Assembly (NCBI GenBank): GCA_013239625.1 | Contig: MU053557.1 | Span: forward strand, 4,370,123 to 4,434,122 | Reading direction: 5' to 3' | DNA from: Lama guanicoe | Taxonomy: Eukaryota | Length of the DNA stretch: 64,000 bases | Part shown: one piece after another, positions 1 through 64,000 of the stretch | Numbering within the stretch: position 1 is the stretch's first letter | Layout of the letters: each line of letters starts with the position of its first letter | Translations under genes and position numbers: made by a program | Notes under the pieces: generated by a model | The model's input: the letters and a program-made list of their open reading frames with translations, nothing else | What the model was told of the DNA's origin: nothing | Databases searched by the model: none

Positions 1-529
1 CAGAAGAGAGCAACAAGGGTTAATATACTTTGAAGGATGCTTTCCATTGACAGCATAATCTCTGCCAAATTCAGCCCTATGCTAATCCCTACTTCACAGA
101 CAGTGCAAATATAATTTGAAGGAGGAATTTTTGAAATACCTAAGAGAACAAACTTCCCAACCACTTTCAAGAACTTGAGAAATTCTTGTGTCTCGTGAGT
201 AAGACACACGGTGAGGCGAAAAGAGGCCCGAATTGGGATTCATGCAACTAGATTTCAGTTCTCAGCTCTTTCTCTCCCTGTCTCTGTTTCAAGCCGAGGA
301 AGGCAGTTTTCCTGTTTTCCTCAGCGGACCTCAGTTTGCTCCTCTGTAGAATAATGAGGCCAGTGCAGGTGGTCTCTAAGCTCTGCTTAGCTCTAAATTT
401 ATATAGCTGTTAGTTAAGAGGCTAATTAGAGACAGCAGTTTATGTTTCTAATTAGAATTGATGACATTTGTCATATAAATCATGGTCCAATGTCTTGGGG
501 GTGGTCAGGTTGCAAAAGAGAATGTTGTG

Positions 530-800
530 CATGATAACTGCTTTCAAATATTTAATGACCATCTAGGCAAAAGGAGCATATCTATTTTATATGAATATCA
601 TAAGGCAAGCAGTAGATTCCAGCTCAGGTGAAGGAAGACTTTTTCTAAGAGTGAAATCGGTTCTATATCAGAGTAATGAGTCTCCTGTCATTGGAAGCAT
701 TCAAGAGAAGTCCAAATAAAGGTCTGTGCACAATGAGGCACAAGGGGTTCCTACACAGAGTAGAGGCTAGACTAAGCTCCTTCCAAATCTGTGATTCTGT
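530..800 (+). mobile_element. CR1/L3 LINE 3' remnant
   Basis: Motifs 'ataactgctttcaaatattta', 'agattccagctcaggtgaaggaagacttt', 'gtaatgagtctcctgtcattggaagcattcaag' and terminal 'ccttccaaatctgtgattctgt' resemble the L3 3' end; boundaries approximate. Confidence 0.65.
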
Positions 801-1784
801 GTCCTTGAAAACAATAGACCTGAATGTTCTTAAAAAGTATTCAGACCATTCCCTAATTCCAGCTGGCCTTCTCCCCAGTTCCTCTGGATTTCAGAGGCTT
901 CACTGCATTCCTAACCAGGAAACCTCCCGGGGAAATCAGGATCTCAACAGTCTTTGGCCATGGAGGGAAATCCAGAAATAGAGCAATAAGGTTAAGCAGT
1001 TTTCCAAACTATTAGACCTTTTCATCAGCTGCTCTTCCCATGCCTTTTGCAAGTGACCTACTAACTCCCAGAGAGAGAATAATGAGAGCTGCAAAGTCCT
1101 CTCTGCAAAGGCTATTACATCCTTCTCCACCCTCAGGATCATTACACTTCCTGTGGTCTTTCCGTCACCCGCACAGGACAGGAAGGAAGGGAGGCAGGTC
1201 CCTAGCCAGCATGGGGAGCACTTCAGAGCTCTCTGGCACAAGATCCTGGAAACCTGAGGATTGTGTAGCCCACCATTAACCACTGGGCAACCTCAGGCAG
1301 GTCACTTCCCTCCCTCTAGACCTGTTTCATCATTTCTTTGCAGACGTGGTTTGGTTTACATAAGTCCTATGTCTCCTTCTTTGTCCAAAGTTCTGTAAGA
1401 TTTCAGGAAGTCTTCAGTGCTGCACATCTGGCTTCATGGCTTTTATTTTAAAAGCACATTTTTTTTCTTGTTAAAAACGTAATAGAACTTATTGTAAAAC
1501 ATTTAAAAATATATGAAAGCACAAAATGAGATAAATCACGTGTAACGTTACCACCTAGAGATAGCCGTTGTTAAATCTGATGTATATGCTTTCAGTCTTT
1601 GTTCTAAGCATGGCTATCTATACAAAAGGGTAGAATTTGTGTATTTTTAAATAAAAATGGAATTAGATTATTCATAGAATTTTGGACCCACTGATAATAC
1701 TTTAACAAATGCCTCCTTGAATATATTATTATGATCCAGATATCATAATTGCTACTGGTCTACTGGCCTGGCCGTAAGAGTATC

Positions 1785-1915
1785 CAGCAGTTTTCAGACT
1801 GCAGGAGAATCATCATTTCCAGAGCATATGGATTGGGAGATCTGAGCTGGGGCCCACGAATCTGCATTTTAGCGTATTCTCATGGGTTTTCCCCACGGAC
1901 CACATTTTGAAAAAT
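1785..1915. mobile_element. MER5A-like hAT-Charlie MITE
   Basis: 'gagctggggcccacgaatctgcattttagc...gaccacattttgaaaa' resembles the MER5A core. Confidence 0.65.
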
Positions 1916-2239
1916 AAGGTTACAGAGATAAATTTTGTAAATTAAACAGAAGGCTCCCTCTCCCCTTGTAGTGGATGAAAAAGATGTTTCTATACTGTAC
2001 TTGTCTCTTCAAAAGCATGCTGTCTGCACCTGGGCTCTTCCCTGCTTTCAGAGCATGGGAAACTAACCACTGAACCTCCAGGGCAGGGTTCCTTCTGCAT
2101 TGTTAAGTGCCTTTGACTCAGCCTGTTGACTTGTGTTAAAATAAGTCTATTCAAGTTATACAGTGACCAATACTCTCTATTTGAAAAGCGCAACAGCAGG
2201 TTTCTATTCCATAGAGCACCTCTTGTGATCATGCAGGCT

Positions 2240-2460
2240 AATAACTACAGTGTGCTTACCATGAACCAGGCCTTGTACTTGGCAATTCTCATGCATCATC
2301 TTATTTTGTACTCATAGCAACCCTACATAGTCAGCACACTTATATTAGTCCCCATTTTATAAATCAGGATACTGAGACTCAAAGGGGTTAACTAAGTTGC
2401 TAAAGATTACACAACAAACTGAAGTGAAACCCAGCTATTCTGAACCAGGGCCCATGTGCT
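2240..2460 (-). mobile_element. MIR SINE
   Basis: Core 'cccattttataaatcaggatactgagactcaaaggggttaactaagttgctaaagattacac' is the reverse-strand MIR core. Confidence 0.8.
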
Positions 2461-3649
2461 TTTCCACCAGGAGAGTCCATCTTTTCCCCTGTTGGGGATC
2501 AAGTGAAAGAGAAGGAAGGAGACAATAATGAGAGGAAATTTGTAATGGGTGCATTTTGTTTTATTCTTCATGGATTCTTTTCAGAGAGGTCCGATCAATT
2601 TCTGAGCCTTGGAACTAAGGGGCAAGCCCATGTCCCCTAGGTAGGCCGTGGCTAAGCATAAACTAGGAAACCAGATTGTGCTGAGGGCTGGCAGCACACT
2701 CGTTCGCCGTGACTCAGGCACAGTTTGAGTGAGCTTCACTGGCCAGGGCCTGGGAGGAGGCAGAGGAAGCTGCCTGCTAACAGCACATGGGTTTGTGCTG
2801 AGTCAAAGCACCACTTTCAGGTCAGGAAGCCCCTGATGTCTGGAAATGCTCTTCCCATTTCTCTGCCCAGGTCTGTGTCTGCTTCTGAGTCTTCACATCA
2901 GAGAATATCAGGATGGGACCGGCACTGAGTGAGCGCATACCTCCTTAGTGTACTAAAAAACCCCAGGTTCCAACAGGCAAGGTCGGTGGCAAGGTAATAC
3001 AAGAGCCAAGAGATAACCACCTCTCCTGGCTTGTTTTATTATTATTTTTCTAGTGCAAAGAGGGCAGAAACTGTAGTTTCTGAATGTTTCATTTCTCCAG
3101 GAAGAGAAAACAGGTTTTGAAATCACAGCAGCAACACCCATGACACTGCAGCACTGGAGTCCTAGGTCATTCCTGCTTTCTTTTTGACTGCACTATATTG
3201 GCTTTGCAACCTCGGGCCTTGTGCCCAGAAGCCACAACTGCCATTGGGGAGCTTCCTTTGTTATTAGACCATTCTGTCTCTATTCCACTGCTTAGTGTTT
3301 CTCTTCGTAAAAATTGTAGCAAGCATTTCTAAATATTACAATCAACCCTGACAACCTGTTAGGTTTTTATTGTTTTGTTTTGTTTGAGAGGGACCCACAG
3401 TTCTCAAAATATATATTGCAACAGTACAGTCTGCTCTGTTCACAAATATTCAGACTTCCCTTCTTGCTTCACTTCCCATAGTGTCTTTCTATAAATCCAA
3501 GTGCTCATCTAGCATCTTCAACCTAAGAGAACCAAGAGTCAACCACAAGGACCTGAGGTGGGCAGCCTTAGAAATCTCGTTTCATAAAATTGTGGAAGAG
3601 TTAGTGGTGTCAGTTTAGGTATGAGTTTCTTGACATTGACTTATGTTAT

Positions 3650-3835
3650 TGTGGTGGGTCCCAAAATTTACAGAGCCCAAAAACGACTTGGGGGAACATC
3701 TGAAAAATGCACATTCCTGACCTCCATCCCTGACAGTCTTCAGGACTGGGCTGGGGGCCAGCAGTCTGCATTTTGTCATAACTTCCCCAGAGGACTGTGA
3801 TGAAGGTGCTCTTAGGACTGCAGTTTGGGGACCTA
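3650..3835. mobile_element. MER5A-like MITE
   Basis: 'caggactgggctggggccagcagtctgcattttg...cagtttgggga' resembles MER5A. Confidence 0.7.
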
Positions 3836-4724
3836 GACATCACACTGTCTTCCCCTCCTCTCTCTTCAGGCTCAAGAGCACAAAATGTAGGCATGGAAAA
3901 AATGACCCTGTACAGCTGCTTGTGTTCACAAAAATAATTGTTCTGTCAAATAAACAGAATCCTAATTTCTCCATGTAATCAAATAAAACAATGTAGATGA
4001 AAATAATTTATAAATGATAAAATTTACTATGAAAGATGAAGGTAAGAATAAAATGCCTTGAGCAGTTAGGCATTTGATTGAAAATATATTTTGTGACAAC
4101 ATGGAATCCACACAGTTATACACCTTAACAGCATCATTGTCTCCTAGTCCCAGACCCTCTGCCTATAGACCAGGAAATAGCAACACAGGAAGAAAAAGAG
4201 ATTTTTGTTGCAGGGATGGATTCTTTGTCCAATGCTCCATCCTCCTGGACACTCTGCTATGATTATGTCAAATCATACTAACGTCTATCTGAATCAATTT
4301 GCCTAATTTACATAAACCCTCCTACTTAGAAATCTGACAGGGATCCGCCCAGCTGCAGAGAAGAGTGATTCATACATATACATACTCCTCCATAGATGCA
4401 CACGCCTAAATAAACACACACAGACTTTCACATTGATGCCTACACCCATATCAACACAAATATATACACATGCATTTCACGTAGATGTGTGGACACATCT
4501 GTGTTCTTTTTGTATACTCGCATATGAATATGTACACATGTATAGGGAACAGATGTATTTAACATAAACATTTTCCCTTAGATAAAAACACAGAGTCCTA
4601 AGCACACTTTTGTATGCTCCAACTGAGCAAACAAGCCATGTCATGTAGTCATGGTCCCATGCTACCTAAGTACACACAGGTTCCTTCCTATCTGGCCCTT
4701 CTTTCTAGTTAAGTATATACACAC

Positions 4725-5160
4725 TTGATTCAATACATGGCTGTTGAGCTCTTACTTACTGCCAGGAACTGTTAGGTGCTGAAGATCAGTGAGTGAAAGA
4801 AAAAAAAAAAGTAATTCTTAGAGGTCAGTAAAGGTTTCTCCAAAGAAGGTTTCAGCTGAGAGATGAAGGATGGCTAGGTAATTTGTAGAAAAGGAGAGGA
4901 GGGAAGAACATACCACTCAAGGAGAAAAGTACGTACAAATGTCCTGTGGTAAGAGGAAACCTTGTGCTTAAGAAGGACTAAGCAAAGGTCAGTGTAGAGA
5001 AGGTATCCAGAGAGAGAGAGAGCGAGAGAGAGCTTAGCAGGAGCCACACAGGAAGGGCCTTTTAAGCTACATCAGGATTTGGGTCTTTATCCTAAAAGCA
5101 TTTAAGAGCCATTGATATGTTTACAGCAGACATCAGATTTGTATTTTGAGGGATTATCTC
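4725..5160 (-). mobile_element. L2 LINE fragment
   Basis: 'ttgagctcttacttactgccaggaactgttaggtgctgaagat', 'cagctgagagatgaaggatg' and 'ggatttgggtctttatcctaaaagca' are typical reverse-strand L2 3' sequence; includes a (GA)n run near 5010-5032. Confidence 0.75.
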
Positions 5161-7627
5161 TGAAGATATGCCTACCCATAAAAAAGCATTCTTACATAGG
5201 TAAGTGCACACATATAGGTTCTTATGTGTTTTCCTAGAAATGCATATTTACATACAGGTATTCACTTGCAAACTCTGCCTCTGTGAATACACCCCTATGT
5301 ATTTATATATGTGGTGTACATAAATCCAGTAGGCATTAGAAGGCAGGGAAACACCCTCCTTGTTGGGTACCATTAGACCTAACTAAGCCAGTCAGTGGTG
5401 TAGGGACAAGGGAAGTGGTGTATCAAACCCTGACCCTCAGAATTTGGAGCTTTGGTTTTGTGGCTTGGCCTCATTCCTGTGCCTCCAGCTCTGCTCTCTC
5501 TTCTCTTGGCTGAGAGCACTCAGTGACAAGGTGGGGTTTCTTCCAGAACACGATCATTGGCTATTCTTGGCCCAGGCAAGGAGGAGAGGATGGAAAGGAT
5601 GGGTTGCAGGTTGCATAAAGATTGCCTTGTGCCCTCCCAGAATTGTAAGCAAAGACTCTACCCAGTTCCAAGCCTGGAGTAGTCTTTGCCTAGAGTCAGC
5701 AATACTGAGATGTAAACGTAAAGACGGACAATCAGAAGTCTGCGGGTCCTGATGGGGACTGTGGTGGGACTTGAAGTAGTGCACTCTGCAAGTAACCACT
5801 GCATGAAATGAGACGCTAGGGGAAGAAAAAGAGAAAGCCTGGCAGGAAAGCCTTTTCAAGGCAAGATGTCTGACTTACTGCTCCCTTACTGCTCCGGTAC
5901 AGAAAACACATGTACACACATATTATTAATTTCCCTTCAGTGGGTGTACCATCTCATAGCAGAGGAAGTAGCAAGTAATTAATCAGACACAACACCCTGC
6001 ATTATTTTCTCTCCAATGAACTAGAATTACATGTGTGTACCTTTTACTCTTGTTTACCAGCAAAGCCAGCAAGGGCTTTAATCAGAGCCTGTGACAGACT
6101 CCAGGAAGATCAACAGAAACATTCATGGAGAATTAGCCTACTGAGAGCCTTACATCTTTGGGCCTTACGGGCGTTCCCAAATGATTTTTTTTTATTCTAG
6201 AGACTCCTACCCACTGAGACTTTATGTTTTCAAATGTGTGCTTGCCAAATGTTTTCCTCCATAATTAAAAGGAATTGTGTAATGTAATTTGAAGCTCTTT
6301 TTATTTTGCACCAGCCTGTGTAAGGAACACCCTCTTTTCTTTCAGCTGGATGCTTTTTTATGCTATCCTGGCCCCAAACTACCAGATGCAACAAGAGCTA
6401 AAGACCACAGCACTGTGCTCCTGGGGCTACTGTTATAACAATCTTTCATAATGACCCAGCACTTGGCAGTTTACTAAAGGTTTTACATCTGCCATCTTAT
6501 CTAATCCTCACCACTCAGAGGTCAGTGTGGTTGTTCCCTTTTCACAGAAAGACTGATGTTAAAAACTTGCCTAAAGGCAGGGCCCTAATACATGGTACTT
6601 GAGCTTAGATCTTCATACTCATACACAGAAGACAACACAAGTTCTTCCACTCTGCTAACCTCCTAGGACCTGGATCTCTTCTCACTGTACTTCTCTGTTT
6701 TCTGCTGCATTTTATCTTAGAAACGCCCCAGCACTGAAGCCACAGCTGCCAAGCTACAGATAAGTGACTGCCAGCTCCAGGGACAATCCCCAAGATGCTT
6801 TCAATACTGACAAGCCCCAAGCTTGAGCTGGGAGTGGGCAGCACCGGAACTGTCAACTAAGGCTTAGAGCAGGAGCTCCAAGCCTCCAGGTTCCTCAGCT
6901 CAGTCACCAGATGCACTTTCAGCAAGTCAGAGCTATGGGATCATGTGTCCTGCTTCCCATACCTGCCCTGCTGGCAGCTCAGAGCTCCACTGAGGCTGTC
7001 CTTGTTCACACAGCCTAATTCGTCCTGGATCAGGATGCTCCTGTGGGAAGACTCAGTGTGATTTGCTGCCCCAATCCCACACCCATTGGGCCACAGCCCA
7101 GCCTGCTTTTAAGGGCCAAGTTCCACACCTTGATAAAAATTGCAGGCTCCAGGAAGTATTTCAGCTTCTTGAAAATGGTTTGTGTTTGGTTGAAATTATT
7201 TTAGTCAGAGCAATTAGATGTTCTTGTTTTATACACACATCGTCCAAAGGAACTGCCTTCAGGACTGGTGAACGGTACTTAATGGATCTGGGAAAGCTTG
7301 TGGTGGATGACAAATCCCAACCACAAGAAAAGCTCCCATTGGCCATCTCTTCTCCTCGGAGTATCAGCTTATTTGGTTTTCTTAGCTTTCTAAGCAATAC
7401 GTGACTAATTTGTTCATTCATTCACTCTAAAGATGTTTGAACACTTACATATGCCAGAACCTGGGATACAGCCATGACTGAAGTGGACATGGTTGGTCAC
7501 TGTTTTTGTTTATTTGTTTGTTTCTTATGGTCTAATGGAAAAGACAATGAAAAGGGAATTGTAAGTGGTATCTGGATCAAGTTCCCTAACACTCACACCA
7601 GAGAAACTTAAATATACCTATGAAAAG

Positions 7628-7853
7628 TTTTTTTGTTTTCTGTCATCAACCTTTTTATTTAGTTTAGTAAATGCTAGAATATAAATACATAACAATATGC
7701 CCCTTCTTATCATGAGAAGTCATTTATATAACTAAAATTCATGGCCAATATTTTATATAACAAAACAACACAAAAGAAAAAATCTGCAAATTATCAGAAA
7801 AGGAGCAAGGATGTCAGAAAATTATACATTTTATGTAAATTAAAGAGGACAGT
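7628..7853 (-). pseudogene. Possible short retrocopy of an AU-rich mRNA 3' end
   Basis: On the minus strand: UTR-like AU-rich sequence, AATAAA (plus tttatt 7654-7659), A-rich tail (plus T-run 7628-7639); candidate TSD tacctatgaaaa (7615-7626) / taccatgaaaa (7854-7864). Confidence 0.35.
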
Positions 7854-8187
7854 TACCATGAAAATCCATCACTTTCCTAACTGGATTTTACAGAATAAAG
7901 TCAATACGTATGCATATTATTCTGTGAACTGCTCTGAGTACATAAAATTGGCTTCTAGATTTTGCCAGTATATTCAGGAAGATAGCTGATATCTGTCAAT
8001 CTCAGACTAGTCTCAAATCATCTATAAAAATATTACTATCATCTCTTTAAAAATGTCTCAAGGAAAATCAGAGTTGGTTGTAGCTCACAAGATTATCAAT
8101 TGTCTCTAACGTGGTCCTTCTCTGGAATACTGCGCCCAGTACTGAGGCCCACAGTTTTCAAGGGAAGGAGGGCATTTGGGGCCCTTT

Positions 8188-8381
8188 TGGGCTTGCCAGA
8201 TTTAGCAAATAAAAATACAAGACATCCAGTTAAATTTGAATTTCAGATAAGCAACAATTTCTTTTTCATATAAGTATGTCCCAAATATTGCACAGAATAT
8301 GCTTACACCAAAAAAAAAAATCACTGTTTATCTGAAATCCAAATTTAACTGGGCATCCTGTATTTTAATCTGATAGTCCTA
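8188..8381. mobile_element. MER53 palindromic hAT MITE, inserted in a CR1/L3 remnant
   Basis: 'gggcttgccagatttagcaaataaaaatacaagacatccagttaaatttgaatttcagataa' and the inverted arm 'ttatctgaaatccaaatttaactgggcatcctgtatttt'. Confidence 0.9.
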
Positions 8382-8511
8382 TTAGAGAACCAGAGGGAAG
8401 GTAGTGAGGAAACCCAAAACTTTGTCTCAAAATGAATAGTTGAAGGAGCCTGGCTTTTTAGCTTGGAGACAGTAGTAAGAACCTAGATTTGGGTAGGGAA
8501 GCATTTTCCCA

Positions 8512-8845
8512 ACAGTGTTTCTAATAGTATATATGAAAAATAGTAAAAGGTACACTGAGAGAAACAAAAAGGTTTTGAGGTCAAAAGTTTGGGAGGTCGA
8601 ATGTTTGGGAAACACTGCATGCCCAGTATTTCCATTTTGGGATTCACATTCTGCAATAGCGTAGTAAACATTTTGAGCAGCCTTGCAGGAAACATATCTG
8701 GTTGACCTGGTTTAACTTAGCATGCTTACAGAATGCTATTTATGGGCTTTTGTCTGTTTGTTTTGATATATTTGTTTTATAGAGGACACCTATTAACACC
8801 GTGCAAACTTACAGCTCTGCTCAGCACACTTTGGGGAACACTGAT
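8512..8845. mobile_element. hAT-Charlie non-autonomous element (Charlie4-like)
   Basis: Termini 'cagtgtttct' / 'ttggggaacactg'; internal 'gtttgggaaacactgcat...gattcacattctgcaatagc...gtttaacttagc'. Diverged relative of the element at ~62220-62510. Confidence 0.6.
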
Positions 8846-9559
8846 ACAAAAAATGAAAGTTGTCTTTAAATACCCAGAGTCCTGCTGGGTAGGGAGGAAG
8901 CAGATTAAATCTTTGTAAACCAAAGGGCAGATCTGGATCCAATGCATGGACACATCTAGGAGGCAGATTTTTGACCCAATTTGAAGATCAGAACTTTCTA
9001 ACAAGTACAAGAGTCTGAAAGGTAATGAGCTCCCTGTTCCTGGAAATTAAGGAGTAAATAAAAATGCCATCAGGGACTTTAGAGGAAATTCATATTCTGT
9101 GTAGGAAACGCTCTGAGTCTGCTACGAAAGGTATATTTGCATAAAACACAGAAGAGCAAACATTCCTTAAAACTTTGTCCCATGTTCTATATCCTTTCTG
9201 CAACCTGAGGCCATCCCTCTTGGATTCACTCTTACTGTGTTCCTTTCATGCCTATGAGCCAGATCCTTCAAGATTAGTCCTTAGAAGTTAACGGTCTTTG
9301 TTCTAATCTGGGTCTCTTCATACCCAAGCCTAGGTACCTTGGGTATTGGCTGTCGGGAACCCCACCCTGAACCTCTGGGAGGGGCTTATAAACCTGAGTT
9401 GTAGCACAGAGCTCACAGATGAGCTTAGCAGCCCAGAAGAGGATGGGCTCTGGAGCAACCCAGCCCCATACCCCTCCAGCCCCATACCCCTCCAGAACTG
9501 TGAGACTGTCCTATACAGTGTCCACGGTGCAGAAGACCACCACATGGCTAAGTTGCCCG

Positions 9560-9800
9560 GCATGATAAAAGACAACAGAGAGTCAAATCCCAGGTCTACT
9601 CCTTCCTGAGTCTATGAACTGGACAAAATGTTTAAACCTCTCTAAGCTGCATTCCCCTCTGTCAAAACAAAAAACAGAAACAGGAATGACGGTACCTGTA
9701 TCATAGTTTGATGAAAATTAAAAGAGATTAAAAGTACATAAATGACCCAGCAGAGTGTCTGGTACACAGTGGACATTCAGTAAGTGTTTATTTAATGGAC
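9560..9800 (+). mobile_element. MIR SINE
   Basis: 'gagtcaaatcccaggtctact...tttaaacctctctaagctgcattcccctctgtcaaa...agtgtctggtacacagtggacattcagtaagtgtt'. Confidence 0.75.
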
Positions 9801-11599
9801 GGCTGTGATTGTTATCATCATGGTAAAAACTTACAAAAAAGTTAAAAGACTTCTCGAGAAACTCACTAATCAGTGTACCAGGATTTCAGGCACCAGCCAA
9901 AGTAATATACTGGAAACTGTCTAGATCTCTAACGTCTTCCTTTTCAGAATCCATGCTTAAGAATATAAAGTAATGCATCTATACTGAAGATCACACTTTT
10001 CCTGCCAGCAGTGCTGGGGCCAGGGCTAAAAAGAGCATTGCACGTGCCCTGGTTCTTGGTTTAAGTGACTGCAACTTCACCCATTCTGGAGTCCAGTCCC
10101 TGTTTGTAAAATAAAGAGGTTGGACTAGGATAGCTTCTAGGTTCCATAAGCTGTGCCTTTGACATGGGGTCGTGATGCAGATATTTAATCGATCCATAGT
10201 ATTTAATGAAAGAAAAGACCTTGCCACTGTACTAAAGCTGTGTGTGTGTGTGAGCACATGTTTGTGCACATGGCAACACAAAGTATATACAGGGTGCTTT
10301 AAAATCACTTTAACTGCTTATTAGTAGGTTTGGCAAATAAAGAGTTAGACCCAGAATCAGTTGTGAAGGAGTGAGATGAGCTCTGAGCTCAGAATGGGGA
10401 GAACTGGGTTCGAGTCCCAGACCTGACTCTGCCAGCAAAACTTGTCTCTCCATATCCAGGGAGTGACACTAACCTCCCTTTCCCACCTTTGCCTCCCCAT
10501 CTTTCACGTGAGGGCTTGGTTCCAGGATCTCCAAGCTCTGTGTCTCTTGGGAAAATGTCTCTGATCTATTTTTGCTTGGATTTGCATGCTCTCCACAAGG
10601 ATTATCTTCTGTCTGACTTAAGTTTTGCTTTTTTCTTTTGTTTAACCTGCTCTGGTTTCATAACACAAGCTCTACAGCCAATTTTAGCCCTTCCTGGATT
10701 ATGGGAGTGTCAAAATGAAGGTATTGGAGCATTTGTCACAGTTTCTGTGCAGGATCCTTGTCTTCCCCCTTCCCCACCCCGCCCCACCCCTGACGCTCCC
10801 TTCCATTCTGGCCCAGGCAAGATCCCTCCCCCTCCCTGGATGACAAGCTAAGTGTAGCCTGGTTTTCACATTAGCTGAGTGGAGGCCCTGAAGTCAGAAA
10901 TCTTTGGCACATGAGTCACTTTGTCTCTTTGTGCCTCATTTCCCCCAACTATAAATAGGCGGAGTCCTGCACTTTCTGGTCCCCCCGTGTGTGCGGGCCC
11001 TCCGTGGAGGTGGTTTTGTGCAGATGAGGTGTCCCTTTCTCACTGGCAGGTCTCTACCTAATATCACAATCCAGGGTGATTCTCCAGGAAACAATGTGTC
11101 TCTCTGTGTCTCTGCTTCTGCTTGTGGCCCCCTCTACACCTTCTTCATCACTGTCTGAATGAACTTTCCAATACACAGGAGTCAGCTTTTGCTGAAAAGC
11201 CTTCAGTGGCTCCCTACTACCTTCAGGATAAAGGCTTCAGCAGGTGAGTTGACAAGGAAGCACGGTGGAGACTCACGTTGGGAACTAATGATGTGCACCA
11301 GCTGATACCAGCCCAGAGCATATCCCTTTATTCCATCCTGTGAGGTGCACGGCAGCATGCCGGGAATAAATGGAGGAGTAAGACTTGGGTCCTGGGTTTA
11401 AGAAGCTTACATACTTTTACCAGAGGTTAACAGGTATACAAAAATAATAACGTTTTTATTTTTTAAGTACTGTCAGTGGTCTTAGAAATCGCTGACCTTG
11501 CCCTATTGCCTCATTTTGCAGTAGTGGAAACTGATGTCACAGAATTGGCAAATTGTAAGAAGACATGTCTTAGAATAGGTTTGCCGGCTTCTACTCTGC

Positions 11600-12110
11600 C
11601 TCTGTCACCAGGAGCCTATCTCCACTCTGCAGCCAGAGTTATCTTTTTAAGGGGCCTGTGACCTTGTCACGCCTCCAGGGAAAGCTCTCTGTGGCCCCCA
11701 CTGCAGCTGCAGTCGAAGCTGAGCTTCCCTGGCCTATGTGCCTGGTGTGGTCAGGTCCCTGCAACCTTGATGTTCCGTCTGACGGGAATGCTCTTCTCCC
11801 AGACCTGCAGGCTTTTTGTTTGTCATTCAGTCACAACTCTAAATTTAGACACCTCCTCAGGGCTGCCCTCCCTGACCAAACGTGCAAGGCTGATGCATGA
11901 CCCTGTCACTCTCCTTCCCATCCCCCTGATGGGATGCAATCATAGCTTGAACCACCATCCACATCATGTTGCTCATGTACTTATTTTTCTTTATAATCTG
12001 TGTCCACTTACTGCAGGGGAGCTGAGATTTGCCTCTACTTTAGTGTCCACCACACAGCTGGCTCATGGTTGATTATGAGAAATATTTGCTGAATTACTAA
12101 ACAAACAAAT
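11600..12110 (+). mobile_element. L2 LINE 3' fragment
   Basis: 'ctccactctgcagccagagttatcttttta' through the terminal 'aaatatttgctgaatt...aaatgaa'. Confidence 0.7.
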
Positions 12111-12119
12111 GAACATATA

Positions 12120-12650
12120 TTGAAGGAAATTTGAAAATGCAGAATAGTATAAAGAAGCAAATAAAAATTACTCATACTTTCCTCTTGTGGGTATTATACT
12201 TCTGTTAATATTTTGGAGTTCTCTTTTTTTCAGGTCTTTTTTTTCTATGTATATGATAGACGGTATATATTTAAAAATTAAGGCTGCCTCTCTCACTCCC
12301 TCATCTTTGGAGACAGCCTGCACTCTGTCTATGGAGTGTGTATCTACTTTTACTTGAGCACCCAACCCCCACACCTCATGGCCTACCTCTTGCTTTCTGA
12401 AACAGCCTACACTCTATAGTATGCATCTTTCTAAATAAATCTACCTTTACTCAAAAAAATAAAATAAGATTATTCTAAGTTATGGTTTATCTCCTGCTTT
12501 TTTAAACTTATCTTTATATTGTATTTCCACATGTTATAAAATAATCTTTTAAAATACTATTTTCACTGCTGCATAAAATTTCATATGAATGTATCAAAAT
12601 TAATTTAAGCTTTTCCCTATTGTTGGACAATGATAGTTTAATTTTTTTCT
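12120..12650 (-). mobile_element. Old L1 (L1ME-type) 3' remnant, interrupted by the 12283-12460 insertion
   Basis: AT-rich 'gaaatttgaaaatgcagaatagtataaagaag...ctgttaatattttgg...ctgcataaaatttcat...ttccctattgttggaca' is typical of L1ME 3'UTRs. Confidence 0.6.
12283..12460 (+). mobile_element. Poly(A)-tailed LTR U3/R-like fragment (probable L1-retroposed ERV RNA end)
   Basis: LTR-like 'cagcctgcactctgtctatggagtgtgtatct', AATAAA at 12434-12439, A-tail from 12453; imperfect TSD aaaattaag (12274-12282) / aaaataag (12461-12468). Confidence 0.5.
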
Positions 12651-13739
12651 AATTGATCTACTCTCTGTCCAAACCATTTTGATACAACTTGGCTTTTAAG
12701 ATACTTGTAGTAACTGTTCTTCTCTGTGAATAGCTGGGTAAAAGACATTACTTTAGTTCCAGGCAATATCAACAGACCAGCCCTTAGTTTTGTGGGTTTT
12801 CTGTGACCTCTTTCAAAAGTGGGGATTGACTTAGTTGATGATCTAGTTACTAAGATTTGTGCTTAAAGACTTGTGTTTCTAAAGCTTCCTGTTTGAAAGA
12901 TTAACCAATGTAAGTGTTCACAGCTGAAGGGAGTAATGGGGAAACAGGCCGTCACAGTTACATCCAATGCAGACTCTTAACCCATGGGTGTTTTCTTGTT
13001 GAAATTAATTGACACTCAGGGACAGAAGAGTCAAGAGTTTCCAAATACTCAGACTTAATAAATCTTCATGAACTGAAAGGGATATTGAAGATAACCAACC
13101 TCTTCACTTTAAGAAAAAGGAAACTGAGACTCGGGGAGTGGGGGCCAACCTCTTGCCCGGGGTCCCATAGCAAATAATGGTGGAGCTTCTTTCCACATCT
13201 CCCTCCATGCTCCCTGCCTCCCTCTGTCCCTTCCTTCCTCTTTTCAGCATTAGTATTAGTCTTTCAAGAACTAGATTTCATAAAATATTTCACAGAGCTG
13301 GAGGGGATCCTAGAAATGAACCACTCCAGCCTCTTCATTTCTGAAGATGAGGAAACAGAGGTCTAGGCAAGGGAAGGGCGTTGTAGCAGGTCACCACACC
13401 ACTAGCTTGTGGCAGGGTTGAGATGAGAACCACTTCCTCTTCCTTCTCATCCATCAGTCTTTCTACTGCCCCAGCTTTGTGGGGCCCTATAAACAGTCCC
13501 ATTTAGTAGCAGCTGCCCGTGGGCTCTCTTTCCTTCAGTGCTAAAAAATTGTGTTATTTCACAAAGAGAATTGAGAGATCAGAGCCTTCAATAAAAGCCA
13601 ACCAAGATTTACAGAGTACTGGCTGTGAGTACAGTACTGCAGTAACTGTACCAAGGATAAAACAATACATTCAACTGAACATCCCTCTCTTGTCATCCCC
13701 AACCCCATCCTCAGAACACACTGACCTCTCCTTCCTCAC

Positions 13740-13910
13740 CCTTACCACACTACTCGTGTGATTGTCCATCTCTCCCACTAGACTAGAGGCTTCCTGAGAG
13801 CAGAAGCTCTTGGTCTTTCTTTGTTTTCTCAGCACTCTGTACCGTATTGCACAGGTCAGCGTTTGGCACATAACAGATGCTCATCAATATCTGCTGAATG
13901 AATGAATAAA
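13740..13910 (+). mobile_element. L2 3' terminus
   Basis: 'cccactagactagaggcttcctgagagcag...tggcacataacagatgctcatcaatatctgctgaatgaatgaat'. Confidence 0.85.
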
Positions 13911-13920
13911 ACACAGTCTC

Positions 13921-14296
13921 TGTATAAGTTTCTAATAATTTCCCTGTATTAGTTTTCCACAGACCAGGTGCCTTACACGACAGGTATTTTCTCACAGTAT
14001 TGGAGGCTGGAAGTCCACGATCAAGGAGCCAGCAGGGTTGGCTTCCTCTGAGGCCACCTTCCTCCCACCACATGGCCTTGCCTCTGTATACCCACATCCA
14101 TGGTGTCCTCTGTGTGCCCTAGTCTCCTCTTCTTACAAGAACACCAGTCAGATTGGATTAGGAACCACCCTAATGGCCTCATTTTAACTTAATTACTTCT
14201 TTAAAGGCCTTATCCCCAAATATAGCCACGTTCTGAGGCAGTGAGGCTTAGACTTCAGCATATGAATTTTGAGGGTACACAATTCAGTCAATCACA
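13921..14296 (-). mobile_element. MLT1A/B/C-type ERVL-MaLR solo LTR
   Basis: TG...CA ends; 'ctcacagtattggaggctggaagtcca', 'ccagtcagattggattagg', 'atatgaattttgagggtacacaattcagtc'; candidate 5-bp TSD gtctc/gtccc. Confidence 0.85.
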
Positions 14297-14419
14297 GTCC
14301 CCTCACCCTTGACTGGCACACAGTTTAGTGAAAGGGATGGACATACAAAAAATGGAATAAGACAATGTAATAACTGCCATAACACAGGAAAGTAAAAGCC
14401 TTGTGGAACACAGATAATG

Positions 14420-14960
14420 GTTAATGTTCATAACAGCTGCATCACCGAGCATCTCAGTGCACCTTGTGTACTTCTGGGCACAGAATGTATTACCTAATTT
14501 AATTCTTGTTAGGATTAAATTCAGCCAAACGTCATTAGTGTGTCATTGGTGAGATGTCAATCACTATGCTAGAGCCTAGAGATTCAAAACTATGTAAGCT
14601 TAGGTCACAGAGGAAAGACTCCGGCTGCTTAACAAGGAAATGCACATACTCATTTGTCTGATAAACTGTCTTAACCCATACCTGCCCTGTTGATGGCTCC
14701 CACACCAGTTATTACTTCCCAGACAGGTAATTTAGTTTGTGCCCAACCAGGAAAATGGGAATCACTCTAGGTCTTTCCACATAAGAAATTTCACAAGGGT
14801 ACTATTATGATCAACACTCTGCAGGCGAAAAAAAAAACAAACAAACTGAGGCATAGTCAGTAAGTAACTTTCCCCATGTCACACAGCTACTTAACTGCAG
14901 ACCCAGAGCTTAAACACACTCATCCTGGCTCCAAAGCCCACTGTCTTAACCAGCACCCCA
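14420..14960 (-). mobile_element. MIR SINE split by a duplicated segment (~14520-14800)
   Basis: Left part '...tgtattacctaatttaattctt' and right part 'ggtactattatg...aaactgaggcatagtcagtaagtaactttccccatgtcacacagcta' are colinear MIR pieces. Confidence 0.6.
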
Positions 14961-15925
14961 CACTAACTCTTTTCAACAAGGAATCTTATTTTTTGTATCC
15001 CAGCAGGAGAGAGAATATGAGATCCCTGCAAAAAGAGGGAAATTTAAGCTAAGCCATGTAGTGAGGTAGAGAGAGCAGAGAAGAGAACTGTAAACAGAGG
15101 AATCAGGATTGAAGGTCAAGGTCTGTAAGGAGCTGGCTGAGCAGGTAGCAGAGAGGGCTGATGAGTGAGGTGAGGCTAGAAAGGTGAGCCAGGGTCAGAC
15201 CAGGTGACGTCTTATTTTATATGATGATATAATTGGGCTTGATTCTCTAGTCACTGATGAGCTACTGGATATTTTAGCAAGACATCATTTAATCTTACTT
15301 CTTTATTTTACCAAGAAGAAAACCAAGGGCCAGAGAGAAATGACTTGTCCAAGGCCACACAGTTGGTTAGTGGCAGACCTGACACCAGCATCCAGATCTC
15401 CCAATCCCAGTCCAGTGTTACACTCAGTTAAACTCTGCCTATATAAGCATATGAAAGCTAACATAATTAAAAAATTTTTTCTTATTTTCCCATGTATTTC
15501 ATCCATTTTTCCTCCACTTTCCTTTGTGGTGGATCCTTTGTGATCAATTGTACATTTTCCCAACCCTCAACTGATTACTATCTTCCTATCTAACACTACT
15601 ATGGTTCAAAGTCAGAAAGATCCTATACGAATGGTTAATGATGCAGTTCCCTGTGTGGCATTGTAGAGTGAGGCTGAATGGCTCACTGGTACATTTCATA
15701 GACTAGAAAGACCTGTATTTCTTATGTCTAAACAGATACGTAGAGATACAGAGATAAACTAAACAGCCACTCTGGCTGGGTTTGTTTTACCAAATAAGTA
15801 CATTAGGTCAGCAAACATTTACTGGAGTCCACTGCAGGCCAGGCACTGTGCTAGAACCTCAAGATCCAAAGCTGCAGAAGCTCAGTTCCTGGGTAAAAAG
15901 GCTCTTACCATTTAATACTGAAGTG

Positions 15926-15969
15926 CACACATGCACACGCACACACATGCACACGCACACACACACACA
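15926..15969. repeat. Imperfect (CA)n microsatellite
   Basis: 'cacacatgcacacgcacacacatgcacacgcacacacacaca'. Confidence 0.9.
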
Positions 15970-16044
15970 AGTCTGAAATGCTATCTCAGGCTACTTCTGC
16001 CATGCTTATAGGTCCTTATAGTAGTGGATTCCCCAGCCAGGGGA

Positions 16045-16500
16045 CTCAGGCTGGGTCCAACCAGGAAATGGAAACCACTCTAGGTCTTTCAACATGAGAA
16101 ACTTAATATAAGGAACTGGATGCAAAGGTAACAGAAGAGCTGCAAAGCCAAAAAGGAGATGGTGAGGCACCAGAGATTAGCAACAGCAGGAAGATGCTGC
16201 TGCTCCTGGGACACAGGAGAAGGTGTTACAAGATCCTAGAATCCAGGGCACTTATTTGGCAGGAGCTGGAGGCACAGAGCACGTGAAGCCACTTCTCAGA
16301 GATGCTACTGGAGGCAGAAAGAGAGGAGAAACATCCATTTTTCCCCTCCTCTCCTCCAATCTTCTACCATAGGCTCCCATTAGCCAAACTCGCCTTGAAG
16401 CAACACGGTGGGGAGCCTGCAGCGTGGAGGTCCCCATGTCACAGAACGGAGCAGGGGAAGCACGTGGAAAGGAGCAGAAAGCAAACAGGGGATGACAGGC
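16045..16500 (-). mobile_element. Old MaLR LTR (MLT1K/L-like)
   Basis: 'gggtccaaccaggaaatggaaaccactctaggtctttcaacatgagaaacttaatataaggaactgg' and 'cctccaatcttctaccataggctcccattagccaaactc'. Confidence 0.6.
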
Positions 16501-17984
16501 ACCCCAAGTGACCTTGGGCAAATCACTTTCTTAGAGTCTTAGTTTCCTCATCGGCAATTTGAGAAAAATAATCCCTCTCACATTTGTTTATGAGACTTAC
16601 ATGAAATAAAACCTGGGACAGCACTTTATAAGCTTCAAAATGCATGTACACAAAGGTAAGGGCTTTTATTATTGGTATTTTAAATCAAAGTGTTTTGGAC
16701 TTTAGGCTCTGGGGGAAGAGAAAGTGAGGTGGTATTCAGGTGTTGCTGGGAACTTTATAACTCCCTAAGTAAAGGGAGCAAGCTCTGCATGTTATCGCTT
16801 GTGATTTCATTCTGTCACTCAGTTCATCAGCCCTCGAAACTCCTGATTGGTTTTGAATAAACTGGCAAGTAACTGAAAGGATGTCAGTGCCTACTCTTGA
16901 TTCTATTTAGGGGTTTGTCTGTGGTTTTGAATCAAAAAGTGACAAATAATGAGGACTCTAGAAATTACTTCAAGACCATTTATTCCACCGTTTTCATTTG
17001 ATAGAGGACTAGAGAGGGGATGGGGTTTGCATGTTGTCACTTGCCAAATTCTTAGCAGAGAAAGACACGGAACCCAGGAGAAGGCTCACTTCTCCTTTTA
17101 CCAGTTCTCTCTTCCTTGGACCTTGGGGTTTCAAATTAGTCTCAGATAGCAGCTTGTACTTTCAAGTTTTTCTTTTTTCTTTTCCATTTATCTTTGTGCC
17201 TTCTTCCTTTCATTTAATCTTTATTCTCTTCTTCCTAATCATCTTCGACAACTCAATTTCATGGACTGCCTCCTCTAACTCTGCTGATGGACAACGAAAG
17301 CTGAGCCCTAAGTCGTATCTATTTTAAGTTGGGAGGGTGTAAAGTTTTCTAAATAACTCAATTTCCCTTCAATATCAGGTGTAAGAAAGCATTATCACAA
17401 ACTCTTTGAGGTCAGCTTTTCTGCCATCCTCAAGGCTTCCGGTGAAAATCATAAGGTACAATCCCTTCCTTTCTATGCACAGAAAGTAAAGGCCATGGCC
17501 AGAACGTTTGACTAAGCATCAGGGCAGTCATATCGGCCTCATGAGAATGGCAGTAGTATTTTTACCAATGGCACAAAGTGGTTTGATCCTCTTGGCAAGA
17601 ATGGTCCTATGTTCTGTAACTTTTAATGTACCTCCGTGGTAAGGGACAGTGGTCAGTGGATGGTAAAGTTAAAGAGTTTATTCCTTACTTATCCAATAAA
17701 GACACTGTGCTTTCATTGTCTGTAAGTTCCTTCCTGGCACTGACATTTAAGAAATCAGTATCCCTCCACTGATGAAGGCCTATTATGGTCACAGAGGCAC
17801 CAAGAGAGTAATAATCTCCTCAGTGACTCATGGAATTCCCAGTGGCCCACTGTGAATTGACATTTTACTGGGTGCAGAGTCTGTGGCATCTTAAAATATC
17901 AGAGCTGGAATAGCGTCAGTCATCATCATCCACTATGGGTGCATTGAGGGGTCTGGGACCTGAAGGTTATGGGTGCCCATTCAC

Positions 17985-18810
17985 TGGTTCCTTCAACAGA
18001 ATTGTATTTTCTCTGTGCCATATGCCAAGCCAAGATCCTGGGGTACAGTAATCAATAAGACAGATGAAGTACCTGCCCTCACATGTGCTAGTGGGGCAAG
18101 ATGCATGATAACAAGAAAACTAAAAAATAAGTAAGATAATTACAGTTTATCATAATTGTTCAAAAGGTAATAAAAATGTAATGGATGTATTTCTTTATTT
18201 AATGGATATTGAATAACTTGGGATGGGGGAGTGACTGTTTGCAAAAGTGGCCCTTAAAGGGAAATCTGAAACTTGAGAAGAAACCAATGGTGGAAACTTG
18301 AGTGTAAAAAAATTTATAAGCAGAGGGAATAGCCTGTGCAAAGGCCCTGAGGCAGGAAAGAATTTGGTAGATTTAAAGAGTGGAAAGTGAGTCAGTCTGG
18401 CTGGAATATAATAAGGGAAAAGTAGTGTGAGGAGTGGTGGAAGGAGTTGGCTGGGATCAAATTGGCCTCATGGACCCTAGTAAGGAGTTTGGATTTTATT
18501 CTGAGAATGGGAAGCCTTTGAAGACTCTTAAGCAGGTAAGCAACTTGATCCAGTTTATATTTTTTAAAGACCTCTCTGACTACAGGAAGGAAGATGGATT
18601 GTAGAATACACAATGAGGCCATTGAAATAATCCAGATCCCTCCCAAAAATGATAGACAAAATTAGTAACAATGGAGATGGAAAGAAGTGGAAATAATGGA
18701 TTCGGAAAACATAGATCTTGTAAGACTTGCTGATGGCTTGGATATAGAAACTAAGAATCAAAGGACTTAAAGAAAACTTCTAAGATTTTGAGCAACTGAG
18801 TGAATCCATG
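17985..18810 (-). mobile_element. L2 LINE fragment
   Basis: 'agcctgtgcaaaggccctgaggcaggaaag', 'gtaaggagtttggattttattctgag', 'gacttgctgatggcttggat'. Confidence 0.85.
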
Positions 18811-18989
18811 TGGCAAAGGAACATTAGAAGTGGGTGGGACTAGAGAGATCTATTTACTGCAAAGGGAAATGGGGGTTGTAAGGGACACAGTGTGGAGAGA
18901 GCACAGGTATGTGGGTGGCATAAGAACAGGAATATTAGCAAATATCATCTATGCCTTAAGAGAAAGTGATACTTTGAATTACTTTACAG

Positions 18990-19221
18990 CAGTGATATTC
19001 AATAGGTGTGATTTTTGTCCCTAAGTGAAATTTGGCAATGTCTGGAGACTCTTGGTTGTTATGATCTGGGGAAGGAGGGTGGGGAGGGGAGGGGATTGAG
19101 ATCCTTCAGGCATCTGGTGGGTAGAGACCAGGATGTTATTAAACACCCTTGCACAAGACAATCCCCATAACAAAGATTTATCTGGCCCAAAATGTCGTCA
19201 ATGCTGAGGCTGAGAACACTG
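18990..19221 (+). mobile_element. MER20 hAT-Charlie MITE, full length
   Basis: cagtg...cactg termini; 'atttggcaatgtctggagac', 'tatctggcccaaaatgtc'; 8-bp TSD ctttacag (18982-18989) / ttttacag (19222-19229). Confidence 0.9.
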
Positions 19222-19849
19222 TTTTACAGGTTGCTTTTTGGGATTTATGCAAACAAAGGCCCAGAGAGGAGTGTCCTGTAGGTGTCAGTCCTAAAGGACC
19301 GTTAGGAAGGAGCCTAGACTTGCTTCTCTGGCAGAGGCTGACAGGAGCTAGTGAGTATGGGGCTCGCAGAGTTTCCCTGGGGCTGGCTAAGAACAGAACA
19401 TTGATTGGATCCAACCAGAAAGCACTGAACCCAAGGGGAGGCCAGGTGGACGTGCTGCCAAGTGAGAACTCACTAACTGGGCAAGAAGATTGATGGGGAT
19501 GAGTCTGGCGGAAATCAAGAGTTGCCAGAGGAAGAAAAGGAGGCTAGGAAGCCTATGGGGTAGGGAGGTAGGGAGCAGGAACCCACCACCCCCACAATGA
19601 ATTTGCACTTCTTGGGACTGGTTCCAAACTAGAGATCCTTTAGAGTCTGCTGGTCCTCATGACTGCCTAGACAGTAAAGTCACCTGAGGAGACTTTTTTC
19701 AAGTACTCATAGCTAGGCCCCACGCCCAAAGACAGTTATTCAATTAGTCTGGCTTAGGGCTCTAGTACTGGAATTTTAAAAGCTCCTGCAAGTATTCTGG
19801 GTTGAGAACCACTGATCTGATCTAAACATGGCACACCAAGACATCGCTG

Positions 19850-20120
19850 AGGCCAGACAAGTAAAGGAAATGAGGGACAGGACAGGCCCCACTTCAGTGG
19901 GCAGGGCGCTCAGCTGTAGCCCACTGTTGCCTTGAAAAATTCTGGACTTAGTGTTGCCAAACCTTCCTGTTTTCTTTTTTGTTTGTTTTCATTTTCTTTC
20001 GAGAAGCCTAAAATCCAGATTTTTTTCAGTGTTAGTTCCAAATATCTTAAAATCCCATGCCAAACAAAACATGTATGCAGAGCGCATTGGACCCTTGAGC
20101 TATCATTTAGCAACCTCTGA
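19850..20120 (-). mobile_element. MER102-like hAT element
   Basis: 'gagaagcctaaaatccagatttt...gccaaacaaaacatgtatgcag...tttagcaacctctg'. Confidence 0.65.
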
Positions 20121-20389
20121 TCCAGTTCAGTGGTTTTTCACACTTTTTTTTTTTTTTTTAGCCACAGGAGGTTTTCTCTCAACAAGTCATTTTGTGGAAC
20201 TGCTATAAACGACATAAATCCAAGCAGAGCTTTGGTCAGAGCAGGGCAGAGACACAGCCTCTCCTTCCAGCCCCAGGCGGTTCTTGTAGCCGCTCCTGAG
20301 TGAGGCCCCTCTGGTTCTGGCGAATCTCTCTGGTTCATTTACCAGATGAGGAAACTGAGGCTCTTCAGAACATGGCAGTCCCTGAGTGG

Positions 20390-20680
20390 AACCAGCCCCA
20401 TGGGGCCATTTGAAAATGTGTGGAAATGCTTAAAATTGTCACCGTGACAAAGCAGACACTCCTAGCATTTAGTGGCTAGGGGCCAGGAAAGCTAAAGTTT
20501 CTGCAATTTCCAGGACAATAAAGAGTCATCCCACACAGTGGGGAGGGTATAGCTCAGTGGTAGAGTGCATGCTTAGCATGCACAAGGTCTTGGGTTCAAT
20601 CCCCAATACCTCCAATGAAAAAAAAAAAAAAAGAATCGTCCCACACAAAATGCCAATAGTCTTCTTCTGCAAACACCAGA
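20390..20680. mobile_element. MER20-related MITE hosting the SINE
   Basis: 'ggccatttgaaaatgtgtgg...agcatttagtggctaggggccagg...aaaatgccaatagt'. Confidence 0.55.
20538..20629 (+). mobile_element. tRNA-Ala(AGC)-derived SINE (camelid Vic-1 type)
   Basis: Full tRNA-like body (A box tagctcagtgg, anticodon arm gcatgcttagcatgc, B box ggttcaatccc, ending cctcca) plus an A tail; TSD aaagagtcatcccacaca (20520-20537) / aaagaatcgtcccacaca (20630-20647). Family name from recall. Confidence 0.85.
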
Positions 20681-21692
20681 GGAGGAAGCGGAGACCCAGA
20701 GAAGGAACACCAGCTGGCAAGATCATGGCAAGTGCACACTAAAACACTGACCCTGCCCCACAGGCTTGGGGAATTCAGCTGTACCCATAAGCGGAGGACA
20801 CTGGCATGGTCAGGCTGGCCTTACTCCAAAACACAGGGAGAAAGGGATATATTAAAAATTAAAATCAAGTAGCCTCCTGAGGTGAGGTAGCTGCTACATA
20901 AAAACTGTCCAATTTTGAGAAGCGACTCTGGGAAAGGAATGGGGCTGCTGAGCGTCTTCAGCCTGGGCTGGAGGCCAGCGGTCGGCACTGGGAGGAGGCA
21001 GATCAGCTGCTACAAGGAGCAGAGGTGCCGGGAAATGCTGGAGGCAGGGCAGTCATGCAGGTTTGCTGGCCCCATTGGTCATTTAATCCCTAGGCCAAAA
21101 TACGCCAGATTCAAAAATAGGATGTGGGAGCAGAAGGTGAAAGAAGGGTGTTCCCCAGCACTCCAAGGAAAGTAAAGCCAAAGGAGAACTCATCTCCTAT
21201 TTTTGTCATCACAATGCTACATGTTACACAGTTTCCCCACTTATGAAAGCATTACTGCAGAATCACCTTCTCCATAACCAACAGGCAAGGGCAGAATTAA
21301 CCACATCGTATAGCCAAGGAGATGGGGCTTCGGGGCGCTTCTGTGGTGCCTTCTTCTTCAAGATCTGATTTTGTCTGTTTCTGCTTCTAAGAATCATCCT
21401 CATGAGGAAGATCAAGGTTCCTTTTCCCAGCTTGCACTTTAGAACAGCAGTTTTCAAACTGTGACGGATGCCAGAATCATGGGGGATCTTGGTAAAAAAC
21501 ACAGGAAGCCCTATCCTCCTGTCTCTTTGCACGCCAGGTAGTTCTGGCACTCACCAACATCTAACGAGTCTAGCCCAGCTCAGCAAGACAAGTTCACTTC
21601 TTACGTCCTTGGATGTCATGACAACACCAAGATTACTCTATACGTTTCTAAATGCTTATTCTCTCAGCTGATGATGGAGATGAGACAGCCTC

Positions 21693-21878
21693 CGCCAGTG
21701 TGTGAGTGAGCTGGCTCTTGGTAAGCTGGGAGCCCTTGATTCACGTGTGCTTGTTTCCATGGGGGAAATACTCTTCCTATGGCCAATTGCAAGCTACCAA
21801 CATGACATCACTGAATGTGGAATTGAGAAAGAGATACATGCAATCAACTCTTTTGAGACAGTGTAAGCCAGCACACTC
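21693..21878. mobile_element. MER63-like hAT-Blackjack element
   Basis: 'caagctaccaacatgacatcactgaatgtggaattgagaaagagat...agccagcacac'. Confidence 0.6.
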
Positions 21879-23246
21879 TTTTGTGTCCCATCTCCAAAGC
21901 CAAGGATCTTTCTCCTAAAATATCCAGAGCCAGGACCTGAGACAGGCCCATGAGGGAAACAAGGAATGTATGTTCAATGACAGCATCATCTTCAGGGGGC
22001 AAGAATATTACTCCCACTAGTTTATGGTGGTCTTTGAAGGGCAATTGTCATGACTTTGAAATCCAACTTTGGGACTATCGGCTGTGTGATCTTGGACGAG
22101 TCTGAAACTTCTCCAGGCCTCATATTCTTTATAATCAAACTAGGAACAACAACACAATCCTCAAAGGGAAACCTTAAAGGCTAAAGGATATTTCACTCCA
22201 GCAACTAGTGATACTTAATGTTTGTGCTCTTCCCTTCTTCTCCCAAATGCCTCACATTTTCTGGCCTAGAGAGGACCCTATAACTCTTTCCGTTTAAATG
22301 CCTTGTTGGAGAATCAGAGACTCAAAAGTAAGGCAATTGCTCTGTTCAGCAAACTACAACCAGTTGGCATGGAAGCCACCATGCATCTTTGCCTCTTGAC
22401 TCAAGAGGTCAGGAAATATAGCCTCCCATCCCCCCTACTCCCAAAGCACGCACAAGTTGGTTTCCACAAACCAACCTGGAAGCCACACTGTGGAAATTCT
22501 GCACATCTGCATTGCAGTGATTTCATCATTGCCACTGTCTATACATAAATGGTGTCCGAGAAGAAGTCCAAAGGCATTTGGCTTGAGCAGCCTGCGCTCT
22601 GGACTGGGGATGGCCCTGTAGAAAGTCGCTTTCACCTTTCTGCCACTGATGATGGAGACACTGGAGCTATGGACTGTGTCTCTGCATCCTCTTCCCTTCA
22701 CATCAGCTAAGGTGTTTTTCATTTCTCTTGATGGGCTCAATTTCCCACATGTTCTCCCAAGCTCTTCCTCTCAGCTTCCCAGGACTTCCCACAGCAAACC
22801 TGTGTGCTTGGGCGGTGGCCAAGGCTGGGGCTGCTGAAACGTGCACCGGATATGCTTTTGGCCGTGTTTATCCGCCCCAGCCCTGGCTCCTATGGCTAGA
22901 GAAGAGGGCCTTGGCTGTTCGGGTGGCCCCAGCCTGCCTGCAACCTGCCTATCTGGCCCGAGGAGATAGAACCTTCCTGTCAGCTCTGCGACTCATTTAC
23001 TACTCTAAGCCTGGACAAAGACCTGCCTCTTTGTGCCTCAGTTTCCTCATCTCTGAAAATAACAACAAAAATAATGTATCTTTGTTTCATAAGGGGCACT
23101 GTGCTTTTTACAACAGTCCCTTTACCTGTGGTTTACGGTTTAATCCCATTACAACCTGTGAAGTAGGGGATAACACAACCGGTAAGGTGGGACTGCAGCC
23201 CAAGTCTGGACCCCAAGTACACAATTATTGCCCTACCCCCTAGCTG

Positions 23247-23593
23247 ATTTTTTTAAAATAAAGCTTTATTATATACCTGTGTGTACAATATTATATTTCG
23301 ACTTCTATAAACACTACAGCGTGCTCACCACCAAAAGTTGTTTCCTTTCATCACCATACAGGGGACCCCCTCTACCCATTTTGTTCTCCCCCACCCTCTT
23401 CTCCTCTGGTAGCCACGACTCTGTTCCACGTGTCTGTGTGCTTGTTCCTGTTTGGTTTGGTTTATACACTTATTTATGTATTTTTTTTATTTTTAGATTC
23501 CACATATGAGTGAAATTGATAGTGGTCTTTCTCCATCTGATTTATTTCACTTAGCATAACACCCTCAAGGTACATCCATGTTTCTGCTGATGG
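23247..23593 (-). mobile_element. L1 3' end (ORF2 terminus plus 3'UTR), older copy
   Basis: 'tttagattccacatatgagtgaaat...ttatttcacttagcataacaccctcaagg...tccatg' is the reverse-strand L1 ORF2 end; T-run at the left; no TSD resolved. Confidence 0.85.
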
Positions 23594-23951
23594 CTTTTCC
23601 ATTCAAAGGAGCAGGGCTGGGCTGAGACATCAAGTGTGTGGCTTTGTTCCCCTGTTTAGGACCTGCCTCACTGCCTTGTTCTCACCCTCACTTCTCACTG
23701 CTCCTCTCTTCCTGTGGAGGCCACTTTGCTTCCTGAGAGCCCTGGGTATGGCTGGGTGTGCACAGCTTGTGTGATGTGAGCCTCACAGAGCAGTCAAAGA
23801 GTTAGTGGAAGATATTTACTCTTTAAACTCCCTACCCAAGTCCTTGGTTAGAGGAGGCAACATGAATTTTTCTGCTCTTTTCTGTTCTTTTTTTCCCTTT
23901 TGCACACTTGTGTCCTGCCACCAAACACTCTTTAGGGACACAGGTGTGTAG

Positions 23952-23954
<3 letters not shown>

Positions 23955-23988
<34 letters not shown>
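23955..23988. repeat. (TG)17 microsatellite
   Basis: Uninterrupted TG run. Confidence 0.95.
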
Positions 23989-23991
<3 letters not shown>

Positions 23992-25374
23992 ACCCTTCCT
24001 TTCTGGGTCCTTTCGACAGAGGGACCAGGCAGAACGAAAAGTATTTGTGGAATCTGTCAGTTCCACAGACACCTAGGCTGAATGTGGAACACAGAAAAGA
24101 ACTTGCTTGTCCCATGTGATTGCTGCTTAGGAGAGTAAAGATGTGGGTGCTTAGAATCTAGAAAATATCTTAGGTGAGGAAATTTCCCAGCATGTTCTGA
24201 AACACTCCTATTCTATGCCCTGCCTTTTCCACAAAGCAAAGCCTCCTTTGACCTCTCCAGCTGGGATGAACTTCTTCATCCTAAATACAAACCCCATCTC
24301 ACGTCTCAGTGGCCATGCTTCTACCTAGCACTTCATCATTGTCTGTATCGCTCATCGGATTTTCTTGGTAGACTGTAATAAAGACCATTTCTTAGTTATA
24401 CCACCACCCTCCTCAATATCTTATAATAACACTGATAATTATAATAATAGCAGCTTCTATTTATCAAGTGCTTACTCTGTGTCAAGAGAGTAATCAAACA
24501 ACATCTTATTTCATCTTGCATCAGCCTGTTGAGGTAAGTAGTATTACTATGCATTTAAGTAACTTCTCAAGGTTTATGCAGAAGAGAAAAAAACTAGGAT
24601 TTCCAACCCAAGTTTGTCTGATTCTCTAATTCCCAAGCTGAGGTTCCCAACTTCTGTGATTTGCTGCCTCCCACAGTGGCTGGGAAATAGGCCCGTACAA
24701 GAGAATTCCAACCTTGCCTAATAAGAGTCAGCACTGTCTGAACAGAAGGAAGGTCGTTTCATCCCACACTCTCATCTCACTGATTAGGGAATTAAACCCA
24801 AAGGGAAAGTGAATCAACAAGGTGGCCCCACCAGTTGGTGGCAACAGCACAATGCCCAGCCCCCGTCATTTCCCCAGCTGCCTGCAACCTCTTGGCCTCT
24901 CACTTTCCTAAAGAGTTTCTGAGGGATAAGAATTGCTCAGTATCAGAAAGCTTAAGCAGGAAGAGGGTGTGGGCACCAATGTATGTCATGCTCTGTGATG
25001 GCACTGTATGGGAAACCAGGGACATCCCAGCCTCCCTGAAGCTTTACTTTCCTGAAAAATTGTGCGTAGATCAGACGCTAACTTTTGCATTCCAGTAAGT
25101 CAGCCTCCAGAGTGTGAGTCAGTCTGGCCTATGGCTGGGAGTCTGTGCCCTGGCTTTGTCTATGTGTGAGCTGTCAGTTGACTGCATGCACATGGACTTT
25201 AGGACATACAAGACTATAGACACACACACACAGAGTATATGGTCCATAGACAGATAGCATATAGAGACATAAAGTGTGTTTATGTGTATGTGTATGTTAT
25301 ATACATATTATATGGACATAAAACCTCATGAAATTGTTTTCTTTTATTGTAGTCTGTGTCCCTGGGTTACAGTT

Positions 25375-25578
25375 TAGCCCACTTTTGGTATTTTATACCA
25401 GATAACTCTTTGTTGTGGAAGCTGCCCTGTACATTGCAGGATGTTTAGCAGCATTCCTGGCCTGTACCCACTAGTTGCCAGTAGCATCTCCCCACCCCAT
25501 ATCGTAACAACCAGAAATAGTCCCAGACATTGCAAAATGTCCCCTGGAGGAAAACTGTTCCCTGGTTAAGAATCGTTG
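25375..25578 (-). mobile_element. MER20 MITE
   Basis: 'ccagataactctttgttgtgg...ggatgtttagcagcattcctggcctgtacccactag...ccagacattgcaaaatgtcccctgg'. Confidence 0.9.
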
Positions 25579-26799
25579 ATTTCTCTTCCTGTCTCTCTTA
25601 GTCCTTTGGTGGAGGGAGAGGTGCTGATAGGTGAAGAGAGAAAATTTCAAAACTCCAGCTAAGGATCTATGCTCTGACCTGCAATTTGAAAATATTCTCA
25701 TGGTTTCCGTGTGTTGCACGCTTGCTTTGTGCCTGACGGGAGCTAAGTGATTTAACTCACTTATTTCTCACAAGAACCCCATGGATCAGCTATTTTTTCC
25801 CACATTACAGAATAGCAAACTGAGGCTCAGTGTGGCCTGTCTAAAAAGTCACACAGCTAACAGGCAGCAGGAAAAATGTCAAGACCAGGTGTGGGCTCTT
25901 CACCTCCACATGAGTATTTCTGTCTGGTGAGCCCAATTTATGCTGGGTTTATTGTAATCTGTCAGGGCATGGGGCAGAAATAAAGCTTGAGAACCCTTGC
26001 TCTGTGCTTTGCCCCTTGTTGGTTTGTTATCCCAGAATCACTGACTACCAGGGTTGGAAGAGATCATCAAGATAATCTACCTAAGGAGATACTAATCTGC
26101 TAATCATACAAATAAATGATTAGGGCAACTATAGGAAGTACTCTGATGCAAAGCGATACATAATTGCGGAACAGACCTGGCCTGGGGTCAGCAGAAGCTT
26201 GTCCAAGGGGCAGATGAGTAGGAGTTAGTGGGTAGAGTAGAAGGAAGATGTTACAAGCAGAGAGCTCCTTAAGGTGGCAGGAAGGGGCAACTTGACCCAG
26301 GCTGGCTCTGTAGAGGGATTTCCTAGGGTTGGCAGAAACCTACTACAGAAAGGGACACAGGATACAGGAATGTGGAAGTCCTGTAGGGGTGAGGAGAAGT
26401 GACTGTCATAAAATCACAGAACCCCATCCAATCCCATCTCTCATTTTATAGAGGAAGAAACAGACCCAGAGAAATTACTTATTCCAAGACATACAACTAG
26501 GGGATCACACGGGTGGTATGAGAACTCGGATATCCCATTCCTGTATCAATATTTCCTGGTACAATGCCACCTCCTCCAGGTTCCCTGGAATTGCCTGACC
26601 CTCCCTTTATCCCAGAAGGAGTCCCTCAACCCTTGGAGCTTTCCACTTTTCCCTAAAGAGTGGTGAGGATGCTGTTCTAAGTCCTTGTGTACCCTGAACA
26701 CTACTCACGGACCATGCCACCCAAAAAAAGGGGATTCATGTCTGGGCTCAAGTACTGGATCAGGAACCAAGAACACCAAAATAACTTATGAACACAGAA

Positions 26800-26990
26800 G
26801 TTCCAAAATGGTAGTCTGCAGCTGGGACCTGATTCACAGGTGTGTTTTGTTTGGCCAAACAATGTTTTCAGATATTTGTGAAATGTATTGCCACTGTTTA
26901 AAAATCAGATTTCATATGAAATTTAGATCTTTGGCCTGAATGCCTGCATGAGAACAATTACCTGGAGCTGCTGTGTACCCCTGCCCACCT
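26800..26990 (+). mobile_element. MER102-like hAT element
   Basis: 'cacaggtgtgttttgtttggcc...ttaaaaatcagatttcatatgaaatttagat'. Confidence 0.6.
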
Positions 26991-29229
26991 GTCCACTGTG
27001 TTCCACCCACGAACTCTGCTGACCAGAGAGCAGCAGACCCAGAGCACTGCGTGCCTGACCTGTCCTGCCCCACCCTCACCTGCCTGGTTCCACAAAAGCC
27101 CTTCAAAGATCTGCAGACAGTGACCTTGTAATGGCCCCTCATGTCTTCTGCCTGCAAGTGGAACCCCAATGCCAGTTTCTTCCGTTGTCCCTTGTCTGAT
27201 TCAGGCAGCAGTCTCCTGCCTGTCCGGTCACCTTCCCTCTGGCCACAGTCCCCTAGGTCTGTGTCCCTCTTAAAGGGATACATTTAGAACCCAGAACAAT
27301 GCTCCCCAGCGGGGCTGACCCAAGCAAAGGATATAAAGAAAGTCTCTATATTACATACCATTAGCTTTCAACCAGTAACCAGACCAGCAAGCAAGAGGTC
27401 AATGCAAACTGAAAGAAGCCTCACAACAAATTCGGTTCTCTATTTTGACTCCAGCTAAACAGAATAACCCCTGGGGAAGAACATCAAATCATTTCCTGAG
27501 ACTCTACACAGCAAACCTGGAACAATGTGGGAGGAATGACAAACATCTTGAAACACTTTTTCATTTATAAGTATAAGCAGTGAGAAGAATCTAAGGAAAA
27601 TACTTATAAAAGCTCTTGCAAATGACAGCGATCTAACTGGCTGTTTGAGGTTACTGCAGGTTCTCCCTGCTCCCGGAAGTGAACCCAGGTAGACTCCTTT
27701 TGCCCTCTGAGGTTAAAACTGCAAGGGTAGAAAAGCAAGAAAGTTAATGGTGCCACAGAAAAAAAAAAAAAACACTGGCCCGGGCATGTGCTGCTCTGGG
27801 GACTTTCCTCCAATCTGCTTCTGACTGTTGAGAGCTCTGAGGTAGGTCACTTAACTCCCTGGGCCTCAGTTGCCACATTCACATGATGAGATCGTTGAAT
27901 CAGGTTGGAGATTCACAAACTAGGGCAGCGCATCCATGACACGGGTCATGTATGTTATGGTGCTTCCCAGTCTTTTCTCCACACACAGGTTCCCTGGAAT
28001 GGTGATCATTTACTTAATGCTCCCTTAGAACTGACTTCAATTCTAGTCGTAATTATTCCCTCATCCTAGGACACATACAATATTGCAGATATGATATGTT
28101 AATTATGATTTCATTATATATTAGAATAATTACTCAGGAATGAAAACTAAATATTTGTCCATGGACCATCTAAAATCATCTTCTTTGTGTACAGCACCTT
28201 GGGGACATCAAATTTGGGGTTCATGGATGGACTGCAGGAAGCCCTTGAATACACTGAAATGTTGTGTGTGGGAGAGGGGTGATTTCGTGGGGAGAGATTT
28301 CATTAATTTGGTGTGATTCCCAAAGTTCCACCTGTTGCATAAAAAACCTCAGAACCATTGTCTCCATTTGGAACACTAAGAACCTCCTGTCAGTTCTTGA
28401 GAAGGGACGGGGCAAAATTGACGGCAGTTTCTAAATAGCCTGCCTGGGACTCTCTTGGGCAAGTTTTCTCCCATCCTCCTTCTTAAAGGTCTTCTAACTG
28501 ATTGAAGAAACACCATTCAGTTACTTGGTGCGGGGTGGGGAGTCGGGGGCCTTCTCTGGGCCTGAGCCTGGGAATTCGATAGGACACAGCCTAATCCTGG
28601 TTCCTTCTAAGCCCTGGGCTTAGAGATGCTGGAATGACACCCTGGAGAAAGGAGTAGGGCTTTGCTTAAAGTGATTTCATAAACACTTGGTAAAAACCCA
28701 CAAAACCAGAATCACGCCACACACAGCTTCAGCAGATAATTCCTTTCTCTCCAGAGGACTCAGAAGTTCAATTCTGTGGGACTGTTACAGGGAGAGGGGC
28801 AAGAATTATAAATGCTCTTCCTCCAGCATTGCTTTGCCTAGAGGAACTCCCTGCTATTTCTCCACCTGTTTGCTTTGCAGCTTGCCAAACTTCCATATGG
28901 CTGACCTGAATTGTTAAATGGCTTTGATGGTCTGGCTATAGAAAAAGACCCATGACTTTCTCAGGCCCTGAAAGTGAGGAAGTAAGCAGACCAAATATAT
29001 CACATAGTAGCCTCGATCCTGCCCTATAGTAACTGGACAGGGGCTTCCAAGAGGAGAGGCAGAGTTATTCATCAAAGAGCAGCCAGTGGACATGCAGTAA
29101 GTGTTGAACAAATGAATGACCACTACTGCGCAGGGCAGTTATATGTCCCACATACAGGGATGGAAAAGGTAATCAAGGGAACTTCATAGTAGAGGTGATA
29201 TTTGAATGAAGCCTTGGGGTGGGGTATAA

Positions 29230-29460
29230 TCTCAACAGCACAGGAAGATGCTATAATGTGGTTAAACACAGGGGTTCTGGAGTCTGGTGTCTGGTTAGTT
29301 TTGAATTCTGACACTACCATGTGCCCCATGTGCAAATTTCTTAACCTCTTTAAGCCTGAGAGTCCTTACTTAAAAAATAAGGGTAAGGACTATACAAGAG
29401 CATGAAATGAGAAAAACCACACAGAACACTTAGCACAGAGCTTCAGCTAATGCTCCTCGT
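29230..29460 (+). mobile_element. MIR SINE
   Basis: 'gtggttaaacacaggggttctggagtc...gcaaatttcttaacctctttaagcct...cacttagcacagag'. Confidence 0.75.
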
Positions 29461-30339
29461 GGTCCTCATCAGCACTGTCAGCATCATCCTCAGAGAGGAA
29501 AGTGGGGTGCACATTCCACGGGGAGGGACTTGAGTGAGTGGAGCACGGAAGAGGCAGCCAGTTTGCCTAGGGTGTCCATCATGTCCAGCATGATCAGTCC
29601 ATCTGAGTTACTCTCAGCTGAAGCTTGCAATCCTGCTCACAGATTTCAGAAGGGCACACAGAAGGAAAGATTGACCCCTTTGCCCTTCTTGGCAAGCTTT
29701 GTTCTGATTGGCTGCATTGCCCCATGATATAGGGTGGCCCCGCTCTGCAGTTCCTCTTCTAACTGTGGGGCACTTGGCATCAGGACAGAGCCTCCAGGAT
29801 CCAGCCATGGGAGGCTCCTGCATCTGCAGCCCCCGGAAGCAGATCCCTCTCATTGGTGCATCTCCTTTGGAGAGAGCTGAACAAGGAAGCCCAAAAGCTT
29901 CAGTGTCAATCAACATCAAAGGAGTCAGGATGCAGGAAGAGCCACAGAATTGCAAGAGAATGAACTTTTTCTCCTGGGCCAGTCCAGCTAGGCCTGCATA
30001 TCTCTGGAGCAGGCGTCCCTCAGTGCCATGGTTCCTGGTGGTGCCACGGTTCCTGGTGGATCCTGTTCATCCCTCGTATGTTTATTATCACTCCCCTCTC
30101 CATGAATCAGACTCGGCTGCTTTACAGTTTCTTCATTGCACTGGTATTAAGTCACGGCAGTGTTACATCTACTATCAGGATAGTGCTGGCCACATAGTAA
30201 ACACTCGGTGAGTATTTGCCGAAAGTTGGAAGAATGCATGAATGAGTATCCGCAGTGCCTGGCACATAATAAATGTTCCGTAAATGGTTGTCAAATGGTG
30301 AGAGTTTGCCTCTCTGGCTGGGGTACAGGGATGAGGATG

Positions 30340-31090
30340 GTGTGGGAGAATATTTTGTTTAGGGAAGGCTTCCTGGAGGTGGCTTTTGAGCTAGGTCTTA
30401 AAAAATGGAGAGAAGTCCCACAAGGAAGGCTGAGCAGTGGAGCATTCCAAACACAAGGGACAAATATTTAGATGGGACAAGCACTGGGACCCTTGAGAAA
30501 TTGGGAATTGCTTCCTTGGCTGGAGGAATGGAAAGGTAAAGAGGAAGCTATGCCTGGAGAAGCTTCCCCAATATCACAGAGCATCCCGGCGGCCATGCTA
30601 AAGGAGGGGATCCTGCCTCCACCAGGCAGTGGAGGCCAGTGATGGTCCTTAAGGCAGGGAGTGATGTGATCTGATCAACGCTTTAAGCAGATTCACATGG
30701 CAATGCCTTGCAGAGTGGACTTGAGGTGGAAAAGGAAACACAAAGATCTGAAACCAGAAACATAGAAAACACATGAAAGGGGTTCAGTGTATCATTGGTT
30801 GTTGATTTAAAACAATGAGCAGGAAAGGGTAGAGTCAGAGATGAAGTGCAAGTGCCTTCATGGCACATTGAAAGAGGAGAATGCCACTGCAGCCTGAGCA
30901 GAGAGAGAAGTCAGAAGGAGGAACAGAAGGGGTTGGGAGTCTGGAGAGCAGAAGAATGCAACGGCTGCTCTTGCCTGTTAGTCTGATTCTCCATTTGGTG
31001 AAAGCTTGTGGACATACAAGTGGCAAAGTCTCACTGGCTGTTTGTTGAGAGCAGAGCTTGAAACTCCTCATGTAGATAAGGGCTGGAGAA
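30340..31090 (-). mobile_element. L2 LINE fragments
   Basis: 'agggaaggcttcctggaggtggcttttgagctaggtcttaaa', 'ttaaggcagggagtgatgtgatctgat', 'gtggacatacaagtgg'. Confidence 0.7.
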
Positions 31091-31409
31091 AGTCTGAGTT
31101 AACTCCCTGAAAGCCATCCCCATGGGCAAAGTCTGCCTAGGCCTTGGAATCAGCGTAGTTCACAGAGTTAGATCAATCTGACCTCTAATCCCGGCTCTGC
31201 TTCTTCTTATGTGTATGACCTTAGGCAGATCTCTTAACTCAACTCTATTTTTAATTTATAAAATGGAAAAAATAATAAGTGGACCTTCCAGTGCTTTACT
31301 GAGAATTAAATAACATACACATGAAGTTCTTAGATGGTGCCTGCTAGTGGTAGAATACTCCATGTACATAAACAATTATCAATACCGTCTTGTTATTTTT
31401 ACTTAAGAT

Positions 31410-31720
31410 AGAGGTTGCAAATACAAGTGCACATAAGGGCCCAACTGGGAAGAGAACGAGATTAAGCCAGTTCTCCCTCTAAAAGTAAGGGTAACTATCC
31501 ACCTTCAGAGATTACTGCCCCAGGGGGACGGGGGTCTAGGTCATCAGACTTGCAATTTTTCAGAAGAAGCCAGAAATCTAGACTTTTGAGGGCTGAAATT
31601 TCCCATTTTAAAAATGTTGACTCTAAATTTATATCACAAAATACTGTGACATCCCACAGTATATAAACCAAAAAAAAAAAAAATGTCTGTGGGGCTGGTA
31701 CAGCCACTTGTGAAATCTGA
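31410..31720 (-). mobile_element. MER102-like hAT element
   Basis: 'agaggttgcaaa...tttttcagaagaagccagaaatctagacttt...gaaatttcccattttaaaaatgttg'. Confidence 0.7.
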
Positions 31721-31815
31721 TTTGACAGGCTTCCAGCTTCATGCAGAAGTCTGGGTGCTCCTTTGAAGATGGAGCTGCCACTTCCTCCTCCTGAGATATT
31801 GGGCCCCAAACTCAC

Positions 31816-32037
31816 CAGCATGTAAAAAGAAGGGCTTACAGAGGAGAAGCTGATCCCCCAGCCCCTCAGTTCTGAGATCTGAGTTATCTGATGATACAGA
31901 GTCTGGTGTTGACACTATTGCGGAGATGAGCAGTGGGAGGGGTCCAGGGCTGGGTGAGCTGCCAGGGAGGCCAGGGGAGAAGTCCATGGTTATTTACCTG
32001 CTACGAAAAAGACAAGCAGGAGAGGTGGCGAGGCTGG
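31816..32037 (-). other. Candidate exon of an unidentified minus-strand transcript
   Basis: Minus strand: branch-like tttaac, acceptor tgcttttttcctctccAG (AG at 32039-32038), second acceptor tttttcgTAGCAG, Kozak accATGG at 31987, open frame to strong donor CTG|gtgagt (exon end 31816). No homology recognised. Confidence 0.35.
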
Positions 32038-32131
32038 CTGGAGAGGAAAAAAGCAGGGTATCTGGCCTGACTAGTTAAACCACTTTACTAAGAACCACAG
32101 CTGAACTAGAACTACAGCTGAGCCGAACCAA

Positions 32132-32210
32132 GTCTGAATCTGAGTCTGAGTCTGCGAGTGCGTGTGTGTGAGTCTGTGTATGTGTGTCTGTGTGTGTGTG
32201 TGTGTGTGTG
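32132..32210. repeat. (GAGTCT)n grading into an imperfect (TG)n microsatellite
   Basis: 'gtctgaatctgagtctgagtctgcgagtgcgtgtgtgtgagtctgtgtatgtgtgtctgtgtgtg...'. Confidence 0.85.
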
Positions 32211-34269
32211 CATGCTGGGGAAGCATGGGGAGAACAGGCCTGAGCGTAAATCTGCTTCATCTGTTTGCTTTTCTCAAGTTTGTTCCTGTGTGAACAGACC
32301 TTTCTAATCCTCCGTACTAACAGAGAAGGAAATATTAGCTGTAGCTCTGTTTCCAGAAACCTTCACAGATCCCTTCTCCCTGACAACCCATGACCCCAGG
32401 TTCCCAGTGCCAGAATCTGCAACCAAGTCTCTGGGTTCTAGAACCCAGAGTGGAGAATCCTAGCAGACCAGCCTATATATTAAGACCCTCCAGTAAGCTC
32501 AGACCCTCGTGCCAAGGGACATCTAGGCATTCCAGGGCCTGCGTTGCAAAGACAGGCAGGTCAATGCATGCCCAGCGGGGACAGAGGAAACACTGCCATT
32601 GTCCCAGAAGACTGAGGCGGGGATGCTGGGAAGGCTGGATCAACTTTCAGCAAGGTGCTTGGTTAGCCCAAGGTGAGGATTGGGTTTCCTCTGCTTTGCT
32701 GGGGTACTTGACGTTGATTCATGTTTACTTTCTACCTCCGAGCAGATGTATCCTGTACCTCTGTGACCCATGATAGTTTAGAAAAAGAGATTTGCAATCA
32801 TTTTTAGCAGCAGAACTCTTTCTTTAAAAGGACATCTTACACTAAACCCCAATATATAAAATATATTTCTAAATGGGTGATTAACATGTTCATTAGTCAG
32901 TTTGAATCTTTATTTTTTGGTGGCAAAGATACTATTACTTTCAAAATCTCAGAAATGCCTACAGGAGACGTGGAGGGTTCTTTGGAGCATGGTGTGAAAA
33001 ATTACAGATCAAGTCTCCCCTTTCTGTGATGTTAGGGTTCTGAGTGACCAGAGGTCACTATTTCGTCTTTCACAAAGTGAGATAAAAACACAAGATCACT
33101 GCCACTATGTTTCAGAAAGTGAGATTAAGATAACACAAGCATTTCACCACACTTCAGTAATTAAATTGGAATATAAGGGAGCTAGCATTGTGTTTTGAAG
33201 AAAGAATGGTGCAGGAAAAGGTCTGGACCCTGTGTGTTAGTTTGGGCCCTGGAGAGTTTTGGCTCTAGTCTTTGGAAAGTTAGCACTCATGGTGTGACAC
33301 CTGAGAAGTCCCTTCCTGTCTGTGGACTCAGAGTCCTCGTTCATGGAGGTCACTTCCCCTGAGGGTCTAGGCTGCGGCTGCTGCTCACTGTGTTTGAAGG
33401 TTGCATGATCACAAAACCACACAGGCACAGTAAATGTGGCACAGAATGGATGTAGCCCCTCTACACACCCACATTTACATATGACGATGAGTTCTATAGG
33501 GTGATTACAGACCAAACAATGCAAATGAACACTTGGTAGGTCTCAGGTGGTTCCAGGAGGTGCAGAAGAGCAGCAAATGAAGCCACGGTTATGCCCCCAA
33601 CCCTTGTAGCCAGACTTAGATGTCAGTCCTGACTGTATCAGTTACTAGCTCAGATTGTACCCAGACCTGGGTTCAGATCCCTTCTGTTCCACTGACAAGT
33701 AACTCTGTAAACCTTAGTTTTCACATTTATCAAACAGGGATGATAATTAAACCAGACATGTTTGTAAAACATGATAGTTAGCACTGTACTTAGAATACAA
33801 TAAACATCCAGGGAGAAAAAAATGATTCGGCCAAGAGTAAGGAAAATTTGGAGGAAATAGTTCTGGCTCTAGGTGAAGAATGTGGAGGCTGGATAATGCA
33901 CAGGAGTGAGGAGTGGGCAGGCACCCTGGCCATGCTCCCCTCCTGAGTGACCTCTAGAAGGGCTCTTCCCTTTTCGGGGCTATTGTCTCTCCATCTGTAC
34001 AAGGAGGATACTGCAACCCCACAGTTGGATTCTGGGTTTATGGTGGACTCTGAGCTCCCAGTTGGGAGAGATCTGGGAGTCAGTGTCCAGAGCCCCAACT
34101 AAATACCTTTAAGATCAGGTGTACATCAGGCATGAGTAAAATGAAACCCCCTTCTTGAATTGTGCTGTTTTCAATACAGTCACAAAATCGACCTATTAAA
34201 CATGAAGGAATATTCTTCATACCAAGAAAATGTACTCACTTCCACTTCTCTTGAACCACTGACAAATTT

Positions 34270-34540
34270 GAAGAGACTAGAGGGAAATGGGAGTAAACAG
34301 GGGCACTCAAGTCCCACCTAAAGGTGGCGTCCGCTATCCAGCAATAGTCGAGTGTTGCCAAACAGAATGAAGGTTCAGTGCCTCTAGGGCTTCCAAATTT
34401 TCAAAAGTTGGAAGTCAGTATTTTGTGTGTGTGTGAAATCTTCTGGTCATTAAGGCTGGCAAACAACTCAAAATCTTTTAAACACAATACTTCTGCAATG
34501 CGTAGATTAAGCTCACGGATGACATTTTGCAATTTCAGGG
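34270..34540 (-). mobile_element. MER102-like hAT element
   Basis: 'cacctaaaggtggcgtccgctatccagc...gttgcca...gtgaaatcttctgg...tggcaaacaactcaaa'. Confidence 0.6.
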
Positions 34541-35629
34541 GTAATCAGTTCCTAGAACATATCAGCAAGTGTTGGCTGCTGTGGTCCAATGCCACCTGCC
34601 TCCAATCCCCCAACAGAACATGGGTGTGTTACTCAATGGAATGCATGCTCGTCACATTTGGTAGAACCCAGGATGCATATCTGACCCAAAAGCAGCTCTC
34701 CGTGGCCACTGTTTTCAAACTTTAGGATCCATAAAAATCACTTGGGAATAAAAGTAGCTGAAGAATTTGGGTACATAAATCCCTCAGGCACCACCCTCAG
34801 AAATTCTGATTCAGCAGGCCTGAGATGAGCCTCAGGAATCTGCCCAGATGGTCCCTAGGCCTCCCTCTGGGAAATGATCTCAGGTCCAGCAAGGGACCAG
34901 TAAAACAGACTGTGGAAGTCCTGGCCAACGTGGACGCTTGGTGCTGAGGGTGATTAGCCAAACTGACTGCTGTAACTGAAAGGACACAGACCAAGGATAG
35001 CTGTGTCTTCCAGGGAGGGTGGACAGAGACCACCCATGTTACTCATTTACTAGGAGTTTATTTTAAGAATTTAAAGAGAAGTAAGGAAGATAAGAGACCA
35101 TCTGAGCCACAGAGCCAAACAGCATGGAATCAAGAATATTGTTCAGCCACTGGAATGTTTTCACTCCTAATGACTGTATTATCTCCTCTCTCCGTAAGCA
35201 GTGGGTATCTGTCACTGCCTTCTCTGAGTAAGAGCAGTGTTCTCTGCCTGACCCCTATCTTACTACTCTCTAAGAAGTAAGGTCTAATCAGTTCAGCCTG
35301 TCCCCAGCCAAGGCACAGTGCTCCTACTGGACAAAGCATACATACCTGGTATGTCTTTGGGTCAAGCTGCCATTCTGTCTCGTGTCGCCTATAGTTAGTG
35401 TAACAAGATCAGGTGATGCTAAGCATGCCAACCTATGTATCAGGAGCCTCCCAGAGGAAGATTGAGGGGCAGTAGGCTCCTTGCCTGGACCACCTGCTAT
35501 AATGGAGGTAAGGAAAGTAACCAAAATGGCCAAAGAAATAGAGGCTCTATGAGTCTGAAGGGACAGATGCTCCAATAGGAGCTTTCTGTCCTTGCTGGTG
35601 CCAGATGCTATACATGAAGAGCAGGCTAG

Positions 35630-35860
35630 CCCAGTGGGTGAGAGTACAGGCACTGGAGTCACACTGCTTGAGTTCTCATTCTAGCTCCACTGTTCTCTAG
35701 CTGCGTGACCTTGGGTAAGTTACTCAACCTCTCTGAACTTGAGCTTCCCAGTCTTTCAATGAGAATGATTATAATAACACCTCCCAAAGGGCTTGTGAGG
35801 GTTAAATGAAATCCTGGGTGTAAAGCATTTAGCACAGAGCCTGGTGTAGAGCAAAAGATA
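35630..35860 (+). mobile_element. MIR SINE (well preserved)
   Basis: 'ctagctgcgtgaccttgggtaagttactcaacctctctgaac...gtgagggttaaatga...gtaaagcatttagcacagagcctgg'. Confidence 0.9.
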
Positions 35861-36599
35861 ATATTTAATTTAATAGGAGAAAAGATAAAAAACCTACAGA
35901 GAGTTTCTCTCCACAGAAAACATCCTCAGAGAACAGAACAACACTGCAAGAGGAAACCCAGGTTCTGGGGAAACATGAGCTATTATTACTATTCTGCAAG
36001 TACAGAAAATAGATGTGGATTAGAGGATGTATGTGGTGTGTTGTGGGTGGAAGGGGAAATAGCACTGCATCAGCAGGACACCTGGGCGCGTGTCCCTACT
36101 TTGCCATTTTGTATCTAACCCTGTGACCAGCCATAAGCAAGGCCCTTCCTCTGCCTGGGCCCGACTTTCTCCATTTCTAAAATGAGGGGGTTGGGCCCTC
36201 TGCCCTCACAGGGCACTTTTCATTCTAAAACACTGGAATCTTGTGAGGATCAAGAACGGCAGAAGAAACAAAGATTTATTTAGTCAAGTAACTTCAGATT
36301 CTAGAATAGCTGTTTTTAAAGGGAAGCTTATCCCAAAAGGTAACTTTAGGCTGAAATAACATTCAGATTTGTTGGGATAAGAAGATCCAATAGGGACGAT
36401 AAGAATTGGCTTCAACAATGTGGAGGAGGGTATCACCTCAAAACAGGATTAAGCTAGTCCTGTTTGATCTGCGGGTGAAAGCAGACCCTGCCCCATTTCG
36501 TGGGTATCACTCTGGAAGTAGAGGTGTGTTCCCCCAGGTGGCTTCAGGGCACATTCTCACTTCACTCAGGTCTCTACTTAAACACACCCTCCTCACTCT

Positions 36600-36676
36600 A
36601 CAGCGGACTTTGACACAACATTGTAAAATGACTATAACTCAATAAAAAAAGTTTTAAAAAATCATAGATTAAAAAA
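36600..36676 (+). mobile_element. Extremely 5'-truncated L1 (about 60 nt of 3' terminus)
   Basis: 'tttgacacaacattgtaaaatgactataactcaataaaaaa' nearly matches 51430-51470; TSD aaacacaccctcctcactct (36580-36599) / aaacaaccctcctcagtct (36677-36695). Confidence 0.8.
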
Positions 36677-38539
36677 AAACAACCCTCCTCAGTCTCTCCT
36701 CTTAACCCTGTTCGTGAAGCTAAGCCTACCCTAATCTGTCACTTCTGTCACTCTCAAGGCCCTTAACCTAATACAGTGTGTCACACACAGCCTGACATCA
36801 CATTATGTACAGATTGACTCCCTCACAGGGCCACCAGCTTCACCTCCACTGGGGCAGAGCCTGTGTGTTTGTGTCTTTCACTGCTGAATCTCCAGCTCTT
36901 AAAACAGGGCCTTGAACATAGCAAATTCTCAATAAATATTTGGAGACAGAAAAGGAGGAGGAAGAAGAGAGGAAGAGTGGGAGGGGAAGTCATCCTACAA
37001 TATAACATTTCTCTTTTGTCCTGGCAAACAAACCCTGACGTTAAAGAATTAATTTCTAACTGTTAAAATTCAGAACTCAGCCTGCTAACGAGGAAAGGAA
37101 TTGGGGGAACAGTAATCATTCCCCTTATTCCTGCAAAGGTTCTGCTACGTGGAGACCTATTAGAGGGGAGTGGGGTCACTGCCTCGGGGCAGGGAGCCCA
37201 CAGGAGGATGCAGACTTGAGAACAGGCATTCCACCTGGAGAAAGTCCTGACAAGGCTCTCCCCCTTGATTGTGGAGGCTGTTTGCTGGCTTTGCATGAAG
37301 CTTTGAAGGCTCGGACATTCAGGAACTGACCTGAAATTTCCCCTCTTCCGCATCCAGAAGGCCTGTAACTTTCAGGAACTTGATTGTCTAGGGAATATAA
37401 ACAAAAGAACAAAGGCAAAATCGACGCAGGCAAAACCGACACATTGGAAGGGAAGGAATCTCAGAGCGAACGGAGTATGAAACCTGCTTGGAATTGAAAC
37501 ACCACCCAGAGTGGCATGCAGAAGAAACACCATCACAAACCCCAGGGAAGGGTCCTGAGAAACCAATGGAATTCTATCCTGGTTTTCATTTTATGTTCAC
37601 AAGAATTTCACAGAAGGGTCAGGTGTCCCAGAGCGTGGACTTCTCTTTACAAAGCAACCTTGGCTGCCATGTGTGCCTCCATCTGCTCTCAGACAGCAGA
37701 ACCCAGGCAGGCTCGCTCTATTTATCAGATATTGTCTCTTTTTGGAGAGTGCCGTGAAGCAAACCTCAGCGGCCTGGGGGCAAGCACAGCATTTTTACTT
37801 TTTGGGCAGTGTGATTTTGGCAAATTTCCTCCCCACTGCAGGACTCAGTTTCTCCCTCTGTAGAGAGAGATCTGGGCTGCATTTAGGCACCTTTTTCTCT
37901 GTTCCTTCAAATTTCCTTGTCAGCGGTCTCGAAGGCTTCAAGGAACTTTTCTGACCTGCTCTCTCTTCACATCTAACCCCTCCACATCTCCCTTTTTGCT
38001 GGCAGATAAATTGTTTCCAGCTTGATGGGGAATTGCATCCCCAGAATGGGAACCACTTTGAGTGTCAGTCACAGACACAGGGGTGAGAAGGGCTCTCACT
38101 GCTGGCTAGACCTCGGGTCACCTTTCCTCTATGGCACCAGGGCTAATGTGCTTACCCTTACTTTCTCCCTCTCTAGAATCAGTGACACCACTGCTTGCTT
38201 TGCCAAATTCCCCATCACAGCATTTGACAGTGGGGCACCCCAAAGGGGAAAAAGCTACCAAGAAGGTGAGAAGGTAAAACTCTCCCAGTATATGACTCTG
38301 GGGCTTGGAGAGCTCCCTCTCTGCTAAGTAGCATCAACTTCCTTCCCTATGAAATGGAAATTAGAACTCTGACTAGCTGACTCAGAGGGCTTTTGTGAGA
38401 CTCAGGTGGGAAAACAGATTTGGAGGAAATCTTTTAATTGCTGCTTACACCCTTGGGTCCAAGACTCTCAGTCATTGCTCTGATCTCCTGCCCCTCTGAC
38501 GTGCTGTTCCCTCACTGTGCCCATCCTGTTAGCCTAAAA

Positions 38540-38750
38540 AAGCAGTTTGAGCATGGGCTCTGGAGTCAGACTGCCGGGAGCTTTATACTGGCTCTCCTGA
38601 TTACCAGCTGTGTGATCTTCAGCAAATTAATTCACCTCTCTGATCTTCGTTCTCCTCATCTGAAAATGGAGATAAAACAGAACCTACCTCAAGGGTTGCT
38701 ATGAGGTAATGTATAAAAAAGCATCTGACCCAACACCTAAGACATACTAG
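38540..38750 (+). mobile_element. MIR SINE
   Basis: 'gagcatgggctctggagtcagactgc...accagctgtgtgatcttcagcaaattaattcacctctctg...ctcatctgaaaatggagat'. Confidence 0.85.
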
Positions 38751-38880
38751 TTCCTGTTGCTGTTAGTGTTCTCTCTTTAAAGACCCCCCCAACCTGTTGG
38801 TGACAGCCCAGCTATCACTGATAAGATCAGTGTAAGACTCAGCATAACTAATGAAACTACTGTACTAGGCATCCTGAAAA

Positions 38881-41430
38881 CAGTCAATTCACAAGATGTG
38901 GTCCATAGAACTTGCAGGGCCCCCAAGATCCTCTCAAGGGATCCACAAAGCCAATACTAATTTCAAGATAATACTTCCTTGCCTTTTTCACTGTGGTGAT
39001 ATTTACCACCAACGGTGTAAAAGCAGTGGCAGGTAAAACTGCTGGCTCCGTACCATGAATCAAAATAGTGACTCCCAACTGCACAATTCACCACTGTCTT
39101 CTTTATTGCTACGTATGAAAGACAAAAAAAATCTGCTTTCACTTAACACTGTGTTTAATTAAGCAATAAATGTTGTTAATTTTATTAATTCTTGACACTT
39201 CAGGATACCTCTTATTAATATTCCGCGTGACAATATCAAGACAGGTATAAAGTACTTCTGCTGGACACTGCAATACAATAGTCGTCTCCAGGAAAAACAC
39301 TCCTGCAGATGTTTCATTTGCAATGTGAATTAGCCACTTCTGTCATGAAAAAACTTTTTTACTTGAAAGAAGGACTGACTGCCTAACAAACTCTGTATTT
39401 CAGATGTAGACGTTTGGCAGACATTTTCTCTGAAATGAAGGGAGCCTGTCGCTTCAAGGAAAATCACTACCAATGTTTGTTGCCAGTGATACAATTCAAG
39501 CTTTTAGGTAAAGTCTAGAAGTTATATCTGCTACCATAAGCTTGTCAGCTTCCCAATACTTAAAGCTTTTTGGAATGAGGTTGATGGTAATTAAAGATGT
39601 GATTTTTTAAATATATGTATTATAGAACAAAGTGTGTTAACATTTGGAAGGTAAGCATAACTCAGTGAACTAGTATTTTCCCAAAGACCAATATATGATC
39701 TTACTAAATCATGCATGGGTAAAATATCCACTTAAAGTATAACTTAAACCAATGGATCACATGTAATAAAATATGAAAAGTTCATTTATATGCTTCCCTA
39801 GTCCACAGTGCAACTACCATTTCAGAAACTACTACTTGTCAATTTTGGTGTAATATCAAAGAAAAATACCCACAATTATCTAAAAAAGACCATTAAACTA
39901 TCCCTCCATTTTCCAACTATGCCTCTGAGTGAGGCCAGACTTTATGTATACACTTGAACAAAGCAGCACATTTCCAACAGATTAAATGCAGAATCAGATA
40001 TGAGAATCAAGTTGTCTTCTATTGAGCCAGATGTTAAAAAAGACATGCAAAAAACCACCTACGGAATGGGAGAAAATATTTGCAAATAATGAGACTGACA
40101 AAGGCTTAATTTCCAGAATATACAAACAGCTCATACAACTTAATAACAAAAAAATAAACAACCCAATTCTAAAATGGGCAGAAGACCTAAACAAGCAATT
40201 CTCCAATGAAGACATACAAATAGCCAATAGGCACTAAAAAAAATACTCAATATCATTAATTATCAGAGAAATGCAAATCAAAACTACAATGAGGTATCAC
40301 CTCACGCTAGTCAGAATGATCATCATTCAAAAGTCCACAAACAATAAATATGGGAGAGGCTGTGGGGAAAAGGGAATCCTCCTACACTGTTGGTGGGAAT
40401 GTAGTTTGGTGCAGCCATTATGGGAAACAGTATGGAGATTCCTCAAAAGACTAAAAATAAACTTACCATATGATCCAACAATCCCACTCCTGGGCATATA
40501 TCCAGAGGGAACCTCAATTCAAAAAGACAGATGCACCCCAATGTTCACAGCAGCACTATTCACAATAGCCAAGACATGGAAACAACCTACATGCCCATCA
40601 ACAGATGACTGAATTAAAAAAGATGTGGTATATTTATACAATGGAATACTACTCAGCCATAAAGAAGAATAAAATAATGCCATTTGCAGCAACATGGATG
40701 GACCTGGAGATTGCCATTCTAAGTGAAGTAAGGCAGAAAGAAAAAGAAAAATACCATATGATATCACTTATATGTGGAATCTGGGGGAAAAAAAAGACAC
40801 AAACAAACTTATTTACAAAACAGAAACAGATTCACAAACAGAGAAAATAAACTTATGGTTACCAGGGGTGGAAGGGATAAACTGGAAGATCAAGATTTGC
40901 AGATACTAACATAAATAAAATAGATAAACAACAAGTTTATACTGTATAGCATAAGGAACTATATTCAATATCTTGTAGTAACTTACAGTGAAAAAGAATA
41001 TGAAAATGAATATATGTATGTTCATGTGTGACCAAAGCATTGTACTGTACACCAGAAATTGTTACTACATTGTATACTGACTAGAGTTCAATAAAAATCT
41101 ATGTAATAAAAAACATGCCTGATTATACTTCAATAAAAATCTATATAAAAAAGACATGCAAAGAAATAAAACGTCATTTTTCTTAATATTATTTTTTGTC
41201 TTTGAAAATTTTTCATAAAGATGTGTTAACTATGTTAACATGTAATGGGCTTATTTTTGTTATCTGTTATTTTTAATGAAGTAACAAATCAATATTTTAA
41301 AAACTGACATGTTTTAATTTCTTACATGGTAAATATTAGTAGATATAATCTATATAAACAAACTCCGTTTGTTCAGTCACTTTTTTAAGAGAATAGGATG
41401 ATTTAATACCAAAAAGTTTCAAGATCATTG
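38881..41430 (+). mobile_element. Charlie1-type hAT DNA transposon (internally deleted), split by an L1
   Basis: 5' end 'cagtc...gtggtcc...ggtgtaaaagcagtggcaggtaaaactgctggc'; internal 'tttggcagacattttctctgaaatgaa'; 3' end 'accaaaaagtttcaagatcattg'. The sequence is continuous once 40052-41146 is removed. Confidence 0.85.
40052..41146 (+). mobile_element. 5'-truncated L1 (ORF2 C-terminus with stops plus 3'UTR)
   Basis: ORF pieces [34 protein letters not shown]; 16-bp TSD aaaaaagacatgcaaa at 40036-40051 and 41147-41162. Confidence 0.97.
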
Positions 41431-41489
41431 CTATATATAAATATTTGAGAGACAGCAAAAGAGTAAATTGAAGCCCACGTGCCAAGCAC

Positions 41490-41760
41490 AGGAAGTGACA
41501 GTCCTGTTGTGCTCTCTGTTCATCATGCTACACCAGGAACACTCAGGAATGCCCCATCCAACTCTGAGCGCCACACTTTAACAGGGAAGCTGACAAACTG
41601 AATACTACCCAAAAAGGGTAGCTGGATTAATGAGGAATATGAAAACTGTCCCCAGAGGAACAAAAAGGTAAATTTACCCTGGAGAAAAGCAAAAATAAAA
41701 ACTTATCTTAGGGAATCAAAATAGCTTCTTCAAACCCCTGAAAGATTGTAAGATAAAATT
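41490..41760 (+). mobile_element. CR1/L3 remnant
   Basis: 'ctctgagcgccacactttaacagggaagctgacaaactg...tttaccctggagaaaag...aatagcttcttcaaacccctgaaag'. Confidence 0.6.
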
Positions 41761-43452
41761 TGAATCAAAGGAATGTATAAAAATGGCCCCAAATGTACAT
41801 TTTCCTGTATCGGTGATTTTTTCTTCTGTTTTCTCCTCTCTCATTCTCTAATTATTCTTTCTATCCTAAAATGTTGTTTCTGGTCTCTTCTCTTTCCCTT
41901 CTCTTTTTCTCTTTCTTTTTCTAGCTTTCCTTCTTTCTCTCACTCTCTCCTCTTTCTCTGCTTCCCGTCTTTTTACTATCTTTCTCCCTTAATTACCCAC
42001 AACAGAAAGAAATTATATTTTTACTGTTTTTTCAGAGTTTTATCTTTTTGTCTTCAAAAAGCTGGGTGTGAGAAGAAGAACGAAGATGAGGATGTGGAGG
42101 AGGAGGAGGAAGGCAGTGGAAGGAGGAGGAGGGAGGTGAAGAGAAAGGAGAAGGGGAGGAAGAGGAAGAAGAATAAAAAATAATAATCTGCTTTTACTCC
42201 CCCTCTGTAACCTGATACATTTAATAAGGTTTAAATGTTGGTAGCTTCCAGTGTAGGAGCTAGAACATCTACTCCAAGCATGGAGAGCAGCAAGGTTGAG
42301 TAAGGCTGAGCCCTGGGATTTGGATATTATTTACTCCAAAGCCATCAGAGAGAAAGAAAAAGTCACAAAACATTAAGTGTGAATGTTTTGTAGGCAATAA
42401 AAATGGAAATAGAATAGAGTTCTGGAACATTTTCAAAACACAAGAAGAAGACTCCTCTTTTAGAAAAGGAACTTAAAAAATCTAAGATATAAACAAAATT
42501 ATGCACAAGAATATTTGTCACAATATTATTTAAAATAATGAAGAATTGAAACAGCTTAAACATCTAAAAATAAGTGAAGAGTTAAATCATTTCTGGAACA
42601 TTTATGCAATGGACTACTAAGAATGTTAAAAATTTTTTAAAATAATCAAAATATCAAGTTACCTTTAATAATTTATTCAATGTCTTTTTGTTGAGCTGCT
42701 ACCTGCACTATAACACAGGCTGGGCATTCAGTGGTGGACACAGCCCATGCCCTTACACAACTTAAATTCAAATTAAAAATATAGATTTTAAACAATTAAT
42801 TGTACAAGTAATGAATTAAATGCCATTTAATCCTTATTTCAGTAAACACGCAATTCTATAACATAGTTTGTGTTATTAGATCCATTTTACAGATAAAAAC
42901 ATGAGGCTCACTGAGGTAAACAGAAGTTAGGTGGCAGAGCTGGAATTCAGATCCCAGTGGCCTGACTCCAGAGCCCAAACTCTAAACAAATCTCAAGGAA
43001 GGGCACAGAGCTGTCAGATGAGCCCCTCCGAGGCCCAACCAGGGAGAAGACCTAGCCCAGACCCAAGTATAAAGCAAAATTTTGTGGAAAAAGCAGTCTC
43101 TGCCCAAGACCTAAAAAATGGGCTGCAGTTTTTTAAGAGGCTCCTGACAAGGATGTGGGGACACTTTCCAAGAACTGAAAGCTCAGGAGGACTGCATGTG
43201 CTTTACCGACAGGGCTGGGGGACAAGGGACGGGGTGGGGGTGGGGCGGTAGGGGAGGCAGAAATGAGGCCAGAAGGGTAACCAGGGAACTGATGCCATAG
43301 GGCCCTGAAAGCTCAGTTACCACATTTAAATTGACCCTTAAAACTACTGAAAGTGTTTGAAGCAGAAAAGCATCAGGGTCAGTTTTCCATCTACAGAATA
43401 TAATTCTGGCAGCCCGGTGGAGAATAATTTGAACGCGTCAAGAATGAAGGCC

Positions 43453-43910
43453 GACCGGCAAAGCCCACGAACAACTCCCAGGAAACAATAGAACGTGGGT
43501 AATAAAATAAAGTCTAACCTTTTCTTCCATGTGCTTAGTCTAGTTTCACTTGCTCATGGAGTGCCGTGCAGAGGCTTCACCAACCGGCACCTCAGACCTG
43601 GTGCAAAATGTCTGCTCCCGGACTCGTCACTGGGCGGCTAGCTGTGTGTAGAAACCCGGCGCACGACACCGCAATTCAAGATGGCGGTGGCTGGCCGTGC
43701 GCCAAGACGCTGCACGGGGGACTGCCCTCCAGTCCCAGAGCGCCACGGCTGTGCCAGACTCGCGAGAACTGCACGAACCCTATAGGGCAGCCCTGCCCAC
43801 AGCCTTTATGGGCGGGCATGTGCTCTAGAGCAGGAGCTTGCACCTCTCTATTCTTTGATGGAAGAATAAAGCTTTCCTTTGCTTCTGGGAATTCAAAAAA
43901 AAGAAAGAAA
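43453..43910 (+). mobile_element. CpG-rich, poly(A)-tailed, TSD-flanked retro-insertion of non-L1 RNA (ERV2 LTR-like 3' end)
   Basis: TSD aatgaaggcc at 43443-43452 and 43911-43920; AATAAA 43865-43870; A-rich tail from 43895; YY1 motif caagatggcg; about 23 CpGs by hand count. The mechanism is well supported; the ERV identity is inferred. Confidence 0.75.
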
Positions 43911-44015
43911 AATGAAGGCCCAGAGGCCAATTAGAAGGCTACTGCAGTCAAACAGCAGAGAGATGATGATGTGAGAACCAGAATGGAAGAAGTAAGGAAA
44001 AAAGATATCTGGTCC

Positions 44016-44672
44016 TGCTGCCGGTGGATGCAACTGGTGTTCCAGGTTCTTGTCCCATCCCAGAAAGAATTCAGAGACAAGACGTAGTGGTTAAAAAAAG
44101 TAAAGTGAGAATTTAATAAAGTATGGATAGTCACTCTCAGGGGAGAGCAGACAGGCTCAGGTGAGCGGCTGCCTTGTGTTTCTTTGGCAAGTTAATCACA
44201 TAGGGTGCAAAAATGAATGGGCAGAATATTCATTGGGGAGGGAAGGGTTTGGGGTCATATTCCCTGATTACCATCCCAACTCCACCTTCCCAAAAGGAGA
44301 AGGGATTTTTGTTCTTATTTAGTCTGGATCAGAAGCGTCACAGCGTCAGTGCATGATGGGTACTTCTGATCTGCAAGGCTAATTTTATTGAAATAAGGGC
44401 ATAATGAGCAAAAGGTTACATTTGGACACTGGAAATTCTTGCCTTTTCTCACCTTTCTTTGTTGGTCTCCAGGTCACTCATCACCCCAAAAGGTGTGACC
44501 CCTTATCAGCCGAAAGGTTTCTGCTTTTCTTTCTCTGCCCAGGGACCCCTGGTGCTTACATGATGTATGGTTTCCTGCATTTGGCTTGTGCCCCTTCTTT
44601 CTGCCCAATTCCTGCCATTTGGTCTATGTTCCCCTTTCTCTGCTCATATCTAGCTATCTGCCCGCTCTAACA
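44016..44672 (-). mobile_element. ERV1-class solo LTR, 657 bp
   Basis: TG...CA termini, 4-bp TSD gtcc (44012-44015 / 44673-44676); minus strand starts TGTTAGAGCGGGCAGATAGCTAGATATGAGCAG; ATTAAA poly(A) signal on minus near 44112-44117. Confidence 0.9.
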
Positions 44673-46647
44673 GTCCCAGAAATATGCTGCAAGGAAAGCT
44701 GTTAGACATTAATTGAATATGGGGAGGTGAGAGAGGGGCGGAAATGGGAAGCTAGGATGAGGCTCACGTACAGGTAGATCAAGTAATCTGCCAAATGAGG
44801 TGCCATTTACTAACAGAGGGGACACAGAAGTCAGGGGTGGGGATGTCATTTTGTGGGAGGAGGTAATGAGTTCACCTGAGGACAAGCTGGGTTGAAGCAC
44901 CTCTGTAGCATTTAGGTAGCAATGCCCAGTGAGAAGGTAGAGTCAAGCTCAGGAGAAGGAGCTGGGCTAGAGTTCTGTGTATCTGATTGATGACTGAGCC
45001 TTGGGAGTGAATGAGATTCCCTTGGGAGGAGCGTGTAGTGAGAGGATAAGAAGGCCGGACAGAATCTGAAGAACACCAACAGGGAAGGGTTGAGCCAAAG
45101 AATAAGACTGAAAAGAACAAAAATGACTGGAGAATGAGCAGCAGCCAGAAAAGCAGCAAGGACAATGCGTACGGAGGAATAGTGTGGTGTCCTGGAATCC
45201 TGCAAAGAGAATAACTCCTGAAGGCAGAAGTAGTCTGCAGACAAAGAAATGTGAACTGCATTTAGAAACCAGGAAGTTGTCGGTCACCTTTGGGAAGCCA
45301 GTTTCAGTGGCAAGCTGGGGGCAGAAGCCAGACTCTCTGGTAGCTGATGAGCAGATGAGTAGGAGGAGAAGAAATGGAGATGGCACATGGAGACACAGGG
45401 CTATAGAGGCAAAGAGAAAGGTGGTGGGGCAGCTGGTGCAGAACCCATGCTAAATACTGGGTATCCGTTCATAGTTATCATGATGTGAACAGATGAATTA
45501 GACCAATTTCTCTTTGCATGGGACTAGAACTGATAAGCAACGTTACTACTAGTTCAGGAACCACTGAACTTCCAAATCACTGGATTTCTCTAAAAGGAAA
45601 ACACCAAAAATAAAGATTATGGAGAATATCACAGCATTTGATTTTGACACCAAGGAGGCTACAACTGACCTTTTGATTCTACAGCAATAATAAAAATTAT
45701 TTTTAGTATAATAATATCAGTTAACACTTGTTGATCACTCATTATGTGTTGTGTGTTATTTTAAAGACTTGACACATATCAATAATTTAATCCTCACAGC
45801 AACTTGTAAGTCATTATCCCCATTTTGCAGATGCAGGGAGTTGAAGGAACTTGTCCACAGACACACAAGTAAGTATCAGAGGAAAGATTCTTTAGGGGTG
45901 TTTCTTCCTGACTTGTCCCAGGGACAGAGGAGAAAAATAAATTGACAGAGTCTAGGGCAGGAAACGTGAAGTAATTCTGAGGTTGCCAGTGTACTTCCAT
46001 TCCAGAAAAGCCCTGGCATGAAAGGAGAACAAACTGGTCTTCAGACACTCTCGGTTCCTGTTTCCCAGTGTCTCAGGAGCAGACAATGGGCTTCCCTGAG
46101 CCAAATGCTTTAGGCTCTGCTGGCACTAACCACTTAACTATGTTCTTTGAAAATCTAGCTGTCTGATGGCAGGAATACATCAGTGAACTAAAGATCCCAG
46201 AGGACTACTGAAAAGTAGAAAGCAAAAAAATCTTTCTTAGAAATGGTCCTCCCAATTTGATGCCATATCTGCACACCTTTATGCAATCTACTGAGTGCTT
46301 CCATACTCATTATCTCATTTAATTTCCACAACAATCCAAAGGTAGACAAGGAGGGATTGTGGCCCCTGGACCTTTGCACATCCTGTTCACTCTTCTTGAA
46401 ACATTCTTTCTCGTCTCCCCTGTTCTTATGTTACTGCTGAGTCATTTGGCTTATCGTTTTCTATGCCTTGGTCCACTGAGTTAAAGGAGAAGATAACAGT
46501 CTTTGGTTGCAGACTATATGAGATTACGATCTATGTCGCTCCTTAAAGGGAAGAAACATCAATATCAGTCCATTCTTGGCTGCCTGAGTACCCCAGAAAT
46601 ACTCAAGAATAAGTGAAATCTAAGCTACTTAGAACTTTAAGAGGCTT

Positions 46648-47143
46648 GTATCAGTCAGGGTTCAGTTGGGGGGAGATTCATTGTGAGTGTTATCAAATAA
46701 AAGATTTACTATAAAAATTACACCTTAGACAACTGTGGGAGTTGCTGGGGAAGTGAAAGTTTTAAAAAAGCATATTTGAAGGCTTAGAAAAGGAGTCATA
46801 GTAAATCTGAAAAGTCAAGCATGTCCAGCCACCAAAGTAGGCTCACAAAGGGGAGATGCATGAAAAGCTCTGAGGGACCATTACCTCTCAGTGGCTACTG
46901 CCTCTGGCGGGAACTAAGATGAGGTGGTGAGCCTGGAGCTAGTGGTTGTCAAGAGGAAGAGCTGGAGGAGCTGAAACACACTAGGTATCTCTGCACCTGT
47001 TAGCACAACGACCTTCAGAGAGTAACAATGGCTGCTGCTTCACTCCTGCCCTCCAAATGTTGTACAAGTTCCTCTTGTGCACAACTCTGGCCTGGGACCA
47101 TAAAAGGAAGAATATGTAGTTCCCAACTAAACTAAACTGACAC
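46648..47143 (-). mobile_element. Old ERVL-class solo LTR (subfamily uncertain)
   Basis: Ends 'tgtatcagtcagggttcag' ... 'tgtagttcccaactaaactaaactgacaca'; internal 'atggctgctgcttcactcctgccctccaaat'. Confidence 0.6.
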
Positions 47144-47745
47144 AGCAAAATTCCAGCACACACTCCTGAAAAGTAAAAGGCAAACTAAAGTAAGGATTCC
47201 CTAACATGGGAAGGGTTGTCATATTAGGTTCACCCTTCACTCCCCTTATGTGTCCCACATACCCGCTTTGCCATCAAATTCTATAGCGTTTATCTTCACA
47301 GCCACACATTCATTTATCCCCTCTTCTCTACCCCCATGGTCATCCCCCTAGTTCTGATTCTCCTTACCTTTGTCTTCGAGACCCAGTGTCTTTCAAGTCA
47401 CCTGCTCACGCTGCTCTTTCTGACCTCTGCATCCTTTTCACTCGATACTTCTGCCTACAATGCTTTTTCCCTCCTTTATACTTCAGGTCTCTGTTTAAAT
47501 ATCACTTCCTTCTGGAATAATGTTTGTATCACTCCAAAATTCTGAGTCAGGTACTTCTCTATTCTAGCACTCATTACATTTCATGTATTATTTAATTAAT
47601 TACCTATCTTTCTCTGTATCCTCACCAACTACTGCCTGGCAGATAGGGGCTCAGTAATTGTTAGATGATTGACAGAATCAATGAATTAATGAGTAAATGA
47701 ATGGTGTCTCTCCATTTCCCATGTGTCTTCTCTTCAATATCTTTT

Positions 47746-47915
47746 TTTTAACTTTTATTATTTTTTAAATTGAGGTAAAGTCAGTTTACTGTGTTGTGGC
47801 AATTTCTGGTGTACAGCACAATGCTTCAGTCATACATGAATATACATATATTTATTTTCATATTCTTTTTCACCATGAGCTACTACAAGATATCAAATAT
47901 AGTTCCCTGTGCTAT
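47746..47915 (-). mobile_element. 170-bp L1 3'UTR insertion
   Basis: Reverse complement of the 3'UTR type seen at 40940-41090 and 61500-61640; TSD aatatctttt at 47736-47745 and 47916-47925. Confidence 0.92.
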
Positions 47916-48169
47916 AATATCTTTTATATTCTACATTGACATTATCTTTCTGAGAGCCTGACCTTCTTCTGTGACTTGTCATTGCCAGCGAAATAAAATC
48001 CAAAACCTCACCTGTGTATTTAAGAACCACCACATGTGATACTAGCCTACCTTTTTTTAAACGATCTCCCTGTATTCCTCTCCATGTTTCCCCTGCATAC
48101 CAGCCAAACTGATATACAAATTATTCCCTGGAGAAGAGTAATTATTTACAATAATTTTTTAAAAACAGC

Positions 48170-48420
48170 TTTTATTTATTGAACATATGTACCAGGTACT
48201 GTGATAAACACTGTATATACTATATCTTCACAATATATGCAGATGTGGATGTGAGTCATCACAATAATCACATCACAAAAGCAATCACAGTAAGAGATGA
48301 GAACACTAAGGTTCAAAAAGGATGTCCCTTGCCCAAGGTCACATAGCTGGCAAATGATAAAACCAGCATCTAAGCTCATGTACTACCTTACCCCAGAGTC
48401 AAGATTATAACCACGCCACT
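48170..48420 (-). mobile_element. MIR SINE
   Basis: 'atttattgaacatatgtaccaggtactgtgataaacact...agatgagaacactaaggttca...ttgcccaaggtcacatagctgg'. Confidence 0.8.
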
Positions 48421-49673
48421 GTACCACATCTTCCTATAAGTGGTTCTCAATAACTGTTCAATTGTCCAGCTCACCACTGTCAGAATTGCCCCTACTCACC
48501 CTCTTGTATAAGTGCCTTTGCTTTACAGGTAAGGCGACAATTCCCAGGAAGGCTAAGTGACAGCCCCTGATGGTGGTAAACCAGAACACTGGCTTGCTGT
48601 CCAGTTGTTTTCCATTATAGGAACTGTCTCCTTCCCTGACTAGAAATTGATCTTAAACCATGGCATGATGAGCGCGAATCCTCCCCACCAGAAGGCAGGG
48701 AGAACACTCAGCACACCTAGTCTTCGCTCCGTCTGCACCCCTGCCTACTAAAATTCAACCTTATTCTGCTGGTCCTCCAGCCATCTGTTTCCTGTTTTCT
48801 AAGAATATGGAGAAGAGTGAGTCACAAAGAGATCGTGCCTGCCTTCCAGGAGCTTCAAAATAAATAGTTACAATACTGATTGGAACTCTGGGACCAGTAC
48901 ACAAAGGTTCCATGAAAACAAGCCCTCAAGACTTTCCACTCATACAAGCAATGGAGCCAGGGAGTCCAGAAAGCTGCGTGTTTATTCTGAGTGGAAAATT
49001 ATCACCTTCCTGGAGGAGATGGAATTGTAAGAGAAGCTGAAATGCTTCAAGATATGGAGTCCATCCACCCAGAAACTAGACGCTGGGAGGGGCTAGAGGA
49101 TATCCTGAGAAGACATGGAGATGGGAAAAGTGTTTCAGACTGAAGGGGCAGAGAATTTTCTCATTCATTCAATCATTTTTTCCCCAAAATATACTTATGA
49201 TGTACCTACTGTGAGTCAGGGATTGTACGAGAATGTAAAGCAAAAGGACTTGATTTAGAACTGTATTGGCAGAGGCCATTTAAGCTGAGGTCTGAAGCTA
49301 TGAAATTGGGTAAAAACAGGAAAGGCATTCCAGGTAGGTGCAAACAGCAGGTGCAATAGCCCTGAGGTAAAAGAGCACCTTGTACATTGGAGGAACTGAA
49401 AGAAGGCCCTTGTTCACAGAGAAATTTTTTTTTTGACACAGAGAAATATTACCATGAAATGAGATGATGGATTGGTTAACAAGTACCAAATCATGAAAAG
49501 CCCTTTAGTTTATTTCCTGGATGTTTATAGTTAGGAGGTAGCAAGTTAAAACTTGACTCCAAAATTCTTTGGTACTCTTCCCACTGAGAGGAGCTCTAGG
49601 TACTCATCTTGAATCTGGGCTCTGTGATGCTGTGCCAGAATCTGGGCTCAGATCTTAAGAAATGGCAACTTGT

Positions 49674-51157
49674 CTAAGCAAGGAGGTGAAAGAATTATAC
49701 ACAGAAAACTATAAACCATTGATGAAGGAAATTAAAGAAGACTTTAAAAAATGGAAAGATATTCCATGCTCTTGGATTGGAAGTATCAATATTGTTAAAA
49801 TGGTCACATTGCCCAAGGCAATCTACAGATTTAATGCAATCCCTATCCAATTACCCAGGACATATTTCACAGAACTAGAACAAATCATAATAAAATTTAT
49901 ATGGAACCATCAAAGACCTAGAATTGCTAAAGCATTATGAAGAGAAAGAAAGAGGCTGGAGGAATAACTCTCCCAGACTTCAGACAATACTATAGAGCTA
50001 CAGTCATCAAGACAGCATGGTATTGGTACCAAAACAGACATATAGACCAATGGAACAGAATAGAGAGCCCAGAAATGAACCCACAAACTTTTGGTCAACT
50101 CATCTTCGACAAAGGAGGCAAGAATATACAATGGAATAAAGACAGTCTCTTCAGCAAATGGTGTTGGGAAAACTGGACAGCAGCATGTAAAACAATGAAG
50201 CTAGAACACACCCTTACACCATATACAAAAATCAACTCAAAATGGATCAAAGACTTAAACATAAGACAAGATACAATAAACCTCCTAGAGGAAAACATAG
50301 GCAAAACATTATCTGACATACATTTCAAAAATTTTCTCCTAGAAGAAATAAAAGCAAGAATAAACAAATGGGACCTAATGAAACTTACAAGCTTCTGCAG
50401 AGCAAAGGAAACCAGAAATAAAACAAGAAGAAAACCTACGGAATGGGAGAAAATTTTTGCAAGTGAAACCGACAAAGGCTTGATCTCCAAAATATATAAG
50501 CAGCTCATACGACTCAATAAGAAAAAAATAAACAACCCAATCCAAAAATGGGCAGAAGACCTAAACAAGCAATTCTCCAAGGAAGACATACAAATGATCA
50601 AAAAGCACATGAAAAAATGCTCAATATCACTAATTATCAGAGAAATGCAAATCAAAACTACAATGAGGTATCACCTCACACCAGTCAGAATGGCCGTCAT
50701 TCAAAAATCCAAAAATGACAAATGCTGGAGAGGCTGTGGAGAAAGGGGAACCCTCCTACACTGCTGGTGGGAATGCAGTTTGGTGCAGCCACTATGGAAA
50801 ACAGTGTGGAGATTCCTCAAAAGACTAGGAATAGACTTACCATATGACCCAGGAATCCCACTCCTGGGCTTGTATCCAGAAGGAAATCTACTTCAGGATG
50901 ACACCTGCACCCCAATGTTCATAGCAGCACTATTTACAATAGCCAAAACATGGAAACAGCCTAAATGTCCATCAACAGGTGACTGGATAAAGAAGAGGTG
51001 GTATATTTATACAATGGAATACTACTCAGCCATAAAAACCGACAACATAATGCCATTTGCAGCAACATGGATGCTCCTAGAGAATGTCATTCTAAGTGAA
51101 GTAAGCCAGAAAGAGAAAGAAAAATACCATATGAGATCGCTCATATGTGGAATCTAA
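49674..51157 (+). pseudogene. L1 ORF2p C-terminal portion (post-RT region plus CCHC motif), one frameshift near 49937
   Basis: [59 protein letters not shown]; 406-aa open stretch 49937-51157; lacks endonuclease and RT core, so it cannot be autonomous. Confidence 0.95.
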
Positions 51158-51484
51158 AAAACAAAAACAAACAAACAAACAAAAACAAAGCATAAATACA
51201 GGACAGAAATAGACTCATGGACAGAGAATACAGACTTGTGGTTACCAGGGGGGTAGAGGGTGGGAAGGGATAGACTGGGATTTCAAAATTGTAGAATAGA
51301 TAAACAAGATTACACTGTATAGCACAGGGAAATATACACAAAATGTTATGATAAATCACAGAGAAAAAAATGTGACAATGAGTGTGTATATGTCCATGAA
51401 TGACTGAAAAATTGTGCTGAACATTGGAATTTGACACAACATTGTAAAATGATTATAAATCAATAAAAAATGTTTAAAAAAAAA
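49674..51484 (+). mobile_element. Young 5'-truncated L1 (1.8 kb)
   Basis: 17-bp perfect TSD aagaaatggcaacttgt (49657-49673 / 51485-51501) at a TT/AAGA endonuclease-type site; ORF2 homology; A tail. Confidence 0.98.
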
Positions 51485-52297
51485 AAGAAATGGCAACTTG
51501 TACTGTCTTTTGGGACACGTTTGGAACCCAGCCACCATGTTGTAAGGAAGCCCAGGCAGACTGTGGAGAGGCCACATGGAGAGGCCATATGGACAGGAAC
51601 TGAGAGACCTGACCCCCAGCCCTGGCTGAGCTTATGGACAATAACCAGCACTAACCTGACAGCTATATGAGTGAGCCATCTTGAAAGTGGATTCTCCATC
51701 CACTCGTCAAGCCACTTCAGCTGATGCCGCAAAGAAAAGACAAATGAGCCTCTCTTGCTGAGTCCTGCTCAGATTGTAGATTCCTGAAGTAAACAAATGA
51801 TTGTTACTGTTTTCAAGTCTGTAAAGTTTGGAGAAGTTTCTTACACACCATTAGATTACCAGGAATGTAGGGAAACAGGAAACTGCTCAAGAACTTTGAG
51901 TTTTAAGAATTTTTTTTCTAATTAAAGTTTTCTGTTTAGTGGGGACTGTCACAGTAATTTATTTCATAGAGTTGATCTGAGAACTGAACAAGAGTGGAAG
52001 TAAAGTGCTTTGCACAGTGTTAGGTATTTAATAAACTCTCAACAAGTGTTAGGTGTTACTGTTGCTGTTATTTTTTGAGTTTAGAGGAAAGGAAGGGGAT
52101 GTAAGAAAACTGTAGCAGGAGTCATAGGATGAGTTAATGTTCACTTGGACTGGAATGTTGACAGGAGTGAATATATGGGGAAGCTAATTAGGATGCAGAA
52201 TTGACAGGCAGCCGAAACTGATGGATGTAAAGCGTGAGGACGAGAAAACACTCAAGAATAACTCCAAGGCTTCTGACCTTAGAACTGGGTCAACAAG

Positions 52298-52620
52298 TGT
52301 AGTGGACAACTGCTGAATTTGCTTTCCCGTATCTTTTCACTGTCCAAATAATTTTTTCTCCCAATTTCCTCTGAGGAATCAACCTGCTTTGATCCTCAAT
52401 CCATTTGCTTTGAGCAGGGCTGATTCTCTCTACCTCCTTCTCCAGGTTGGATGTATTTACCTAAGCCTAAGCTCATCTCCCATTTAAGTGGTTCCAGGGT
52501 TGGATAGGACCCGAACAGGCCATCAGAACCAACAAGACTTAGTTTTAGGGCTTTTTGTTTGTTTGGCTTTGGAGAAGTAATCTCTCTCTTTATGTTGGAA
52601 ATTGAACCTGTAACTCTATA
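52298..52620 (+). mobile_element. Old MaLR/ERVL LTR fragment
   Basis: Starts 'tgtagtggac'; 'cccaatttcctctgaggaatc...ctcaatccatttgctttgagcagggctga'. Confidence 0.5.
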
Positions 52621-53169
52621 GAACAGTAACAGGACATTGAACCTTCACTTCTTAAGCAATGACAGTTCTTGGCATTGGGGAGCTCAGGGTCGAGCCTTCT
52701 CTGACTAGAGCAAAGCAAGACCAATCAGTGGAGCAGCCCCCTGATGCCTCTAAAGATCTCTGTGCTACAGCTGGGGTCTGTAGGAGCTGCAGTGACCTGA
52801 TCAGCTAGGTGGTATGATCAGCTAGGATATCTGCCAGGATTGGACATTGCCTTTTAGGAATGGTTTCAGCAAACTTAGAAGAGTCTTGCTGGGGAAAAGT
52901 CTAAAGCATTGGAGTCTCCAGACCTGATGCTTGGAAGGTCTCTAGTCAGATTTCACTGCCTTGCAAGAATGAGAGGCTTCACTTAATCTCCTGTAGAATG
53001 ACGGACTGAAGGAGACAAGAGAGCCATGCAGATTCCAAGTCTGGATTCCTAAGTTTCAATTTCTTCACATCTCTATCAGCCCCACTGTTCCTCCTGTAGA
53101 GTCACTTCAGGCTCCCTTCCCCTCTCTCCTGGAGTCCCAGGAGTCTCCCAGATTCAGGCCTTACAATTA

Positions 53170-53720
53170 ACCACAGGGCCTTCAAAAGGATCCTTCTAAC
53201 ATGCAAATCCAACCATGGCACTCCCTTGCCTATAACATTTAATGAATCCTCCTGTCTTGGGTTTCAAACCAAGCTTCATCAAGGAGCACAAGGACCGTGA
53301 CCTGGCACCTGACCACCTGTCCAGTATCATCTCTGGCCTCCTGTCCCCCTTTGCAGTCTAGTAACAGTGGCCACGTCAAACATCTCAGACAGCGTGTAGG
53401 ATGCTGAATGTGGAGGCTATTTCACATCTCTGTGTCTTTAGCCCAAACACCCTTCCTTCTCTGTCTATCTGTTAAAGACTCATTTATCTTTTAAAACCAT
53501 ACCCAGGCAACACTTCTCCTGGGAAGCCTTCCCTGACAGCCCCAAATCCTTGTCTTGTTCTGGTTTTGTACTTTCTTCCACTGTATACGTTACAGGGTGC
53601 TGTGTTTACTCACTGTGTGTGTCTTCCCTATTAAAAGTCCAGATGCTGAGTGGCTGGGATTGTGTCTTACTCATCTTCATCCCCAGTTCTTGCAATGGAA
53701 TCTGGAATGTGGTACGGCAT
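53170..53720 (+). mobile_element. L2 LINE 3' fragment
   Basis: 'ccttctaacatgcaaatccaaccatggcactccc', 'cacttctcctgggaagccttccctgac', 'tgtgtcttactcatcttcatcccca'. Confidence 0.75.
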
Positions 53721-54379
53721 TTCTCAGGGGGGTTTTGATGACTCTTCAAACTATAGCTCCATTGTTATCATTGAATTATAACTGTCAAGAGACTCTCTTA
53801 TCACTGTTATTGCTTATGTGCATACATGAAGTAAGCAACTATTAGGATAAGCATAACTAAAATCCTATAACTGCTTTATGAAGAAGGCTATTTTCTTTGA
53901 CCCTTGCAACAGGGAGCTTGACAGATAAAAGGCTCCCTCAAGCCCACAGCCCTACCCACAGACCAGCACAGAAGTCTCAAAACAGGGAGGCTATGTTAGA
54001 CCTACTCTTGATATTTATTTTTATCTCAGTTTTTAAATTTTTTTATGTGTTTTATAATATACTTGATAGTATCTTGATGCATGCAATTTATAAATAAGTA
54101 AATATACATGTATTATGGAAGAGTACTTAAAATTATTTTACTGATAGAGGGCATGATCAAAGACGTTTGGAGACACTGTGTTAGGGACCACGGGCTCCAT
54201 GTTCGAGCACTGGAACAAGGAAGCTGATGTGATCTGCCAGCAAGTGGCAGGGTGTGTATTTTATAGTTTGGTGACAAATATCTGGCTGGGTTACATGCCT
54301 GAACTCATTTCCCATTTCCCCATTTTTCCTATTCTTGTTTACCAATTACTAGTAGTGGCAGCGGTGCCAGTTAGCAGGA

Positions 54380-54570
54380 AGTGAGTACTTGCTTTGTGCC
54401 AGGCACTGTGTTAAACGTTTTTGCACATTATCTCATTTAACATGCATAACAACTCTATGAGGTAGGCACTATTAGCCCTGATTTACAAATGAGGAAATGA
54501 AAGTGAAAAAACTCACCCAAGATCACAGAGCTACAAGTGGCACAGCCAAGATGGAGTCCTTAGCTGCGTA
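54380..54570 (-). mobile_element. MIR SINE
   Basis: 'gtgccaggcactgtgttaaacg...attatctcatttaa...aacaactctatgaggtaggcactatta...ttacaaatgaggaaatga'. Confidence 0.9.
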
Positions 54571-55999
54571 GGAGCTCCTTGAATAAGCAGGGTGGAGCTG
54601 AGGGTAGTTCTGGATTCAAATACAGACTCTTGTCGTTTATTAGCAGTCTATACAAAAGTACTGTCTCTCCTTAGAGATACATGACACGTTGTTTTAATGT
54701 CTAGTCCAAAGCCTGTAATGGCCCTCCCAGGCAGAGACAAATGAAACATAGTGTACACAGGAGCCTGTATTTCTGAAGGATGCTGTGTGCCTCACATTAC
54801 CAATGGGAAACGGCTCTTATAAACAGCATGATTCTTCACCACCACTCCCCACCACCACTCTCATCATGGAAAGATGCCCAAAGTCCTAAGTGAGTCTCAA
54901 GTGAAAAGCACAGTGAACCAGCATGCCTTGTCTTCTGATGACACGACCACACTGAGTTGTTTATTTGAAGCCAGCAACTGAGAGAAGGCAGGGAGGGTGA
55001 ACGATCTTTCAAGGTAGGCAGCAAAACAACACTAGAGCAGCCAACAAATGCTCTCACTCCCTCTAGCAGCCCTGGGGACACAGGTCCGGGTTTTGCTCTC
55101 CACATCCTAGTGTACTCACTTTGTGCTTTGCCACTCTCCTGTAGGTCCCAGTCCCTCAAGGGTAAAAACAAACAAAGCTCACCTTCCCACCTAACATTTG
55201 CATCGTGCACCTTGTTAGCCAGTTTTCCCATCCCCCACTGCCTCTTGGCATATGCCACCACTCCACTCCACCCCGGAAATTCTTAGCAGGGACAGAGGAG
55301 GTCAGTGAATCCCTGTGATGATGAAACAACGACTTGGCCAAGGTCACCCTGTGACGGAATTAAAAATGAAACTGAAGTTTGATATCTGTCTACTGCCATC
55401 CAAGGAGGACCCCACTGGGTTCAGAACCTGACCCGGATGCCTGAGGAGTGTCAGGTTCGTAGTGTACTTAAGAGCTTAGCTGAGACACAGTATTCTCTTT
55501 TCCTTCCCTCTTCTCAAGGAATGGGGTCTGGCTAGGGGTGTAGTGGCTGTTTCCCAGGCATTCATCTTGGGTTGTTTTATTTTTGGCGCCCAGGCTGGGG
55601 GCAGGCCAGGGGACTCGACTAGCAGGATACCCCATCCTGCTGCTAGGAATAAAATTAGGAAGCGTTCTGCCTCCCGCTGAGCCCAGGCTGTGATTGCCAC
55701 AAAGCAAAGAATGAACACAGATCATCAGAGCAGAAAGAGTCGTTGGCAAGGATGATGAAGTTGATGATGATGACAAAGAAAATTATTATAGTAACATCAG
55801 CTAGTATTATTGAAGCTTGACTACATCAGGCACTGTGATAAGCACTTTACATGAATTAGTTCACATAATCTAACCTCGAGTTATTATTGCTGACACATTT
55901 ATACATTTGAGGAAATGGAGTGGTTAACTTAGTTGCCTTAAATCATGCAGATTGAAGGTGGCAAGGCTCAAAATTATGTCATCCTATTTTAATTCTCTA

Positions 56000-56180
56000 C
56001 ACATCACTTACCACTGTCTGGTATGTCATTCATTCATTCATTCATTCATTTGCTTAGGGTCAGAACCTCCCAACTAGAGTGCAGACAACATGAGATTGGG
56101 AACTTGTCTGTCTTGCTTACTGCCATGTGCTTAGTGTTGAAAAGAGTGCCTGGAATGTTGTAAGGTTTCAATAAATGTTT
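56000..56180 (+). mobile_element. L2 3' end with (TTCA)n
   Basis: 'caactagagtgcagacaacatgag...ttgtctgtcttgcttactg...agagtgcctggaatgttgtaaggtttcaataaatgtttg'. Confidence 0.75.
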
Positions 56181-56914
56181 GCAAAATATTGGATATTTGC
56201 AAAAGGAGATGGAACCTTGAATCCCACTTCACTATGAATCAGGTATCAAGTCATTTCCTTCATTCGGATCTTTGTTTTCCTAAGTTTTTGAAATGAGAGC
56301 TGTTCCCAAAGCTAGCTACTTTCACGTTCTCCATCACCATAAATCAGCTTGGCCAATTTCTGAAATTCCTACAAATAAAAATATAAGCCTTAAATATCTT
56401 TTATAGCTAGCTTTTGGACTCAGTGGTCTATCTGTGAAATTCATCCATATTGTCTCACATAGTAATAGTGTGTTTTTTGCATTGCTGTGTGTTACTGTTT
56501 GAATATGTCAAAATATACATATTCATTCTATACATGTTGAGGGGCAGTGGTGACAATAGACCTGTGGTTTAGAAATTTTGTTCCCTGAAACACCCCTCCC
56601 CTACCAGGGGTAGCATGAGGGAGGGGCCAAAAGAGCCAAGTCTTTTTGTCCCTTCCTCTTGCCTGTACCCCCTCCAACTACAGCAGTTTCTGGTTTTATC
56701 TATTTTATAGATTGGCATCCAAATATCTAGGTACTAGGTGAGTCTGAGGAAGGGTGATGCAGCGAAGCTGGGGAACCCTGGAATCAGAGCCCACAGCCGG
56801 CAAAGCCCAGTGCTTAAGCTACTCTGAAGGCTGCCTGAGAAGCATTGCAACCTTCCAGTTGGAGTAGCTGCACCCTGCCCTTCAGGATTTAACTAAGGTT
56901 CACTGCTGTGCTTA

Positions 56915-57605
56915 TGTCTAGCTTCCATGAGAACAGCTAGAAAGCTGGATAAAACACAAGATTTAAAAAAAAAATTCTGTTTCAAAGCATTAAAGAGTAA
57001 CCAGGACTTGCGGGATCAAGATCCTAGAAAGAAAGAGATGAGCCCCCTTTTGTTTTTTCCCTTTGGGCATTTACTGCATCTTAGGGTATCAGAGCAAGAG
57101 GCTAAAAAGCCAAGCAGGTGTTTGAAAAGCTCAGCAGATTTAACACTCTCGAGGTGTTAGGGAAACAAAAACTGGCATCCAGAAGCAAACAAGGCAAACA
57201 GGGCCTGATAAAGACCTCAAGTCCCACTTAGACCCCTGGAGGGCCATGTCCTAGGGATGTAGGGACGGTAGAGGTAGAGCAAATCTAACAAGGGCTAAAA
57301 CCCAGCCTCGACTCAGTCAAGGCCCTACCTGAATTGAATTCATCTATCCGTCTGCCAGAATAACAGGTGAATCTGTAATGTCTTATACACTGGATATATC
57401 TTGCATAACAAGAAACAGGACCAAGAGGGAAAAAAGACACCAGAGTCCAGTCCATAGGTAATGCAGATACTGCAGTTATCAGACATACACATACACTTAC
57501 AAATAGCTGTGATTAACATGTTCAAGAAAGTAGATGACCAGATGGAGAATTTCACCAGAGAGTTGAAATCTGTGAAACAAATCAAGCATGTTCTAGAATT
57601 GAAAG
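56915..57605 (+). mobile_element. Ancient L1M 5'/ORF1 remnant
   Basis: 'aacagctagaaagctggataaaa' and 'cagatactgcagttatcagaca...aatagctgtgattaacatgttcaagaaa...gatggagaatttcaccagagagttgaaatct'. Confidence 0.65.
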
Positions 57606-59274
57606 ACCCAAGAGCAGAAAGGACTCTGACCGACCTGTGACCACATTCCCACAACATCTATACTTTGCCAGGGATACCCACTCTTGGTTGGGAGGTAAGA
57701 GGAACCAAGGAGTGGAAAGAGAAAAAGAAAAACCGACCAAGATTCATAAGAAGCTCCAAATCCCAGCTTCCTCCTCTGCTGTCCAAATATGACTTTGGAG
57801 CCCTGGTCACGAGGCCTGAAGTTGGCATGAGCAGTCGCTCTCGAATGAATGCCCAAAAAGCCTTGAGATTTCATGGACATGAGTCAGGAGCCATTGGGAG
57901 AGATAAGGGGCTCAAGGGCTGACATCAGTAGCCCTGCAGTTAAGTTCATAACGGTCTTTTATACCCAACTTCAAAATCCTCTCTATACCGTCTCTAGAAG
58001 TGGTCATGTACTCTTGCCTGGAGTCCCTGTGAGGCTGGGAAGGCTCGCACTTTATAAGGCAGCTCATTTTTCTTTTTCTGAGATGCCACCTATTAATACC
58101 GTTTTCCTTCAAGTGTCCAGACCCACCGTTCAAACGGCTACTTGCCTCTCCAGCCTCCTCTCCCCCCACCATGTATACTCCACATCTCAGCTAAACCAAG
58201 TTTTCTCCAGATCCTCTCTGTACCAGGCTCTTGCCAACAAGGCCTTGCATATGCGATCTTCTCATCCAGAATGCTTTAATCACCCGCTCTTGGCTCCTGT
58301 AATTCTTATTTAGCATCTAGTCTTGGTTTTCGTCCTTTTTAGGGCGAGGGAGAATTTTAGTGATCTCCCACTTCCTAATCTATATGAAATGCCTATGTGT
58401 TCAACAGCACCCTATACATCCCCCACCACCACAAGTGCCACCCTGGACTGTGACTGTCCACTTGCTTGTCTTCCTATAGCTTTGTGTTGGGGGGACCATT
58501 GCCTGTGCTGTTCATTGCAGGCATAGAGACTGCAGGTGCCTGGCGTGTTCTAAGGGGCTTAATAAGCAGGAATGAATAGCAGGGCACTTAGCACAACACC
58601 TATCACATTGGAGGCATGCATTCATTTTTGTCTTTGAGCACAGAACTAGGAGCTCAGAGACCTGGAACAACTCCCAAATCTGTTATTAACTCTGGAATTA
58701 CCGGTGGCAAGAAAGCCACCTTCCCTTCTTAGGCCAGTTTCTCTGTCTGGAAAAGGAGTACATTGGGTTAGCTCTAGAGCAGTCCTCACAGCTTTTATTC
58801 TGTCTTTCTGCTCTCGGGAGAAGGCCCCTAAGCAAGGATGGGCGAGGCCCAGAGCCCTGTACCATGGGTCTGTGTTGGCAGCACCAGCAGATTCAGCTGC
58901 TGGCTGCCAGCCCCTCTCTGCGAGTCCACTGTCTGCAGCCAGTGATAAGACTTGCTGGTAACGTGGAGGAACATTCTGAGAAAATGAAACTTCATTCTTC
59001 AGCAATAGGAAGCCTATGTGAAAGGAGACTTGGGGTAAGGCCTGGGGATACATTCCTGCAGCAAAGTTCCAGATTAATAAGACTTCAGTTCTCTGGGCCT
59101 GTGGATCCTGTCCTTCCCAAAGAGAGGCCAGAATCTTAAATGCACAGCCACTGACTCCAAGCATGGCATTTCCTTATTCCCCTGGGATTCCATTTCTTCT
59201 GTGCTGGGTCTCATAGTGGCTAAGACAAATATAGAATAAACGGTTTGCCTTCAGGCCTGTAACTTAAAACAGGC

Positions 59275-59465
59275 TGTGTGGTGTGGTGGATGGAAGTGCA
59301 TCTCACGGGGAGATATGAGGCCAAGTTCTACACCTGCCTCTGTACATAACTAACCTATAACGTGACCCTGAGGGCAGCTCTGGCCCCCTCTGGGCATCAG
59401 TTTCCTCATCTATGAAATGAGAGGGCTCTCCAGTTGCCTTCTGGCTCTAACATTCTCAGGTTCTA
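59275..59465 (+). mobile_element. MIR (MIR3/MIRc-like)
   Basis: 'gtgtggtgtggtggatgga...gtgaccctga...ccctctgggcatcagtttcctcatctatgaaatgagaggg'. Confidence 0.8.
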
Positions 59466-60145
59466 AGACAAGGCTGAAGGTGGTCCCTGACTACCTCCAA
59501 AACAAAGCCCAAAGGAACATGAACAGAAATGCTTCCTTCTCATCTTGCTTCACAGTTTTTTTACTCTGCTCTTTCTCCACTGAGTTGTGCCCCAAAATAG
59601 TCTCATGGAATCAATTAAGGGGTACATAGAGCAGACAATTTAATTCATGTTTCTTATAAAACATTTGGCTCCCAAGCTAGTAAGACAGCATCAGAGAATA
59701 TAAAACTTTATTTAATAAGAACAATGTACTAAAAATATCCTTTACTGAGCCATTGGGGTAATTAAAAGGGCACCAGTTCTCCTGGAACCAGAATCAGGAG
59801 TTCCAGCTGCTCATCGCTGTTCAGCCACAGCCTCACTTCTTCAATTTGATCTCAGTTTTGCCACGTGTACAAAGTTTTCCCTACGTCCTTCTTGACTCTA
59901 CTATTGTGGAATTCTATTATATAGAATAAGTTTTCCCAAGGTTGTGTGGGGCTTTCCCTGGTCGATGTGGGTGATCTATTATTTGTTTGTTTTGTGGTTT
60001 GTTGTTGCTATTGTTACTGTTTTGCTTATCTTGCTACTGCCAGTGCAGTCAACACTTCAAGCCAGGAAACATTTCTCATCAGTCAGATCAGACACATCTC
60101 AGTAATCACATCAGATGCTCGCTTCTATTAAAATGTCATGAGGCC

Positions 60146-61648
60146 CAATACAGTAATCAAAATAGCATGGAATTGGCACAAAAACAGACACACGGATCAA
60201 TGGAACCAAACAGAGAGCCCAGAAATAAACCCACACACTTACAGTCAATTAGTCTTCGACAAAGGAGGCAAGAATATACAATGGAGAAAAGACAGTCTCT
60301 TCAGCAAGTGATGTTGGGAAAACTGGACAGCCTCGTGTAAATCAATGAAGAACACTCCCCACACCATACACAAAAATAAACTTAAAATGGCCTAAAGACT
60401 TAAACATAAGACAAGACACTATACACCTCCTAGAAGAAAATATAGGCAAAACATCCTCTGACATAAAACTTAGCAATGTTCTCCTAGGGCAGTCTACCCA
60501 GGCAATGGAAACAAAAGCAAAAATAAACAAAAGGGACCTAATTAAACTTGTAAGCTTTTCACAGCAAAGGAAACCATAAGCAAAACAAAATGACAACCTA
60601 TGGAATGGGAGAAAATATTTTCAAAAGATGCGACTGACAAAGGCTTAATTTCCAGAATATATAAACAGCTCGTACAACTTAATAACAACAATAACAACAA
60701 CAACAAAAAACCCAATTGAAAAATGGGCAGAAGACCTAAACAAGCAATTCTCCAGTGAAGACATACAAATGGCCAATAGGCACACGAAAAAATGCTCAAT
60801 ATTGCTAATTATCAGAGAAATGCAAATCACAACTACAATGAGGTATCATTTTACACCAGTGAGAATGGCCATCATTCAAAAGTCCACAAACAATAAATGC
60901 TGGAGAGGCTGTGGAGAAAAGGGAACTCCCTGTACTACTGTGGGAAGGTAGTTTGGTGCAGCCATTATGGAAAACAGTATGGAGATGCCTCAAAAGACTA
61001 AAAATAGACTTACTATATGATCTAGTAATCCCACTCCTGGGCATATATCTGGAGGGAACTCTAATTAGAAAAGATACATGCACCCCAATGTTCATAGCAG
61101 CATCATATACAACAGCCAAGACATGGAGACAACCTAAATGTCCATCGACAGATGACTGGATGAAGAAGCTGTGGTATGTTTGCACAATGGAGTACTATCA
61201 GCCACAAAAAAGAATAAAATAATGCCATTTGTAGCAACATGGATGGACATGGAGATTGTCATTCTAAGTGAAATAAGCCAGAAAGAGAAAGAAAAATGCC
61301 ATAATATCACTCATATGTGGAATCTAAAAAAAGAAAAGAAGACACTAATGAACTTATCTACAAAACAAACAGACTCACAGACATAGTAAATAAACTTACG
61401 GTTACCAGAGGAGGAAGGGGGTAAGAAGGGATAAATTGGGAGTTTAAGATTTGCAGATACTAACTGCTGTATACTAAATAAATAAACAGCAAGTTTATAT
61501 TGTATAGCACAGGGAACTACATTCAGTATCTTGTAGTAACCTATAATGAAGAAGAATATGAAAACGAATACATGTATGTATATGTATAACCGAAAAATTA
61601 CTCTGTACACCAGAAATTGACACACTGTAAACTAACTTCAATTCTTAA
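60146..61648 (+). mobile_element. 5'-truncated L1 (1.5 kb, ORF2 disrupted)
   Basis: 16-bp TSD aaaatgtcatgaggcc (60130-60145 / 61649-61664); fragmented ORF2 homology; very short A tail; (AAC)n expansion near 60681-60710. Confidence 0.97.
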
Positions 61649-61795
61649 AAAATGTCATGAGGCCAATGCTGAGGAAGGCTCCCAGAGTTGTCTGAGATCC
61701 TGTTACTCCACCCTGAGGCTGAAGTGCTGGTTCATGCCCTGCTCACTGCTCTGGATCAATCACCAATTTCATCTTCCAAACAGGAAATGGACCCA

Positions 61796-62435
61796 TAGCA
61801 AAAAGTTTGGTTAGGACTAGGTTAAACTTAAAAGCTTTTTTTAAATCGCAGAACTTTACAAGGATTTTTAACATGCTAGGGCATACTGTAAACCTCTAAG
61901 AGGAGGGAAAAACTAGTCAGCATTGTCCAAACTTATTCAGACATTGAATCCTCTGGTCTGAGATTTAAATGGTAACCCCAAACATCAGGAAAGATGCCTT
62001 ACCACCTCATTTTCTAAATCCTCTGAGTGGGAAATAAGACCCAGAGATATATTGGTCTTTGTGGGGCTGAACAATTACACCTGGGCTCTGCACACCACAT
62101 ATGAGAGTTCAGAGTCAAGGCTACTTATAAAGGAGTTTTAACAAGAAGGGAGGCTGACTGGAGAAAAATTAGGAAGTAAGGAGGCAGAAGAGAGAAAAAA
62201 GAAGAACTAGAGAAAAAGGAAGTGTGTACCATGAAACACTTAAGGCACCTAAAATGAGTCTTTGAATGAAGAACACAGAGGATTCAATGTCTGAATAAGT
62301 TTGGACAATGCTGACTAGTTTTTCCCTCCTCTTAGAGGTTTACAGTATGCCCTAGCATGTTAAAAATCCTTGTAAAGTTCTGCGATTTAAAAAAAGCTTT
62401 TAAGTTTAACCTAGTCCTAACCAAACTTTTTGCTA
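61796..62435. repeat. Perfect inverted repeat, 160-bp arms, 320-bp spacer
   Basis: 61796-61955 is the exact reverse complement of 62276-62435 by manual comparison, including homopolymer lengths. Confidence 0.95.
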
Positions 62436-62510
62436 CAGAACTCAGTTTCCTCATAATACTTTTTAATATTTGTGGCATAGATAGTCAGAAAAACTAGTCT
62501 AAGGAAACCC
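62220..62510. mobile_element. hAT-Charlie non-autonomous element (Charlie4-like) containing the right IR arm
   Basis: 'agtgtgtaccatgaaacact...aataagtttggacaatgctg...ctcttagaggtttacagtatg...gtttaacctag...ccaaacttttt...acagaac'. Confidence 0.6.
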
Positions 62511-62689
62511 AGGTGCTGGAGTGAAGAGGTATAAATAGGGAACCAGTTCCTGTTTCCAAGGAGCTTACAAAATATTTGCCTACATGTAGGATTTTGCAAG
62601 ATATAAAGACCAGCTGAAGGTAACGGGAAAGGATAGTTATCCTCCAGGGAAGCGATACAGACAGACCATGTTGGATACCCTCTCTTAAT

Positions 62690-63000
62690 TCACAAGTTTC
62701 TGGAGCACCTAGTGTATATGCCAGACACCATGTTGGGCCCTAGGGATACACTGGTGAGCAAGGCAGACACAACCTTCCACTCCAAGAGCTTAACTTTCAG
62801 TGGGAAGAGATAAAAAATAAGTGCACAAGTAAGTAAATGTAGAATGACAAGTCAGAGGAGTGAGCTGAAGGAAAAGAGTGGGGTTCTCTCTCTAATAAAG
62901 TAATGGGAACAACTGCTTGAGCTGGGTCAGCAGTGGTGGTTTTTTGAAGGGTGTGACATTAAAGTTTCCACTTGAAAGACAAGAAGTTGTGCATGATGCA
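62690..63000 (-). mobile_element. L2 fragment
   Basis: 'gagcacctagtgtatatgccagacaccatgttgggccctagggatacactggtgagcaaggcagacac'. Confidence 0.8.
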
Positions 63001-63334
63001 AATGGGGGGAAAGGATCAAAACACACTTTACGGTGCAAGTTAAGGATGTGGGCTTGGCCTTCGAGCACAAGTGGGTTTAAAGAGAGAGAAAAAGGTGTCC
63101 AGTCACTTGTTAATTCAGACAATGTTGTATTGAGCCTCTAAGCTGATTCACTGAGCTAGGGATGAGCTGAAAAGCCTTTGGATTTCCTAGAACATTCCAT
63201 TGAGGAAGATGCAGGAAAGGTATAAACAAATAAAAGAATGAAGTCATTTCAGATAGTGAAGAAAATGCTATGAAGGAAAAAAATAGCAGGGTGATGGGAT
63301 GGGGTGAAGAAGAGGCAGTATTAGAAGATGTGAT

Positions 63335-64000
63335 CACAAATGATAAATGCTGGAGAGGCTGTGGAGAAAAGGGAACCCTCCTACACTGTTGGTGGGAATG
63401 CAGTTTGGTGCAGCCACTGTGGAAAACAGTATGGAGATTCCTCAAAAGACTAAACATAGACTTACCATATGACCCAGCAATCCCACTCCTGGGCATATAT
63501 ACAGAGGGAACCTTAATTCAAAAAGTTACATGCACCCCAATGTTCATAGCAGCACTATTTACAGTAGCCAAGATATGGAAACAACCTAAATGTCCATCAA
63601 TAGATGACTGGATAAAGAAGTTGTGGTATATTTATATAATGGAATACTACTCGGCCATAAAAATGATAAAATAATGCCATTTGCAGCAACATGGATGGCC
63701 CTGGAAATTGTCCTTCTAAGTGAAGTAATCTAGAAAGAGAAATAAAAATACCATAGGATATCACTTATATGTGGCATCTTAAAAAAAAAAAGGACAAATG
63801 AATTTATATATAAAACAGAAACAGACTCACAGACAGAGAATACAGACTTGTGGTTGCCAGCAGCGGTTGGGGGGTAAACTGGGAGTTTGAGATTTGCAGA
63901 TACTGACTGGTATATATAAAATAGATAAACAAGTTTATACTGTATAGCACAGGGAAATATATTCAATATCTTATAGTAGCTTATGGTGAAAAGGAATATG
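63335..64000 (+). mobile_element. 5'-truncated L1 running off the window end
   Basis: [21 protein letters not shown]...WYIYIMEYYSA, then a 3'UTR like the 40052 and 60146 copies; the 5' flank 'tt|agaagatgtgat' is the predicted TSD. Confidence 0.96.

Follow-up and report, generated by a model that had tools for sequence, protein, structure and literature searches.

The insert at positions 43453 to 43910 of the 64,000-nucleotide Lama guanicoe stretch analyzed here (the window) is probably a copy of the U3 and R regions of an old class I endogenous retrovirus (ERV1), followed by a tail, enclosed by a target-site duplication and made by the L1 machinery from a polyadenylated proviral RNA. An earlier note on this DNA had proposed an L1-type insertion of an ERV RNA ending at R without U5, and the duplication, the tail and the LTR alignment all agree with that proposal. 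Poly(A), a duplication of 5-15 bp and a U3-R end are described as marks of L1 processing of ERV RNA (PMC5016936, PMC5537654, PMC6114882). The corresponding features are present here: loss of U5 at the end of R, poly(A) after a signal, and a 10-bp duplication.

The flanking 10-mer occurs exactly twice in the window, as the 5' copy (43443-43452, + strand) and the 3' copy (43911-43920, + strand) of the target-site duplication, and the pair encloses 458 bp with 23 CpGs. An AATAAA polyadenylation signal lies in R at 43865-43870 (+ strand), 24 nt before a degenerate poly(A) tail at 43895-43910 (+ strand), where intact LTRs proceed into U5. Every element of this anatomy had been reported in the earlier note and was found again. 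A lenient search at 3000 random window positions returned a repeat of at least 10 bases in the insert's geometry at only 4 of them. With one mismatch allowed, the duplication lengthens to 13 bp (43440-43452) and begins at TC/AAGA, which on sequence grounds is plausibly an L1 endonuclease-type site. The L1 endonuclease consensus is given as TT/AAAA (PMC5016936), to which the 10-bp reading offers a poor match. No Rfam family matched the insert body at E≤5, and one chance match fell on the tail.

Searching the insert against its own genome gave 55 matches from the 40 candidates scored out of 343. The long matches covered nearly the whole query, and nine of the ten best non-self matches spanned query positions 2-4 to 435-436 at 67-70% identity. 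Matching LTRs begin with TG three bases ahead of the insert's first base and carry about 75 bp of U5 past its end, up to CA. All 47 distinct full-length U3-R copies proceed into U5, as recognized by motif in 45 and by eye in the other 2, and AATAAA falls within the final 45 bases of 29 of them. By alignment, the U3 and R of the insert occupy 43453-43894 (+ strand), starting at about LTR base 4 and stopping at the poly(A) site, with private gaps of 3, 8 and 17 bp. The insert thus reads as a single LTR without U5, colinear from end to end. The spliced or deleted two-part structure that had been suggested for it is contradicted by this colinearity and by the two larger gaps, where GT..AG was found in 0 of 47 copies. 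The 5' part, earlier likened to an Env leader or Rec-type region, proved to be U3: the segment 43453-43570 aligns inside single LTRs in 47/47 copies at a median of 79% and is the best-conserved part of U3. Pfam returned no match, Env leader included, for the 49-aa and 131-aa frames, in a scan of pieces with at least 20 residues, a length that the N-terminal piece of the earlier note does not reach. The reported absence of a polypurine tract stands, and its attribution to splicing into U3 falls, because in 3' LTRs the tract lies 5' of the LTR start and so outside the insert. The CAAGATGGCG motif at 43677-43686 (+ strand), which we take to be YY1-like, is a family trait, its 9-base core being present with at most one mismatch in 38 of the 47 copies. 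U3 also holds a splice-acceptor-like site at 43514-43538 (+ strand) with a branch-like motif, a pyrimidine run and AG. AG stands at this column in 27/47 copies, and the acceptor is unused in the insert and used in a retrocopy, L118, described below.

Two LTRs in register were found in 7 of the 10 fetched 10-kb regions. Pfam matches were obtained for 11 of 31 internal open stretches (Gag_p30, RVP, RNase_H domains and rve/integrase), with Gag_p30 at E 2e-8 versus Gag_p24 at E 0.008, and the best PDB matches of the internal frames were an MLV/XMRV-type RNase H (E 5e-33; HIV 3e-5) and a p30 capsid. At eight primer sites, 14-16 of 18 bases agreed with tRNA-Arg genes of this genome. Among 19 automatically called solo LTRs, some with miscalled ends, 4-bp duplications were perfect in 5 and agreed at 3 or more of 4 bases in 12. 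In the copies seen, the 3' LTR begins less than 1 kb beyond the integrase-core frame, too close for env to fit between them. Class I ERVs have 4-bp duplications around intact copies; class II ERVs have beta-type Gag and Pol, a Lys primer site and duplications of 5-6 bp. Judged by these sequences, the parent family is class I (ERV1, gamma-like) and not class II, and the betaretrovirus-like (ERV2) assignment made earlier is overturned by Gag_p30, the MLV-like RNase H, the tRNA-Arg site and the 4-bp duplications. As observations on the family itself, L046-L055 are broken proviruses with internal regions of 1.8-6.2 kb (four measured). L074, L075, L076 and L060 share many rare bases, which suggests a subfamily or a common misalignment, and the pairs L017/L040 and L006/L011 look like segmental duplicates.

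The insert appears to interrupt an old host repeat at 43340-44011, presumably L2-like. Both flank motifs recur together at two other genomic places, 37 and 35 bp apart; the predicted spacing is 37 bp if one repeat copy was kept, 27 bp for none and 47 bp for two. The alignments past the motifs were weak, with left-flank scores inside the shuffle range. The clean rejoining of the host claimed earlier is therefore borne out by spacing at two paralogous repeats, which fits one copy, and not by alignment beyond the motifs; we regard the rejoining as having modest support from sequence comparison. A similarity search for the host repeat gave self matches only, and 406 kb of fetched DNA contained no significant pair. 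The insert was present in all runs with coverage of a junction. A separate solo LTR of an abundant family lies 95 bp from the insert at 44016-44672, with a 4-bp duplication (44012-44015 and 44673-44676) and, by eye, on the minus strand.

All 40 exact matches to a 20-base R motif were read: 38 proceed into U5 and two, the insert and L081, stop with a tail. Tail-pattern searches added the tailed copies L093 and L118. A strict long-tail pattern search of the genome found none, and 6 of 9 places returned by a loose tail pattern were chance. The four tailed copies are about 45, 85, 442 and 570 bp long and match the insert at 62-76% over the longer alignments and at 92% over 38 bp of L081. Their sequences point to separate events and to no amplified family. 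The two short tailed copies of the insert's family, at 1433-1540 of L093 (about 85 bp) and 1483-1575 of L081 (about 45 bp), have exact duplications of just 7 bp; that of L093 reaches 10-11 bp with one gap, and L081 is the weaker candidate.

In the mechanism that we propose, L1 ORF2 would have nicked the target at the TC/AAGA site, the nick would have been primed on the RNA tail, and R and then U3 would have been reverse-transcribed up to a premature stop close to the LTR start. Joining of the 5' end may then have relied on 10 nt of homology shared by the target overhang and the provirus immediately 5' of the LTR. Copying would have taken place in the distant past, possibly when the family still produced transcripts. 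5'-Truncated L1 insertions are reported to carry microhomology (PMC10760644), and either chance or microhomology would be required to place the truncation within 4 bases of where the LTR begins. The possible microhomology lies at 43438-43447 (+ strand), where the end of the target agrees over 10 nt with the provirus about 35-45 nt 5' of the LTR start. The match, noticed post hoc, reaches 10 nt in 3 of 21 copies and at least 9 nt in 4 of 21, and its mean score was reached by 55 of 6000 random controls and 10 of 921 L1-site-like controls (about 0.5-1%). A simple join of this kind would keep the roughly 33 intervening bases, and their absence from the insert counts against it. We therefore take this post hoc match as a weak hint of a proviral template. 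In two runs guessed to be RNA (X17 and X18), contigs of a paralogous LTR change to poly(A) some 21-22 nt past the signal position, no more than about 3 nt from the insert's site. The insert has neither an R-U5 5' end nor internal viral sequence, and 5'-truncated forms are permitted among L1-retrotransposed ERV loci as described in PMC6114882. Proviral RNA as the template is what we infer, and it is unproven because the insert holds no internal viral sequence. No source copy appeared in the best 40 of 343 candidates, in 18/18 scored candidates or among the 47 copies (nearest 0.25).

The same L1 mechanism could have acted on a different template, a host read-through or long non-coding RNA ending at the poly(A) signal of a solo LTR, after the spread of the family had ended. 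Such a template would account for the lack of internal sequence and for a duplication that is still perfect. It also agrees with the contigs of a paralogous LTR in the two RNA-guessed runs that end in poly(A) at the insert's site, and with L118, a retroposed chimeric RNA with the same end site. Against it, the 47 copies (nearest 0.25) and the 18/18 scored candidates include no closer source LTR, the target shares a match with the provirus 5' of the LTR, and the U3 acceptor is unused. We consider a host-RNA template rather unlikely. An ordinary solo LTR that later lost its first bases and U5, with an A-rich stretch and a repeat arising by chance, would explain a start almost exactly at the LTR start and a divergence like that of solo LTRs. 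It would leave to coincidence a repeat of at least 10 bases found at 4 of 3000 control positions, a break at the poly(A) site as in three other tailed copies, and a host spacing that agrees with one repeat copy, and we hold it to be very improbable.

Membership of an amplified retroposon family that derives from an LTR and has a master copy, of the SINE-R or TINE type, is equally hard to sustain, and very improbable in our view, even with three more tailed copies of the same LTR family (L093, L118 and L081) in hand. These copies differ in length and in sequence, the scored candidates (best 40 of 343; 18/18) included no near-identical copy, and U5 is kept in 38/40 motif copies with nothing returned by the strict tail pattern. 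The retroposon family raised as a possibility in the earlier note thus finds only 2 tailed members in 40 motif copies and four tailed copies that are not close relatives. The reading originally favored, a betaretroviral RNA, spliced or deleted, in which U3-R follows an Env or Rec leader, has a precedent in a retroposed spliced HML-2 rec-like RNA (PMC3590776) and found no support here. It asks for a junction where 47/47 copies place 43453-43570 within single LTRs and 0/47 show GT..AG, and for class II parents where gamma-like proteins, an Arg primer site and 4-bp duplications were found. The colinear alignment to single ERV1 LTRs refutes it, and we give it almost no credence. Our preferred reading remains an L1-made copy of a proviral U3-R transcript.

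The CpG richness from which youth had been argued is a property of the family, whose copies hold 5-42 CpGs (median 27), with at least 23 in 31 of 47. Excluding CpG columns, the insert-to-copy distance was 0.286 versus 0.281 from copy to copy, and the 5' and 3' LTRs of four proviruses diverged by 0.29-0.33. The claim of youth fails on these grounds, the insert being as diverged as other copies and present in a diverged relative. Word coverage of 43100-44300 was 0.88-0.91 in fourteen runs with three organism labels, 12 of them guessed to be DNA and the kind of the other 2 unstated. The left junction was crossed by contigs of five further runs from four studies, with differences of about 3% in the flank and 6-8% in the insert. 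These contigs cross from the flank into the insert, and the diverged relative therefore has the insertion. A list of 21 insert differences, which omits rows 43190 (outside the compared flank) and 43849 (from paralogs), has 12 touching a CpG; 9 of these are transitions, with 6 CpGs lost here and 3 in the relative. Differences centered on CpGs in both lineages are neutral decay. The copying step is dated between the spread of the family and the species split, and family distance cannot date the copying itself. A perfect 10-bp duplication is somewhat unexpected at the age of the family, and the insert may postdate the proviruses. The 5' duplication copy of the diverged relative differs by one substitution and an additional base; the 3' copy is spanned with zero differences by a contig of DNA run X5. 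No sister copy of the insert was found among the 47 copies. The 3' LTR of L049 was considered and rejected as a sister, its FastTree pairing being 0.96 and its 5 shared rare states within background. Contigs from RNA-labeled runs cover flank and insert, a type of evidence that cannot show transcription, strand or ends, and forty unplaced letters on an X18 contig had no match within the window. The insert would now be a neutral, methylated relic.

A second LTR family was sampled as the best 40 of 1573 first-look candidates ranked by likeness to L118. Seven of its 37 distinct sampled copies (L133, L136, L137, L152, L159, L164 and L170) are tailed and R-only. They have neither U3 nor U5, begin close to one shared point behind a TATA-like box and finish with an A tail. 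For 5/7 a duplication of 7-16 bp was called; that of L159 is degenerate and that of L133 ambiguous. R-only copies lie 0.133 from each other versus 0.136 from full LTRs, with no clustering and no diagnostic column. L156 and L166 are ambiguous. In the window itself, 12282-12471 is an R-only second-family copy that has an AATAAA-like signal and an A-rich tail, lies at a TTT/AAAA site with a degenerate duplication, and is TINE-like. L118 (G000:C3072, about 14050024-14050624, minus strand), flanked by a perfect 14-bp duplication and ending in an A12 tail, passes from the R of the second family, cut at a GT donor, directly into the U3 of the insert's family at the acceptor. From this structure L118 appears to be a retrocopy of a spliced LTR-to-LTR RNA. 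The 60 kb lying 5' of the LTR that matches L118 best held no partner for the retrocopy's 5' part. In mouse oocytes, splicing of 5' exons from LTRs to other LTRs is known (PMC5538554).

Taken together, these copies would form an undescribed TINE-like layer of L1-mobilized LTR transcripts: rare U3-R and R copies of the ERV1 family, to which the insert belongs, frequent R-only copies of the second family from many source LTRs independently, and at least one spliced LTR-to-LTR RNA, with the 5' end of the insert set by 10-nt homology. We advance this combined picture tentatively, with a little less than even confidence. No camelid description of such elements appeared in the literature searched, whose scope excluded repeat libraries, subscription journals and the supplements of PMC8605555. 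Dfam, Repbase or those supplements may already name them.

The remaining observations in the window concern other elements. A 408-aa open frame at 49931-51157 (+ strand) had no Pfam match and is, we assume, the C-terminal part of L1 ORF2. ARAGORN called a tRNA-Ala(AGC) at 20543-20614 (+ strand), possibly a tRNA-derived SINE. Scanning 150 of the 151 open frames of the window for a host gene gave a Pfam match in none. Taken by itself, the insert is probably a neutral relic, and its presence or absence could be scored as a marker. The tailed R-only copies outweigh it in importance: they preserve where transcription began and where poly(A) was added in ancient LTR transcripts of the germline, and would provide, beyond tarsiers, a second case of the TINE kind.

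Among known systems, the processed pseudogenes of HERV-W resemble the insert in being class I, with a 3' LTR of U3-R, poly(A) and a 5-15 bp duplication, and they sit at an L1-type site, as the insert may do (PMC5016936, PMC5537654). An Arg primer site, seen in the parents here, is also common in HERV-W and has low taxonomic value (PMC5016936). Unlike those pseudogenes, the insert has no R-U5 5' end or internal sequence, and its parents were seen without env. Tailed copies make up 2 of 40 motif copies here, whereas they account for more than two thirds of HERV-W members (PMC5016936, PMC5537654). The insert is the same in kind as the L1-retrotransposed ERV loci of PMC6114882, with extreme 5' truncation. 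The retroposed HERV-K(HML-2) rec-like mRNA at 2q32.1 shares the L1 hallmarks on ERV RNA, but that locus is class II and spliced whereas the insert is class I and unspliced (PMC3590776). Tarsier TINEs are likewise LTR-derived, polyadenylated and L1-mobilized pieces; however, there are about 30,000 of them, derived from transcripts that arise within an LTR, whereas the insert retains almost the whole of U3 and lacks close siblings (PMC5059674). The R-only copies of the second LTR family fit TINEs far better than the insert does (PMC5059674). The insert itself is likely a 5'-truncated, L1-type processed ERV copy, a known sort of event, as with HERV-W.

Follow-up and report, generated by a model that had tools for sequence, protein, structure and literature searches.

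A perfect 160-bp inverted repeat in Lama guanicoe, probably a one-time inverted duplication of old transposon DNA

Structure and Surroundings of the Inverted Repeat

The window analyzed here is a stretch of 64,000 nt of Lama guanicoe DNA (N count 0), and it contains an inverted repeat whose left arm (61796–61955, plus strand) and right arm (62276–62435, minus strand) are exact reverse complements in a self-comparison of the window (160 of 160 letters), separated by a spacer of 320 nt (61956–62275). The perfect 160-bp repeat and its 320-bp spacer had been described in a previous interpretation made from the letters alone (the sequence-only reading), and this description holds, including the non-palindromic nature of the spacer, whose halves show no palindromy (local score equalled in 35% of 300 shuffles). 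Among 23 inverted pairs of at least 30 nt in the window, the arm pair is the only one with 100% identity; of the others longer than 100 nt, the best has 83%. Arm identity ends sharply at the repeat borders. Residual similarity outside the arms is at chance level, with 15% of 292 random pairs attaining its anchored score; the faint similarity just outside the arms that the sequence-only reading had pointed out is therefore of a kind that random pairs also give. On the spacer side, similarity is likewise at chance level (anchored score reached by 52% of 292 random pairs).

The window as a whole is CpG-poor, carries L1 fragments and one tRNA-like SINE, and resembles non-coding mammalian DNA; judged by eye, its stop-to-stop frames of at least 95 aa are L1 ORF2 fragments only. 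Rfam gave one match over the window, at 20543, and none at the inverted repeat. This match belongs to a tRNA-derived SINE at 20521–20651 (Rfam tRNA 20543–20614, 48 bits) with a poly(A) and what appears to be a diverged target-site duplication (TSD) of ~20 nt, a SINE that we take to resemble vic-1. SINEBase lists vic-1 among the simple SINEs of camels (PMC3531059). The kilobase at 43001–44000 is richer in CpG than any other in the window (observed/expected 0.47, GC 52%) and is possibly a regulatory element or a young repeat.

To the left of the repeat lies a 5′-truncated, decayed L1 on the plus strand (60130–61664 with its target sites), the element itself (60146–61648) being bounded by a perfect 16-bp TSD (60130–60145 and 61649–61664). 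Its identity to an L1 copy with an open frame near 50 kb is 78%, and each of its frames holds 12–25 stops. At 49931–51154, a 3′ fragment of L1 keeps its ORF2 frame open over 408 codons and looks much younger than the L1 by the repeat.

If read as RNA, the region of the inverted repeat has a predicted folding energy of −355 kcal/mol, a stability attained in 0 of 20 shuffles and due to the inverted repeat itself. The double-stranded stem suggested by the sequence-only reading thus holds as a folding prediction only.

Presence of the Repeat in Sequencing Runs

Fourteen of the 24 listed runs contain 0.91–0.98 of 152 words sampled from 61665–63300; these 14 runs stem from five studies under four organism labels, 4 of the runs being flagged as a possible source. 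Contigs over 61640–62300 were compared for four of the 24 runs (X9, X13, X15, and X18), the small-share runs X16, X17, X19, and X20 being set aside. A 22-nt pattern from the spacer had 0 matches in a scan of metagenome contigs.

In X9 (organism D), which belongs to a separate study and is not flagged as a source, all four arm junctions are present in contigs. The left-flank contig stops 30 nt inside the arm (depth 34), the spacer contig has 380 nt (30 + 320 + 30, with 30 nt of arm at either end; depth 27), the right-flank contig shares 30 nt with the arm (depth 31), and the arm contig is exactly 160 nt long at a depth of 57 (57.4), compared to 27–34 for the flank and spacer contigs. This pattern is the graph expected of a genuine two-copy repeat, and the four junctions together with about twice the flank depth in the arm indicate that the repeat is not an assembly artefact. 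The 380-nt spacer contig, with arm sequence at both spacer ends, recurs in X13 (organism C), where the arm is joined to the right flank; three junctions are seen there, the two inner ones and the outer one on the right, and the left-flank contig is missing.

The repeat might have been produced by short-read assembly or gap filling in the source assembly, given that the arm is about as long as one read, that the left-flank contig is missing in X13, and that the whole arm with both flanks is found in no contig (the junction overlaps are 30 letters, one below the 31-letter bridging rule). The drop-out in X13 is likely technical, because two runs of one sample differ alike in word share (0.98 versus 0.91), and the four junctions at about double depth in the separate study of X9 speak against an artefact, as does the arm sequence on both sides of the X13 spacer. 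We therefore regard such an artefact as scarcely credible.

An Empty Left Site in Run X15

X15, a run whose kind was guessed as RNA, provides one contig of 373 nt (depth 8.3) that joins the left flank to the spacer without the arm, covering 61640–61798 (L1 tail and left flank) and 61980–62160 (spacer). Between 61798 and 61980 it reads 18 other letters, 13 of which equal window positions 61954–61966. The site in X15 consists of TAG, one base, and TG, and the window carries 155 nt instead of that base; the left arm thus comprises 155 new nucleotides (61799–61953) plus TAG (61796–61798, 3 nt) and TG (61954–61955, 2 nt), both already in the empty site. The donor on the minus strand begins with TAG and finishes with TG, and the chance of such a 3 + 2 nt microhomology match is ~0.0025 under a rough per-base model. 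No target-site duplication was found relative to the empty site of X15. The sequence-only reading had proposed to look for outgroups with only one arm in order to recognize a one-off duplication, and for the left site this comparison finds X15 without the left arm. Left flank and spacer of X15 have the same plus orientation as in the window, so that the spacer of the window haplotype, to which this statement is confined, is in its ancestral orientation, which fits type 1-4-3-2 and not type 1-3-4-2.

The evidence for the empty site is a single contig of a single run, and the contigs of X15 and X18 stop short of the right arm, whose presence in the outgroup is presumed. Splicing as the cause of the gap in X15 was rejected, as neither strand shows GT-AG at the gap ends. 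A hairpin skip by reverse transcriptase was rejected too, because it would remove the spacer together with the two arms rather than a single arm. RNA coverage was taken from X15 and X18, both guessed to be RNA, whose contigs cover flank and spacer and no arm; two recorded RNA-seq runs (shares 0.14 and 0.08) were left out. The X15 and X18 contigs over 61640–62272 faintly hint that the sister lineage transcribes this region, as an intron or as non-coding RNA, and DNA carry-over could account for them as well.

Over flank and spacer, X15 differs from the window in 4 of 340 letters plus one gap, and X18 (organism E) in 4 of 206, with G>A at 62114 common to both; in the spacer, X9 shows 1 difference from the window and X13 shows 0. 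These counts suggest that X15 and organism E represent a sister lineage, plausibly the Old World camels. The split between the camelid tribes is placed at 16.3 Mya, with a range of 9.4–25.3 (PMC6899786). Were X15 instead a haplotype of the ingroup, the duplication would be even younger.

The tail of the L1 is found in X15, which is without the left arm, and the L1 thus predates the duplication. A young L1 beside the repeat, as the sequence-only reading had it, does not agree with this finding, nor with the 78% identity and the numerous stops of the element. A causal role of the L1 was also rejected, because X15 matches the L1 tail and an L1-free site would give 5 mismatches in 9 letters, a comparison of few letters.

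A second difference between the window and X15 lies 11 nt beyond the inner junction, at 61967–61979 (plus strand), where the window has 13 nt and X15 has 4 nt, and it possibly belongs to the same event. A search for a local template of the 13 nt found none; the best candidate, in the L1 tail, had 8 nt, and the resemblance of the change to an upstream motif was matched by 9% of 5000 random 13-mers. The idea that the copy had landed within a MIR was dropped: a profile made from the SINE copies of the window had 41 matches, none in 61600–62700, and the likeness of the left flank to the profile consensus was equalled in 27% of 300 shuffles.

Which Arm Is the Original

The arm has a weak but real likeness to 8513–8843 (nhmmer E 0.066; local alignment score equalled in 0 of 200 shuffles), which bears out the loose relative near 8512–8845 mentioned in the sequence-only reading. 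This paralogous old element ends in CAGTGTT...AACACTG and served as an in-window reference for polarity. The element in the arms is presumably of the Charlie/hAT type, as the sequence-only reading had it, its match to the in-window paralogue being weak. The paralogue contains a 16-nt tandem duplication (8577–8610). Nearby, at 8203–8375, another inverted repeat, degenerate (80%), has arms of 64 nt around 45 nt of spacer, as is typical of old relics of non-autonomous DNA transposons.

Comparison of the arm flanks alone with the paralogue comprised 8 tests, of which one, that of the right outer flank, was significant: 62445–62495 (minus strand) aligns over ~50 nt with the 5′ end of the paralogue (score 41, equalled in 0 of 1000 shuffles). 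For the left outer flank, no significant homology to the paralogue was found (score 14, equalled in 57% of 1000 shuffles). Since homology to the element continues past the right arm only, the right arm would be the original, and it likely sits inside a longer DNA-transposon-like relic, of which 62445–62495 is a terminal part that was not copied, the left arm being a truncated copy. Insertion of a hAT element or MITE as the source of the left arm is not supported, as this terminal part is missing from the left copy and no 8-bp TSD is seen relative to the empty site. Adjoining the right arm on its outside is a weak, degenerate self-inverted stretch (62426–62530; nhmmer E 0.03). It borders on the point where copying would have begun and might have made the polymerase pause.

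These results bear on the headline of the sequence-only reading, in which two ancient transposon copies, inserted independently in inverted orientation, are kept identical by conversion. Such a history would account for arms that consist of old-element sequence and yet are perfectly identical. However, the left site is empty in X15, homology to the element stops at the left arm, and similarity beyond the arms does not exceed chance, so that we consider this history very improbable.

Arm Identity and Gene Conversion

If the arms are dated to the split itself, the divergence of 1.2–1.9% to X15 and X18 gives 1.9–3.0 expected differences and a probability of 0.15–0.05 that there are none. With a copy date uniform on the branch, the probability of no difference is ~0.31–0.44, and perfect arm identity therefore requires no conversion. 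The identity in the window is not above what the age of the copy allows.

The arm contig of X9 carries G at 61876 (C>G on the plus strand; partner position 62355), with no C version among the contigs. This G at full depth would suit a one-off duplication whose young arms have since been homogenised by conversion or template-switch correction, perhaps with flips of the spacer, as the depth of 57.4 lies within the 54–68 compatible with G in all copies, and as the paralogue alignment has C at the place of 61876, making G likely the derived letter, a weak argument. Equally, the depth is compatible with G in half of the copies and a collapsed bubble (48–60). Contigs of this kind commonly collapse 50/50 bubbles. 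Furthermore, the arm of X13 has no letter differing from the window, and the identity of the arms in the window is explicable without conversion. As to spacer flips, the loop of a template-switch hairpin can subsequently invert (PMC10710096); the 31-mer sets of the two spacer orientations are identical, so that contigs of either would look alike. On balance, we hold later homogenisation to be unlikely. The same doubt applies to the specific proposal that in organism D the G is present in both arms (61876/62355) and the spacer flips between haplotypes, the arms already co-evolving. Were it true, the locus would be a dated natural case in which concerted evolution set in immediately in a very short inverted repeat of non-genic mammalian DNA and in which the empty ancestral site could still be compared, and the organism-D variant in both arms would put a dated figure on conversion in so small a repeat.

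A Probable Origin by Template Switching

The reading that we prefer, with a probability of roughly 85%, is that a single event copied the right arm in inverted orientation and so made the left arm, through a microhomology-primed template switch of type 1-4-3-2. The empty left site in X15 and the homology beyond the right arm only point to a one-off copy and not to an old palindrome. In the proposed sequence of steps, the nascent 3′ end would leave its template after TAG (61798), anneal to the opposite strand ~480 nt further downstream, copy 155 nt backwards from ~62432 to 62278, and return at TG with the loss of one base, which would give the switch-point order 1-4-3-2; in the mirror case, the other nascent strand would fold back across the 320-nt loop. 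The event would have occurred after the split from the lineage of X15 and organism E and before organisms B, C, and D separated, and the arms would be identical because the copy is young, with no function required. The scar is observed in the sequence, and from it we infer the enzyme and the fork geometry.

Several points weigh against this reading. The second change at 61967–61979 is not accounted for by the single switch, the empty site comes from one contig of one guessed-RNA run, only 1 of 8 flank comparisons with the paralogue is significant, the left outer junction is absent from the X13 contigs, and the C>G of X9 could be present in both arms. The sequence-only reading had named a recent template-switch inverted duplication as its second option, and the empty site in X15, the microhomologies, and the homology of the right flank speak for it; of that reading as a whole, the template-switch duplication is retained, and the conversion-kept old copies and the link to a young L1 are not supported.

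The same insertion could have arisen by repair of a break, through a templated insertion of the polymerase-theta or MMBIR type, and this is a compatible variant of the template-switch reading. The 2–3 nt microhomologies, the one lost base, and the second change nearby would suit it, as would the MMBIR-type insertions described in PMC8421209, which are inverted, close to their template, carry microhomology of 2–12 bp, and occur as germline variants. On the other hand, fork and break-repair pathways leave the same sequence scar, and the tool of that study searches within 100 bp of the template, compared to the spacer of 320 bp here. We regard the break-repair route as possible, though the less probable one.

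Comparison with Known Systems

The locus resembles the template-switch types 1-4-3-2 and 3-2-1-4, as described by Loytynoja and Goldman (2017, PMC5453318) and Loytynoja (2022, bioRxiv 2021.11.26.470150), in that a new perfect inverted repeat is formed from a nearby template. In these sources, type 1-4-3-2 creates an inverted repeat without the need for a pre-existing one and makes up 31% of 794 human-chimp template-switch events (PMC5453318), and short-range template switches have a mean length of 11.56 bp, with per-individual maxima of 97–180 bp for unmasked events (outside repeats) and 318 bp overall (bioRxiv 2021.11.26.470150). Like the short-range switches so described, the event at this locus has the order 1-4-3-2 and 2–3 identical bases at the switch points; unlike a typical one of them, it involves 155–160 nt, a spacer of 320 nt, and an extra change 11 nt away.

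At 155–160 nt, the locus equally fits the small inverted duplications of human structural variant catalogues (PMC4617611; PMC12350158). There, inverted duplications constitute 54% of 229 characterised inversion sites, being mainly shorter than 1 kbp and at most 5 kbp from their source (PMC4617611), and 277 human inverted duplications have a median of 284 bp and mostly 1–15 bp of microhomology (PMC12350158). Unlike the catalogued cases, this duplication is apparently common to several camelid organism labels and is not a human polymorphism, and the copied DNA here is an old transposon relic. The MMBIR-linked insertions of PMC8421209, which occur in the germline and are sometimes complex, share with the locus an inverted copy near its template and microhomology at both junctions; the spacer here exceeds the 100-bp search range given for that study.

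Near-perfect arms around a spacer are also found in the palindromes of sex chromosomes, such as P6 of the human Y. Sex-chromosome palindromes are far larger, and arm-to-arm conversion has reportedly been shown in them by population genotyping. Unlike those palindromes, the locus has arms of 160 bp, one of which is missing from an outgroup sample.

Taken together, the locus is an ordinary instance of an already known mutation class, probably a clean camelid example of a common class, rather long for a short-range template switch, in which the two alleles and the microhomologies can be read directly. It also illustrates that perfect identity within ancient repeat DNA need not imply conversion, for the DNA may be old and the copy young, and the left arm could serve as a presence/absence marker of lineage.
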